Assembly: GCA_028826165.1 (NCBI GenBank)
Contig: JAPDFW010000136.1
Coordinates: 682,001-746,000 of the forward strand
Direction: 5' to 3'
Length of the DNA stretch: 64,000 nucleotides
From: Anaeramoeba ignava BMAN
Taxonomy: Eukaryota > Protista > Anaeramoebae
Positions within the stretch are counted from its first letter, which is position 1; each line of letters begins with the position of its first letter. The translations under genes and the position numbers were made by a program. The notes under the pieces were generated by a model. That model made no database searches. It had not been told where the DNA came from and saw only the letters and a list, made by a program, of their open reading frames with translations. This document shows positions 1 to 64,000 of this stretch, in pieces.

Positions 1-1485
1 TTAGGCATTGTTGAAAGAAGTGATTTCGATTCAGGATCTGAAGTGTCAACATCATCCATTTCAATTTCTCCAATAAATTCAGGATATTTTTTATGAATCA
101 AATCATTTGGTTGATTAATTTCTAAATATCTTAAATTTTGAATCAATTCTGCTATCAATTCTGCATTTTTTAAAAATGAGAATTTAGGTCTTTGAATGTC
201 ATCATAAAGTTTCATTTTCAATATTTGATTATCATTTTTACTAAAAATTTCTAGTGAAGATATTGTTGATATTTTCCAATGTGAAATTGTTTTTGTTCCT
301 GTTATAAATATTCTTAGATTTGATATTGCATATATTACATTTTTTTTTCTTGTAATATTTTTCCAAACTTTGAAAATACATCCTGAAAGGATCATATAAA
401 TAACTGCACCAATATAAAAAGAGAATGATTTTGGAACTTTTGTTTTATTTTTTAATTTGGATTTTTGATTTTTGATTTTGATTTTAATTTTAATTTAAAT
501 TTTGATTTTAATTTTAATTTTGATTTTGGTTTTAATTTTGATTTTAATTTTGATTTTAATTTTGATTTTAATTTTGATTTTAATTTTGATTTTGATTTTG
601 ATTTTGATTTTGATTTTGATTTTGATTTAAATTTTAATTTTAATTTTAATTTTAATTTTGATTTTAATTTTTAATTTAATTTTTATTTTGATTTTGATTT
701 TGATTTTGATTTTAATTTTGATTTGATTTTGGATTTTAATTTTGATTTTGATTTTAATTTTGAATTTTTATTTTGATTTTGATTTTGATTTTGTTTTATT
801 TTGATTTTGTTTTATTTTGATTTTGGTTTTGGTTTTGGTTTTGGTTTTGATTTTAATTTTGAATTTAATTTTGATTTTGATTTTAATTTTGATTTTAATT
901 TTGATTTTAATTTTGATTTAAATTTTAATTTTGATTTTAATTTTAATTTTAATTTTGAATTTAATTTTAATTTTAATTTTAATTTTAATTTTAATTTTAA
1001 TTTTAATTTTGGATTTTGATTTATATTTTGATTTTAATTTAATTTTGGATTTTGATTTTGAATTTGATTTAAAAGAATTTACAAAATATTATTTCCAAAA
1101 TCAAAGGAATAATAGCAATTAAAGAATAGACATGTCTTAAAACATTTTCAATATGTAAATAAGAAGAACTAGAAGGCAAACCAATCCAAAGTAAAATTTC
1201 ATTTTGAGAATCTTTAGGAATTTGAGATTGTAATAAAGACATGATATTTTTTGGAATTTCATCTAATCTTTCTTCAAGACTCTTTGCTGTTGATATTCGT
1301 TTTTGGATTTTTTTAATTGAAGTTAAATTTGTTATTGAAAGATAAAGAAAAATAAGAAAAATAATTAAAGTAACACAAAATAATGCGAATCCAATAAAAA
1401 AAGCAGAATCCATTATTACTAAAAATAATAAATAAATTATTATAAAAATACTCAAAAAGAAATAAAAAAATGAAAAACGATTCAA
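1..1485 (-). CDS. Membrane protein (TM helices + bacterial-type PH-like C-terminal domain), paralog A; runs off the window start. Exons ~1485/1413-1083 and 436-<1; intron 437-1082
   Basis: Phase-1 splice T|GTAAAT...AAAAG|TT joins ..LEIIF to FPKSFSFYIGAVIYMILSGCIFKVWKNITRKKNVIYAISNLRIFITG.. Clear similarity to the neighbouring gene (VFYAISNYQIFII). Start uncertain (ATG at 1413 or further upstream). Confidence 0.7.
465..1068. repeat. Intronic hexamer microsatellite (AAAATC/AAAATT on the sense strand)
   Basis: Direct reading; lies inside GT-AG intron 437-1082. Confidence 0.95.
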
Positions 1486-1566
1486 ATTTTTTTTTTCATT
1501 TCAAAATAATTCCAAAAAATAAAAATCAAACAAAGAAAAATAAAAACCAAACAAAGAAAAATAAAA

Positions 1567-3567
1567 TTAATCTGAAGTTGAAGTTGAATCTGAATCTGAA
1601 TTAAGACTTTCAATTTTTGGAATATTTTTTGGAATATTTTTTGGAATTAAAGGAATTTCATCATTTTCATTTTGATTTAAATTTTGATTTTGATTTTGAT
1701 TTTGATTTTGATTTAAATTTTGATTTTGATTTAAATTTTGATTTTGATTTTGATTTTGATTTTGATTTAATTTTGGATTTTGATTTTGATTTTGATTTTG
1801 ATTTTGATTTTGATTTTGATTTTGATTTAAATTTTGATTTAAATTTTGATTTTGATATTGATTTTGATTTGGATTTAAATTTTGATTTTGATTTAATTTT
1901 GGATTTTGATTTGGATATTGATTTGGATATTGATTTGGATATTGTTGATATTGATATTGTTGGTATTGTTGATAAATCTGTTGTTGTTGAGTAAGTGGAT
2001 GTTTTTGAGAAAGTGGATATTGTTGATAAAATTGTTGGTTATAAAATTGTTGTTGATTGTGAACTTGATTAGGAATAGAATTTGGAATAACAACTTGATT
2101 AGAATAAGGAAGATATTGAAAATTTTGAAAAGGAAGAATTTGAGGATTTGAGGGTTCCAAAGAAGGATATTGCACAGGATTAAATTCTGAAGATTTTTGG
2201 TTTTGAGGAGGAAATTGTTGCAATTCAATTTCGTTTTGTTCTGCAATTGGAGGTGATTCAAGTTGAGGAATTTGATGTTGAGGAAGTGGAAAATTTCTTA
2301 AGGAATTGATTAGTTGAGCAGCTTCTCCTGGATCACTTATACATTCGAATATGGGTTGGTTAATATGATCCTCAATTCCAATTACTAAATTCTGTGTTTT
2401 TTCATCATATCTTTGAAATGATAATGTTGTAATTGAGGAAATATCCCAACTTGTAATTCCTCCTTTTTTTTTTGGATTGATAATAAATATTTGATAATTT
2501 GAAATTGCATAAAAGACTTTTTTTTTGTGTTTTTGTGTGTAAAATTTATGAAATAATATTATATCAAGACCAATGTAAAAAATACAACCAATATACCAAG
2601 AAGTAATAACCCAAACTAAAATTTGAAGTTTTAATTTTAATTTCAAAAATGAATTTTAATTTTAATTTTAATTTTAATTTTAATTTTAATTTTAATTTTA
2701 ATTTTAATTTTGATTTTAATTTTAATTTTAATTTTAATTTTAATTTTAATTTTAATTTTAATTTTAATTTTAATTTTAATTTTAATATTAATTTTAATTT
2801 TAATTTTAATTTTAATTTTAATTTTAATTTTAATTTTAATTTTAATTTTAATTCTAATTTTAATTTTAATTTTAATTTTAATTTTAATTTTAAATTTAAA
2901 TTTTAATTTTAATTTCAAAATGAATTTTAATTTTAATTTTAATTTTAATTTTTAATTTTAATTTTAATTTTAATTTTAAATTTTAATTTTAATTTTAATT
3001 TTAAATTTAATTTTAATTTTTAATTTTAAAAATTTTATTTTAATTTTAATTTTAATTTTGATTTTAATTTTAAATTTTAATTTTAATTTTAATTTAAATT
3101 TTAATTTTAATTTTAATTTTAATTTTAATTTTAATTTTAATTTTAATTTTAATTTTAATTTTAAAATGAATTTTAATTTTAATTTTAATTTTAAAATGAA
3201 TTTTAATTTTAAATTTTTGAAAAATATCTATCCTACAAGTAAAAAGTAAAGCAGGAATTGAAATAACTGCTAAAACCATGGAAACATTTTTCAATTTTCT
3301 AACAGAACGAAAATAACTTTCATTCAAAGGAAGTTGAACCCAAAGAATTCTTTCTTGAGTAATTGGAAATCTCATTTTTGATAAAAGTATATCCAAAGAA
3401 TTTCTTGGAAAATTACTTAATTTTTCATCAATATTTCTTGAAGAATTAATTTTTTTTTGAAGTGTTCTTGTTTTACTTATTAAAACAGTAATTAAATGGA
3501 ATAAAATCAAAAAACAAATAAAACCAATTAAAGTAATAATAACCGGATAAAAAAAACGATTAACCAT
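1567..3567 (-). CDS. Membrane protein (TM + PH-like domain + Q/N-rich tail), paralog B. Exons 3567-3237 and 2615-1567; intron 2616-3236
   Basis: Phase-1 splice T|GTAGGA...TTTTAG|TT joins ..PALLFT to FWVITSWYIGCIF.. Same intron position and phase as paralog A. Confidence 0.8.
2630..3215. repeat. Intronic (AAAATT)n microsatellite
   Basis: Direct reading; inside intron 2616-3236. Confidence 0.95.
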
Positions 3568-3701
3568 TTTAGTTTTTATTATTGTTTTTATTATTTTTTA
3601 TTTAAAGAAGAAAAATGAAAAAAAAAAGCAAAAAAAAAATGAAAAAAAAATTCTTTTTATTTTTTCATTTTTTTTGTTTTGTTTTGTTTTGTTTTTTTTA
3701 A

Positions 3702-6367
3702 ATGTCAACCGTTATTCAAACTGCTCAAGTTTTGGCCCAAATTAAAAAAATAACAACAAATTCATGGAAACCTTTTATAATTACTCTTACAATAAATTCA
3801 CTTGAATATCAATTACATCAAAAAGTAAATTAAAAAAAAAATAATAAGAAAAAATTTTTTTCTTTTTTAATCAATTAAAAAAATAAATAAATAATTAAAT
3901 AAAAAAATAAATAATAAATTAAAAAAAGAGTCGTTCTTCTCGGAAAAAAGTTATTGATTTATCCAAATCTTCTCTTGTTAGAATGTTTCATGGATCAGAT
4001 CCTTTATTGAAAATTACAGAAAATTCAACTATTTTATTTTTAAAATTTTCAAATGAAGAAGAATTATCAAAATGGAAAACAGCTATTGAAGCTGTTATAA
4101 CTAAAATTGTACTTATCAAATCAAAATTTAAAATTAAAATCAAAATCAAAATTAAAATCAAAATTAAAATCAAAATAAAAATAAAAATCAAAATTAAAAT
4201 CAAAATTAAAATCAAAATCCAAAATCAAAATAAAATTAAAATCAAAATTAAAATCAAAATCAAAATCAAAATTAATATCAAAATCCAAAATTAAAATAAA
4301 AATTAAAATCAAAATAAAAATTAAAATCAAAATCAAAAATTAAAATTAAAATTAAAATCAAAATAAAAATTAAAATTAAAATCAAAATCAAAACTCAAAA
4401 TTTAAATTAAAATCAAAATTAAAATCAAAATTAAAATTAAAATTAAAATTAAAATTAAAAATAAAATCAAAATCAAAACTAAAATTAAAATTAAAATTAA
4501 AAATAAAATCAAAATCAAAATTAAAATTAAAATTAAAATTAAAATCAAAAATTAAAATCAAAATTAAAATCAAAATTAAAATCAAAATTTAAAAGAAACA
4601 AGAAGAATATTTCAATCAATCAGAAGAATCAAATAAAGCAAATCAAAATAAAATGATTTTTAAATCAGGACTTCTTCAAAAACAAGGAAAAAAAACACTT
4701 TTTCGACAAAAATGGAGAAAAAGATATTGTGAATTACTAAAAAATTCACAAAATAATCAATACGAATTAGTTTATTATGCAGATGATTCAGTAAAATAAA
4801 AAAATAATGAAAAATTAAAAGTGAAATTAAAATGAATATTTTTATTTTTTAACAAGGCAACTAATCCAAAAGGAAAAATAAGTCTCTCAAAAGTAAAAAA
4901 CACAAAAGAACATGGATTTAAAAACGAACCATTTGGATTTCAAGTTGAAACTGAAGGAAGAACTTATTGTTTTGCAGCAAATAGTAAACATGAAATGCAA
5001 AGTTGGGTTTCACTTCTTTCAAATTGGACATCAAATTTTGATGAGAAGAAATTTATTGAACAACATCAACAAAACAGATCAACTCGTTCATATGGAAATA
5101 GAAGTGTAGTTACAGGAAATCAACTTGATAATCAAACATTTCCTCAAGAAAAAATGGATCATTTAAAAGAAAATTTAAAGCAAGATTTAAAAGAAGATTT
5201 AAAAGAAGATTTAAAAGAAGATTTAAAAGAAAATTTAAAAGAAAATAAAAAAGAAGATTTAAAAGAAAATAAAAAAGAAGATTTAAAAGAAGATTTAAAA
5301 GAAAATTTAAAAGAAGATTTAAAAGAAGATTTAAAAGAAAATTTAAAAGAAGATTTAAAAGAAGATTTAAAAGAAAATAAAAAAGAAGATTTAAAAAAGA
5401 AAATTTAAAAGAAGATTTAAAAGAAAATTTAAAAGAAAATTTAAAAGAAGATTTAAAAGAAGATAAAAAAGAAGATAATTTAATTAATGAAAATAAGAGT
5501 GATGATGAAAATGAAATAGGAAATTTTTTAAAAGATTATAAAATACGACATGAAAAATACAAAGATAAAGATAAAGAAAAAGATAAAGAAAAAGAAAAAG
5601 AAAAAGAAAAAGAAAAAAAATATAATGAAAATGAAGATTCTATTCAATTACAAGAAAAAACACAAAAAATTCAAGAAAAAAACAACAAACATGACAATCA
5701 AGAAAATAGTGAGATTGATCAAAATGAAATTAAAGAAATTGATCAAAATGAACAAGAAGAAATTGAAATTCCTTTTGAAGGAAATGAGGACGAATTAGAA
5801 GAAAAAATAAACGAAATCAACAAAAGATTCCAAGAAAACCAAGAAAAAGAAAGAAAAAAAGAATTAGAATCAAATTCACCGTTATATGAACCACAATATA
5901 GGGAACTTTTCCGAGAAATACAACTAGAAGATATGGGAGATTTACTTGATTTTACAGAAAAAGAAGAAATTTTTTTCAGTCAACTTCGTGAATTTTTAAC
6001 TCAAGGTCGAGAAGTTCAATCGATTGGAAAAAAATCGAAAATTAAAAAATCACTTCTTTTTGTTACTTCTGATGGATCTGGTATTGGTTTGACAAGTTTT
6101 GATAGACAAGAGTTCTTGAAAGTCTTCCCAATCGATTCCATTTTGAAAATTGAAGAAGGAATTGAAGAGAAGTTTTTGCAAAAGGTTCAAAATTTACCTA
6201 AAAATATACACAATGAAATTGATAATTCTTCTTTTTTTTCTGTTTTTTTTGAAGAACAATGCATAAGATTAATTGCAAAATCATCTCGAGAAAAATTGTT
6301 TTGGATTCAAACTCTTGAAAAACTTCAAAAGTTATCAAAATTAAAAATATCTGCATTTTATTTTTAA
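3702..6367 (+). CDS. Multi-PH-domain protein (three PH-like domains, acidic KEDL/KENL-repeat linker). Exons 3702-3824, 3929-4108, 4596-4790, 4857-6367; apparent frameshift near 5400
   Basis: Three phase-0 GT-AG introns give PH motifs: ..LKFSNEEELSKWKTAI; KSGLLQKQGKK..WRKRYCEL..GRTYCFAANSKHEMQSWVSLL; C-terminal ..IRLIAKSSREKLFWIQTL. The frame break lies in an A-run within the 12-nt repeat. Confidence 0.8.
4120..4590. repeat. Intronic (AAAATT/AAAATC)n microsatellite
   Basis: Inside intron 4109-4595. Confidence 0.95.
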
Positions 6368-6682
6368 AAGGAAAAATGAGAATAAAAAAAAAATTTTGAC
6401 AAAACAAAACATTTATGAAAAATTTCTATTTTTGTTTTTTTTTTTGAAAAGAGATTTAAAAAGAATAAAAAAAGAATAAAGAAAATTTTGATGAAACTGA
6501 AACATTTATGAAACTTATCGAAATTAAAAAAAGTGAAAAAAAAAAATTTGAAAAAATTAGAAAGAAAAGAAAAAAAATGAAGTTAAACGAAATTATTGTT
6601 TTCCAATAAATTGATCTAAATGAACCAATTTAAAAAGAAAAAGCAAAAGCAAAAAAGCAAAAAGAAACGAAATAGGGAAAAA

Positions 6683-8092
6683 TTAGAACATTGAACCCAA
6701 ATTTGAGATTGCACCACTAGCTCTTTTTTGGATATTAGGATTTGAAGGATAGAGTTTGAGGATATTTGACAAAATCTGAACGCCATCAAGTCTTGAGATG
6801 ATCTGTCTGTTATCATTATCGCAAGACATATTCATCAAGCAACCGCAAGCCTTGTCAACAAAAGTTTCCTGGTGTGTGTTTGATTTAAGGAGTTCGATAA
6901 CGGATTGGATTGCTCCCTTTTCACCGACAAGACGACGAGCGGTTTCATCGAAGGAAAGATTTGAGATAACAGAAACAACTCTTTCAAGAACACGGAAATT
7001 TGAGGGGAAATTTTTCATTGCTTGGATAAGAAGCTCAATGCCGCCGTTCTGGGCGATAGAGACCTGATTTTCAGCATCGAGCGCGAGAGTAAGAAGGACA
7101 CCGAGAACGCGCTCTTGGATGCTTGGCTCAAGGGGGTTTGCTTTCATGACTTGGAGGATGACGAGGACGCCATCATTTTGGCCTATTGTGAGTCTGTTTT
7201 GTTCGAGCATTGCGAGGTTGTGGAGGGCTGAGAGACAACGCTGGAGAATCTGTGTGTTATTGGAGTATTTCTGCATGACGGAGAGGACTGCAACAAGACC
7301 TCCTTTGGAACCGATGAGTTTGGAGTTCTCGTTGTTGACTGAGAGATTAGAAATGAGACCGATGCAGCGGTTGAGGAGCTGCTGCTTGTCCATGTTGTTT
7401 TCTATGAGGGAAACGACGAGATCGATCCCGCCGCCTCGACCGATAAGGATGCCGTTGACATCATTTGCTGCGAGATTGAAAAGCGCGGAAAGGCCTTTCT
7501 CCTGGATGTCAAGGTTGCTCTGGTGCTGTTTCATGAGGTTGATTATCAAAACAACGCCGCCTTCTTTGGCGACAATTGAGGAGATGGAATCGTGAAGAGC
7601 GAGGGTAAGCATTGCGCCGAAACCCTTGGCAAGAATCTGGGGTTTGTCTTTGTGGTAACGCAGGAGATTGAGAAGGACTCGGATTCCGCCCTCTTTGGCG
7701 ATTAGCACTTTGTTCTCGTCCTGAAACGACAAGTTCCAAATGGCCGCGCAGCATTTTTCCTGTAATGTCAAGTACACTTGATGATCCTTCATGGTTTGGA
7801 TGACCACTGTAATCCCCCCTAATTTTCCAATTTCAAGTGCGTTTGTGTCGTCAACCGAAATGTTTCCAAGCGCCCCGATTCCCTTCTCTAGTATGTTGTT
7901 GTTTTCCGCGTTGTTTTTTAATGTCTTGATGATTGCTTCAATTGCTCCAGATTGCCGGATAAGCGGTTGATTCTTGTCTTCCATTGCAAGGTTGTTTAAG
8001 GTGATAAAATGGTTAACAAGGACTTGTGGTGTGCCTTGTGCTGCATCGATTCCTGATACTATACTCTTTAATGACTCAAGTGTTGTTGTCAT
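6683..8092 (-). CDS. Armadillo-repeat protein (aardvark/Vac8-like), intronless, 469 aa
   Basis: About 10 ARM repeats of ~42 aa (e.g. QEKCCAAIWNLSFQDENKVLIAKEGGIRVLLNLL). Confidence 0.9.
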   Translation of the reverse strand: MTTTLESLKSIVSGIDAAQGTPQVLVNHFITLNNLAMEDKNQPLIRQSGAIEAIIKTLKNNAENNNILEKGIGALGNISVDDTNALEIGKLGGITVVIQTMKDHQVYLTLQEKCCAAIWNLSFQDENKVLIAKEGGIRVLLNLLRYHKDKPQILAKGFGAMLTLALHDSISSIVAKEGGVVLIINLMKQHQSNLDIQEKGLSALFNLAANDVNGILIGRGGGIDLVVSLIENNMDKQQLLNRCIGLISNLSVNNENSKLIGSKGGLVAVLSVMQKYSNNTQILQRCLSALHNLAMLEQNRLTIGQNDGVLVILQVMKANPLEPSIQERVLGVLLTLALDAENQVSIAQNGGIELLIQAMKNFPSNFRVLERVVSVISNLSFDETARRLVGEKGAIQSVIELLKSNTHQETFVDKACGCLMNMSCDNDNRQIISRLDGVQILSNILKLYPSNPNIQKRASGAISNLGSMF

Positions 8093-8220
8093 GTTTTCAA
8101 TTTGGAAATGAAAAAAATGAAAATTAAAAAAAAAATGAAAATGAAATTTGGAAAAAAAAAATTTTTAATTTTTCTCCTTTTGTTTTTCATTTTTTTCTTT
8201 TTCTTTTTTCTTTTTTCTTA

Positions 8221-10750
8221 ATGATTTCTTTAGACGACGATTTTGCAATTTTTTCAAGTAATAAAATTTTTGAGCCTCCAAATGTTAAAATGGGTCAAAA
8301 ACAAGAGGTTAAAGAAGAAAAACCTCATTATTCTGATAGAATTCAAGCACAAGTAAAAAACTATTTAAATAATTTATAATTATTTATAATTTAATTTATT
8401 TAGAAATTTATAATTTAATTTATAATTTAATTTATTTAAATTTATAATTTAATTTATAATTTTATTTATAATTTTATTTATAATTTTATTTATAATTTTA
8501 TTTATAATTTAATTTATAATTTAATTTATAATTTTATTTATAATTTTAATTTATAATTTTATTTATAATTTTATTTATAATTTTATTTATATTTAATTTT
8601 ATTTTATTTTTATTTTATTTATAATTTTATTTATAATTTAATTTATAATTTAATTTATAATTTTATTTATAATTTTATTTATAATTTTATTTATAATTTT
8701 ATTTATAATTTTATTTATAATTTTATTTATAATTTAATTTATAATTTTATTTATAATTTAATTTATAATTTTATTTATAATTTTATTTATAATTTTATTT
8801 ATAATTTTATTTATAATTTTATTTATAATTTAATTTTAATTTATAATTTAATTTTATTTATAATTTTATTTATAATTTAATTTATAATTTTAATTTTATT
8901 TATAATTTAATTTATAATTTTATTTTATAATTTTATTTATAATTTTATTTATAATTTTATTTATAATTTAATTTATAATTTTATTTTAATTTTATTTATA
9001 ATTTTTTATTTTATTTATAATTTATTTTATTTATAATTTATTTTAATTTATAATTTTATTTAATTTATAATTTTATTTTTTTTAATTTTATAATTTTATT
9101 TATAATTTTTAATTTTATAATTTATAATTTTATTTATAATTTAATTTATTTTATTTATAATTTTATTTATAATTTAATTTATAATTTAATTTTAATTTAT
9201 AATTTTATTTATAATTTTTTATAATTTATTTATATTTTAATTTATAATTTTAATTTATAATTTTAATTTATATTTTTTATTTATAATTTTAATTTATAAT
9301 TTTATTTATAATTTTATTTATAATTTTATTTTAGAATTTATAATTTAATTTTAATTTATTTTATAATTTAATTTTAATTTTATTTTAATTTATAATTTTT
9401 ATTTATAATTTATTTATAATTTTATTTATAATTTTATTTTAATTTATAATTTAATTTATAATTTTATTTATAATTTAATTTATAATTTTATTTTATTTTA
9501 ATTTTTAATTTTATTTTATAATTTTATTTATAATTTATATTTTAATTTTATTTATAATTTTATTTATAATTTTATTTTAATTTTAATTTATAATTTTTAT
9601 TTATAATTTTAATTTATAATTTTATTTATAATTTTAATTTTAATTTATAATTTTAATTTATAATTTTATTTATAATTTAATTTATAATTTAATTTTATAA
9701 TTTTAATTTTAATTTATAATTTTATTTATAATTTTTATTTATAATTTTTTATAATTTTATTTATTTTGAAATTTTATAATTTTATTTATAATTTTAATTT
9801 ATAATTTAATTTATAATTTAATTTATAATTTTATTTATAATTTAATTTATAATTTAATTTATAATTTTAATTTATAATTTTATTTATAATTTAATTTTAA
9901 TTTTATTTATAATTTTATTAATTTATAATTTTATTTATAATTTAATTTATAATTTTATTTATAATTTTATTTATAATTTAATTTATAATTTTATTTATAA
10001 TTTTAATTTATAATTTTATTTATAATTTTATTTATAATTTTATTTATAATTTAATTTATAATTTAATTTATATTTTTAATTTATAATTTAATTTATAATT
10101 TTATTTATAATTTAATTTATAATTTTATTTATAATTTAATTTATAATTTTATTTATAATTTTATTTATATTTTAATTTATAATTTTATTTATAATTTAAT
10201 TTATATTTTTATTTATAATTTTATTTATAATTTTATTTATAATTTCCTAAAGTTTTTTCAAGATAACACAAAACCTACTTCAATGGCTGTTACTGCAACC
10301 TTTGTTGCTAACTCTTCTGAATTTTTTCATGAAAAAACTTCATTTGATTCAAATTCAATGATTCGAAAATTTAACAAAATGTTTAAAGATAAAAAAATAA
10401 CACCTGAAATGAGATTTATTGGTGAATGGATTGAAGAAAATGAATCTGAAATTAAAGAGATATTCTCTTCAAAATCTCCTTCTTTAATTTTAACATATTT
10501 ATTAATGAATTTGTTAAAATATTATGAAAATATTTATCCTCCATTTGGTATCTTAAAAATTAAAAAGAAAAATTTTAACTGAAAAATTTTTTATTATTAT
10601 TATTAATTTTATTTATTTTAATAAAACAAAAAAAAAGCAAAAAAATCCGCTCTTGATACTGCTAATTCTCAAACTCAAAGATTATCAAATCCAAAAAGAA
10701 CAGGTGGTCAATCTGGAAGAAGACCTCCTTCAAGAAAAAAACGCAAATAA
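8221..10750 (+). CDS. Hypothetical protein (~179 aa) with a basic C-terminal CPI-like motif. Exons 8221-8352, 10253-10547, 10638-10750
   Basis: GT-AG introns 8353-10252 (phase 0) and 10548-10637 (phase 1) give an open frame ending ..QRLSNPKRTGGQSGRRPPSRKKRK*. Confidence 0.7.
8365..10245. repeat. ~1.9 kb intronic satellite, 12-nt unit ATTTTATTTATA/ATTTAATTTATA
   Basis: Direct reading; almost no G or C. Confidence 0.95.
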
Positions 10751-10956
10751 TTATACTTTTTTTGTTTTTTTTTTTTTTTTGAGAAACTCAATTTATTTCC
10801 TTTTATTTTTTTTTTTTCTACTTTTGGATTTCAAAAAAAAAAAAAAGGTTTTAAACAGAACAAATTCTTAATTTTTTTCTTTTAGATTATTTTTTAGATC
10901 TTTATTTAATTTTTTTTTTAAAAAAAAAAAGGAATTTAAAAAAGAAATTTTGATAA

Positions 10957-13025
10957 TTAATTATTTAAAAAATTTTGTAAAAATGATGATTTGTTTGATT
11001 GAGAATTTCCATCTTGAATTAAAGCACGACTTGCAATAGTTTCTGGGTTCATTTCTAAAATATAACCTTGATCACAAATTTCATCAAAAATTAGCATAAC
11101 AATATCTACATTTTCTATCAAAATTGTTTTATCTATTTGATTACTTTTTAATTTATAATTTAATTTATAATTTATTAATAATTTTATTTATAATTTTATT
11201 TATAATTTTATTTATAATTTTATTTATAATTTAATTTATAATTTAATTTATAATTTTATTTATAATTTTATTTATAATTTTATTTATAATTTAATTTATA
11301 ATTTATAATTTTATTTATAATTTAATTTATAATTTTATTTATAATTTAATTTATAATTTTATTTATAATTTTAATTTATAATTTTATTTATAATTTTATT
11401 TATAATTTTATTTATAATTTTATTTATAATTTATTTTATAATTTAATTTTATAATTTATTTTATAATTTTATTTATAATTTTATTTTTTATAATTTTATT
11501 TTATTTATTTATAATTTTTATTTATAATTTTATTTATAATTTTATTTATAATTTAATTTATAATTTTATTTATAATTTTATTTAATTTTAATTTTATTTA
11601 TAATTTTATTTATAATTTAATTTATAATTTTATTTATAATTTTATTTTAATTTATAATTTTATTTATAATTTTATAATTTTATTTATAATTTTATTTATA
11701 ATTTTATTTATAATTTTTATTTATAATTTTATTTATAATTAATTTATAATTTTATTTTTATTATTTTAAATTTTTATAATTTTAATTTATAATTTTAATT
11801 TATAATTTAATTTATAATTTAATTTATAATTTAATTTATAATTTAATTTATAATTTAATTTATAATTTAATTTATAATTTAATTTTAATTTAATTTAATT
11901 TATAATTTAATTTATAATTTAATTTTATAATTTTATTTATAATTTAATTTATAATTTTATTTATAATTTTTTAATTTTAATTTTATTTATAATTTTATTT
12001 ATAATTTTATTTTTTAATTTTATTTTATTTAATTTTAATTTATAATTTTTATAATTTATAATTTTTTAATTTTAATTTTAATTTTATTTAATTTTAATTT
12101 AATTTATAATTTTATTTATAATTTTTTTTATAATTTATATTTTAATTTTAATTTATTTATAATTTTATTTTAATTTAATTTATAATTTTTATTTATATAA
12201 TTTTTTAATTTTAATAATTTTATTTATAATTTATTTATAATTTTAATTTATAATTTTATTTATTTAATTTTATTTATAATTTAATTTATAATTTTAATTT
12301 ATAATTTAATTTATAATTTTAATTTTATTTATAATTTAATTTATAATTTTATTTTATAATTTAATTTATAATTTAATTTATTTTAATTTAATTTTATTTA
12401 TAATTTTATTTATAATTTATAATTTAATTTATAATTTTATTTATATTTTTATTTATATAATTTATATTTATTTATTTTTATTTATAATTTAATTTATAAT
12501 TTATTTATAATTTTATTTATAATTTAATTTATAATTTTATTTATAATTTTATTTATAATTTAATTTATAATTTTATTTATAATTTAATTTATAATTTTAT
12601 TTATAATTTTATTTATAATTTTACCGGAAAATAAGAAGTAATGTAGTATAAAAATTTTGAAGAACATTATATAAAATTAATTCATTTTCATCTTGATTTC
12701 CAGTTACAAATAAATGAAGATCTGAAAAACTTTTTGCACATGTAATTGAATTTTGAATTTCAATAATTTCTTCTAATAAAAGAAAAAAATATTTTAAATA
12801 CAAAAATTTTTGGTTTTTTTTTCTTGAATCCAAAAACTGAAAAAATTGTATTTATTATTATTTTTAAAACAAACCACCAGAATTAACTTTATCTATTAAT
12901 TGTTTTTCAAAATGTCTTTGTCTTTTTAATGTTTTAAAATGATCTCCATAATATCTACAATAAAGTCTTTTCCCTTCTTTATCTAAAAGTAAAATACACC
13001 AAACTGTAAATAATCCTTGTTCCAT
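10957..13025 (-). CDS. COPZ: Coatomer subunit zeta. Exons 13025-12875, 12772-12625, 11143-10957
   Basis: Spliced product ..ILLLDKEGKRLYCRYY..DLHLFVTGNQDENELILYNVL..IENVDIVMLIFDEICDQGYILEMNP matches the zeta-COP (Clat_adaptor_s) pattern. Confidence 0.9.
11150..12620. repeat. ~1.5 kb intronic satellite with the same 12-nt unit as 8365-10245
   Basis: Inside zeta-COP intron 11144-12624. Confidence 0.95.
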
Positions 13026-13580
13026 TTTTTTTAATTTTTTGATTTATTATTTTTTAATAAAATAAAATAAAAAAAGAAGAAAAAAAAAATGAAAAAAAAA
13101 ATGAAAAAAAAAATTTAATTTTTCTTCTTTTTTTTTAAATAATAAAATAATATAAAATAAGCAAATATTTATTTTAAAATTTCTTTTTTTTAAATTTCTT
13201 TTTTTATTTTTATTAATTGATTGTTTTTTTTTTTTTTTTTTTTGTGACATTTAAAATAGATTAAATAAATAAATGAATTTTTGTAATTAAAATTATAAAT
13301 AAATTTATTATTAAATTATAATTTAAATTTTAATAACTTTTTAAAACAATTTTTTTTGATCAATTTATCAAAAAAAAAACATAAAAACAATTCAAAAAAA
13401 AAAACAAAAAAAAAATTTATTTTTTTATTAATTTTTTTAATTTTATTTTTCTTTTTTTTTTTAATTTTTCTTTTTATAATTTTTAAATAATACCAAATTT
13501 TTATAATTTTCAAGTGCAAATAAAAAAGAATAATTAAAAAAAAAAAAAAATTTTTTTTGAAAACACGAAAATTTTACAAA

Positions 13581-16500
13581 ATGAAACGGAAACAAAGCCC
13601 AATTCCACGAGCGGAACAGCCACCAAAGCAAGTACCAAAACCTGCACCACTACATCCACAAACACCACATTTTCCTCCATTTTCAAATTCACCTTTACAT
13701 TTCGAAACTGTTTCTCAATCACCTTTTGTACTTTCAACCGTCCAATCTCCTTCTAATACTTTCCTTACTTCAATTCAACAACAATCTCCTCTTTATTTGC
13801 TTTCTATTGTTTGCGACTATATGTTCACTGGCGAAATGTCAATAAATCCAAATTCTTTTACAAATGAATTTACAACTGGAATTATAAATGCAATTACAAA
13901 TGAATTTAAAAATCCAAATAAAAATATAAATAAAAATACAAATATAAATTCAAATAAAAATACAAATATAAATTCAAATAAAAATACAAATATAAATCCA
14001 AATATAAATAAAAACAAAAATCCAAATATAAATAAAAACAAAAATCCAAATATAAATCCAAATATAAATCCAAATATAAATCCAAATATAAATCCAAATA
14101 TAAATCCAAATATAAATCCAAATATAAATCCAAATATAAATCCAAATAAAAATCAAATATAAATCCAAAATATAAAAATCCAAATATAAATCCAAAAATA
14201 TAAATCCAAATATAAATCCAAATATAAATCCAAATATAAATATAAATCCAAATATAAATCCAAATATAAATCCAAATATAAATAAAAATATAAATCCAAA
14301 TATAAATATAAATCCAAATATAAATCCAAATTCAAATATAAATCCAAATATAAATCCAAATATAAATCCAAATAAAAATCCAAATATAAACCAAATATAA
14401 ATCAAAATATAAATAAAAATATAAATAAAAATATAAATCCAAATATAAATCCAAATATAAATCCAAATATAAATCCAAATATAAATCCAAATATAAATCC
14501 AAATAAAAATCCAAATATAAATCCAAATATAAATCCAAATATAAAATCCAAATCCAAATCCAAATCCAAATCCAAATCCAAATCCAAATATAAATCCAAA
14601 TCCAAATCCAAATCCAAATCCAAATCCAAATCCAAATCCAAATTCAAATTCAAATCCAAATTCAAATTCAAATTCAAATTCAAATTCAAATATAAATCCA
14701 AATTAAATCCAAATTCAAAAAATAAAATTCAAATCCAAATTCCAAATTCAAATTCAAATTCAAATTCAAATTCCAAATTCAAATAAATCAAAATCAAAAT
14801 CCCAAAATCCAAAATCCAAATCAAAATCAAAATCAAAATCAAAATCAAAATCAAAATCAAAATCAAAATCAAAATCAAAATCAAAATCAAAATCAAAATC
14901 AAAATCAAAATCAAAATCAAAATCAAAATCAAAATCAAAATCAAAATCAAAATCAAAATCAAAATCAAAATCAAAATCAAAATCAAAATCAAAATCAAAA
15001 TCAAAATCAAAATCAAAATCAAAATCAAAATCAAAATAAAAATCAAAATCAAAATCAAAATCAAAATAAAAATCAAAATCAAAATATAAATATAAATCCA
15101 AATCCAAATCCAAATATAAATCAAAATTCAAATCAAAATCAAAATCCAAATCCAAATCCAAATCCAAATATAAATCAAAATCAAAAATCAAAATCAAAAT
15201 ACAAATCAAAATCAAAATACAAATCCAAATTCTTTTGCAAATCCAACTAACAATCCATTTATTTCTTTTTCAAAATCTTTCACTCAAAAAATCCCCATTC
15301 AAAATATCCCAAATTTTATTCCAAATAATTCTTCTTTTTCTTATTCAAATAAAAATGACAAACAAATTTCACATAATCAAAAATTTGTACAGAGTCATCA
15401 AAACCAAAAATTGAATAATCAAAAAGAATATGTAAATAAAATCAATCAAGTGGAAAATAATCCAACACAAATTATAAAAAACTCAAAAAAAGTTTCAAGT
15501 AATATAAACCAAAAACAAAATAACGTAAATATAACTAAAAATACAAATACAAATATAGATACAAATATAGATACAAATATAGATACAAATACAAATACAA
15601 ATACAGATACAAATATAGATACAAATATAGATACAAATATAGATACAAATATAGATACAAATCAAAATACAAATACAAATATAGATACAAATCAAAATCA
15701 AAATATAAATATAAATTTAAATCAAAATCAAAAATCAAATATAAATTTAAATCAAAACCAAAAAATCCCAAATAATCCAAAAAATATACAAAATATAAAT
15801 ATGGATCTAACAAGAATGATTAAAAATGAAAATCCAAATCAAAAAAATATCAATATAAACAATCCAAATACTATACAAAATAACATGAACCAAATTCCAA
15901 TCCATCCCAATAATATTGGAAATAACATAGGGCCAATAGCAATGAACCCTAATCAAATACCTCATATGATGAACCCAATACCAATGAATACAAATTACAT
16001 ATTTTCAAGAGGAGTTCCAATTATGAATCCAAATGGGAATTTTATGAAAGTACTAACACCAAACAATCCACAAATGAAAGCACTAACGATAAACGGAGGG
16101 GGAATATCAATGATGCCAAACGGGACACAAATACCATATATGGGCATGCCTCCGTACATTATCCCAATAAACTCTAATCCAATGCACAGAATGCAATCAT
16201 CTCCAAAAAATCAATCGCCAGTAAATAAAGACCCAAAATCAGCACAAAATCCAAATTCAAATTCAAATCCAAAAAATCAACCCAAACAACCTAATTCAGC
16301 ACAAAAACAAAATCAACGCAAAAGTCCAATAACAAATCCAAATTTCTCACAAAAAAGAAATAAAAGTCCAACTTCACTAAAAAATTCAAAACAAATTTTA
16401 AAAAATAATAACAATAATAATACTAATTCAGAAAAGAAACAGAAAATCCCAAATCATTTGCAAACAAGAAATCAAGAAAAAAAAAGAAAGGAAATTTCAA

Positions 16501-17195
16501 TAAATTATGATCAAGAACAAAAAAATTCATTTTTAAAACGTTTGAAAAATGGACAATCAAAAACCACACAAAATTCCAATCAAAATCAAAATCAAAATAA
16601 AAATAAAAACCAAAATCAAAATAAAAATAAAAACCAAAATCAAAATGAAAATAAAAATCAAAATCAAAATGAAAATAAAAATCAAAATCAAAATCAATAT
16701 GAAAATGAAAATCAAAATAAAAATCAAAATCAAAATAAAAATCAAAATCAAAATCAAAATCAAAATGGAAAAAAACCAAAAATAAAAAAAATCAAAATGA
16801 AAACAAGAACAACATCACAAATAGAAAAACTGGAAAATCAAAATGAAAACACAATAAAATATGAAACCAGAAGAATAACAAGAAGCCAAATGAAAAAAAG
16901 ATTGAATGAATCTGAAAATTCTGAAGATGAATCAGATTTCGAAGAAAATGAAGATTCTTTGCATAGTTCATCAGAAGAATCAAATGATATTATTCAATGT
17001 ATTTGTGGAAATAATTTTTCAAGAGGAGAAATGGTTCAATGTGATTCTTGTAAAATATGGCAACATATTGATTGTTTGGGATTTAAATCAGGTAATGACC
17101 TTCCAGATTTCTATTTTTGTCAGAAATGTAAAAGCAAATTTAAAAAGCAAAATGAAACTGAACCTTTTGAAAAAAAAGTGGAAAATAATTTATGA
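13581..17195 (+). CDS. Large low-complexity (N/P/I/Q-rich) protein with a C-terminal PHD finger; frame broken several times in the 13900-15230 repeat
   Basis: C4HC3 PHD: [44 protein letters not shown]. The repeat between the 5' and 3' unique parts has no G on the + strand, so it contains no GT-AG intron and is probably coding with indel errors. Confidence 0.7.
13900..15230 (+). repeat. Coding hexamer/dodecamer repeats (AATCCA AATATA, AATCAA) encoding NPNI and NQ tracts
   Basis: Direct reading. Confidence 0.9.
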
Positions 17196-17295
17196 AAAAT
17201 TTAATAATAACAAAACAAAATAAAATAATTATTGAAAGATTTTTTTTTTCATTTTTTTTTTTCCATTTTTTTTAATTTTTTCAATTTATTAAAAA

Positions 17296-19746
17296 ATGAT
17301 TCAAAATGTTTTTAAATTTTCTAATTCATTTTCTTTAAGAAATTTTGTTACTTCAATTAAATCAGCAACTCAACATTTAAAAATAAATCAACCAAGACCA
17401 GAAACCCATCCTCATTTAATTAAAAAAGGTGAATTAACACCAGGAATAACTTTTGATGAATATCAACAACGTAGAAAAAAATTAATGGAAAATATACCTT
17501 CAGATTCAAATCATCAACAAAAAATGTTTTGGTATGTTTGAAGAAAAAATTAATATAAAATAAATATTAATATAAATATAAATATAAATATTAATATAAA
17601 TATAAAATATAAAATAAAATAAATCATAAGCATAAAAAAATATAAATAAAAAAATAAAAATATAAATATAAATATAAATATAAATATAAATATAAATATA
17701 AATATAAATATAAATATAAATATAAATATAAATATAAATATAAATATAAATAAAAATATAAATATAAATAAAAATATAAATATAAATATAAATCTAAAAT
17801 AAATATAAAAATAAAATATAAATATAAAATATAAATATAAATATAAATATAAATATAAATATAAATATAAAAATAAATATAAATATAAATATAAATATAA
17901 AAATATAAATAAATATAAATAAATATAAATATAAATATAAAATATAAATATAAAATATAAATATAAAATAAAATATAAATATAAATATAAATATAAATAT
18001 AAATATAAAATAAAAATAAAAATAAAAAAATAAACATAAATATAAATATAAATATAAAATATAAATATAAATATAAATATAAATATAAATATAAATATAA
18101 ATATAAATATAAATATAAATATAAATATAAAAATATATAAATATAAATATAAATTTAAAAAATATAAATATAAATATAAATATAAATATAAATATAAAAA
18201 ATATAAATATAAATATAAAAATATAAATATAAATATAAATATAAATATAAAATATAAATATAAATATAAATATAAATATAAATATAAATATAAATATAAA
18301 TATAAATATAACATAAAATATGAAATATAAAAATATAAAATATAAATATAAATATAAATATAAATATAAATATATATAAATATAAATATAAATATAAATA
18401 TAAATATAAATATAAATATAAATATAAATATAAATATAAATATAAATATAAATATAAATATAAATATAAATATAAATATAAATATAAATATAAATATAAA
18501 TATAAATATAAATATAAATATAAATTTAAATATATAAAATAAATTTTTATTTAAAAATAGATTGAGATTCCAACAAGCATCAAATTTCTTTTATTACACT
18601 GGTATTTCAACACCAGATTCAATTTGTACATTTGAAAAAGAAAAAAATAACAAATTCAAATACTCAATCTTTTCAGAACAAAAAGGAAAAGAATATGAAT
18701 TATGGTGGGGAAAACAAACACAAAAAGAAGATTTAAAAAAAATTTTTGGAGTTGATGAAATTTTTCAAATTGAAGATTTCCAGAATTTCCTTAAAAAAAA
18801 ACTGGAAAAATACAATCAATTTTTCGTCATTTCTGAAGATGAACATATTAGCTTCAGAATAACAATTTCGCAAATAATAACGCAAATAAAAAAAAGTCAA
18901 GAAGTGAAATTATTCAATGCGGTTGGATTTGGAGAAAACCAAAGAAAAGTAAAAAGCAAAGCAGAACTTGAATTACTTCGTAAATCTGCTTTAATAGGAA
19001 GTTATGCATTAAAAAAAGTCATTTCCAAAACAAAACCTGGAATGATTGAAAACCAATTGGCAGCGGAATTTGAATATCACTGCAAAATGCAAGGAGCAGA
19101 ATTTTTAAGTTTTCCTTGCATAGTTGCGTCTGGAATCAACGGCACTATCATTCATTATCTACATAATAATCAAGTGCTTGAGGAAAACGATCTCATATTA
19201 ATGGATTGTGGATGCGAATTATATGGATATTCTTCCGACATTTCAAGAACATTTCCAGCCAATGGAAAATTCACAAACGCGCAGAAAAAGCTCTATGACT
19301 CAGTGTTAAAAGAACAAGAAAATTTGATCCAAATGTGTCAAACGGGGGTTACAATTGAAAATCTTCATCTTGAAGCAGAACGGGGGTTAGCTCGAGCTCT
19401 GATCAACCTCGGAATCCTTAAGCCCCCATCCCTTCAAGTCCCGCTTTCTCGCGATCTTGTTCATCGCTTCTTCCCTCATTCTGTCTCACATCTCCTTGGT
19501 GTTGATGTTCATGATTGCGAAAATTTGCCAAAAAATCAACCACTTCAAAATGGTACTGTTTTAACTATTGAACCTGGTCTTTATATACCAAATGACCCAG
19601 ATATTCCATTAGAATTCCGTGGTTTGGGCATTAGAATCGAAGATGATGTCGTTATTCATGGAGATTCTCCAGAGGTTTTGACTGATTCAGTTCCAAAAAA
19701 AACTCAAGAAATTGAATCTTTAATGAATAAAGAAGAAAAAAAATAA
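17296..19746 (+). CDS. XPNPEP3: Xaa-Pro aminopeptidase 3 / Icp55-like M24B peptidase with a putative organellar presequence; ~1 kb intron ~17532-18560 (junction problematic)
   Basis: N-terminal [31 protein letters not shown] is typical of XPNPEP3/Icp55. M24B motifs: [48 protein letters not shown]. Confidence 0.9.
17550..18540. repeat. Intronic (AAATAT)n microsatellite
   Basis: Direct reading. Confidence 0.95.
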
Positions 19747-19814
19747 TTAGAAAAATTTTTTCATTTTTATTTTTTATTTTTCATTTTTTTACTTTTTAAA
19801 AACAAAAACAAATT

Positions 19815-21471
19815 ATGCAAATTTTTAAGAAAATTTTTCTTTTTGTTTATAAATTTTTTCTTAAAATATTTTCTTTTTTCAAATCCTTTCAGAATTCTTC
19901 AAAAAACCAATTAAAAAATCCTCAATTTATTTATCTTCCAGTTTCAAAACATCTTCCAAAAAATTGCTTAAATAAATTGAGATCAAAATCAAAAATCACA
20001 ACAACACAAAAACAAAGAAAGTTACCAAAAGAAACTGATTTAATATTTATAAAACTTCCAATTGAAAGTAAGATTTATTTCAGATTTTTTTTTTTAAAAT
20101 TTTTTTTTGATTTTTTTTTTTGGATTTTTTTTTTTGATTTATTGAATTTTTTTTTTTAAATTAGTTATTTGGTTTATTGCTGAATATCTTTCTCCAATGG
20201 AAGCAATGAGATTTGCAATGTGTTCAAAATATATAATGCAGTTAATACAAGATGAAGAATTATGGAGAAGAATATCAATATCATTCAATGAACTATTTGA
20301 ATGGAAAACATTGCAAATTCAATCATGTTTTGGAAATGCAAATATTGGGATGAAAAATCAATTACAACTCAAAAACAAAAACGGAATTTTATATTCAAAT
20401 TCACTTAATTTTTCATATTTTCCAAAATCTTTAAATCAACATTCAAGAAAAAAAATGCGTATTTGTTACATTCGTACTTTGGATCATCCAAGAAAGGAAA
20501 TGGTGACTCGAATCAAAAGATTGGATCAAATGGTTCGACTACAAAAGAAGGAAACTGAAAGAATTGAAGCCAAACGGATGAAACAATTAGAATCGGATAA
20601 AATTCTTGGAAAACTTGACCAATTTATGTCAAATTATTACCCCAAGATTTTTCTTCTTGGCGTTCTTGGATTTCTGATCAACCTCACCCTTTATCATGAG
20701 AATATTCTCCCGATCAAATTTCGATGCGCGATGTTTGTCCTATTCCCAATATTTTTTGCAATATGTGTTTTTATTGCTTTTACTTTTATTTTTCCGTTAA
20801 TGACTTCTTCAAATTCAAATTTGATTCCCTTTGGTTTTTTGAATACTTGGAATTTTCTTTTGTTGATCTTTGTTCTTCTCATCGGACTCAAAGTGGATAG
20901 TATAATCCATCCCTCGAGCTGGATCGTTGTTTTTATCCCAGCTTTTCTGTCAATTGCTCCGTTTGTTATATTTTTCATTTTCCTTCCCATCGTTCTTCGT
21001 CTCAGCGGAACAACGCAAAACAATTCATCTAATTTCAGCTTCTTCTATTCAGTCGTTGTTCTTTTTTTGAATTTCGCGTTCTTTCTTTTTATACTTGCCA
21101 AGAAGCTTGATGGAAAAATCACCAATTCGTATTTTGTTGTTTTTATTCCACTTTTTTTCCAAAATAATGTCACTCTTGTTATTCCTTTTATAATCTGTAT
21201 GGTGAACAAAATATTCAGTCGTTCCTATAGATCTGTGTCTCATTTCTTCAGTTATCACAATGCGTTTGAAGCACCAAGGTTTTATCTTATATTCTTTGAG
21301 ACTCTTTTTGTGTTGATGATTCCTGTTTCTGTTTTTGAATTTCTTCTTGCAATGTATTTAGAAAATATGTTGATCCATTTTTATCCTATTATGATTCCTT
21401 TATTTCTTCTTGTTGGTCTTGCTTTTTCTAATCGTTGGATTCGAAGTATTTGGGAAAAAATTGTTTATTAA
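19815..21471 (+). CDS. F-box + TMEM185/FAM11-like multi-pass membrane protein. Exons 19815-20067 and 20165-21471
   Basis: Splicing restores the F-box FIKLPIEIIWFIAEYLSPMEAMRFAMCSKYIMQLIQDEELWR. C-terminal repeats LKVDSII..SWIVVFIP and KKLDGKITNSYFVVFIPLF are Tmemb_185A-like. Confidence 0.8.
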
Positions 21472-21489
21472 TTTCGAATTTTGTTTTAA

Positions 21490-22690
21490 TTATTTTTTAA
21501 ATAAATATTAAAGAAAATAAATATATTAAAGAAAATAAATAAATATTGAAGAAAAAATATAAAGTATTTTTTAAATAAATAATATTTTTAAAAATATAAA
21601 TCATTTTTAAATAAATATTAAATAAAAAATATAAATTATTTTTAAATAGTATTGAAGAAAAATATAAAGTATTTTTAAATAAATATTGAAGAAAAAATAT
21701 AAATTATTTTTAAATAAAGTATTGAAGAAAAAATATAAATCATTTTTAAATAAATATTGAATAAAAAATATAAAGTATTTTTAAATAAATATTAAATAAA
21801 AAATATAAAGTATTTTTTAAATAAATATTGAAGAAAAATATAAATTATTTTTAAATAAATATTGAAGAAAAATAAAGTATTTTTAAATAAATATTGAAGA
21901 AAAATATAAAGTATTTTTAAATAAATATTAAAGAATATAAATAATCTTTTAAATAAATATTGAATAAAAATATAAGTTATCTTTTAAATAAATATTGAAT
22001 AAAAATATAAACTATTTTTTAAATAAATATTGGATATAAAGAAAAATATAAATTATTTTTAAATATTAAAGAAAAATATAAAGTATTTTTAAATAAAATT
22101 AGAGAAAAAAATTTGAAGAAAAAAATAAAGTATTTTTAAATAAATATTGAATAAAAATATAAAGTATTTTTAAATAAATATTGGATAAAAATATAAATAA
22201 TCTTTTAAATAAATATTGAATAAAAATATAAATAATTTTTAAATAAATATTAAAGAAAAATATAAATTATTTTTAAATAAATATTGAATTGAATTTTTAA
22301 AAAAATTGGATAAAAATATAAATAATCTTTAAATAAATATTAAAGAAAAATATAAAGTATTTTTAAATAAATATTGAAGAAAATATATAAATTATTTTTT
22401 AAATATTGAATAAAAATATAAATTATTTTTAAATAAATATTAAATAAAAATATAAATCATCTTTTTAAATAAATATTGAAGAAAAATATAAATTATTTTT
22501 AAATAAATATTGAATAAAGAATATAAAGTATTTTTTAAATAAATATTAAAGAAAATAAATATTTAAATAAATATTAAATAATAAATATATAAAGTATCTT
22601 TTTAAATAAATATATAAAGTATTTTTTAAATAAATATTGAATAAAAAATATAAATTATCTTTTAAATAAATATTGGATAGAAAATATAAA
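21490..22690. repeat. Intergenic minisatellite, ~33-36 bp unit (AAATAAATATTGAAGAAAAATATAAAGTATTTTT-like)
   Basis: Direct reading; many degenerate copies. Confidence 0.9.
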
Positions 22691-22743
22691 TTATTTTTCA
22701 TTTTTCATTTTTCATTTTTTTCCTTTTCTTTTTCATTTATTTT

Positions 22744-25730
22744 ATGACTGAACAATCTTTACAAGGAATTATAAGAAATTTAACAGAAAAAGTTGGAGAG
22801 AAACGAAGACAAGCAGCAACAGATCTATTAGAACAAATAGTAATTTGGAAAAACCGGGATGAAAAAAGCAACATTTCAGAATCAATAAAACAACTTTCAG
22901 ATTTCATACGAAATCGGCATCAATCTGGACGAAGAGGAGTACTTTTAGGACTAGCAGCTGTTGCTGTGGGACTTCAAGACTTAATTCAATTGTATCAAGG
23001 TCCTATTTTGGAATCTGTTATTAATTGTTTTGATGATCCAGAACCTTCAATTCGATATTTTGCTTGTGAAACTCTTTATAATGTTGCTCATGTTTCAAGA
23101 GGCTTTATCCTTATTTTTATTCGTGATATTTTTTCTGCTATTTGTAAACTCATCGATGATAAAGACTCAAATGTTAGAAAAGTCGCTCATCTTGTTGATA
23201 CTCATCTTAAAGATATTGTTACTGAAAATTCTTCTAGTCCAAATTTTAGAATTGATGAACTTGTTCAAATTCTTAGTTCTAAAATGGGAACAGAAATTCA
23301 GTACAATATTAAAATTCATTTTGAAATTAAAATTAAAATTAAAATTAAAATTAAAATTAAAATTAAAATTAAAATTAAAATTAATATTAAAATTAATTTT
23401 GAAATTAATATTAAAATTAAAATTAAAATTAAAATTCAAAAATTAAAATTAAAATTAAAATTAAAATTAAAATTAAAATTAATATTAAAATTAAAATTAA
23501 TATTGAAATTAAAATTCATTTTGAAATTAAAATTAATATTAAAATTAAAATTAAAATTAAAATTAAAATTAATATTAAAATTCAAATTAAAATTAAAATT
23601 AATATTAAAATTCAATATTAATATTAATATTCAAATTAAAAATTAAAATTAAAATTAATATTCATTTTGAAATTAATATTAAAATTCAAATTAAATTTAA
23701 TATTGAAATTAATATTAAAATTCAAATTAAAATTAAAATTATTAAAATTCAAAATTAATATTAATATTCATTTTGAAATTAAAATTAATATTGAAATTAA
23801 AATTAAAATTAAAATTCAAATTAAAATTAAAATTCAAATTAAAATTAAAATTAATATTAAAATTCAATAAAATTTAAAAATTAAATTTGAAAATTAATAT
23901 TAATATTAAAATTCAAAATTTAAAAATAAATTTAGAAATCAACAAAAACTTATAGTTAGTTGGATAGAAACTTTAAACTCAATTCCAAACGTTGATTTAT
24001 TACAATTTCTTCCTCAATTAATTGATGGACTTTTTCGATTTTTATCATCACCAAATGAAGAAGTTCAATCAAAAGCAAACATTTTATTTATTGAATTCAA
24101 AAATGAAATGACAAATCGAGCAAAATCAAAAATTTCGAACGTGAATTACTCAGGATTAATTAAATTATTAACACCTTTTTTTGATTCAAAAGAAATTTTA
24201 ATTGTAAAAACAGCTATAAATTGGATTAATGAAATTATTCTTCTTGGAAAAGAACGTGTTTTATCTGATATCTCCGAACTGATAAATGTCATCCTGCCTT
24301 GTCTTTCAAGCACAAACGAAGACATAAAGAAAAGTGCATTTACTGGAAATGAAAAACTTAAAGAATTAATTGGTGAAATTTCAACTGATCAAATTTATAC
24401 AAAAAAAGAAAGCCAAAATTTCCATCAAATGAATACCATTAGTAATTTGGAAAATAATCAAGATGAGAAAGAAAAAAATATGGAAAATCTTCAGGATGAT
24501 GAAGATATAAAGAAGGATCTTGGAAATGTTGTTCCCAATGAAGAGAACTTCAACCAAGAAAATTTTGAAAATGATAAAAATGATAAAAATGAAAAAATAG
24601 CCTTTGAAAGGCAACCAAATTTACCAGAAAAAAAACATAAAACAGCACTTTATTTGGAGAGAAGTCTCTCGAAATTAAATTCCTCGCAAGATTCTATAGA
24701 AGAGGAATGTCGATTGGATCCTTATTCAATAATTCATATGATCCCAATTCATTTTGCAAGTGAATTCAGTCAAACAAAAATAGAAGCTTTAAGATGGATT
24801 GGGATAATATACGAGAAGAAAGCCTTCGAAGTATCCGAAGAGCTTTTCAATTCTCTCTTACAACTTCTCAAGGATGTCTCTCATAAGGTCGTCCTGTTTG
24901 TTATTGATGTATTGTGCAATTTTTGTGGAACTCATTCTGACAACTTACATTTTTTTATGAAAAAATTAATTGGATTTTTTGAAAAAAATACAAAACTTCT
25001 CGAACATCGAGGAATCTTCATAATCAGGAGGATTTGCAAACTATTGGACTCCATCAAAGTGTTTGTATCACTTGCAACAAACATTTTGTTCTGCAACACT
25101 CTTCATTTCTCGCAATTGATGATCCGAAATCTCAACCTGATGCTTTTTACATCCCCTGAATTATCGGATTTGAGAAGGATTCTGATAGAGTCTGGCAGCA
25201 GTCCGAAGACCTTGCAAGACACCAGCGAGGATGACGATCTCTTTTGCACCCTTTTCCGTTCTTGGTGTGTTTGTCCTGCTTCCACTTTGGGTCTTTGTTT
25301 GCTTCATCAGAAATACAATCTTGCAGGCCATATCTCTCAGACTATCTCAAAACTCCCTGTTGATCTTTCGCTTCTTCTCGAACTAGACAAGCTCGTTCAA
25401 TTGCTTGAAACTCCTGTGTTCGCTATGCTCAGGGTTCATCTTCTGGAAGCAGAAAAATACCAGTCGTTGGTTAGATGTTTATATTCAATTTTTGTTCAAA
25501 TCCCTCAATCTCGTTCTTTCAATATCTTAGACAACAGACTCAATTCTGTTACTAGAATGATCTTCTTTGATTCTTTCCAAAAAAAATCTTCTGACAAAAC
25601 TCAGGCTTATATCAATGAATTAGAGAATTGTTTTGTTCAAAAACAAATTCAAGTTAGGAAAATTAATGTATTAATTAATCCAAATGTTGGTGAAATTGTT
25701 AAAGAAGAAAAGAATCATATCAAAATTTAA
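22744..25730 (+). CDS. VAC14: VAC14 homolog (PIKfyve/Fab1 complex scaffold). Exons 22744-23300 and 23936-25730
   Basis: RRGVLLGLAAVAVGL..IRYFACETLYNVA; post-intron LIVSWIETLNSIPNVDLLQFLPQLIDGLF; C-terminal LFRSWC..ELDKLVQLLETPVFAMLRVHLLE..PQSRSFNILDNRL. Confidence 0.93.
23310..23930. repeat. Intronic (AAAATT)n-type microsatellite
   Basis: Inside VAC14 intron 23301-23935. Confidence 0.95.
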
Positions 25731-25819
25731 TTTTTGGTTTTGGAATTAAAAATTAAAAATTAAAAATTAAAAATTAAATTAAAATTAAATTAAATTAAAG
25801 TAAAATTAAATTTTGATTT

Positions 25820-28800
25820 TCATTTCTTCTTGCTTTCGAGAATAGAATTGAAATTGCTTGTTTTTTCAAGTTGATAAAAATCTTCAAATTCCAAAAATTC
25901 TTGATAAAGTTCTTCAGAAACTTCAATTTCATCTGGAAACTTATCATGATATAACCAATAAAATAATATATTGAGAGATTGAATTGATCTTTCAGAATAA
26001 TCAGAAACACTGTCAGAACTTTCTTTAACCATAATAAACATTGAACGAAACAAATTAGATCGAGTAGCAAGAACAATTTTATGAATTTTAAGTTCTTGTC
26101 CATTTTTGCATTTTATTCTGAAATCTTTGCTTTTTTCATCTTTATATAATTCATTAAGATCATGAAGAAGTGATTTTTTTCCAATTTTCTCTTTAAAATT
26201 TGCCAATCCAATTTCTTTTGATATTTTTTCAAGTAAATCCAAATCTTGAAAAGTTTGAATAACTCCACAATAAACAAATCTTAAGAAAATTTGAGTTTCA
26301 TTGGATGTATAGTTTTTGAATATATCTTTGTTTAAATTCATAAAAATTTCATTTCCAAGTCTCATTCTCAAAATATCTTTATGACATTCTATTGATTCAT
26401 CAGAACATTCAAAAACAAAATCTGTTAATTCCTTTCTGATTAATAAATCTTCAAATTCTCCAACAATACTATAATATTCATTAATTTCTTTCATTACTTC
26501 CTTATCAGTAAGAGCATCTAATGGAGTTTTTTTATTCTAATTACTCAATAAATAAGATATTTTTTTTAATCAATAATTTTCAAACTAAAACAAAACAAAA
26601 TAAAATATTTACAATCTAAAAAAAAATGGAATAAATAAATCAATCAATAAATCAATTTTCTCTTTTTCTTTTTAAAATACATCTTCTGAACGAATTGATC
26701 CACCATAATCAATTAAAGTTTTAATTGAATCAAATCTTGGAGTTGATTTAGATCGACAAAAAACTGCTAATGGAGTGTTTTCCTTAAAAATAGATAATCA
26801 AAATTTTTTTTCTTTTTTAAATTCTCAAAAAAACAAATCCATTTTCTTGTTCCTCTTTTTTTATTTACAAACTAAAAAAAATGTTATTTTATGAATTAAT
26901 TAATGAATTATTTATAATAACTTTTATTTTTACTTTCTAAAATGAATTAAAAATTAAAATTATTTTTTTTTTAATTTTTGGAGAATATTTGATTTGAAAA
27001 TACATCTCTTGAATTAACAAATGCTCCATTTTCAATAAATAATTCAATAAATTCTGGACCAAGTCTATTCATAGCAATAAAATGCAAAGGGGTTCTCAAC
27101 TTGATTTATTAAGAAAATAAACAATTTTTTTAATAATAATAAATTTATTTGAAGAAAATTTACTTGATCCTATCAAAAAAAAAAGCATTTAAATTAATTC
27201 TATTCTTTGGAAAACAATAATAAATATTTGATTTATTTCTTTACATTTTGAAAAATTTTGATTTTTGAGTTTTTCCATTTTCTTTACAATATCAATATTC
27301 GCATTACTTTTAAAGAAAAATGAATGTTCTCAAAAAGTTGTTCTTTTATTTTGAATAAAAATAAAATGAAAAGAATTTTAGATTCAGAAAAAGAAAATCA
27401 TTTGAAAAACTTCAATTTGTTACATCAAAAATTGATTTTCTGGACTTGTTTATTTTAAAAATATTATCCAAAAATATTATCAAAAATAAATCCAAAAATA
27501 TTTTCATCCAAAAAAATTATCCAAAAATATTATCAAAAAAATTTTCAATGAATCAAAAATTTTTATTTTTTAAAAATTTTTAATAAATTCTACTAAATTT
27601 AGAAAATGCACATGCAAAATGTAATGGGAGAAAAACAATTTATAATTTAGAAAAATTTAAAATTTATTTAAAAATTTTTATTCAAAAAAAATAGAATTTC
27701 ATTTAAAAACTTTAAAAGAAAAGAAAAGAGAATTCAAAAATTAGAAAAATTTTTGAAGATTTAAAAAGTTAAAAGACTCAAATTATCAAAAATGCAAATT
27801 ATTTCAAAATTTAAAATAAAATTAAAAATCAAACATTCAAAACATTTAATTTTTGTCTTTCTCAAATCGATGAATCACAAATCTGGTCAAATGATTCTTT
27901 GATCAAAAAAGATAAATTGGAGTATATTTATAATTTTCAAAAGAAATATTGAAAAATCTCGACTAATAATTAAATGGAAGCAAACCAATCCTCAGTTATC
28001 TTTTGTTTTGGCTTATGATGGAAGATGGTCCTCAAGGAGAAATGCTCAAGAAGGAACTGTTTCTTTTATATGCAAGGAAGGACCAAACAGTTTAATCGAC
28101 AAATTAATTTTATCCATGACACAAAGAAAAAAAACTCATGAAGAAAGTCCTATTAGATCGCACTTTTTTGAAGGTTCCCAAGATTTCAAACTAGGCAGTT
28201 TTATTTTGGAGGTTAAAATATAAAAAATGTAATTTCTTTTTGTTTTTAAAATTTTTAAAAGATAAAATTTTAATTGATTCTAGTTCAAAGAATATAATGA
28301 AAATAATGAATTCTGAAAATCATCAGGTTGAAGAACTTTTTGATCCAAATCACTGGTTTAAAAATTTCTTAACCCCTTTTTAAATCCAGTTTTGAAATTA
28401 AATCAAAAATTTCATTTAAAAGTTCTAATTTAAAAATTAAAGAAAAAATGAAAAACTTTTTCATTCGGAAATTTCAAATTGGTTAAAGTTTTTGGATCGA
28501 ATCTGGTTAAGAATTTTGATAAATTTAAAGCCATCTTTAAAAATGCAATTCAAAGAGCAAGGAAACATTCTTTAATCCAACTTCAAACAACTTAAAGTGA
28601 ATAATTTTTGTCAGGAAAAATTTGATTTAAAAAAAGTACCCAATAAGAAAGAAAGATTAAGTTTATAGTTTGCAAGAAAAATTAAACATTTTTTAAAGTT
28701 CAAATTGAAGATGCAAAAAAAAATCATTCATTCATACTCGACCAATATTGTGGAAAGTTGGAATAACACTTAATTTCAATTAAAATGGTTCCTAAAAATG

Positions 28801-31257
28801 AAAAATTTTTAATCATTTTTTGTTTTATTCGTTGCTTTTTATTAAATGGAATCAAGGATATGAAGGATTATTTATTTTTAATTTTTCGAAACAAAAGAAA
28901 AAATAATGAAAAACATCAAGAGAAAAAAGAAAAATTAAAATGACACTTATTATTACAAAAAGATTAAATTTTTAAAAATATTTCAAAAATTTTTGATTAA
29001 ATTTTTGATTAAAATTTTTCTTTTATTAAATTTTTATTTGCTTGATGAAAAATAAAAATAAAAACGAGAACTTTTTGAGTTAATTCATTTTTTATTTTAT
29101 TTGAGCACCAAAATAAAAACCAAAAATATTTTTTTATTAAGTTCTTAAATTTTTGAAACCTTTTAAAATTTTTATAAAGTTTTTGATTAAAATTTTTTAA
29201 ATTTTTACAAAATTTTTTAAAATTTTTGCAAAATTTTTTTAATTTTTGATTAAATTTTTATTAAATTTTTATTTTTTTTTAAGTTTTTGATTCTTTCAAT
29301 AAATAACAGGTTGAATTTTTGAAGATATCTAATTTTTATTTTTTCTTCCAAATAATGATTAAATTTCAATTAAATTTTTATTAAATTTTTGATTAAATTC
29401 TTTATTAAATTTTTATTAAATTTTTATTAAACTTTATTAAATTCTTTATTAATTTTTTCATTAAATTTTAAAGATAAATTTTTTTAAATTTTTATTATAA
29501 TGTTATATTTTCATAAATTTTTAATTAAATTTTTGATTAAAGAAATATTAAATTTTTATTCTCCCTTCTATACATTTTTTTTCATCTTATTTTTTTAAAT
29601 TTTTAAATTTTGGTGAAAATGTTTATTTAACAGTGAAAAATTGTGTTATTTTCATCAATTAATAAATCAAAATAAACATATTTTCAAAGAAAGTTAACAA
29701 GAACTTGAGAAAAATCCCCAAATTGGTTATCATATATCAGTAGGAATATTATTCCCAAAACTTTGAACAAAGAATATATTCTTGATTTTTGAAAATCAAA
29801 ATGAGTTGAGATTTTGTATTCTCATTTTCAATTCACAATCTTTTTCATCATCTTCCAAATTTTTTTCAAAAAAGAAAAATAAAAGTTTAGATGAAACTTT
29901 CAAAAGTCAAGGGTTTAAATAAAAAAAAGGTTTAAATATTTTTGCAAAAGGTTTAAATATTTTTGCAAAAGGTTTAAATATTTTTGCAAAAGGTTTAAAT
30001 ATTTTTGCAAAAGGTTTAAATATTTTTGCAAAAAGTTTAAATATTTTTGCAAAAGGTTTAAACCAAAGTTGAAAAGGTGTAATTCTATTCTTTGGAAAAC
30101 AATAATAAATATTTGATTTATTTCTTTACATTTTGACAATTTGGATTTGCTCCTTCTTTTAATAATAACTTTACAATATCAATATTCGCATTACTTTTAC
30201 AAGAAAAATGAAGAGGAGTTGTTCCCTTTTATTTTGAATAAAAAAAATAAAATGAAAACAGAATTTAGATTCAGAAAAAGAAAATCATTTGAAAAAACTT
30301 TATTTCTACATTCTATTGATTAAAATTGAAAAAATATTTAAAAATATTATCCAAAAATATTATTATCCAAAAATATTTTACTGGTGGAAAATTTAAATTT
30401 GCTCCTTTTGAAATTAATAATTTAATAAAGACTAAATCTTTAGAAAATGCACATGCAAAATGTAATGGGGAGAAAAACTAAAATTATTTTAGTAAATTTA
30501 TTTATTTATTAATTTTTTATTCAAATAAAATAAATGGTTTCATTTACAGACTTTGAAAATATCAAGAAAACAAAAGAAAATTATTATATTTTTATTTTTA
30601 AATTCATTTTAAAAGTTACTTGCTAATTTTGATTTAAATAAATTATTTGAAATGAAATTAAAAATTAAAAATCAAACATTCAAAACATTTAATTTTGCTC
30701 CTTTTTCAACTAAATAATTAAGAATTTCCGATTGACTAAATTTAGCAACAATATGAATTGGAGAATCACCCTAATTATATTTATAATTTTTAAAATTAAA
30801 TATTCAAAAATATCTAAAACAAATTTTACATCCTTTTTTATTTTTAGATTTGGATTTTAATTGATTTCTAAAAAGGAACAAAAAAAATAATTATTTTTAC
30901 TGACTAAAATTTAATAAGAAATTTGAATATATTTATTATTATTTATTATTATTTATTTTTTACATTTATTGCATTAACATCAACTCCAAGTTCAATTAAT
31001 AATTTTACTACTTCAAAAGATTTATTTTGACAAGCAAAATATAAAGGAGTAATTTCCTTTTTTTTGTTTTTTTTAAAATTTAAAATAAAAAAGCAAAAAT
31101 TTTAATTACATTCTAAAAAATAAAGAATAATAAATAAAAAGAGAATTGAGAACAAAAAATTATTTTTTATTACTGTAACTGCATTTAAATCATGAGATTT
31201 TGCAAATTTCTTAATTCCTTTTAAATTCTTTTTTGAAATTAAATCAAAAATTTCCAT
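25820..31257 (-). CDS. Ankyrin-repeat + tandem BTB protein built with microexons. Exons: 31257-31174, 31112-31110(N), 31056-30964, 30903-30901(S), 30832-30830(D), 30770-30678, 30622-30620(Q), 30550-30548(S), 30477-30382, 30312-30310(N), 30225-30130, 27169-27164(DQ), 27099-27004, 26936-26934(K), 26871-26869(F), 26782-26681, 26615-26613(I), 26536-25820
   Basis: All introns are phase-0 GT..AG. Product: MEIFDLISKKNLKGIKKFAKSHDLNAVT|N|EITPLYFAC..GVDVNAIN|S|D|GDSPIHIVA..GAKLNVLN|Q|S|FFSPLHFAC..GANLNFPP|N|GTTPLHFSC..GANPNCQN|DQ|LRTPLHFIA..GAFVNSRD|K|F|ENTPLAVFC..SIRSED|I|NKKTPLDAL.., then two BTB domains (TDFVF..CHKDILRMR; KDFRI..HKIVLATRSNLFRSMF). Confidence 0.88.
27860..30079 (+). mobile_element. 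Degenerate Mutator-like (MULE) DNA transposon inside an ankyrin-gene intron; right end at 30079, left end not resolved
   Basis: Fragments LAYDGRWSSRRNAQEGTVSFI..HFFEGS (28008-28180) and KKIIHSYSTNIVESWNNT (~28715-28770) resemble the first-Asp and Glu motifs of Mutator-like DDE transposases. A 21-bp subterminal tandem array precedes an abrupt return to intron sequence at 30080. Confidence 0.6.
29913..30060. repeat. 21-bp tandem repeat GGTTTAAATATTTTTGCAAAA, ~6 copies (putative transposon subterminal repeat)
   Basis: Direct reading. Confidence 0.92.
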
Positions 31258-31329
31258 TTAAAAATTATTTAAAAAATTAAAAAAGAAAAAAAAAATGAAA
31301 AAACTTTTTTTCATTTTTTTCTTTTCAAA
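31258..31329. promoter_or_regulatory. 72-bp bidirectional promoter with mirrored AAAATGAAAA / TTTTCATTTT Inr-like elements
   Basis: Lies between divergent ATGs at 31257(-) and 31330(+). The same arrangement is seen at 3568-3701, 8093-8220 and 46976-47054. Confidence 0.55.
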
Positions 31330-31737
31330 ATGGGATTAAAAATTGAATTAAGAAATTGGAAAGAATTCCTTGAAAAATTTAATTTCCCATCTTTAGAAAA
31401 ATGGCCACAAAGAGCAATTACACATTTAGATTATTTTTTCACAAATTATATTGTTATAACTATTTTTTTTGTTATTATTGTTAGTTTACAGGATCCAATT
31501 TGTTTATTAACACCTATTCCAGTTATTTTTATAATTTCAACTTTATACTTTTTAGAAAAAGAAAATGTGTTTAAATTTGAAAACTCAAAAATAAGAATTT
31601 TAATTTATTGTTTAGCAATTATTTTAAGTAAGAAAATTTAATTTCAATTCAAAATTGGAAAAAATTGAAAAAAATTTTTTAATCTTTTTGTTTTAGTTTC
31701 TGGCTTTTTTTTATTGATTGTTGCAGAATTTTATTAA
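31330..31737 (+). CDS. PRA1 (prenylated Rab acceptor) family protein; 3' end apparently truncated. Intron ~31628-31696
   Basis: LRNWKEFLEKFNFPSLEKWPQRAITHLDYFFTNYIVI fits the PRA1 N-terminal motif. After the intron the frame runs into a repeat and stops. Confidence 0.65.
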
Positions 31738-31744
31738 ATTTTTA

Positions 31745-32235
31745 GTTAAATTTTTTTTTAATTTTTTTCATTAAATTTTTAGAAAATTTTTTCAAATTTT
31801 TAAAAATTTTTAAGAAAAATTTTTGAATAAATTTTCAAAATTTTTATTAAATTTTTATTAAATTTTTTATTAAATTTTTTATTAAATTCTTTATTAAATT
31901 CTTTATTAAATTTTTTATTAAATTTTTATTAAATTCTTTATTAAATTTTTTATTAAATTTTTGATTAAATTCTTGATTAAAATTAAATTTTTATTAAATT
32001 TTTATTAAATTTTTGATTAAATTTTTATTAAATTCTTTATTAAATTTTTTATTAAATTCTTGATTAAATTTTTTATTAAATTTTTGATTAAATTTTTTAT
32101 TAAATTTTTATTAAATTTTTGATTAAATTTTTGATTAAATTTTTTATTAAATTTTTAATTAAATTTTTTATTAAATTCTTTATTAAATTTTTTATTAAAT
32201 TTTTGATTAAATTTTTGATTAAATTTTTGATTAAT
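31745..32235. repeat. ~12-nt tandem repeat (TTAAATTTTTGA/TTAAATTTTTTA)
   Basis: Direct reading. Confidence 0.9.
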
Positions 32236-32259
32236 TTTTTGGAAAGAAAAATAAAAAGA

Positions 32260-33982
32260 TCACTTGCAAAATTCACTCATTTTATCTTCATGTTTAAGAT
32301 GCATTAAAGAATTAATTGAATTATATAACATCACACTAGCACTAACCCAAATAGCAATAGCAATAACAAACAAAATAAGAGAAGTTTTTTTATATTTTTT
32401 AACTAAATAATTCAAGTAAATTTTTCCAATAGGAAATGCAATGAAAGTAATTCCAAAAAACCAGAATCCATTAGCATATGGAACTAATCCAAGAATAAGG
32501 AATTGAATTGATGTTGAAGATGATGTGAATAAAACAATCATGGCTGTTGATGCTGTTAAAACTTGTGGATTAATTTTCATTTCAACTAAAACAAATGAAA
32601 TTATTAAACCTCCTCCAATTCCAAGCATTCCTGCAAGAAATCCTGTCACAAAACAAGCAATTGCAAATAGAAAAATTACTTTTTTTCTCCATTGAATATC
32701 TCCTTTCTTTTAATTAAGAAAAAAAGTGAAAAAAATTTTAATTCCACTTTTTGTTCCACTTTTTTTTGTAATTTAAAAAAATATTATTAAATACTTACAA
32801 CATTTGGGAAATTAATTTGTTCTTTCTTTTTCTTTTTGTCTAACAATAACTTTCCAATATAAATTGTTAATAAAATATCTATTGGTACTGATAAAAGCAT
32901 AACAACCCAAAATGAAGGTGAACATTTTTCAATTCCAACTAAACTTTTTTTTGAGTTTCCTCCTTTAACCAAAGAAATTATAAATGTAATCAACCAAACA
33001 ACAATTATTAAAAATAATCTTTTAAATCCAATTTTTTCTTCGCTTCTCATGATTTTTTGAATTTGGATATCTTTATCAAGATCTGAGTTTGGTTTTAATT
33101 GCTTTTCTTCATTTTCAAGTTGATCATAATTGATATCAATCCAAAATTGTTCTTTCTTTGTATTATCATCATTTTTATCATTTTTATCATTATTTTCATT
33201 ATTTTCATTATTTTCATTATTTTCATTATTTTCATTATTTTCATTATTTTCATTATTTTCATTATTTTCATTATTTTCATTATTATTATCTTCTGTATTT
33301 AAACTTTGATCGGGTTCAATTTCTTTCCAATAATCTGTAGAAACCTCTTCAGTAACAAATTCATTTTGACTTTCATTCTCACTATATCCATTTTTTTGTG
33401 AATTTTCTCCAATTTCTGATCTTTGTTTTGAAAAATCAATTTCTTCCAAATTCACCGATTCATCATTGACTTGATTGATTTGTTGATTTAAACTGGAACC
33501 ATTTAATTCCTTACGATTTTTGAGTTTTTGTTTCAATTCAAGTTCTTTTTTTCTTTCTTGATTTTCCAATTTATATTTTCTAAATGCTTTAAGAGTAGAA
33601 CGATAACCAATAATAATCAATAGTAAAAAAAGAGTACTAATAACAAGCCATTCAGGAAGAAGAACATTAGCCAAAACACCAACAACAGTACCAGCAAGAG
33701 TCATTGGTTGTGAAAGAAGAGCAATATCATAATCAATAAGAGGACGATTTGCTTGAGGATGTTTTTTTGGGTAATTTACTATTAATATTGTTATTGCTCC
33801 TCCAAAAATTGCAAAATTGGATAACGGAACCGCTGTTGTTGATGGTAAAGTAAGTATTAAATAAAATATTCCAACAAATAATACTCCTCCTCCAACTCCT
33901 GCTCCTGCTGATAAAAGTGATGATAAAAAACTAAAATTGAAGAAACTATAAATAAAGTTGAAAAAGTAATTGAATCATTCAT
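32260..33982 (-). CDS. Sulfite exporter TauE/SafE family transporter, paralog 1. Intron 32707-32798; apparent 1-nt homopolymer frameshift ~33925
   Basis: AGAGVGGGVLFVGIF..RPLIDYDIALLSQPMTLAGTVVGV; GFLAGMLGIGGGLII..PQVLTASTAMIVLFTSS. Confidence 0.85.
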
Positions 33983-34271
33983 TGTTTTTCTTGTTTTGAT
34001 TGCTTTTTTTTTTTAAAATTAATTTATTGGTTTCTAATTGAAAAAAAATGAAAAAAAATATTTAAAAAAAAAATTTTTTTTATTCTTCTGTTGAATTAAT
34101 GAGTTGTTGATTAAAAAAATGTTTTCCTTTTTTTTTTTTCGTCTTTCATTATCCAAAAAAATTTTTTCTTCTTCTTTATTATTTTTATTATTTTTATTTT
34201 TATTTTTATTTTTATTATTTTTGTTAAAGAAAAAAAAAAAAGCAAAAATAAAGAAGTAATTAATTAAATAA

Positions 34272-36128
34272 TCAATTACAAAAATCGGATATTTTCCTAT
34301 GTTTTCCATTTCTGAATGCATTAATTGTATTATAACACATTAAAATAGTACTTATAGAAATTGCAATAGCAAAAGTAAATAAAATCAAAGCTGCTTTTTT
34401 ATATTTTTTAACTAAATAATTCAAGTAAATTTTTCCAATAGGAAATGCAATGAAAGTAATTCCAAAAAACCAGAATCCTTTAGCATATGGAACTAATCCA
34501 AGAATAAGGAATTGAATTGATGTTGAAGCTGATGTGAATAAAACAACTAATGCTGTTGTTGCTGTTAAAACTTGTGGTTCAACTTTCATTTCAACTAAAA
34601 CAAATGTGATAACTGTTCCTGCTCCTATTCCAAGCATTCCTGCAAGAAATCCATTTAAAAAGCAAACAACAGAAAACCCAAAGATCATTACTTTTCTCCA
34701 ATAGATATCTCCTTTCTTTTAATTAAGTAAAAAAGTTAAAAAATTTCAATTCCACTTTTTGTTCCACTTTTTTTTGTAATTTCAAAAAATATTATTAAAT
34801 ACTTACAAGATTTGGGAAATCAATTCTTTCTTTCTTTTGGGTTTTGTTTAATAATAACTTTCCAATATAAATTGTTAATAAAATGTTTATTGGTACTGAT
34901 AAAAACATAACAACCCAAAATGAAGGTGAACATTTTTTAATTCCAACTAAACTTTCTTTTGAGTTTCCTCCTTTAGCCAAAGAAATTACAAATATAATCA
35001 ACCAAACAATAATTATTAAAAATAATCTTTGTGATCCAATTTTTTCTTCACTTTTCTTCATTTTTTCAATTTCTTGATCTGAACTAAAATGTAAATTAGG
35101 TCTTAATCTTGGTTGTTCAATTTGAAACTCATCAAAATCGAGGAATGTCCGATTTTGATAGATATCTTGATAAAGATCTTGATTTTCATTATTATTTTCA
35201 TTATTTTTTTCATTATTATTTTCATTATTATTTTCATTATTATTTTCATTATTATTTTCATTATTATTTTCATTATTTTTTTCTAATAATCCTTTTGTTT
35301 CATCATTATCACTATCATTATCATCTTCATCAAATTCTTCAAAATCCATCCAATTAGAATTTTTAATTTTAAAAACTTGATCATTGGAATTAGAACTTAA
35401 TTTATCATTTTCATTTTCATTTTCATTTTCATTTTGATTTTGATTTTGATTTTGATTTTCATTTTCATTTTGATTTTGATTTTGATTTTCATTTTCATTT
35501 TCATTTTGATTTTCATTTTGATTTTCATTTTGATTTTCATTTTGATTTTCATTTTGATTTTGATTTTGATTTTGATTTTCATTTTGATTTTCATTTTGAT
35601 TTTGATTTTCATTTTGATTTTCATTTTGATTTTGATTTTCATTTTCATTTTGATTTTGATTTTCATTTTGATTTTCTTTTCTTCAAGTTCTTTTTTTCTT
35701 TCTTTATTTTCCAATTTATATTTTGCAATAGCTCTCAAAGTAGAACGATAAGAAATAACAAGTAAAAGAATAAAAAGAAGGCCTTCATCAAGCCATTCAG
35801 GAAGAAGAACATTAGCCAAAACACCAATAACAGTACCAGCAAGAGTCATTGGTTGTGAAAGAAGAGCAATATCATAATCAATAAGAGGACGATTTGCTTG
35901 AGGATGTTTTTTACGAGCATTAACAAATAAAACGGTTATTGCTCCTCCAAAAATTGCGAAATTTGATAACGGAACCGCTTCTGTTGATGATAAACGAAGA
36001 ACTAAATAAAATATTCCAACAAATAATACTCCTCCTCCAATTCCTGCTCCTGCTGCCAAAAGTGAAAAGAAAGCAATCAAAATTGAACCAACTATAAATA
36101 AACCTGAAAAATGAATTGAATCATTCAT
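34272..36128 (-). CDS. Sulfite exporter TauE/SafE family transporter, paralog 2. Intron 34716-34806; apparent frameshift at the start of the NQ/NE repeat ~35670
   Basis: Same motifs and same intron position as paralog 1; ORF pieces 35397-36197, 34795-35349 and 34272-34688. Confidence 0.85.
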
Positions 36129-36254
36129 TGTTTTTTTATTCTTAAAAAAAAGAAAAAAAAGAAAAAAAGAAAAGAAAAAATGAATTAATTTTTCCAAAAG
36201 AAACCAAAAAAAAATATTTGTGAAAAAACTGAAAAAAAAAATTTTTTCGTTCGT

Positions 36255-37583
36255 TTAATTTGATTTATTGTTTGGCAAATAAATTTCAACGCAATCAATT
36301 TCAAAAACAACTGATCCTGCAAAAAACTTTCTTGCTTGCTCTGAAAATGGTGAAATGCCTAAAGGGGCTTGATAATACCAACCAAAGTAATTAGAATTTC
36401 CTTTTTTAAAATTTCCATAAATCAAAAGATCCCAATTTCCAAAATAGGGACCAAATTTATCCACGTAACGAATAGCACATTGTTGATATCCCAAGTTGAT
36501 CGGAAATTTTTGAGGTGGAAATTCTTCTGGATTTTTTAATGTGAATAAAAATGCTTTTTCATCTGTAATTGAACCAGATACAAGTGATGAATCCCATTCA
36601 TCTTGATCTTCCCATCCAACTGAAGTAAATCCTCCAAAAACAAAATTATTTTCTGATTTAATTATCACTAATGTTGATCCTTTTTTATCACAAATTTCAT
36701 GGAATTTTTGTGCTGAACATTCTTGTTTTTGACTTGAAAATGTTAGTTTCATTGATTGGAAAAAATTTGGATCAATCCATTTTTTTAAATTGAGATAATA
36801 TTCATAATTAGTGATTATTTTTGAATCTCCAAATATTTCTTCCATTTCTTTTTTATTATTTTCATTTATTGAAATATTGTTTTGATTTTGATTTTGATTT
36901 AAATTTTGATTTTGAATTTGATTTTGAATTTGATTTTGATTTTGATTTTGATTTTGATTTTGATTTTGAATTTGATTTTGATTTTGAATTTGATTTTGAT
37001 TTTGATTTTCAATTTGATTTTCATTTTGATTTTCATTTTCATTTTGATTTTGATTTAAATTTTGATTTTGATTTTGATTTTCATTTTGATTTTGATTTTG
37101 ATTTTGATTTTCAATTTGATTTTGATTTTCAATTTGATTTTGATTTTGATTTTGATTTTCAATTTGATTTTGATTTTTATTTTGATTTTGATTTTGATTT
37201 TGAATTTGATTTTGATTTTGATTTTCAATTTGATTTTGATTTTCAATTTGATTTTGATTTTGATTTTCATTTAAATTTTGATTTTCATTTTCAATTTGAT
37301 TTTCAATTTGATTTTCATTTTGATTTAGATTTTGATTTTCATTTTGGTTTTGATTTTGATTTTGAATTTGATTTTGATTTTGAATTTGAATTTGATTTTG
37401 AATTTGATTTTGATTTTGATTTTCATTTAAATTTTCAATTTGATTTTGATTTTCAATTTGATTTTGATTTATATTTTGATTTTCATTTAAATTTTGATTT
37501 TGATTTTGATTTTCATTTAAATTTTCAATTTGATTTTGATTTTGATTTTGATTTTGATTTTGATTTTCATTTAAATTTGACAT
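36255..37583 (-). CDS. TLDc-domain protein with a ~240-aa N/Q/E low-complexity N-terminus
   Basis: FHEICDKKGSTLVIIKSENNFVFGGFTSVGW..AFLFTL..FGPYFG..EIDCVEIY. Confidence 0.88.
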   Translation of the reverse strand: MSNLNENQNQNQNQNQNQIENLNENQNQNQNLNENQNINQNQIENQNQIENLNENQNQNQIQNQIQIQNQNQIQNQNQNQNENQNLNQNENQIENQIENENQNLNENQNQNQIENQNQIENQNQNQIQNQNQNQNKNQNQIENQNQNQNQIENQNQIENQNQNQNQNENQNQNQNLNQNQNENENQNENQIENQNQNQIQNQNQIQNQNQNQNQNQNQIQNQIQNQNLNQNQNQNNISINENNKKEMEEIFGDSKIITNYEYYLNLKKWIDPNFFQSMKLTFSSQKQECSAQKFHEICDKKGSTLVIIKSENNFVFGGFTSVGWEDQDEWDSSLVSGSITDEKAFLFTLKNPEEFPPQKFPINLGYQQCAIRYVDKFGPYFGNWDLLIYGNFKKGNSNYFGWYYQAPLGISPFSEQARKFFAGSVVFEIDCVEIYLPNNKSN

Positions 37584-37669
37584 GATTTTTAAAGAAAAGA
37601 AAAAAATGAAAAAAATGAAAATTATTTGAAAGAAAATTTTTTAATTTTTTGTTTTTTAATTTTTGTTTT

Positions 37670-39408
37670 TTAATTTGAATAATTTAAAAAAAAGAATAAA
37701 AAAAGAATAATCAAAAAAAACAAGAAACAAATGAAAAACATCTTTTTTTTATTTTTGGGATTTTTATTCTCATTTCCGTTTTTAATCTCTTCTTTTTGTA
37801 AATGATCTTTTTTAGATTTACTTTTTTTGTTTTCTTGTTTCTTTTTCTTTTTCATTTTTTCCATTAACAATTTATCAATTTGATTTTTTAATCCACATCG
37901 AGAATTAAGAATATAAAAATCTTCTGCTTCTTCAAGTTCATTTAAAATTTTAACAGATAAATTTTGATCCAATTTTCCCAAATATAAAAACTTAATCAAT
38001 TGATTCAAAGATTCAAAACTTTTTTCAGTATAATCATTAACTTGATTACTATTATCATTTGTAACAAAAGAAAACATTGAATAAAAAAGTCCACTTTTTG
38101 CCATCAAAATGAATTTATGAGCTTTAATACTTTTTTTGTGACATATAATCTTAAATGTTTTTGAATTTTCATCTTGATATAATTTTTCGAATAATTCTTG
38201 ATTCAAATACATTTCTTTTTTTGCTAATCCAAAATTGTTCCACATTTGTTTAGCTTCAAGTGGATTTTCTGAAATTCCTGAATAAACAAAACTTAAAAAA
38301 TTTGTCACTTTTTTCTCATTTTCTTCTTTTAATTTCATAATAATTTCTTCAAATTTCTCTCCAAATCTCCATTCTAATAAATCTTTATGTGCAAAAATTT
38401 CTTTTTCTTTTTCTTTTGTGGGAATTTTAAAATCTCCACTTTCTTCTACATTTTCGAAAAAATTATAAAAATCTAAGAAAAAAGAAAATTCTCTTTCAAT
38501 TTGATCTCGATAATTTCTATTGATAATAAAATCAATTGGTCGAAGATTCTTTTAAATTATTTTTTTTCAATTATTTCTTTTAAATTATTTCAATCACTTT
38601 GAAAAAATATTTACAGACTAAAGAAAAATAAAAATAAAAATAAAAATAAAAATAAAAATAAATATAAATTTACTTTCTAAAAAAAGAAAAGAAGAAAAAA
38701 TAATTGATTAATTTTTTTGGATTATAAAAATCATTTTCTGTTTTATTTAATATAATTACATTCTCAAAAAAAGGATTTGCCCCATAATTTAATAATAAAC
38801 GAATAATTTTTTCATCTTCTGTATGTGAACAGGCATAATGTAATGGTGTACTTGACTAAAATAAAAATATTTTAATAATCCAAAAAAAAAAGAACAAAAT
38901 TAAATTAAATTACAAACTATTTCAAATAAAAATAAAAACAAAAATTATTGATTTTAAAAAGAAAAATTTAGAAATAAAATTATAATAAAACAATTTTACA
39001 ATCTAAATCAAATAAATAAAATTGATTTTTAAAAAGAAAAATTTGATTTAATAAAAAAAAAAAGTATTTAAAAACATCAGTTGAATTTGGATCAGCTCCT
39101 TTTTCTAATAAAATTTTTATATTATTAAATGATTTTTCTTCACAAGCAAAATGTAATTGAGTTCTTTTCTATTTAAAATTAAAATAATAAATAAATAAAA
39201 CGTATTTTTTAATTTTAAATTTTTTTACAAACTAAATTTTGTTTAAATTATTGGAAAAAAACAAAAAAAAAAGATTAATTGATTTTTGTTTTATTAATTT
39301 TTATCTTTTTACAATCTATAAAAAAAAATGATTTTTTGTTTTGTTTTGTTTTTGTTTTAAAAGAAAAGAAAAGAAAAATTGTTTTACATCATCAATTTCT
39401 TCATCCAT
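37670..39408 (-). CDS. Ankyrin-repeat + tandem BTB protein with a C-terminal TM anchor and six 3-nt microexons. Exons: 39408-39388, 39315-39313(I), 39231-39229(F), 39168-39076, 39002-39000(I), 38916-38914(F), 38855-38760, 38676-38674(K), 38617-38615(S), 38548-37670 (368 aa)
   Basis: Nine phase-0 GT..AG introns of 56-83 nt. Product: MDEEIDD|I|F|KRTQLHFACEEKSFNNIKILLEKGADPNSTD|I|F|SSTPLHYACSHTEDEKIIRLLLNYGANPFFEN|K|S|NLRPIDFI.., then BTB (GDFKI..AHKDLLEWR), BTB (AHKFILMAKSGLFYSMF) and ..MFFICFLFFLIILFLFFFLNYSN*. Confidence 0.92.
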
Positions 39409-39601
39409 TTTTAAAGGAAAAAAAAATGAAAGGAAAAAAATGAAAATTAAATTTTTTTTTTTTGGATTTTTTTTTTGCTTTCATTTCATTTTTTTTAAAA
39501 GGAAAATATTAAAAAAAAATATAAAAAAAAAAAGAATACAAATCTTTCTTTTTGTTTTTTAAGTGATTAAATTTGAAAAATTATTTGAATAGAATTTAAA
39601 A

Positions 39602-42600
39602 TTAATTTAATAAAGAATTTAATAATTTTGTTAAAGCAATTTGTAAAGATTCATCTTCTTTTGGTTGAATTTCTTCTTTTTTAAAAAATAACATTCTATA
39701 TTCTTTTGAATATTCATCTTTATCATCTTCTTGGTGAAATCTATTAAAGCTTCTTTCAAGAAAATTATCAACTTCACTTGGAAGAGGAAGGAATGAGAAT
39801 GATTTTGCTTGAAATTCAGGTGAATTTATAACTAAAAAATGAAATAATTCTTCGGATTGAAATACAATATCTTTGTTCATCCAAAAATTTAAAAATCTAA
39901 TACAATCGATAATATCTTCATATTCCTTTTTGTTCCAAATAAAATTATAACTTTCAATAAAGTGTGGTAATATTTTAAGTATTGATATTTTCAATGATGT
40001 ATTTTTTGGATCTGTATATTTTAATAAAGTCATAAAACAATCCAAAATGAATGAAAAATTTAAATTTCCTGGGAATCTTTTTGAGAAAATTTGAAAGGAA
40101 CTTTTAATAAAATCAATATCTGGATTTTGATTTTTGATTTTGATTTTGAATTTGAATTTGAATTTGAATTTGATTTTGATTTTGATTTTGATTTTGATTT
40201 TGATTTTGATTTTGATTTTGATTTTCAATTTGATTTTCATTTTGATTTTCATTTAAATTTAAATTTTGATTTTTGTTTAAATTTTGAATTTGATTTAGAT
40301 TTTGATTTTGATTTTGATTTTGATTTTGATTTTGATTTTGATTTTGATTTTGATTTATATTTTGATTTTGATTTTGATTTTGATTTTGATTTTCATTTTG
40401 ATTTTCATTTTGATTTTCGTTTAAATTTTCATTTTCATTTTGATTTTCATTTTGATTTTTGTTTAAATTTTCATTTTCATTTTGATTTTTGTTTAAATTT
40501 TCATTTTCATTTTGATTTTTGTTTAAATTTTCATTTTCATTTTGATTTTTGTTTAAATTTTCGTTTTTGGTAAATTTGGAAAATACTTTCATAATATCTC
40601 TAACACAACAATCATTACCATCACAAATTGATGAAAAAGAAATTATTTTTGATCTTGCAGAATCTTTTTGACCAGAAACATAAACAATAATACAAATTAA
40701 TAAAATTATCAAAACAATCTTATTATCTTTCAAATGAGAATCTTTATAAAATCCACGAACAAAAGCTTCCAAAAAATTCATTGATAAATCAACTAATGAA
40801 ACATCAGTTAATCCACGAAGTAAAACTTTGGCGATTATAAAGTCAATAGGAATAGTTTTCCCATTTGAATCCTTATATTCCCAAATTGACTGAGAATTTA
40901 CAAATAATTCATAATGTGAAACAATTTCATAATTTTCAAGTTCCAATAAAGATTGAATCAAAATTAATCCTCTTTGAAAATTTTTCACAGTTGAAGAAAA
41001 CAAAAGAGTTGAAGCAACTTGGAAAATAACATTCCATCCAGAATTTTCATCAATTTCTGAAGTGTGAGAAATAACCAAATTCTCAAGAAAATTCATTAAG
41101 CAATCAAAAACATATATTCTGTTCATTTTCAATGACTGAATCAAGCACAAACTTATTCTTTTGATTAAAATTAAATCAAAACGTTGATTGAGTGTAAAAA
41201 ATGTGTAGAAAGAATTAACAGATATCATCTCATCTCCTGTTTTAATTGCCCATGAAAAGGCAATATCAGCCCATTCTTCTCGTAAATTCTTTTTGAAGGG
41301 TTGAAGAATAAGTACAATTTGTTTGATCAATGAGAAGTAATTTTCAGGTAAATTATCAAGTGTGTTTTTTTCAATTTTTGAAAAAGATTTGGAAATTGTG
41401 ATTCGAGTCTCTTCTAAATGGAAATTGGTAAAACTACTTAATTGCTCTTGTAATTTATCATTTGATTCTTCGCTTTTTGTTTTGATGTTATTTTGAATAA
41501 ATTGTTCTGCTTCTTTCATCAATTCATTATTAGTGTCATCATGTTGCAAAACAACAGATCGAATTAAATTAGCCACAATGTTATTTCCAACTTTGCTTCC
41601 AGGATCTTTAACCAATGCATGATGCAAAATCAACGGTAAAAAGTTTGTATTTCTGATCCCATTTTCAAAAATAATTTCTTCGAGAATCATAAACGCCGAT
41701 TCTTCTTGCCGATCTTGAAGATTTTGCTTTTGTTTGAAAAGGAAATCATCTTCCAAATCAATATATTTATGGAATTCTAAAATGGATTGTCCTGTTGGTA
41801 TTTTGTAATCCATTAAATGATCCACAAGAAATCTCAATGAATATCTTGTGTCTATTCTAGAAAGCATCAAGAAAATAGCCTTGATCAAAACAATATTTTG
41901 TTTTTCCAATCCTTGTTGCACAAGCATATTTAGTAAGAAAGTGAATATAGAACCTAAAATTGTTCTTTTCATTTCAATATGTTTTGCTTTTGTTTCTTGT
42001 TTTGGGAAAGTAGCTAAACAACGCCAAAAGGCTTCTAGTTGTTGTGATAGATACATATCTTGGAAATATTCGTTTGATATTAACAAAACAGAGCTTAAAA
42101 TTGATTGGATTTTTGTTTGATTTTCATTTTCATTTTCGTTTTCGTTTTTTGATTTTTTATAATTTAAAAGAAGATGAAAATTTTTGAGAAATGGTTTCAA
42201 TATCTCAATTATTGTCAATTGATATTTGATCGAACTTTTAAAATAGGCCAAATAATTTGTGGTTTCTTTCAAAATGGAAACTGATAATTCTGGTATTTTT
42301 GATGCAATTGTGTTTGCATATGTGATTGATAAATTGTAATAAACATGATAAGAATGAATAGAAATTGAAGATAAAGATACTAAAAATTTCTTCTCAGGAA
42401 CTAAAAGAGGTTCCAAATTTTTATGAGACAAACTAAGCAATAACTCGTGAATCAAGGCACGAATTTGTTCTTCAGGTGAACAAATATGAATGAGAATCAA
42501 TAAAATTATTTTGTATTTGGGTATGTTTTTTGTGACAATCCATTTCTGCCAATCTTTGATTAAATTCTGAATTATAACCTTCAAAAAAACAAGTCCTTTT

Positions 42601-45600
42601 GTTTTGGAGGCATCGTTATCAGACAAAGACTCATATGAATATTTCAAGAAAGAATCAAAATGATTGTTGTTCATTTCCAAGAAAAGAGTCAACGAATCGA
42701 TGATGGACTGATGAATATCTGGTCCAAATTTCAATAAATCAATGATAAACGAAAAAACTTCATTTTCAAAACTTTCGTTATGAAGGGGTCTTATTCTTAG
42801 AAGGAGTTTAAGTGTAATCAACAAATTAACAAGATATTTTTTGTAAGTTCCAGAAATTTCTTTGTTGAGCATATCATTATTACTGTCTTTGAAAGTGAAG
42901 AAAATAAAATGGATAATTGAAGAAATGTTTTCAGCTTTTTTCAAAGAGAAAATTTCTTGTTCAAATACAGGTGAAATCATTTCTTCTTTTGTATTTAGTT
43001 GAGCGATTTCCTGTATTTGTTTATGGGGTGTTAAATTTATATCATCATTTTCTTCAATTTCTTGGTCTTGATTTGGTAATAATTTGGAAAGTTGTTGATT
43101 TGTTAAATTTGTGAGTTTTTCGATGTATGTTCTGAAAATCAAGATTACATCTAATTTGATATCAATTCCACTGTCATGAAAAGGATATTTTTCAGGATTG
43201 CACCAATTGATAAATAAATTTCCAAGAAAATTTTTGATGATGACTGATTCGTAGAGGAATATAGGAGGTAATTTTGGGATTAAATGTGAAACAACTGCAA
43301 TAACATTAGGATTTGTTAAGTGAGTATGCGAATTATCTTCATTTTTGATAGTTCTCCTTTCTTGATTTAGTTCAGATTTTGTGATGTATTGAAACAAAAC
43401 CTCAACAGAGGCAAAATGCAAGGAAGAAATTGCTCTTATTGCTTCTTCTCTATTTTTGGAAATGGGAGATCCAATTAGTTTGTATATTGTCTGGAAAAAT
43501 CTTTCAAACAATTGAGAATGGATATGCTTATCAAAAAGATTGTATTCCACTTTTTCTTTATCCGAAAATTTTTTTTGAGCATTGTTTTGGTTGAGACTTT
43601 CTTGATATTCTTGTCTTTTCTTGTTTCTTTTTGATGGTATTCTTAAAATTGCGCATAAATATTTAAGTTGTGAATAGTAAAATTGTGTTCCAACTGAATT
43701 ACTTTCAAGAAAATATTGACAAGAAGTGTTCCAACACCAAACAAAAGAATAAACAAAATCGTGATAGAAATTATTGATGAAAGAAAAGAGTTTTTGTTCA
43801 TCTCCTGAATCGAGTATTGAAATGAACATATTTGATAAGAAAGGAAAATTTGCTCTTTTTCTTGCAATATAAACGTTTGATTTTTCAATTCCAAATTCTG
43901 TTTCTGTTTCTGTGATTGTTTCTGATTCAGAAAATGATTCAGATTCAGATTCTAAATCGCTAATTATTTGGCTTTGTGAAGATTGGTGAGTTTCATTGTT
44001 TTGTTTTTTGATAATTTTTTCTTGGATTTTATTATTTTGATTTTGAATTTGAATTTGATTTTATTTTGATTTTGATTTTGATTTTGATTTTTATTTTGAT
44101 TTTCATTTTCAATTTGATTTTCATTTTCAATTTGATTTTGATTTTGATTTTGATTTTGATTTTGATTTTCAATTTCATTTTGATTTTTATTTTGATTTTG
44201 ATTTTGATTTTGATTTTGAATTTGATTTTGATTTTCAATTTCATTTTGATTTTGATTCACTAAAGACTCAGGTTGCTTGCGTGATTTAGAAATATTACGT
44301 TTATGCTTTGAAGTATATCTAAATAAAAGATCTTCGAATTCTCGAATCTCATCATAATTCAAAATTGATAATAAACCTGAAATTTCAAATTTGATCCATG
44401 GTTCAGGATGTAAAATCCAAAGAAAACAAGATCCTTGAAATCTGATTCTTAAAGAAACCCATTCAAATAATGTAATACTTGGTTGGAAATTTGTTTTCTT
44501 ATTTTTTAAACTATCATGGAAAGTTGTTAACATAATTCGAACCAATTGAAAGAATTTCAAAAGAGTAGAAAAATTGTCTTGCTGTTTGCTGTTTGCTTCG
44601 ACAAAAAACTTGATGTTCTCAAGCATAGAAAGAATTAAATTAAAAATAACAAGAAAATTCTTCTCGTTTGTATTCTCATCTTCAATAATATAATTTTGTA
44701 GTGTTGCAATAGCTTGATTTGAGATTTCTCGATTTGAATGCAAAGAAAAAGCAACTAAATTTTTGACAATTTGGTCTTGAATTCCTGGGTCTGATGAAGT
44801 GATTGTTGGCGATGTTGTCAAACTCATTGAAAGAAGTGATTCATTAACAGTAGAAGTAAATTTTAGTTGTTTGACAGATCCTGCTCTTTTTTTTCTTCCA
44901 CGAATAGATTGAGAACTTTGTTTTGATGTTTCTTCATTTTTGGGATTTGCTTGGTTATTTACAGAATTTGAAAAAATAGAGGGAAGACCAGAAATGAATT
45001 CAGATGGATATAAAAGATATCTCTCAACAAAAGGAAAGAGAATTTGACTGTGTTTTTTTAATTCATCTTTGCAATTTGCTCGAAGAAATCCTATTGCCTG
45101 AATAATTGCAATTTTGAAATCAGGTCTTAAGTCGTGTATTGATAAATATTCCTTCATAAGTTGAACACAAAACTCCATGTTTTTTGATCCAAGTTCATTG
45201 AAAATATTTGAAATATCTTGAATTTCAATAAAATTTAATGCTTGTATTTTTTTCGATGGATTTTGAAATAATATTGAGATGAATCCTCTTAAAATGTTTA
45301 TAAATTCTGTCATATTTTCTTTAGAGGATATGAGTTTTTGATCAATTTTTGAAATGAAGTCAGCAAAAACTTTGAGAGATTTTATGCGAATGCTTTCATT
45401 TTTCCTAATTACAATTATAGCTAATAAGAAAACATCCTTAAGTTTGTTTATCCAATTAGTTGAAAATTTAATAAATTGAGGAGTATTTATATCAGAAATA
45501 TTTTGATTTTGATTTTGATTTTGGTTTTGATTTCCAATGTTTTTCTCTAATTTTTCTTTATCAATTTTTGAAATTTTTGTCAAGGATGATTTTTTTGGAT

Positions 45601-46975
45601 TTAAAAAAAATGATTGATCCAATAATACAAGTTGAATCAAACTTCCAAGACAAAGCAAAAAATGTTTTGTTTTGCGAGTCCATAATAATAAAATTTGATA
45701 AAAATTGTCGAAATGATGAGAAATTTGTTGAAACAATTCAGGGTTTTTTAAAGCAAGATTTTGTAATCTTTCTCTCATAATTGTTTGATTTTCTCCATTC
45801 GGAATAATTTTTTGAAAAATTGATGTTATTGAATTGCAAGCTTTTAATCTATGAATTCCTCTGTCAATTTTTTTAATATATGCATAATAGAAATCCATAA
45901 ATTTAATTGTGATTTGAGCTCTTTCTACAGATTCAACTCCGAAGTGCAAATCATTAAATATTCTTTCATAAGTAACAATTTCTCTTGAAGGTTTTGATAG
46001 TGTTTCTTTTTGAAATAATTGAAGAATAAAATCCAAATGATTTTCATTGATTGAAAGAATTGATAAACATTTTGAAGCCATATAACGAACAGCTATTTTT
46101 CAATGAATTTTTATTGAAATGAATTTTTATTGAAATGAATTTTTATTGAAATGAATTTTTATTGAAATGAATTTTTATTGAAATGAATTTTTATTGAAAT
46201 GAATTTTTATTGAAATGAATTTTTATTGAAATGAATTTTTATTGAAATGAATTTTTATTGAAATGAATTTTTTTACCAATTGTATTCACATAATCCATAT
46301 TTTTCAAAATAACATCAATTAATTGTTCAGGAACTGATTCAATAATTTTCATTTTATCAGTTTGATTTAAATAAAATAAACAGTCGTATAATGTTTGTAA
46401 AACAAAAAATCTAGAAGATTCATCATAATGATCCTAAAATAAAAATTAAAAATTAAAAAATTAAATTAAAAAATTAAATTAAAAAAATTAAATTAAAAAA
46501 TTAAATTTACTTCAATTGTTTCAACAGGATCTGAAGTTGAAGGAAGTGATACTTTTTGTATATTTTTATGCATTTTCTTTTTTTGATCCAGAATTAATGA
46601 TTCAATATTTAAAATTGGAAGAATTTCAGATACAATAAAATTTAAATGAGTTAAAGAACCTCTTATTAATTTTGATTGAAGGATTTTTAATTTTTTATTT
46701 ATAATTTCTTTTGTAATATTTCTATCAATCTAAATTTTTGAAAAGAAAAAAATTGAAAAAAAAAAATTTATTTGCTTTTTTGTTTTTTGTTTTTTTTTAA
46801 AACAAACAATATCAGATCTTTCTGTAATTAAAGGGAATTTTAATCTTATTGTTGGTGTTAATTCATCTGATTTAAAAATTGGGATTTCTGCAATTAAACA
46901 TTCTTTAATATAAAGTAATGCTCCAAATTGTGTAATTAAATCTTGATAAATTTCTTGTTGAGTTGAGTTTTGCAT
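39602..46975 (-). CDS. Furry/Tao3/Mor2-like giant HEAT/ARM scaffold protein. Introns 46730-46807, 46434-46510, 46093-46276; apparent frameshifts in NQ repeats (~44050, ~40130)
   Basis: Contiguous long ORFs 43964-46081, 40113-43829 and 39602-40252. LREEWADIAFSWAIKTGDEMISVNSFYTFFTL resembles the conserved MOR2-PAG1 C-terminal motif. Confidence 0.65.
46105..46272. repeat. Intronic near-perfect 16-bp tandem repeat ATTGAAATGAATTTTT, ~10 copies
   Basis: Direct reading; fills intron 46093-46276. Confidence 0.95.
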
Positions 46976-47054
46976 TTAAAAAAATTGAGAAAAAAAATGA
47001 AAAAATGAAAAAAATGAAATTAAAATTTTTTTTCATTTTTTTCTTTTTTCAAAA

Positions 47055-48803
47055 ATGAATGAAATTATATTTTTTGGTTTAAATCAATATCCAGTTCTTT
47101 TAAAAAATAAACCAAATAAAATAATAAAACCAATTCAATTTAAATTTGAAAATGAAAATGAAAATGAAAATGAAAAACAAATTAAACAAATTTCATCAGG
47201 AAATTTTTCAACAATTTTCCTTTTTGAAAATGGAAAAGCAATAGAATATTTAAGAGATCCAAAACAAAATCCTCAAAAAATCCAAATTGAAGAAAATATT
47301 CAAAAAGTAACTGTTGGTCATGATGTTGAAGCTATTTTAACAAAAGAAGGAAATGTATTTGCCAAAGGATACTATATTAATCCAGATAATCCAAATCAAT
47401 TTATCAATATTTCATCATTAATTGAAGATGAAAATGATAGAATAATTCAAGATATTGTTTCTGGATATTATACAATTTACTTATTAACTTCAAATCAAAA
47501 TGCTTATGGAATTGGTTCAAATGATAATGGTCAACTTGGTTTTGGATTTCCTAGTTATACAGCTAAACCAATTTTAATGATGAAAAATGTTTCTAAAATA
47601 TTTTCAGGGAATACTTCTTTCCATGTTTTTCTTTTAAACTCAAATCAAGAATTATTTGGATGTGGTGATAACTATAAAGGTCAACTTGGATTAGGAGAAT
47701 CAAGAAAAGATGAAACAAAAATCCAAAAATTAACCAAAATCCAAAATATTCCAAAAGGCAAAATAATTGATATTCAATGTGGATGTACTTATTCAATAAT
47801 GTTGATTGAAAATGAAAATGGAAAAAGAAAACTTTATTCATGTGGAATCTATCGAGATAATGGACTTGGCCAATATGAAAATACTTGTGAATTTACTGAA
47901 ATCAAATCATCTTTATTTGAAAACGATAATATTCTTGATTTTTCTGTTGGAAATGCTCATAACTTGATTTTAACTTCCAATTCAAAATTAATAGTATTTG
48001 GAAATAATTTATATGGCCAATTAGGAACTGAAAAAGGAAATTATCAATCAATTCCAATTCAAATTGAACTTCCTAAATTAAGATTTAATGAAGATATTTC
48101 TAATTATCATATTTCTTGTGGAGAATTCAATTCATTTCTTTATTATTCTCCTCCTTCTTTTTCCAATCTTGAAGAAGATTTGATAAAATTATTTGAAAGA
48201 AAAGAATTTTGTGATATTTCATTTAAAACCAAAAATGGAGAAATAATTGAAGCTCATAAATTAATATTGAAATATAGATTAAAAAATGAAATTGAAAAAC
48301 TTCAAGAAATTATTTCAAAAAAGTCAATTAAAAAATCAAATCAAATATTTGAAATGATTTATTCAAATAGAATAATAAATCCAAAATTATATTATGAAAT
48401 TAAAGAAATTATAAATTCAAATGAAAAAATTGAAGAAACAATGAAAAGAATTTATTTAAATGAAAATGAAAATGAAAATGGAAAAGATTTTATTATTGAA
48501 AGAAAAGAAAAACAATATAAATTTCCTAAATTAATATTAATAATGAGAAGTGAATTATATCGAGGAATGTTTTTATCTGTAACTGAAGATAAATCTAATA
48601 AAGTTACAGATTATAGTGAATTAAGTAATAAATCATTTCAAATATTTGAATATTGGATTTATTCAAATCAAATTAAAGATGAAATTCAAATTACACAAGA
48701 AATAATTGATGAAATTCAAATTGGAATTGATTATTTTCAATTAAATCAAACAAATCCAAATTTAATTGATTTATTAATTAACAAATTTAATAATCAAAAT
48801 TAA
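47055..48803 (+). CDS. RCC1-repeat + BTB protein, copy 1
   Basis: GSNDNGQLG, CGDNYKGQLGLG and FGNNLYGQLG blades; C-terminal BTB-like CDISF..AHKLILKYR and KDFII..PKLILIMRSELYRGMF. Confidence 0.9.
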   Translation: MNEIIFFGLNQYPVLLKNKPNKIIKPIQFKFENENENENEKQIKQISSGNFSTIFLFENGKAIEYLRDPKQNPQKIQIEENIQKVTVGHDVEAILTKEGNVFAKGYYINPDNPNQFINISSLIEDENDRIIQDIVSGYYTIYLLTSNQNAYGIGSNDNGQLGFGFPSYTAKPILMMKNVSKIFSGNTSFHVFLLNSNQELFGCGDNYKGQLGLGESRKDETKIQKLTKIQNIPKGKIIDIQCGCTYSIMLIENENGKRKLYSCGIYRDNGLGQYENTCEFTEIKSSLFENDNILDFSVGNAHNLILTSNSKLIVFGNNLYGQLGTEKGNYQSIPIQIELPKLRFNEDISNYHISCGEFNSFLYYSPPSFSNLEEDLIKLFERKEFCDISFKTKNGEIIEAHKLILKYRLKNEIEKLQEIISKKSIKKSNQIFEMIYSNRIINPKLYYEIKEIINSNEKIEETMKRIYLNENENENGKDFIIERKEKQYKFPKLILIMRSELYRGMFLSVTEDKSNKVTDYSELSNKSFQIFEYWIYSNQIKDEIQITQEIIDEIQIGIDYFQLNQTNPNLIDLLINKFNNQN

Positions 48804-49329
48804 ATTTAATAATTAAAATCAAAATCAAAATTAAAATTAAAATTAAAATCAAAATTAAAATTAAAATCAAAATTAAAATTTAAATTTAAATTAAAATTAA
48901 AATTAAAATTAAAATTAAAATTAAAATCAAAATTAAAATCAAAATTAAAATTAAAATTAAAATTAAAATTAAAATCAAAATTAAAATTAAAATCCAAATC
49001 AAAATTATACTTGTTTTCTCTTGATTTGTTTTTTGGATTTAATGAAAATTCAATTAATAAAATAGGATATTCTTCATCTTCTATTTTTAATTTTGTTTTT
49101 AATTTAAAATTCTATTTTCAATCAAATAAAAATCTTCAAATTAATAAATAAAAAAAGAATTAAATTCTAAAACAAAATTTCAAATTAATTTTTATTTTAA
49201 ATTTTAAATCAAAAAAAATGGAAAATTGATTTTTTAAAATGATAAACAAAAATAAAAATTGGAAATAGAAATTAATAATAATTTATTTTAAATTCTTTAT
49301 TATTAGATAAATTAATAAAAAATTAAAAT

Positions 49330-49820
49330 TAATTTATTATTGAAATAATACTTTTAATTTAAAAATAATTATATTTTATTTATTAATATTTTGATTTAAT
49401 TTATATTTAAATTTTTAAATAATTTTGAATTAATATTTAATTTGAAATTAAGTTTAAAAATATATTTTTTATTATTAGATTTATTATTAAAATAATACTT
49501 TTTAATTTAAAAATAATTATATTTTATCTATTAATATTTTGATTTAATTTATATTTAATTTTTAAATAGTTTTGAATTAATATTTAATTTGGAATTAAAT
49601 TTGAAATATATTTTTATTATTAAATTTATTATTAAAATAATACTTTTTAATTTAAAAATAATTATATTTTATTAATTAATATTTTGATTTAATTTATATT
49701 TAAATTTTTAAATAGTTTTGATTTAATATTTAATTTGGAATTAAATTTAAAATATATTTTTATTATTAAATTTATTATTGAAATAATACTTTTTAATTTA
49801 AAAATAATTATATTTTATTA
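49330..49820. repeat. Intergenic minisatellite, ~146-bp unit (duplicated at ~56975-57470)
   Basis: TTATTATT(G/A)AAATAATACT recurs at ~49334, 49481, 49626 and 49772. Confidence 0.85.
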
Positions 49821-50009
49821 ATTAAAAAAAATAAATAAATAATCAAAGCTCTTACGAAAAAAAAACTTTTCTTTCAAAGATATTACGAAAAAAAGTAAAT
49901 AAAAGAAAAGAAAAATTTTTTTTTTCCATTTTTCATTCTACAAATTTTTTTTTTACTTTTTTTTACTTTTTAGATTTTAAATTTTTTCAATTTTTAAACA
50001 AACAAAAAA

Positions 50010-50483
50010 ATGTCAATTAGTAAATATCCTTCTTTATTTTCTCCTTTTTGGTTTAATCCAATTAAAGAAGATTCATTTTCAATTTTTGATAAAGATGAAC
50101 CTTTGTGGATTTCAAATTTGGAAAGAAAAACAAAATCATTTGCACAACTTGGAATAAAAGAAACAGAAAAAGAAATTCAAATTTCTGGAAAAATTCATAT
50201 TCCAAAAGAATCAATTAATATTGAATTTGATAAAGAATCAAGAATGTTATCAATTTTTGGAGAACATGAAGTAAAAAAAGAAGAGAAAGAAGATGAAAAA
50301 GAAAAAAGAGTTAGATGTGAAAGAAGTTATTCAAGTTTCAAACAATCTTTTAAACTTCCAGAATTAGCTGAAATTGAAAAATCTGATGCTTCTTTTGAAG
50401 ATGGATTTCTTTCAATAACAATTCCAAAAAAAGAAGAAGAGAAAAAAGAAGAAAAAACAAAATTATCAATTAATTTCAAATAA
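50010..50483 (+). CDS. Small heat-shock protein (HSP20/alpha-crystallin), copy 1
   Basis: ERSYSSFKQSFKLPE..DASFEDGFLSITIPK. Confidence 0.93.
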   Translation: MSISKYPSLFSPFWFNPIKEDSFSIFDKDEPLWISNLERKTKSFAQLGIKETEKEIQISGKIHIPKESINIEFDKESRMLSIFGEHEVKKEEKEDEKEKRVRCERSYSSFKQSFKLPELAEIEKSDASFEDGFLSITIPKKEEEKKEEKTKLSINFK

Positions 50484-50744
50484 TTCCAAATTAATTCCTA
50501 ATTAATTCCTTTTTTTTCAATTTTTTTGATTTTTTTCATTTTTGAAAGAATAAAAAAATTTCAAAATCCAATTTTTAATTTTTAAGTTTTAATTTAATAA
50601 ATTTATTTAAAATATAAAATATAAATTAAAATTATTTAAAATTATTATTTAAAATTATTATTAATTCTTTTATTTTTTTGAATAACAAAATCAAAAAAAA
50701 TTTAAATTTAAAAAATAAAAATTTAGAAGAGTTAGAATTAAAGA

Positions 50745-51275
50745 AATAATATAAATTAATTTAAAAATATAATTTAATATTTAATTTTATTATTAAAATA
50801 ATAATTTAATGTTTTAGATTTAAATATTTTATTATTTAAATATTTAACATATAAATATAAAAAATGAGAATAGATTTAATTTAATATTTAATTTATAAAT
50901 TAATTTAAAAATATAATTTAATATTTAATTTTATGTTTAAAATAATAATTTAATGTTTTAGATTTAAATATTTTATTATTTAAATATTTAACATAAAAAT
51001 ATAAAAATAAGAATAAATTTAATTTAATATTTAATTTATAAATTAATTTAAAAAATATAATTTAATATTTAATTTTATTATTAAAATAATAATTTATTGT
51101 TTTTAGATTTAAATATTTTATTATTTAAATATTTAACATATAAATATAAAAAATAAGAATAGATATAATTTAATATTTAATTTATAAATTAATTTAAAAA
51201 TATAATTTAATATTTAATTTTTATTATTAAAATAATAATTTAATGTTTTAGATTTAAATATTTTATTATTTAAAA
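50745..51275. repeat. Intergenic minisatellite, ~145-bp unit (longer array at ~58410-59220)
   Basis: GTTTTAGATTTAAATATTTTATT recurs at ~50811, 50955, 51099 and 51245. Confidence 0.85.
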
Positions 51276-51665
51276 ATATTTTGAAAATTGATTTTTGAAA
51301 TTAAAATTTTATCTTTTTGAATTAAATTGAATTAATATTAATTTAGAAATTTGTTTTTAAATTTAAATTTATTAATAATTTTTAAATTCCAAAAAAAAAA
51401 TTAAATTAAAAATTAAATTAAAATAATTTTCCTTTTTTTTTTAATAAAAAAAATTAATAAAAAATAATAATAATTTATTAATAAATTAATTTAAAATAAT
51501 AAATTAAAAAGAAAATTAAATTAAATATTAATTTAAATTTATTCTTATTTTTTATATTTTTATTTATTTTCAAAATTCATTTTTTTTATTTTTTTTTTTC
51601 ATTTTTTTCCTTTTTTTTAAAAAAAAAAACAAAAAACAAAACAAACACAAAAAACAAAAAACAAA

Positions 51666-53288
51666 ATGGATAATAATAATAATAACCAAATTGAAAATGC
51701 AAATCAAAATGAAAATCAAAATGCAAATCAAAATGAAAATCAAAATGAAAATGAAAATGAAAATGAAATGAAAAATTTAGAAAAAAAAGTAACAAAAAAT
51801 TTAATTAAAGATTATTCAAACCTTTTAAATGGAAATTCATTTAAAGATTTTTCAATTTTTGTTGAGAATAAATCAAATCCTTTTGAAATTAAAGTTCATA
51901 AATCAATTTTATCTTCAAGATCTCCTTTTTTTAATGAGTTTTTAAAAGGGCAAAATCATCTTAATAAGATTTTTTTAAATCAATTTAATAAAAAAGAAAT
52001 GAAATCAATTTTGAGTTATATTTATTATGGAAATATTTCTTTTGAGAATCAAGAAAATCTTATCCAATTATTGGAAATTTCAATTTATTTTAAATTAAAT
52101 TTATTGAAAGAAATTATTCAAAAAAAAATTTCAAATTCAATTAATTATTCAAATTTTTTCCAATTTTTATTCCAAAATCGAAATTTAAATTCAAATGAAA
52201 TTGAAATAAAATGTTTTGAATTAATAAATCAAAATTTTTCCCAAATTCAGAATAATGAGAATTTATTCAATTTAACTAAAGAAGAAATTATCAAATTTAT
52301 TCAATTTAAACAAGAAAAAAAAGAAATTTTTCAATTTGATTTTTTTCAATTTTTAAATAATTGGATTAAAAAAAGAGTTAAATCATTAAAATTAAGGAAA
52401 TATAAACACAAAATGAATTCAAAGAAAAGATTATTTCATTCTTTTTTTTCATTATTTGATAAAGATTCAATTTCAAAACAAGATTTTGATAAATTAAAAC
52501 AATTTCAGATTTTTCTTCCCAAATCTTTTTTCATCAAGAAACAAAAAAAATTATTCCAAGAAAATAAGAACCAAGAAAAGAAAATAAATTTGAAAAGAAA
52601 AGAAAATCACAATTTAAAGAAAGAAAATCAACAAATGAAAAAGGAAATTGAAGAGAAATGGAAGAAAGAAATTGAGAAAATGAAACCTGTTTTTGATAAA
52701 TATCGAGATCAATATCAAATGGAATTACAAAAGATTTTTTCAGATTCAGAAATTGTTACAGATATTGAATATGTTAAGAAATTACAAGAATGGATAAATG
52801 ATAATGATTTTTTTTCTAAAATGAAAAAAGGATTTTCAGCAAAAAGAGATGGATTTAATTCTCAAAATTGGCATAAAGCAGTTGATGGGAAAGGAAAAAC
52901 ATTAGTTATTATCAAAACAAAACAAAATTTTATTTTTGGAGGTTTTACTCAAGTTGGATTTAATGGAAATACAGGAGGAATTATTGATTCAAGTGCATTT
53001 ATTTTTTCATTAAGAAATGATAAAGGGGATAGAATACCTGCAAAGTTTACAATTAAACAACCTCAATATGCAATTTATTCTAAGTTAAGTTGTGGTCCAT
53101 GGTTTGGTAGTGGAAGTTATGGAGATGATTTTGTTTTAGTTTCTAATTTACAACCTGGTTATTCAAATTTTGGTTATAGTTATAATCTACCTAATGGAAT
53201 TAATTATGGAACAAATAAAGCTTATAGTTATTTAGCTGGTTCTTATGATTCATGGGTTGTTGATGAAGTTGAATCTTATTTCATTTAA
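51666..53288 (+). CDS. BTB(-BACK) + coiled coil + TLDc protein, copy 1
   Basis: KDFSIF..VHKSILSSRSPFF (BTB); FSAKRDGFNSQNWHKAVDGKGKTLVIIKT..FGGFT..VDEVESY (TLDc). Confidence 0.9.
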   Translation: MDNNNNNQIENANQNENQNANQNENQNENENENEMKNLEKKVTKNLIKDYSNLLNGNSFKDFSIFVENKSNPFEIKVHKSILSSRSPFFNEFLKGQNHLNKIFLNQFNKKEMKSILSYIYYGNISFENQENLIQLLEISIYFKLNLLKEIIQKKISNSINYSNFFQFLFQNRNLNSNEIEIKCFELINQNFSQIQNNENLFNLTKEEIIKFIQFKQEKKEIFQFDFFQFLNNWIKKRVKSLKLRKYKHKMNSKKRLFHSFFSLFDKDSISKQDFDKLKQFQIFLPKSFFIKKQKKLFQENKNQEKKINLKRKENHNLKKENQQMKKEIEEKWKKEIEKMKPVFDKYRDQYQMELQKIFSDSEIVTDIEYVKKLQEWINDNDFFSKMKKGFSAKRDGFNSQNWHKAVDGKGKTLVIIKTKQNFIFGGFTQVGFNGNTGGIIDSSAFIFSLRNDKGDRIPAKFTIKQPQYAIYSKLSCGPWFGSGSYGDDFVLVSNLQPGYSNFGYSYNLPNGINYGTNKAYSYLAGSYDSWVVDEVESYFI

Positions 53289-53929
53289 AAATTAATTAAT
53301 AATAAGAAAATCAAACTTTTTTTTTTTAATTTTTTTTTTTCAAAATTTAATTCAATTTTAATTTACTTTTAATCAAATTAATTTCTTTAAAATAATAAAT
53401 AAGAAACGAATTTAATTTTAAATAATTTAATTTTAATTTAAAATATTTATTAAAAATTTAATTAATAAAAATAATCCAAAAAAAAAATAATAAATTTTAA
53501 AAATTGAATATTTTTAATATAATAAATAAAAATAAAAATTGGAAATAGAAATTAATAATAATTAAATTTAAATTCATTAATTAAAATAATAAAATAAAAA
53601 AAATTAAATAAAATTTATTATTAATTAATATTTAAATATTAATAAATTATAATCAAAATCAAAAATAGAATAATTAGTAAATTATTTTTTTAGAAAGTTT
53701 ATCTTATTCAATCATGTTAAATTCAATTTATTTAAAATTTTTAATTTTTAATTTTATTTTTAATATATTTTATTATAATTAAAATTGGAATAATAAATAA
53801 TTAAAAATATTAATATAATAAATAAAAATATTATATCAAATTAAATTAAAATAAATTTAAATTAAATTATTATTAAATATTATTAAAATTAAATATTTAT
53901 ATTTATTAAAATATTTTAATTTTCTTCTC

Positions 53930-54350
53930 AATTTTATTTAATTATTGAGAATAATTTTATATTATTTTAAATAAAGAAATATTAATAAAATATATAAAAT
54001 AGAATTAATTTTAAATTTAATTATTTAATATTCTTTATTCCATTTTTGAAATAAATTAATTAAAAATATTTTTATTAATTTTATTAAATTATTGGGAATA
54101 ATTTTATATTATTTTAAATAAAGAAATATTAATAAAATATATAAAAATATAATTAATTCTAAATTTAATTATTTAATATTTTTTATTCCATTTTTGAAAT
54201 AAATTAATTAAAATATTTTATTAATTTTATTAAATTATTGAGAATAATTTTATATTATTTTAAATAAAGAAATGTTAATAAAATATATAAAATATAATTA
54301 ATTTTAAATTTAATTATTTAATATTCTTTATTCCATTTTTGAAATAAATT
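53930..54350. repeat. Intergenic minisatellite, ~147-bp unit (duplicated at ~62345-62780)
   Basis: G(A/G)GAATAATTTTATATTATTTTAAATAAAGAAA recurs at ~53947, 54094 and 54240. Confidence 0.85.
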
Positions 54351-54351
54351 A

Positions 54352-54676
54352 ATGAAAAGATTTTATAATTGAAAGAAAAGAAAAACAATATAAATTTCCA
54401 AAATTAATATTAATAATGAGAAGTGAATTATATCGAGGAATGTTTTTATCTGTAACAGAAGATACTTCTAATAAAGTTACAGATTATAGTGAATTAAGTA
54501 ATAAATCATTTCAAATATTTGAATATTGGATTTATTCAAATCAAATTAAAAAAGGAATTAAAATTACACAAGAAATTATTGATGAAATTCAAATTGGAAT
54601 TGATTATTTTCAATTAAATCAAACAAATCCAAATTTATTTGATTTATTAATTAATAAATTTAATAATCAAAATTAA
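54352..54676 (+). pseudogene. 5'-truncated fragment of an RCC1-BTB gene (last BTB domain only)
   Basis: KDFIIERKEKQYKFPKLILIMRSELYRGMF..FNNQN* has the same protein sequence as the copy-2 C-terminus and is fused directly to a minisatellite. Confidence 0.85.
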
Positions 54677-54831
54677 AATTAAAATTAAAATTAAAATTAA
54701 AATTTAAATTTAATAATCAAAATTAAAATCAAAATTAAAATTAAAATTAAAATTAAATTCAAAATTAAAATTAAAATTCCAAAATCATTTTTTTTCATTT
54801 TTCATTTTTTTCATTTTTTTTCTTTTCAAAA

Positions 54832-56619
54832 ATGAATGGTTGTTTATTTTTTGGTTCAAATCAATATCCAATTCTTTTCAAAAATAAACCAAATAAAATA
54901 ATAAAACCAATTCAATTTAAATTTGAAAATGAAAATGAAAATGAAAATGAAAATGAAAAACAAATTAAACAAATTAAACAAATTTCATCAGGAAATTTTT
55001 CAATAATTATCCTTTTTAAAAATGGAAAAGCAATAGAATATTTAAGAGATCCAAAACAAAATCCTGAAAAAATCCAAATTGAAAATATTCAAAAAGTAAC
55101 TGTTGGCTATCAAAATGAAGCTATTTTAACAATAGAAGGAAATGTATTTGCCAAAGGAAAAGATATTAATCCAAAAAATCTAAATAAATTTATCAATATT
55201 TCATCATTAATTGAAGATGAAAATGATAGAATAATTGAAGATATTGTTTCTGGACACAGTTCAATTTACTTATTAACTTCAAATCAAAATGTTTATGGAA
55301 TTGGTTCAAATGATAATGGTCAACTTGGTTTTGGATTTCCTAGTTATACAGCTAAACTAATTTTAATGATGAAAAATGTTTCTAAAATATTTTCAGGAAA
55401 TTCTTCATTTCATGTTTTTCTTTTAAATTCAAATCAAGAATTATTTGTATGCGGTGATAACAAATTTGGTCAACTTGGATTAGGAGAATCAATGAAAGAA
55501 AGAAAAATCAAAAAATTAACCAAAATCCAAAATATTCCAAAAGGCAAAATAATTGATATTCAAGGTGGAAATTATCATTCAATAATGTTGATTGGAAATG
55601 AAGATGAAAATGGAAAAAGAAAACTTTATTCATGTGGAAGATATTTTTATAATGGACTTGGCAAAATGTATCAAGATACTTATGAATTTACTGAAATCAA
55701 ATCATATTTATTTGAAAATGATAATATTATTGATTTTTCTGTTGGAGATAATCATACTTTGATCTTAACATGCAAACCAAAATTAATAGTATTTGGATAT
55801 AATTTATTTGGTCAATTAGGAACTGGAGATACAAAGCATCAATTAATTCCAATTCAAATTGAACTTCCTAAATTAAGATTTAATGAAGATATTTTCAATT
55901 ATCATATTTCTTGTGGAGAATTCAGATCATTTCTTTATTATTCTCCTTTCCTTTCTTCTTTTTCCAATCTTGAAGAAGATTTGATAAAATTATTTGAAAG
56001 AAAAGAATTTTGTGATATTTCATTTAAAACCAAAAATGGAGAAATAATTGAAGCTCATAAATTAATATTGAAATATAGATTAAATCAAAATCAAAATGAA
56101 ATTGAAAAACTTAAAGAAATTATTTCAAAAAAATCAATTAAAAAATCAAATCAAATATTTGAAATGATTTATTCAAATAGAATAATAAATCCAAAATTAT
56201 ATTATGAAATTAAAGAAATTATAAATTCAAATGAAAAAATTGAAGAAACAATGAAAAGAATTTATTTAAATGAAAATGAAAATGAAAATGAAAATGGAAA
56301 AGATTTTATTATTGAAAGAAAAGAAAAACAATATAAATTTCCTAAATTAATATTAATAATGAGAAGTGAATTATATCGAGGAATGTTTTTATCTGTAACT
56401 GAAGATACTTCTAATAAAGTTACAGATTATAGTGAATTAAGTAATAAATCATTTCAAATATTTGAATATTGGATTTATTCAAATCAAATTAAAAAAGGAA
56501 TTAAAATTACACAAGAAATTATTGATGAAATTCAAATTGGAATTGATTATTTTCAATTAAATCAAACAAATCCAAATTTATTTGATTTATTAATTAACAA
56601 ATTTAATAATCAAAATTAA
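54832..56619 (+). CDS. RCC1-repeat + BTB protein, copy 2
   Basis: Paralog of 47055-48803. Confidence 0.9.
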   Translation: MNGCLFFGSNQYPILFKNKPNKIIKPIQFKFENENENENENEKQIKQIKQISSGNFSIIILFKNGKAIEYLRDPKQNPEKIQIENIQKVTVGYQNEAILTIEGNVFAKGKDINPKNLNKFINISSLIEDENDRIIEDIVSGHSSIYLLTSNQNVYGIGSNDNGQLGFGFPSYTAKLILMMKNVSKIFSGNSSFHVFLLNSNQELFVCGDNKFGQLGLGESMKERKIKKLTKIQNIPKGKIIDIQGGNYHSIMLIGNEDENGKRKLYSCGRYFYNGLGKMYQDTYEFTEIKSYLFENDNIIDFSVGDNHTLILTCKPKLIVFGYNLFGQLGTGDTKHQLIPIQIELPKLRFNEDIFNYHISCGEFRSFLYYSPFLSSFSNLEEDLIKLFERKEFCDISFKTKNGEIIEAHKLILKYRLNQNQNEIEKLKEIISKKSIKKSNQIFEMIYSNRIINPKLYYEIKEIINSNEKIEETMKRIYLNENENENENGKDFIIERKEKQYKFPKLILIMRSELYRGMFLSVTEDTSNKVTDYSELSNKSFQIFEYWIYSNQIKKGIKITQEIIDEIQIGIDYFQLNQTNPNLFDLLINKFNNQN

Positions 56620-57658
56620 AATTAAAATTAAAAATTAAAATTAAAATCAAAATTATACTTGTTTTCTCTTGATTTGTTTTTTGGATTTAATGAAAATTCA
56701 ATTAATAAAATAGGATATTCTTCATCTTCTATTTTTAATTTTGTTTTTAATTTAAAATTCTATTTTCAATCAAATAAAAATCTTCAAATTAATAAATAAA
56801 AAAAGAATTAAATTCTAAAACAAAATTTCAAATTAATTTTTATTTTAAATTTTAAATCAAAAAAAATGGAAAATTGATTTTTTAAAATGATAAACAAAAA
56901 TAAAAATTGGAAATAGAAATTAATAATAATTTATTTTAAATTCTTTATTATTAGATAAATTAATAAAAAATTAAAATTATTTTATTATTGAAATAATACT
57001 TTTTAATTTAAAAATAATTATATTTTATTTATTAATATTTTGATTTAATTTATATTTAAATTTTTAAATAGTTTTTGAATTAATATTTAATTTTGAATTA
57101 AATTTAAAATATATTTTTATTATTAAATTTATTATTGAAATAATACTTTTTAATTTAAAAATAATTATATTTTATTAATTAATATTTTGATTCAATTTAT
57201 ATTTAAATTTTTAAATAATTTTGAATTAATATTTAATTTGGAATTAAATTTGAAATGTATTTTTATTATTAATTTTATTATTAAAATAATACTTTTTAAT
57301 TTAAAAATAATTATATTTTATTAATTAATATTTTGATTTAATTTATATTTAAATTTTTAAATAGTTTTGATTTAATATTTAATTTGAAATTAAATTTAAA
57401 ATATATTTTTATTATTAAATTTATTATTGAAATAATACTTTTTAATTTAAAAATAATTATATTTTATTAATTAAAAAAAATAAATAAATAATCAAGGATC
57501 TTACGAAAAAAAACTTTTCTTTCAAAGATATTACGAAAAAAAGTAAATAAAAGAAAAGAAAAATTTTTTTTTTCCATTTTTCATTCTACAAATTTTTTTT
57601 TTACTTTTTTTTTACTTTTTAAATTTTAAATTTTTTTAATTTTTAAACAAACAAAAAA

Positions 57659-58132
57659 ATGTCAATTAGTAAATATCCTTCTTTATTTTCTCCTTTTTGG
57701 TTTAATCCAATTAAAGAAGATTCATTTTCAATTTTTGATAAAGATGAACCTTTATGGATTTCAAATTTGGAAAGAAAAACAAAATCATTTGCACAACTTG
57801 GAATAAAAGAAACAGAAAAAGAAATTCAAATTTCTGGAAAAATTCATATTCCAAAAGAATCAATTAATATTGAATTTGATAAAGAATCAAGAATGTTATC
57901 AATTTTTGGAGAACATGAAGTAAAAAAAGAAGAGAAAGAAGATGAAAAAGAAAAAAGAGTTAGATGTGAAAGAAGTTATTCAAGTTTCAAACAATCTTTT
58001 AAACTTCCAGAATTAGCTGAAATTGAAAAATCTGATGCTTCTTTTGAAGATGGATTTCTTTCAATAACAATTCCAAAAAAAGAAGAAGAGAAAAAAGAAG
58101 AAAAAACAAAATTATCAATTAATTTCAAATAA
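57659..58132 (+). CDS. Small heat-shock protein (HSP20), copy 2 (protein identical to copy 1)
   Basis: Identical translation in the ORF track. Confidence 0.93.
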   Translation: MSISKYPSLFSPFWFNPIKEDSFSIFDKDEPLWISNLERKTKSFAQLGIKETEKEIQISGKIHIPKESINIEFDKESRMLSIFGEHEVKKEEKEDEKEKRVRCERSYSSFKQSFKLPELAEIEKSDASFEDGFLSITIPKKEEEKKEEKTKLSINFK

Positions 58133-59626
58133 TTCCAAATTAATTCCAAATTAATTCCTTTTTTTTCATTTTTTTGATTTTTTTCATTTTTTTTCATTTT
58201 TGATTTTTTGAAAGAATAAAAAAATTTCAAAATCCAATTTTTAATTTTTAAGTTTTAATTTAATAAATTTATTTAAAATATAAATTAAAATTAAAATTAT
58301 TTAAAATTATTATTTAAAATTATTATTAATTCTTTTATTTTTTTGAATAACAAAATCAAAAAAAAATTAAATTTAAAAAATAAAAATTTAGAAGAGTTAG
58401 AATTAAAGAAATAATATAAATTAATTTAAAAATATAATTTAATATTTAATTTTATTTTTAAAATAATAATTTAATGTTTTAGATTTAAATATTATATTAT
58501 TTAAATATTTAACATATAAATATAAAAATGGGAATAGATTTAATTTAATATCTAATTTATAAATTAATTTAAAAATATAATTTAATATTTAATTCCATTA
58601 TTAAAACAATAATTTAATGTTTTAGATTTAAATATTTTATTATTTAAATATTTAACATAAAAATATAAAAATAAGAATAGATTTAATTTAATATTCAATT
58701 TATAAATTAATTTAAAAATATAATTTAATATTTAATTTATTGTTTTAAAATATTAATTTATTGTTTTAGATTTAAATATTTTATTATTTAAATATTTAAC
58801 ATAAAAATATAAAAATGAGAATAGATTTAATTTAATATTTAATTTATAAATTAATTTAAAAATATAATTTAATATTTAATTTTATTATTAAAATAATAAT
58901 TTAATGTTTTTAGATTTAAATATTTTATTATTTAAATATTTAACATATAAATATAAAAATTTAGAAGAGTTAGAATTAAAGAAATAATATAAATTAATTT
59001 AAAAATATAATTTAATATTTAATTTTATTATTAAAATAATAATTTAATGTTTTAGATTTAAATATTTTATTATTTAAAAATTAAACATATAAATATAAAA
59101 AATGAAAATATATTTAATTTAATATTTAATTAATAATTTAATTTAAAAATATAATTTAATAATTAATTTTATTATTAAAATAATAATTTAATGTTTTAGA
59201 TTTAAATATTTTATTATTTAAAAATATTTTGAAAATTGATTTTTTTAAATTAAAATTTTATCTTTTTTTTGAATTAAATTGAATTAATATTAATTTGGAA
59301 ATTTGTTTTAAAATTTAAATTTATTAATAATTTTTAAATTCCAAAAAAAAAAATTAAATTAAAAATTAAATTAAAATAATTTTCCTTTTTTTTTAATAAA
59401 AAAAATTAATAAAAAATAATAATAATTTATTAATAAATTAATTTAAAATAATAAATTAAAAAGAAAATTAAATTAATTATTAATTTAAATTTATTCTTAT
59501 TTTTTATATTTTTATTTATTTTCAAAATCCACTTTTTTTATTTAAATTTTTTTTTTATTTAAATTTTTTTTTTCATTTTTTTCCTTTTTTTTTAAAACAA
59601 AAACAAAACAAAAAACAAAAAACAAA

Positions 59627-61384
59627 ATGGATAATAAAAACAAAAAACAACATAAACACAAACATCAACATAAACATCAACATAAACATCAACATAAGCA
59701 TCAACATAAACATCAACACAAAACAAACAAAATGCACAAGAAGGATAATAACAATAACAATAACAATAACAATAACAATAACAATAACAATAACAATAAC
59801 AATAACAATAACAATAACAATAACCAAATTGAAAATGCAAATCAAAATGCAAATCAAAATGCAAATCAAAATGCAAATCAAAATGCAAATCAAAATGCAA
59901 ATCAAAATCAAAATCAAATTGAAATGAAAAATTTAGAAAAAAAAGTAACAAAAAATTTAATTAAAGATTATTCAAACCTTTTAAATGGAAATTCATTTAA
60001 AGATTTTTCAATTTTTGTTGAGAATAAATCAAATCCTTTTGAAATTAAAGTTCATAAATCAATTTTATCTTCAAGATCTCCTTTTTTTAATGAATCATTA
60101 AGGCAAGAATCTCTTTCTATTTCTTTAAATCAATTTAATAAAAAAGAAATGGAATCAATTTTAAGTTATATTTATTATGGAAATATTTCTTTTGAGAATC
60201 AAGAAAATCTTATTCAATTATTGGAAATTTCAATTTATTTTAAATTAAATTTATTGAAAGAAATTATTCAAAAAAAAATTTTAAATTCAATTAATTATTC
60301 AAATTTTTTCCAATTTTTTTTCCAAAATCGAAATTTAAATTCAAATGAAATTGAAATAAAATGTTTTGAATTAATAAATAAAAATTTTTCCCAAATTCAA
60401 AATAATGAGAATTTATTCAATTTAACTAAAGAAGAAATTATCAAATTTATTCAATTTAAACAAGAAAAAAAAGAAATTTTTCAATTTGATTTTTTTCAAT
60501 TTTTAAATAATTGGATTAAAAAAAGAAATCAAAGATTAAAAGGAAAGAAATATGAACACAAAATGAATTCAAAGAAAAGATTATTTCATTCTTTTTTTTC
60601 ATTATTTGATAAAGATTCAATTTCAAAACAAGATTTTGATAAATTAAAACAATTTGATATTTTTCTTCCAAATTCTATTTTAGTTGATATTCAAAACAAA
60701 GTTATTCAAGATAATCAAAAAGAAATTGAAAATAAAGAAAAGGAAATTGAAGAGAAATGGAAGAAAGAAATTGAGAATTTGAAATCCAAATTTGAATTAA
60801 TGGAATATGAAAAGAAAATGCAAGAATTGAAAAAGAATTTTCCTCAATTTTCAGATTCAGAAATTGTTCAAGATATTGAATATGTTAAGAAATTACAAGA
60901 ATGGATAAATGATAATGATTTTTTTTCTAAAATGAAAAAAGGATTTTCAGCAAAAAGAGATGGATTTAATTCTCAAAATTGGCATAAAGCAGTTGATGGG
61001 AAAGGAAAAACATTAGTTATTATCAAAACAAAAGATAATTTTATTTTTGGAGGTTTTACTCAAGTTGGATTTAATGGAAATACAGGAAACATTAATGATT
61101 CAAATGCATTTATTTTTTCATTAAGAAATGATAAAGGGGATAGAATACCTGCAAAGTTTACATATAAACAAAATTATGCAATTTATTCTGAGTTAGATAG
61201 AGGTCCAAGGTTTGGTGGAGATGATTTTGTTTTAGTTTCTAATTTACAACCTGGTTATTCAAATTTTGGTTATAGTTATAATCTACCTAATGGAATTACT
61301 TATCAATCAAATGAAGCTCAAAGTTATTTAGCTGGTTCTTATAATTCATGGGTTGTTGATGAAGTTGAAACTTATTTCATTTAA
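59627..61384 (+). CDS. BTB(-BACK) + coiled coil + TLDc protein, copy 2, with expanded HQHK/poly-N/NANQ N-terminus
   Basis: Paralog of 51666-53288. Confidence 0.9.
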   Translation: MDNKNKKQHKHKHQHKHQHKHQHKHQHKHQHKTNKMHKKDNNNNNNNNNNNNNNNNNNNNNNNNNNQIENANQNANQNANQNANQNANQNANQNQNQIEMKNLEKKVTKNLIKDYSNLLNGNSFKDFSIFVENKSNPFEIKVHKSILSSRSPFFNESLRQESLSISLNQFNKKEMESILSYIYYGNISFENQENLIQLLEISIYFKLNLLKEIIQKKILNSINYSNFFQFFFQNRNLNSNEIEIKCFELINKNFSQIQNNENLFNLTKEEIIKFIQFKQEKKEIFQFDFFQFLNNWIKKRNQRLKGKKYEHKMNSKKRLFHSFFSLFDKDSISKQDFDKLKQFDIFLPNSILVDIQNKVIQDNQKEIENKEKEIEEKWKKEIENLKSKFELMEYEKKMQELKKNFPQFSDSEIVQDIEYVKKLQEWINDNDFFSKMKKGFSAKRDGFNSQNWHKAVDGKGKTLVIIKTKDNFIFGGFTQVGFNGNTGNINDSNAFIFSLRNDKGDRIPAKFTYKQNYAIYSELDRGPRFGGDDFVLVSNLQPGYSNFGYSYNLPNGITYQSNEAQSYLAGSYNSWVVDEVETYFI

Positions 61385-62779
61385 AAATTAATTAATAATA
61401 AGAAAATCAAACTTTTTTTTTTTAATTTTTTTTTTCAAAATTTAATTCAATTTTAATTTACTTTTAATCAAATTAATTTCTTTAAAATAATAAATAAGAA
61501 ACAAATTTAATTTTAAATAATTTAATTTTAATTTAAAATATTTATTAAAAATTTAATTAATAAAAAATAATCCAAAAAAAAAATAATAAATTTTAAAAAA
61601 TTGAATATTTTTAATATAATAAATAAAAATAAAAATTGAAAATAGAAATTAATAATAATTAAATTTAAATTCATTAATTAAAATATTAAAATAAAAAAAA
61701 TCAAATAAAATTTATTATTAATTAATATTTAAATATTAATAAATTATAATCAAAATCAAAAATAGAATAATTAGTAAATTATTTTTTTAGAAAGTTTATC
61801 TTATTCAATCATGTTAAATTCAATTTATTTAAAATTTTTAATTTTTAATTTTATTTTTTAATATATTTTATTATAATTAAAATTGAATTAATAAATAATT
61901 AAAAATATTAATATAATAAATAAAAATATTATATTAAATTAAAATAAAATAAATTTAAATTAAATCATTATTAAATATTATTAAAATTAAATATTTATAT
62001 TTTATTAAAATATTTATTCCACTTTTTAATATATTTTATTATAATTAAAATTGGAATAATAAATAATCAAAAATATTAATATAATAAATAAAAATATTAT
62101 ATCAAATTAAAATTAAAATAAATTTAAATTAAATTATTATTAAATATTATTAAAATTAAATATTTATCTTTATTAAAATATTTATTCCACTTTTTTATTA
62201 AGAAAAATTGAATTATTTAAATAAATAATCAAAATATTAATAAAATAAATAAAAATATAATCAAATTTAAAATAAAATAAATTTAAATTAAATTATTTAT
62301 TATTAAATATTTATATTTATTAAAATATTTCAATTTTCTTTTCAATTTTATTAAATTATTGAGAATAATTTTATATTATTTTAAATAAAGAAATATTAAT
62401 AAAATATATAAAATATAATTAATTCTAAATTTAGTTATTTAATATTCTTTATTCCATTTTTGAAATAAATTAATGAAAACATTTTATAATTTTATTAAAT
62501 TATTGAGAATAATTTTATATTATTTTAAATAAAAGAAATATTAATAAAATATATAAAATATAATTAATTTTTAGGGGAATTTATTTATTTAATATTCTTT
62601 ATTCCATTTTTGAAATAAATTAATGAAAAGATTTTATCAATTTTATTAAATTATTTGAATTAGTTTATATTATTTTAAATAAAATTAAATATTAATAAAA
62701 TATATAAAAAATAAATTAATTCTAAATTTAATTATTTAATATTCTTTATTCCATTTTGAAATCAAATTAAATAAAATAT

Positions 62780-63030
62780 TTTTTAATTGAAAGAAAAGAA
62801 AAATAATATAAATTTCCAAAATTAAAATTAAAATTAAAATTAAAGTGAAAAATCAAAATCGTAAATTAAAATTAAGATTATAGTGAATCAAAAGTAATAA
62901 AATTTCAAATATAAAATTAAAAAATTAAAATAAAATTAAAGATTAAAATTCAAATTACACAAGAAATAATTAATGAAATTCAAATTAAAATTGAAAATTT
63001 TAAAATTAAATCAAACAAAAAATAAAATTA
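62780..63030 (+). pseudogene. Heavily degraded counterpart of the 54352-54676 BTB fragment
   Basis: Residual matches TTGAAAGAAAAGAAAA..TATAAATTTCCAAAATTAA, GATTATAGTGAAT, ATTACACAAGAAATAATT and TTAAATCAAACAAA, interspersed with AAAATT. Confidence 0.6.
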
Positions 63031-63288
63031 AAATTAAAAATTTAAAATTAAAATTAAAATTAAAATTAAAATTAAAATTAAAATTAAAATTAAAATTAAA
63101 ATTAAAATTAAAATTAAAATTAAAATTAAAATTAAAATTAAAATTAAAATTAAAATTAAAATTAAAATTAAAATTAAAATTAAAATTAAAATTCCAAAAT
63201 TTTATTTTTCATTTTTTCATTTTTCAATTTTTTTAAAAAAAAAAAGGAAAATTAATTTTTTAACATTTTTTTAATAAAAAAAGAGAAT

Positions 63289-63975
63289 ATGAATATGAAT
63301 ATGAATATGAATAAAATTCCAAAACAGTTTAAATTAAAGAAATACAATAAATTTTTAAGAAAACAAGCAAACACACAAATTGGTTTGATTTTTGGAGATA
63401 AAAAAAGTTCAGATTTTAAAATTTATTGTGGAAAAGATCAGGTTATGATTCCTTGTCACAAATTAATTTTAGAAGCTCGTTCAAAATATTTTATGATAAT
63501 AAAAAAAGAGAACCAAACAAATACAATCCATTTTAATAATTTTAGCTCAGAAATTGTCAAACCAATAATTAAATTTTTTTATAACGGAAAATTTAAATTT
63601 GATAAACAAAAATTTGATGAATATTTTAATTTTGCGAAGAAAATCAAATCAAGAGAAATTCAAACAAAAATTGAACTTGAAATTGAATCGATTTTGAATG
63701 TGGAAAATATTGTGGAAATTTATTTTAAAACCCAAAAAATTAATTCACAAAATCTTTATCAAATTTGTCAGCAATTCATTTCAGAAAATTTTGAATCGAT
63801 CATTTCAAATCCAAATTTCAAAACCAAATTGAATCAAAACCAAATCAATGATTTTATCGTGTTAATTGATTCAAACCACGAAATCAAAAACAACAAAAAA
63901 ATTATTCAATTAATTCAATCCAAAAAAGAAGATGATGAAAAATTCTTTCCAAAAGATTTTTTAAGCATGGTATAA
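63289..63975 (+). CDS. BTB/POZ(-BACK) protein; probably continues past the window after a donor near 63971
   Basis: SDFKIYCG..CHKLILEARSKYF..IIKFFYNG..LNVENIVEIY. The ORF ends at ATG|GTATAA, a likely 5' splice site. Confidence 0.8.
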   Translation: MNMNMNMNKIPKQFKLKKYNKFLRKQANTQIGLIFGDKKSSDFKIYCGKDQVMIPCHKLILEARSKYFMIIKKENQTNTIHFNNFSSEIVKPIIKFFYNGKFKFDKQKFDEYFNFAKKIKSREIQTKIELEIESILNVENIVEIYFKTQKINSQNLYQICQQFISENFESIISNPNFKTKLNQNQINDFIVLIDSNHEIKNNKKIIQLIQSKKEDDEKFFPKDFLSMV

Positions 63976-64000
63976 ATAAAAAAAAACAAAAGCAAATCCA

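Follow-up and report, generated by a model that had tools for sequence, protein, structure and literature searches.

Exons of three nucleotides are otherwise known only as rare curiosities, the isolated animal cases including micro-Ex8 of Drosophila homothorax (PMC7392893) and those of human MAP4K5 (PMC8632122) and cytohesin-1 (PMC6314551). Such an exon carries one codon between a canonical AG and GT and adds a single residue; it is single, lies in a long-intron gene spliced by exon definition, and is often regulator-dependent and often alternative. In plants, very short coding exons inside conserved domains are constitutive and have been misannotated, so that gene models miss residues (PMC8831610). 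Plant microexons are mostly longer than 3 nt and single, and are not known to form tandem single-codon exons at every repeat of a repeat protein. The micro-exon genes (MEGs) of Schistosoma contain rows of symmetric tiny exons with lengths that are multiples of 3, have most of their coding sequence on exons of 6-36 nt, encode secreted proteins and show documented variation by exon skipping. In recursive splicing, finally, an apparent long intron contains ratchet points at which AG abuts GT (spacing 0), so that nothing is retained.

The window analysed here, the whole 64,000-nt stretch from Anaeramoeba ignava BMAN, harbors on its minus strand what is likely a single ankyrin-BTB gene of ~470 codons, although its unity is inferred. 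In this gene, one or two loop-tip amino acids per ankyrin repeat are probably encoded on exons of 3 nt (once 6 nt), for which there is no RNA proof. Like the animal 3-nt microexons, these units are one-codon exons with canonical AG and GT that would each add a single residue, but there are ten of them, in pairs, between complete short introns and at the same structural position throughout the family. As in the plant cases, they lie inside a conserved domain and the annotation misses their residues. The likeness to MEGs lies in the rows of symmetric tiny exons; however, the tiny exons make up only 33 of ~1,410 coding nt, so that the MEG criterion of most coding sequence on tiny exons is not met, and skipping has not been shown. 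No publication describing such a single-codon-exon system was found in the literature searched.

The gene comprises eight large exons, nine 3-nt exons and one 6-nt exon, in phase 0 throughout, separated by 16 short introns of 53-86 nt and one of 2,960 nt; each ankyrin repeat occupies its own exon of ~93-102 nt. Exon 1 (84 nt, 31174-31257, donor GTAATA) holds the start codon and the N-terminal cap and is followed by microexon 1 (AAT, N, 31110-31112, in the context tag/AAT/gtaatt, with introns of 61 and 53 nt on either side). Repeat 1 is encoded by exon 2 (93 nt, 30964-31056), which matches Pfam Ank (PF00023) positions 4-32 of 33. Between it and exon 3 (93 nt, 30678-30770, repeat 2, model positions 2-32) lie microexons 2 (TCA, S, 30901-30903) and 3 (GAT, D, 30830-30832). 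Exon 3 has the atypical donor GTTTGA; GTT donors were found in only two of 14 large-exon donors of paralogs, an observation that counts against the model. Microexons 4 (CAA, Q, 30620-30622) and 5 (TCT, S, 30548-30550) precede exon 4 (96 nt, 30382-30477, repeat 3), and microexon 6 (AAT, N, 30310-30312) precedes exon 5 (96 nt, 30130-30225, repeat 4). After the long intron (27170-30129) come the 6-nt exon GATCAA (27164-27169, atag/GATCAA/gtaaat), in which two codons (D, Q) share one exon, and exon 6 (96 nt, 27004-27099, repeat 5). Microexons 8 (AAA, K, 26934-26936) and 9 (TTT, F, 26869-26871) separate exon 6 from exon 7 (102 nt, 26681-26782), which carries the degenerate repeat 6, and microexon 10 (ATT, I, 26613-26615) leads to exon 8 (717 nt including the stop, 25820-26536).

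Exons 2 to 5 score 32.5, 23.5, 24.5 and 39.1 bits against Pfam Ank (cut-off 21.1); exon 6 falls slightly under this gathering cut-off with 20.4 bits, and exon 7 gave no match. Exon 8 ends the array with a partial repeat, followed by a tail in which two stretches resemble BTB, the second one more weakly; Pfam BTB/POZ (PF00651) was found at residues 127-225 of this exon with 53.4 bits (cut-off 20.5). The ankyrin-then-BTB order is that of the Cullin-3 substrate adaptors with ankyrin recognition modules, and the gene product is most likely an adaptor of this type, in which an ankyrin surface is combined with BTB; yet only the presence of the BTB domain is shown, and binding to Cullin-3, as well as a role with Cullin-3 ligases, is inferred. 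Two BTB-like stretches in the tail and an enormous family expansion (2,220 first-look candidates in the genome) set the gene apart from known adaptors. An Rfam search of the whole window yielded nothing.

All ten units that the original prediction had placed between the large exons were confirmed on the minus strand, with AG directly before and GTA directly after each of them (GTAA in nine of ten), as were the sizes predicted for the introns into which they split the inter-exon gaps. The placement at ankyrin hairpins also held: since the large exons cover Pfam Ank positions 2-32 of the 33 in the model, each unit lies at the hairpin that links one repeat to the next. Chance is excluded as the origin of the AG-N3-GTA units in the gaps. 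Nine were counted in the 1,031 nt of the six short gaps between exons, whereas 2,000 shuffles that preserved dinucleotides gave 0.23 on average and never more than 2; units with a spacing of 0-2 or 4-9 are absent from the same gaps. The minus strand of the whole window contains 22 AG-N3-GTA units, nine of them inside the gene; a neighbouring ankyrin-BTB gene at 37.7-39.4 kb accounts for seven hits, namely six true units and one exon end. Coding DNA of higher G+C content accounts for the remaining hits on both strands, and the prediction that other genes of the window lack such units therefore holds. A candidate third microexon gene on the plus strand (43.26-43.54 kb) was rejected, its hits being in G+C-richer DNA that resembles coding sequence of a minus-strand gene, and were taken as chance. 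Genome-wide, the motif TTAG-N3-GTAAA shows no excess: it has 1,102 hits, whereas ~1,400 are expected from composition and its reversed control has 2,706. The signal thus rests on local clustering and position. The possibility that the gene was populated by cloned introns was also discarded, as its 16 short introns have no detectable similarity to each other (median z 0.23, maximum 3.8).

That the units are translated is likely and rests on five indirect lines, i.e. repeat period, junction scores, stop avoidance, splice-site strength and a decayed copy, whereas their inclusion in mRNA is inferred. The reading of them as single-codon exons at ankyrin hairpins withstood all the tests available. 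The rival explanation is that they are skipped, each gap of 117-221 nt being removed as a single intron, so that the repeats are 31-32 aa long and the units represent remnants of splice sites or decoys. In its favor, the public models of the gene and its paralogs join the large exons directly, and skipping would keep the frame, all units being in phase 0 with a length divisible by 3. However, exons this short are commonly missed by read mappers and gene predictors (PMC8831610), and the public models therefore carry little weight on this point. Against skipping, the units restore the ankyrin period. For the spliced protein, assembled from window coordinates, the TPLH-to-TPLH distances are 33, 33, 33, 34, 34 and 36 with the units and 31, 31, 32, 32, 32 and 35 without them; in paralogs with the array in one open frame the period is 33-35, never 31-32. 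The same protein was scored, one junction at a time, against a local profile of two-repeat units from intron-free paralogs; a comparison of whole models by HMM was set aside for this per-junction scoring because the domains overlapped. All six testable junctions score better with the unit residues, by 3.5 to 22.7 bits (331.9 versus 270.3 in total).

Skipping is also at odds with the avoidance of stop codons. Among 178 unit triplets drawn from the gene, its neighbour and 29 paralogs, none is a stop, compared with 12.6 expected from position-specific composition (P about 2e-6), while control triplets at other spacings include stops in six of 73 cases. Of 63 pairs of units, the first encodes a polar residue in 52 and the second in 37 (p=0.006). 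The spacing itself, strictly 3 nt, likewise argues against leftover splice sites, and so does the fit of the sub-introns to the modal intron length of each species, which is 76 nt in A. ignava (Table S3A of PMC11550330). Furthermore, the donors that follow the units are stronger than those of real large exons, GTAA being present at 33 of 36 unit donors and at 11 of 21 large-exon donors (p=0.002). Last, in a decayed, unselected duplicate of the 5′ half of the gene, all three alignable units are broken, whereas the live copy keeps all its exons and sites. Taken against this evidence, skipping is very unlikely. The units resemble ratchet points of recursive splicing in that AG and GTAA follow each other inside an apparent long intron that is probably removed stepwise. 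Recursive splice sites with a zero-length exon were nevertheless rejected: spacing 0 is absent from the gaps of the gene, where only 3 (once 6) occurs, and stops are avoided, which argues that the triplet is kept and translated.

Another possibility is that the units are optional cassettes, the alternative inclusion of ten in-frame tiny exons producing many loop variants and thus a diversified binding surface. All units are symmetric (phase 0-0), so that any subset keeps the frame, and the hairpin-tip positions that they occupy are known from designed ankyrin proteins to form the binding surface, which supports this reading. Nevertheless, no data here show variable inclusion, the units possess the strongest splice sites, suggestive of constitutive use, and intron-free paralogs lack repeats of 31-32 aa. 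We consider this possibility unlikely.

The layout is a family property, as the original prediction had proposed on the basis of two genes. That the protein is quite diverged from that of the neighbouring gene was borne out (the BTB tails are 33% identical), and support now comes from 29 paralogous loci and one junction in A. flamelloides, with inclusion in mRNA again inferred. The 1.5 kb upstream of the 29 paralogous BTB tails contain 160 sense-strand AG-N3-GTA units, without a stop codon among them, compared with 4-23 for each of the other spacings and nine units on the antisense strand; spacing 0, where AG abuts GT, accounts for four cases. In the ankyrin-BTB locus L035 of A. flamelloides, one junction reads NVDSRN, AAA, GGA, EYTPL, the two triplets delimiting sub-introns of 117, 96 and 115 nt, in keeping with the modal intron length in that species, 113-124 nt (PMC11550330). 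A cross-strain conservation test at the A. flamelloides locus had no power, the two strains being 99% identical.

The original prediction had also raised the question whether public annotations are short at the hairpin, and the models of the gene and its paralogs do join the large exons without the units. In paralogs, the exons are joined directly over gaps of ~200-300 nt that usually hold two units. The public model of our gene, P0001, covers only the 3′ half, which it treats as a separate gene; it begins at an internal Met in exon 6 and leaves out the three units AAA, TTT and ATT (microexons 8-10), and none of the gene's single-codon exons is present in it. A collection of 5.8 billion proteins, searched with single exons and not with the joined protein, returned no protein of this gene derived from transcripts. 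The matches were genome-annotation proteins of Anaeramoeba, all 12 clusters with listed sources being NCBI models, and the sole EukProt hit, P0157, comes from another genome and is at most 38% identical.

The claim that the locus is one gene with microexons at all seven junctions is supported only by inference, because splicing over the 2,960-nt intron (donor GTAAAG, acceptor gatAG), and its removal as a single intron, is inferred. This intron was said to carry a transposon, which held in part: rather than a simple insertion, the intron is a composite of an element fragment, satellites and what is left of a second copy of the 5′ half of the gene itself. The satellites are a 21-nt tandem repeat (29925-30082; 6.6 copies, 98% matches), which starts where the duplication between live and dead copies ends, and further AT-rich satellites (28962-29560). 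The element is represented by a decayed antisense fragment (27936-28810, plus strand) of a ~2.1-kb dispersed element with two copies elsewhere in the genome that are 96% identical. Its match is at the protein level, to a 576-aa ORF (L038:1750-3477, minus strand), with 52% identity over 27936-28217 and weaker similarity up to 28770; neither this ORF nor a 71-aa ORF within the intron gave a Pfam match. The dead duplicate spans the end of exon 3 to the start of intron 5 (27195-27957, minus strand; 77-89% identity to 30080-30811 in three blastn segments); frameshifts run its exons 4 and 5 into stops, and AG or GT has been lost at each site that corresponds to microexons 4, 5 and 6. A second piece (28362-28461, minus strand; 82% to 31204-31309) corresponds to the upstream region and the first 54 nt of exon 1, and its start-codon frame is broken. 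The donor context of exon 5 occurs a second time, in identical form, within this intron, together with many possible acceptors, so that accurate splicing over this distance cannot be taken for granted.

It is possible that the locus is no longer one gene but was split by duplication, satellites and the element fragment, with the 3′ half expressed alone as annotated and the 5′ half either silent or encoding a stand-alone five-repeat protein that ends three codons into intron 5. The start of P0001 at an internal Met, the size of the intron relative to the mode, and the presence in it of the duplicate donor and a dead exon-5 copy with a usable AG would be in line with this. On the other hand, five exons remain open and six units intact in the live 5′ half, in contrast to the decay of its equally old duplicate; this implies that the live half is under selection. 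In addition, the end of exon 5 joins the 6-nt exon in the same repeat register as at the other junctions, and inclusion of the D-Q residues raises the score of this junction by 10.9 bits. Translation from the internal Met would remove the first helix of repeat 5, and annotated introns of A. ignava reach 4,168 nt.

In the most likely explanation, the residues at the loop tips that separate repeats, at positions 33 and 1 of the Pfam Ank model, reside on their own 3-nt exons, once fused into a 6-nt exon, each flanked by complete short introns of the species' normal size. As a mechanism we propose that the organism recognises introns across the intron (intron definition), in which case each intron of 53-86 nt would be removed separately and whatever lies between two introns would stay in the mRNA. 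At a distance of 3 nt, U1 on the downstream GTAA and the factors that recognise the 3′ splice site on the upstream AG could hardly bind simultaneously, so that the flanking introns would probably be removed sequentially; that the strongest splice sites are those of the tiny exons would follow from this inferred order.

A bolder reading, which we regard as unlikely, is that the Anaeramoeba spliceosome routinely handles tandem single-codon exons, that evolution has used them for editing protein loops, and that cells may combine the ten codons variously. If so, a loop codon could be added, removed or changed by making or destroying one AG...GTAA pair in an intron, and codon combinations varying per cell would make the binding surfaces of a huge adaptor family tunable.

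If the single-codon exons are real, with ten in one gene and hundreds in the family, one codon would be the practical lower limit for routine exon recognition. A testable question would then be how, and in which order, spliceosomes can assemble on two introns only 3 nt apart. The units would also provide a simple evolutionary route for the insertion of residues into loops. Many public Anaeramoeba proteins would then lack the loop-tip residues, likely those that matter for ligand binding, and structure predictions and family comparisons made from such models would be wrong at the binding surface.

The minus-strand ankyrin-BTB gene extends from exon 1 (31174..31257) to exon 8 (25820..26536), and in the gene model its eight large exons measure 84, 93, 93, 96, 96, 96, 102 and 717 nt. 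Between them lie tiny exons, nine of 3 nt and one of 6 nt, which we call units and read as translated, RNA proof being missing. The original prediction had placed ten such units on the minus strand, each with AG before and GT after it: AAT (31110-31112), TCA (30901-30903), GAT (30830-30832), CAA (30620-30622), TCT (30548-30550), AAT (30310-30312), GATCAA (27164-27169), AAA (26934-26936), TTT (26869-26871) and ATT (26613-26615). This held in full, all 10/10 being flanked by AG and GTA, with GTAA donors in 9/10. All introns of the model are in phase 0; 16 are short (53-86 nt) and one is long (2,960 nt), and with the units included the model is an open frame of 470 codons. The spliced model was put together from window coordinates in scripts, and database searches used single exons only. 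The six short gaps that separate large exons total 1,031 nt and contain nine AG-N3-GTA units, against 0.23 on average and never more than 2 in 2,000 dinucleotide-preserving shuffles, and none of the spacings 0-2 and 4-9 between AG and GTA occurred in them. Elsewhere in the window, whose G+C content is 18-20%, matches to the motif are confined to the second ankyrin-BTB gene (37.7-39.4 kb) and to G+C-richer coding DNA, where they are attributed to chance, and the claim that introns of other genes here contain no such units thus also held. What this locus contributes is a 6-nt exon of two fused codons, junctions that have one unit only, and the control offered by a dead copy of the 5′ half.

Each large exon alone matches the Pfam Ank model over positions 2-32 of 33, and the tail of the gene matches BTB. 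The residues missing from each repeat are Ank positions 33 and 1, exactly what a unit pair provides, as expected from the prediction that units fall at ankyrin hairpins. Designed ankyrin binders are randomised at these same two positions of the hairpin tip. TPLH-to-TPLH distances are 33, 33, 33, 34, 34 and 36 residues with the units versus 31, 31, 32, 32, 32 and 35 without them. Family members with the ankyrin array in one uninterrupted open frame, which leaves no uncertainty about the protein sequence, show a period of 33-35, never 31-32. When segments were scored with and without unit residues against a profile built from two-repeat units of three uninterrupted-frame paralogs, including them raised the score at all 6/6 testable junctions, the gain being 3.5-22.7 bits (331.9 versus 270.3 in total).

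The A. ignava genome (42,843,398 bases, 147 contigs) was searched with the BTB tail of the gene, giving about 2,200 first-look matches, the closest paralog being only 41% identical. Many of the ~2,220 first-look matches sit behind ankyrin, RCC1 or small-GTPase modules; judged by such matches, BTB adaptor-like genes are very largely expanded in this genome. Upstream of 29 paralogous tails (1.5 kb each), the sense strand has 160 occurrences of AG-N3-GTA and the antisense strand 9, and each other spacing from 0 to 12 occurs 4-23 times. In the public proteins of paralogs, large exons are joined straight to each other, skipping gaps of 193-309 nt with two units in them; the only clean paralog gap that lacks a unit measures 80 nt, and most sub-introns are 54-116 nt long. 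None of the 178 pooled triplets (29 paralogs and the window) is a stop codon, versus 12.6 predicted from position-specific composition (P about 2e-6), and among control triplets from this DNA that follow AG at a different spacing, 6/73 are stops. Among 63 unit pairs the first unit is polar in 52/63 and the second in 37/63 (p=0.006). In pairs at the paralog loci (L002-L030), polar residues (N, K, D, R, S) predominate at the first codon, aromatic or hydrophobic ones (Y, F, L) are commoner at the second, and by these residue classes the two positions are not interchangeable. Genome-wide, TTAG-N3-GTAAA does not exceed the frequency predicted from composition, so the case for units rests on position and clustering. 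By hand count of the first 100 matches, ~57 lie in tight clusters with 0 stops and ~43 are isolated with 4 stops.

How a single codon could be spliced in can only be inferred. If short introns are recognised across the intron, each would be autonomous and the length of an exon between two introns would itself not be read. With an AG and a GTAA 3 nt apart, both sites could hardly be occupied by their factors simultaneously, and removal of the two flanking introns would therefore probably be sequential; once the first is out, the triplet would belong to an exon of normal size. GTAA donors follow units in 33/36 cases versus 11/21 after large exons (p=0.002), and stronger splice sites at units are consistent with this putative stepwise removal. 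Recursive splicing, by contrast, leaves nothing behind, and spacing 0 is absent from the gaps of the gene.

The 2,960-nt intron (27170..30129), between exon 5 and the 6-nt exon, had been described as carrying a transposon, which was only partly borne out. It contains a 21-nt tandem repeat and AT-rich satellites, a decayed antisense fragment (27936-28810, plus strand) of a ~2.1-kb dispersed element, and what is left of a duplicated 5′ half of the same gene (28461-28362 and 27957-27195). Given these contents, the original intron was normal, about 75 nt. Two copies of the element, 96% identical, were located on other contigs, C37 and C77; the loci given for it are L037:1799-3922 and L038:1750-3477 (minus strand), the latter interval being its 576-aa ORF. 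This ORF has no Pfam match; conserved motifs (AYDGRWSSRRNA, ELFDPNHW, NIVE.WN) hint at a possible, unproven transposase-like protein. The dead copy is 77-89% identical to the live one (30080-31309) in blastn segments, and over its final 50 nt, as far as the edge of the duplication, the match is 100%. In the dead copy, frameshifts bring exons 4 and 5 into stop codons, the segment corresponding to units 1-3 has been replaced, and each of the alignable unit sites 4, 5 and 6 lacks AG or GT (3/3 broken). The live copy, of the same age, has kept five open exons and six intact units, which speaks for selection having maintained the live 5′ half. It could be that the locus is split, the 5′ and 3′ halves no longer being one gene. 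The simplest and likely reading is that the live 5′ half is the front of the gene, with splicing across the composite intron inferred; annotated A. ignava introns reach 4,168 nt (PMC11550330). Live and dead copies (30080-31309 and 27195-28461) differ patchily, blocks of 36-56 nt at 100% alternating with stretches at chance level, and the element fragment is interleaved with dead-copy remnants. This pattern is unlike even neutral decay and remains unexplained, gene conversion or template switching being possible. The donor of exon 3 (30677) is an unusual GTTTGA, at which the unspliced frame meets TGA at once; the dead copy retains these 36 nt at 100% identity.

Other features of the window were noted in passing. 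A long KLKLKL/NFNFNF-type low-complexity tract resembling an AAATTT satellite (23167-23870) separates two open frames (22744-23646 and 24108-25730) of a gene on the plus strand and is either an intron or a low-complexity coding insert. The segment 6001-8000 has 38% G+C versus 5-30% in the rest of the window, and Rfam found no RNA family in it.

The last exon is 100% identical to a 295-aa NCBI A. ignava protein (P0001, "speckle-type poz protein"), whose start is an internal Met in exon 6, leaving out the gene's 5′ half. As its junctions read SRD/ENTPL and SED/NKKTPL, the three units within its range are omitted, and this model is short at the hairpin in the way that the original prediction proposed to look for. 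No transcript-derived protein of the gene or of the looked-up paralogs was found in the protein collections searched. The literature searched for microexons, 3-nt or single-codon exons or splicing in Anaeramoeba does not describe this system, and a term search of the A. ignava genome paper, main text and supplement, which covers intron lengths and splice-site logos, found no microexons (PMC11550330). 3-nt exons occurring singly and plant microexons overlooked by annotation are already known; what appears new here, in the absence of any RNA read for the gene, is tandem single-codon exons at the same structural position in every repeat across a family.

A similar layout is apparent in A. flamelloides, where the modal intron length is 113-124 nt compared with 76 nt in A. 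ignava (PMC11550330). At its ankyrin-BTB locus (L035:4270-4640; GCA_027625915.1, JANTQA010000023.1), NVDSRN is followed by a 117-nt intron, AAA (4415-4417), a 96-nt intron, GGA (4514-4516), a 115-nt intron and EYTPL. The public model there (P0064) takes GTAGAT, an upstream donor following ENGSN, and thereby drops five in-line codons together with the two apparent 3-nt exons, giving a period of 27 aa; the microexon reading gives 34, as in the next repeat. A second strain (L036) is 99% identical here. The proposal that the microexon layout is a family property is thus supported, on sequence evidence without RNA, by 29 paralog loci and one A. flamelloides locus. Since mean amino-acid identity between orthologs of the two species is only about 37% (PMC11550330), the unit layout would be either old or have arisen more than once.
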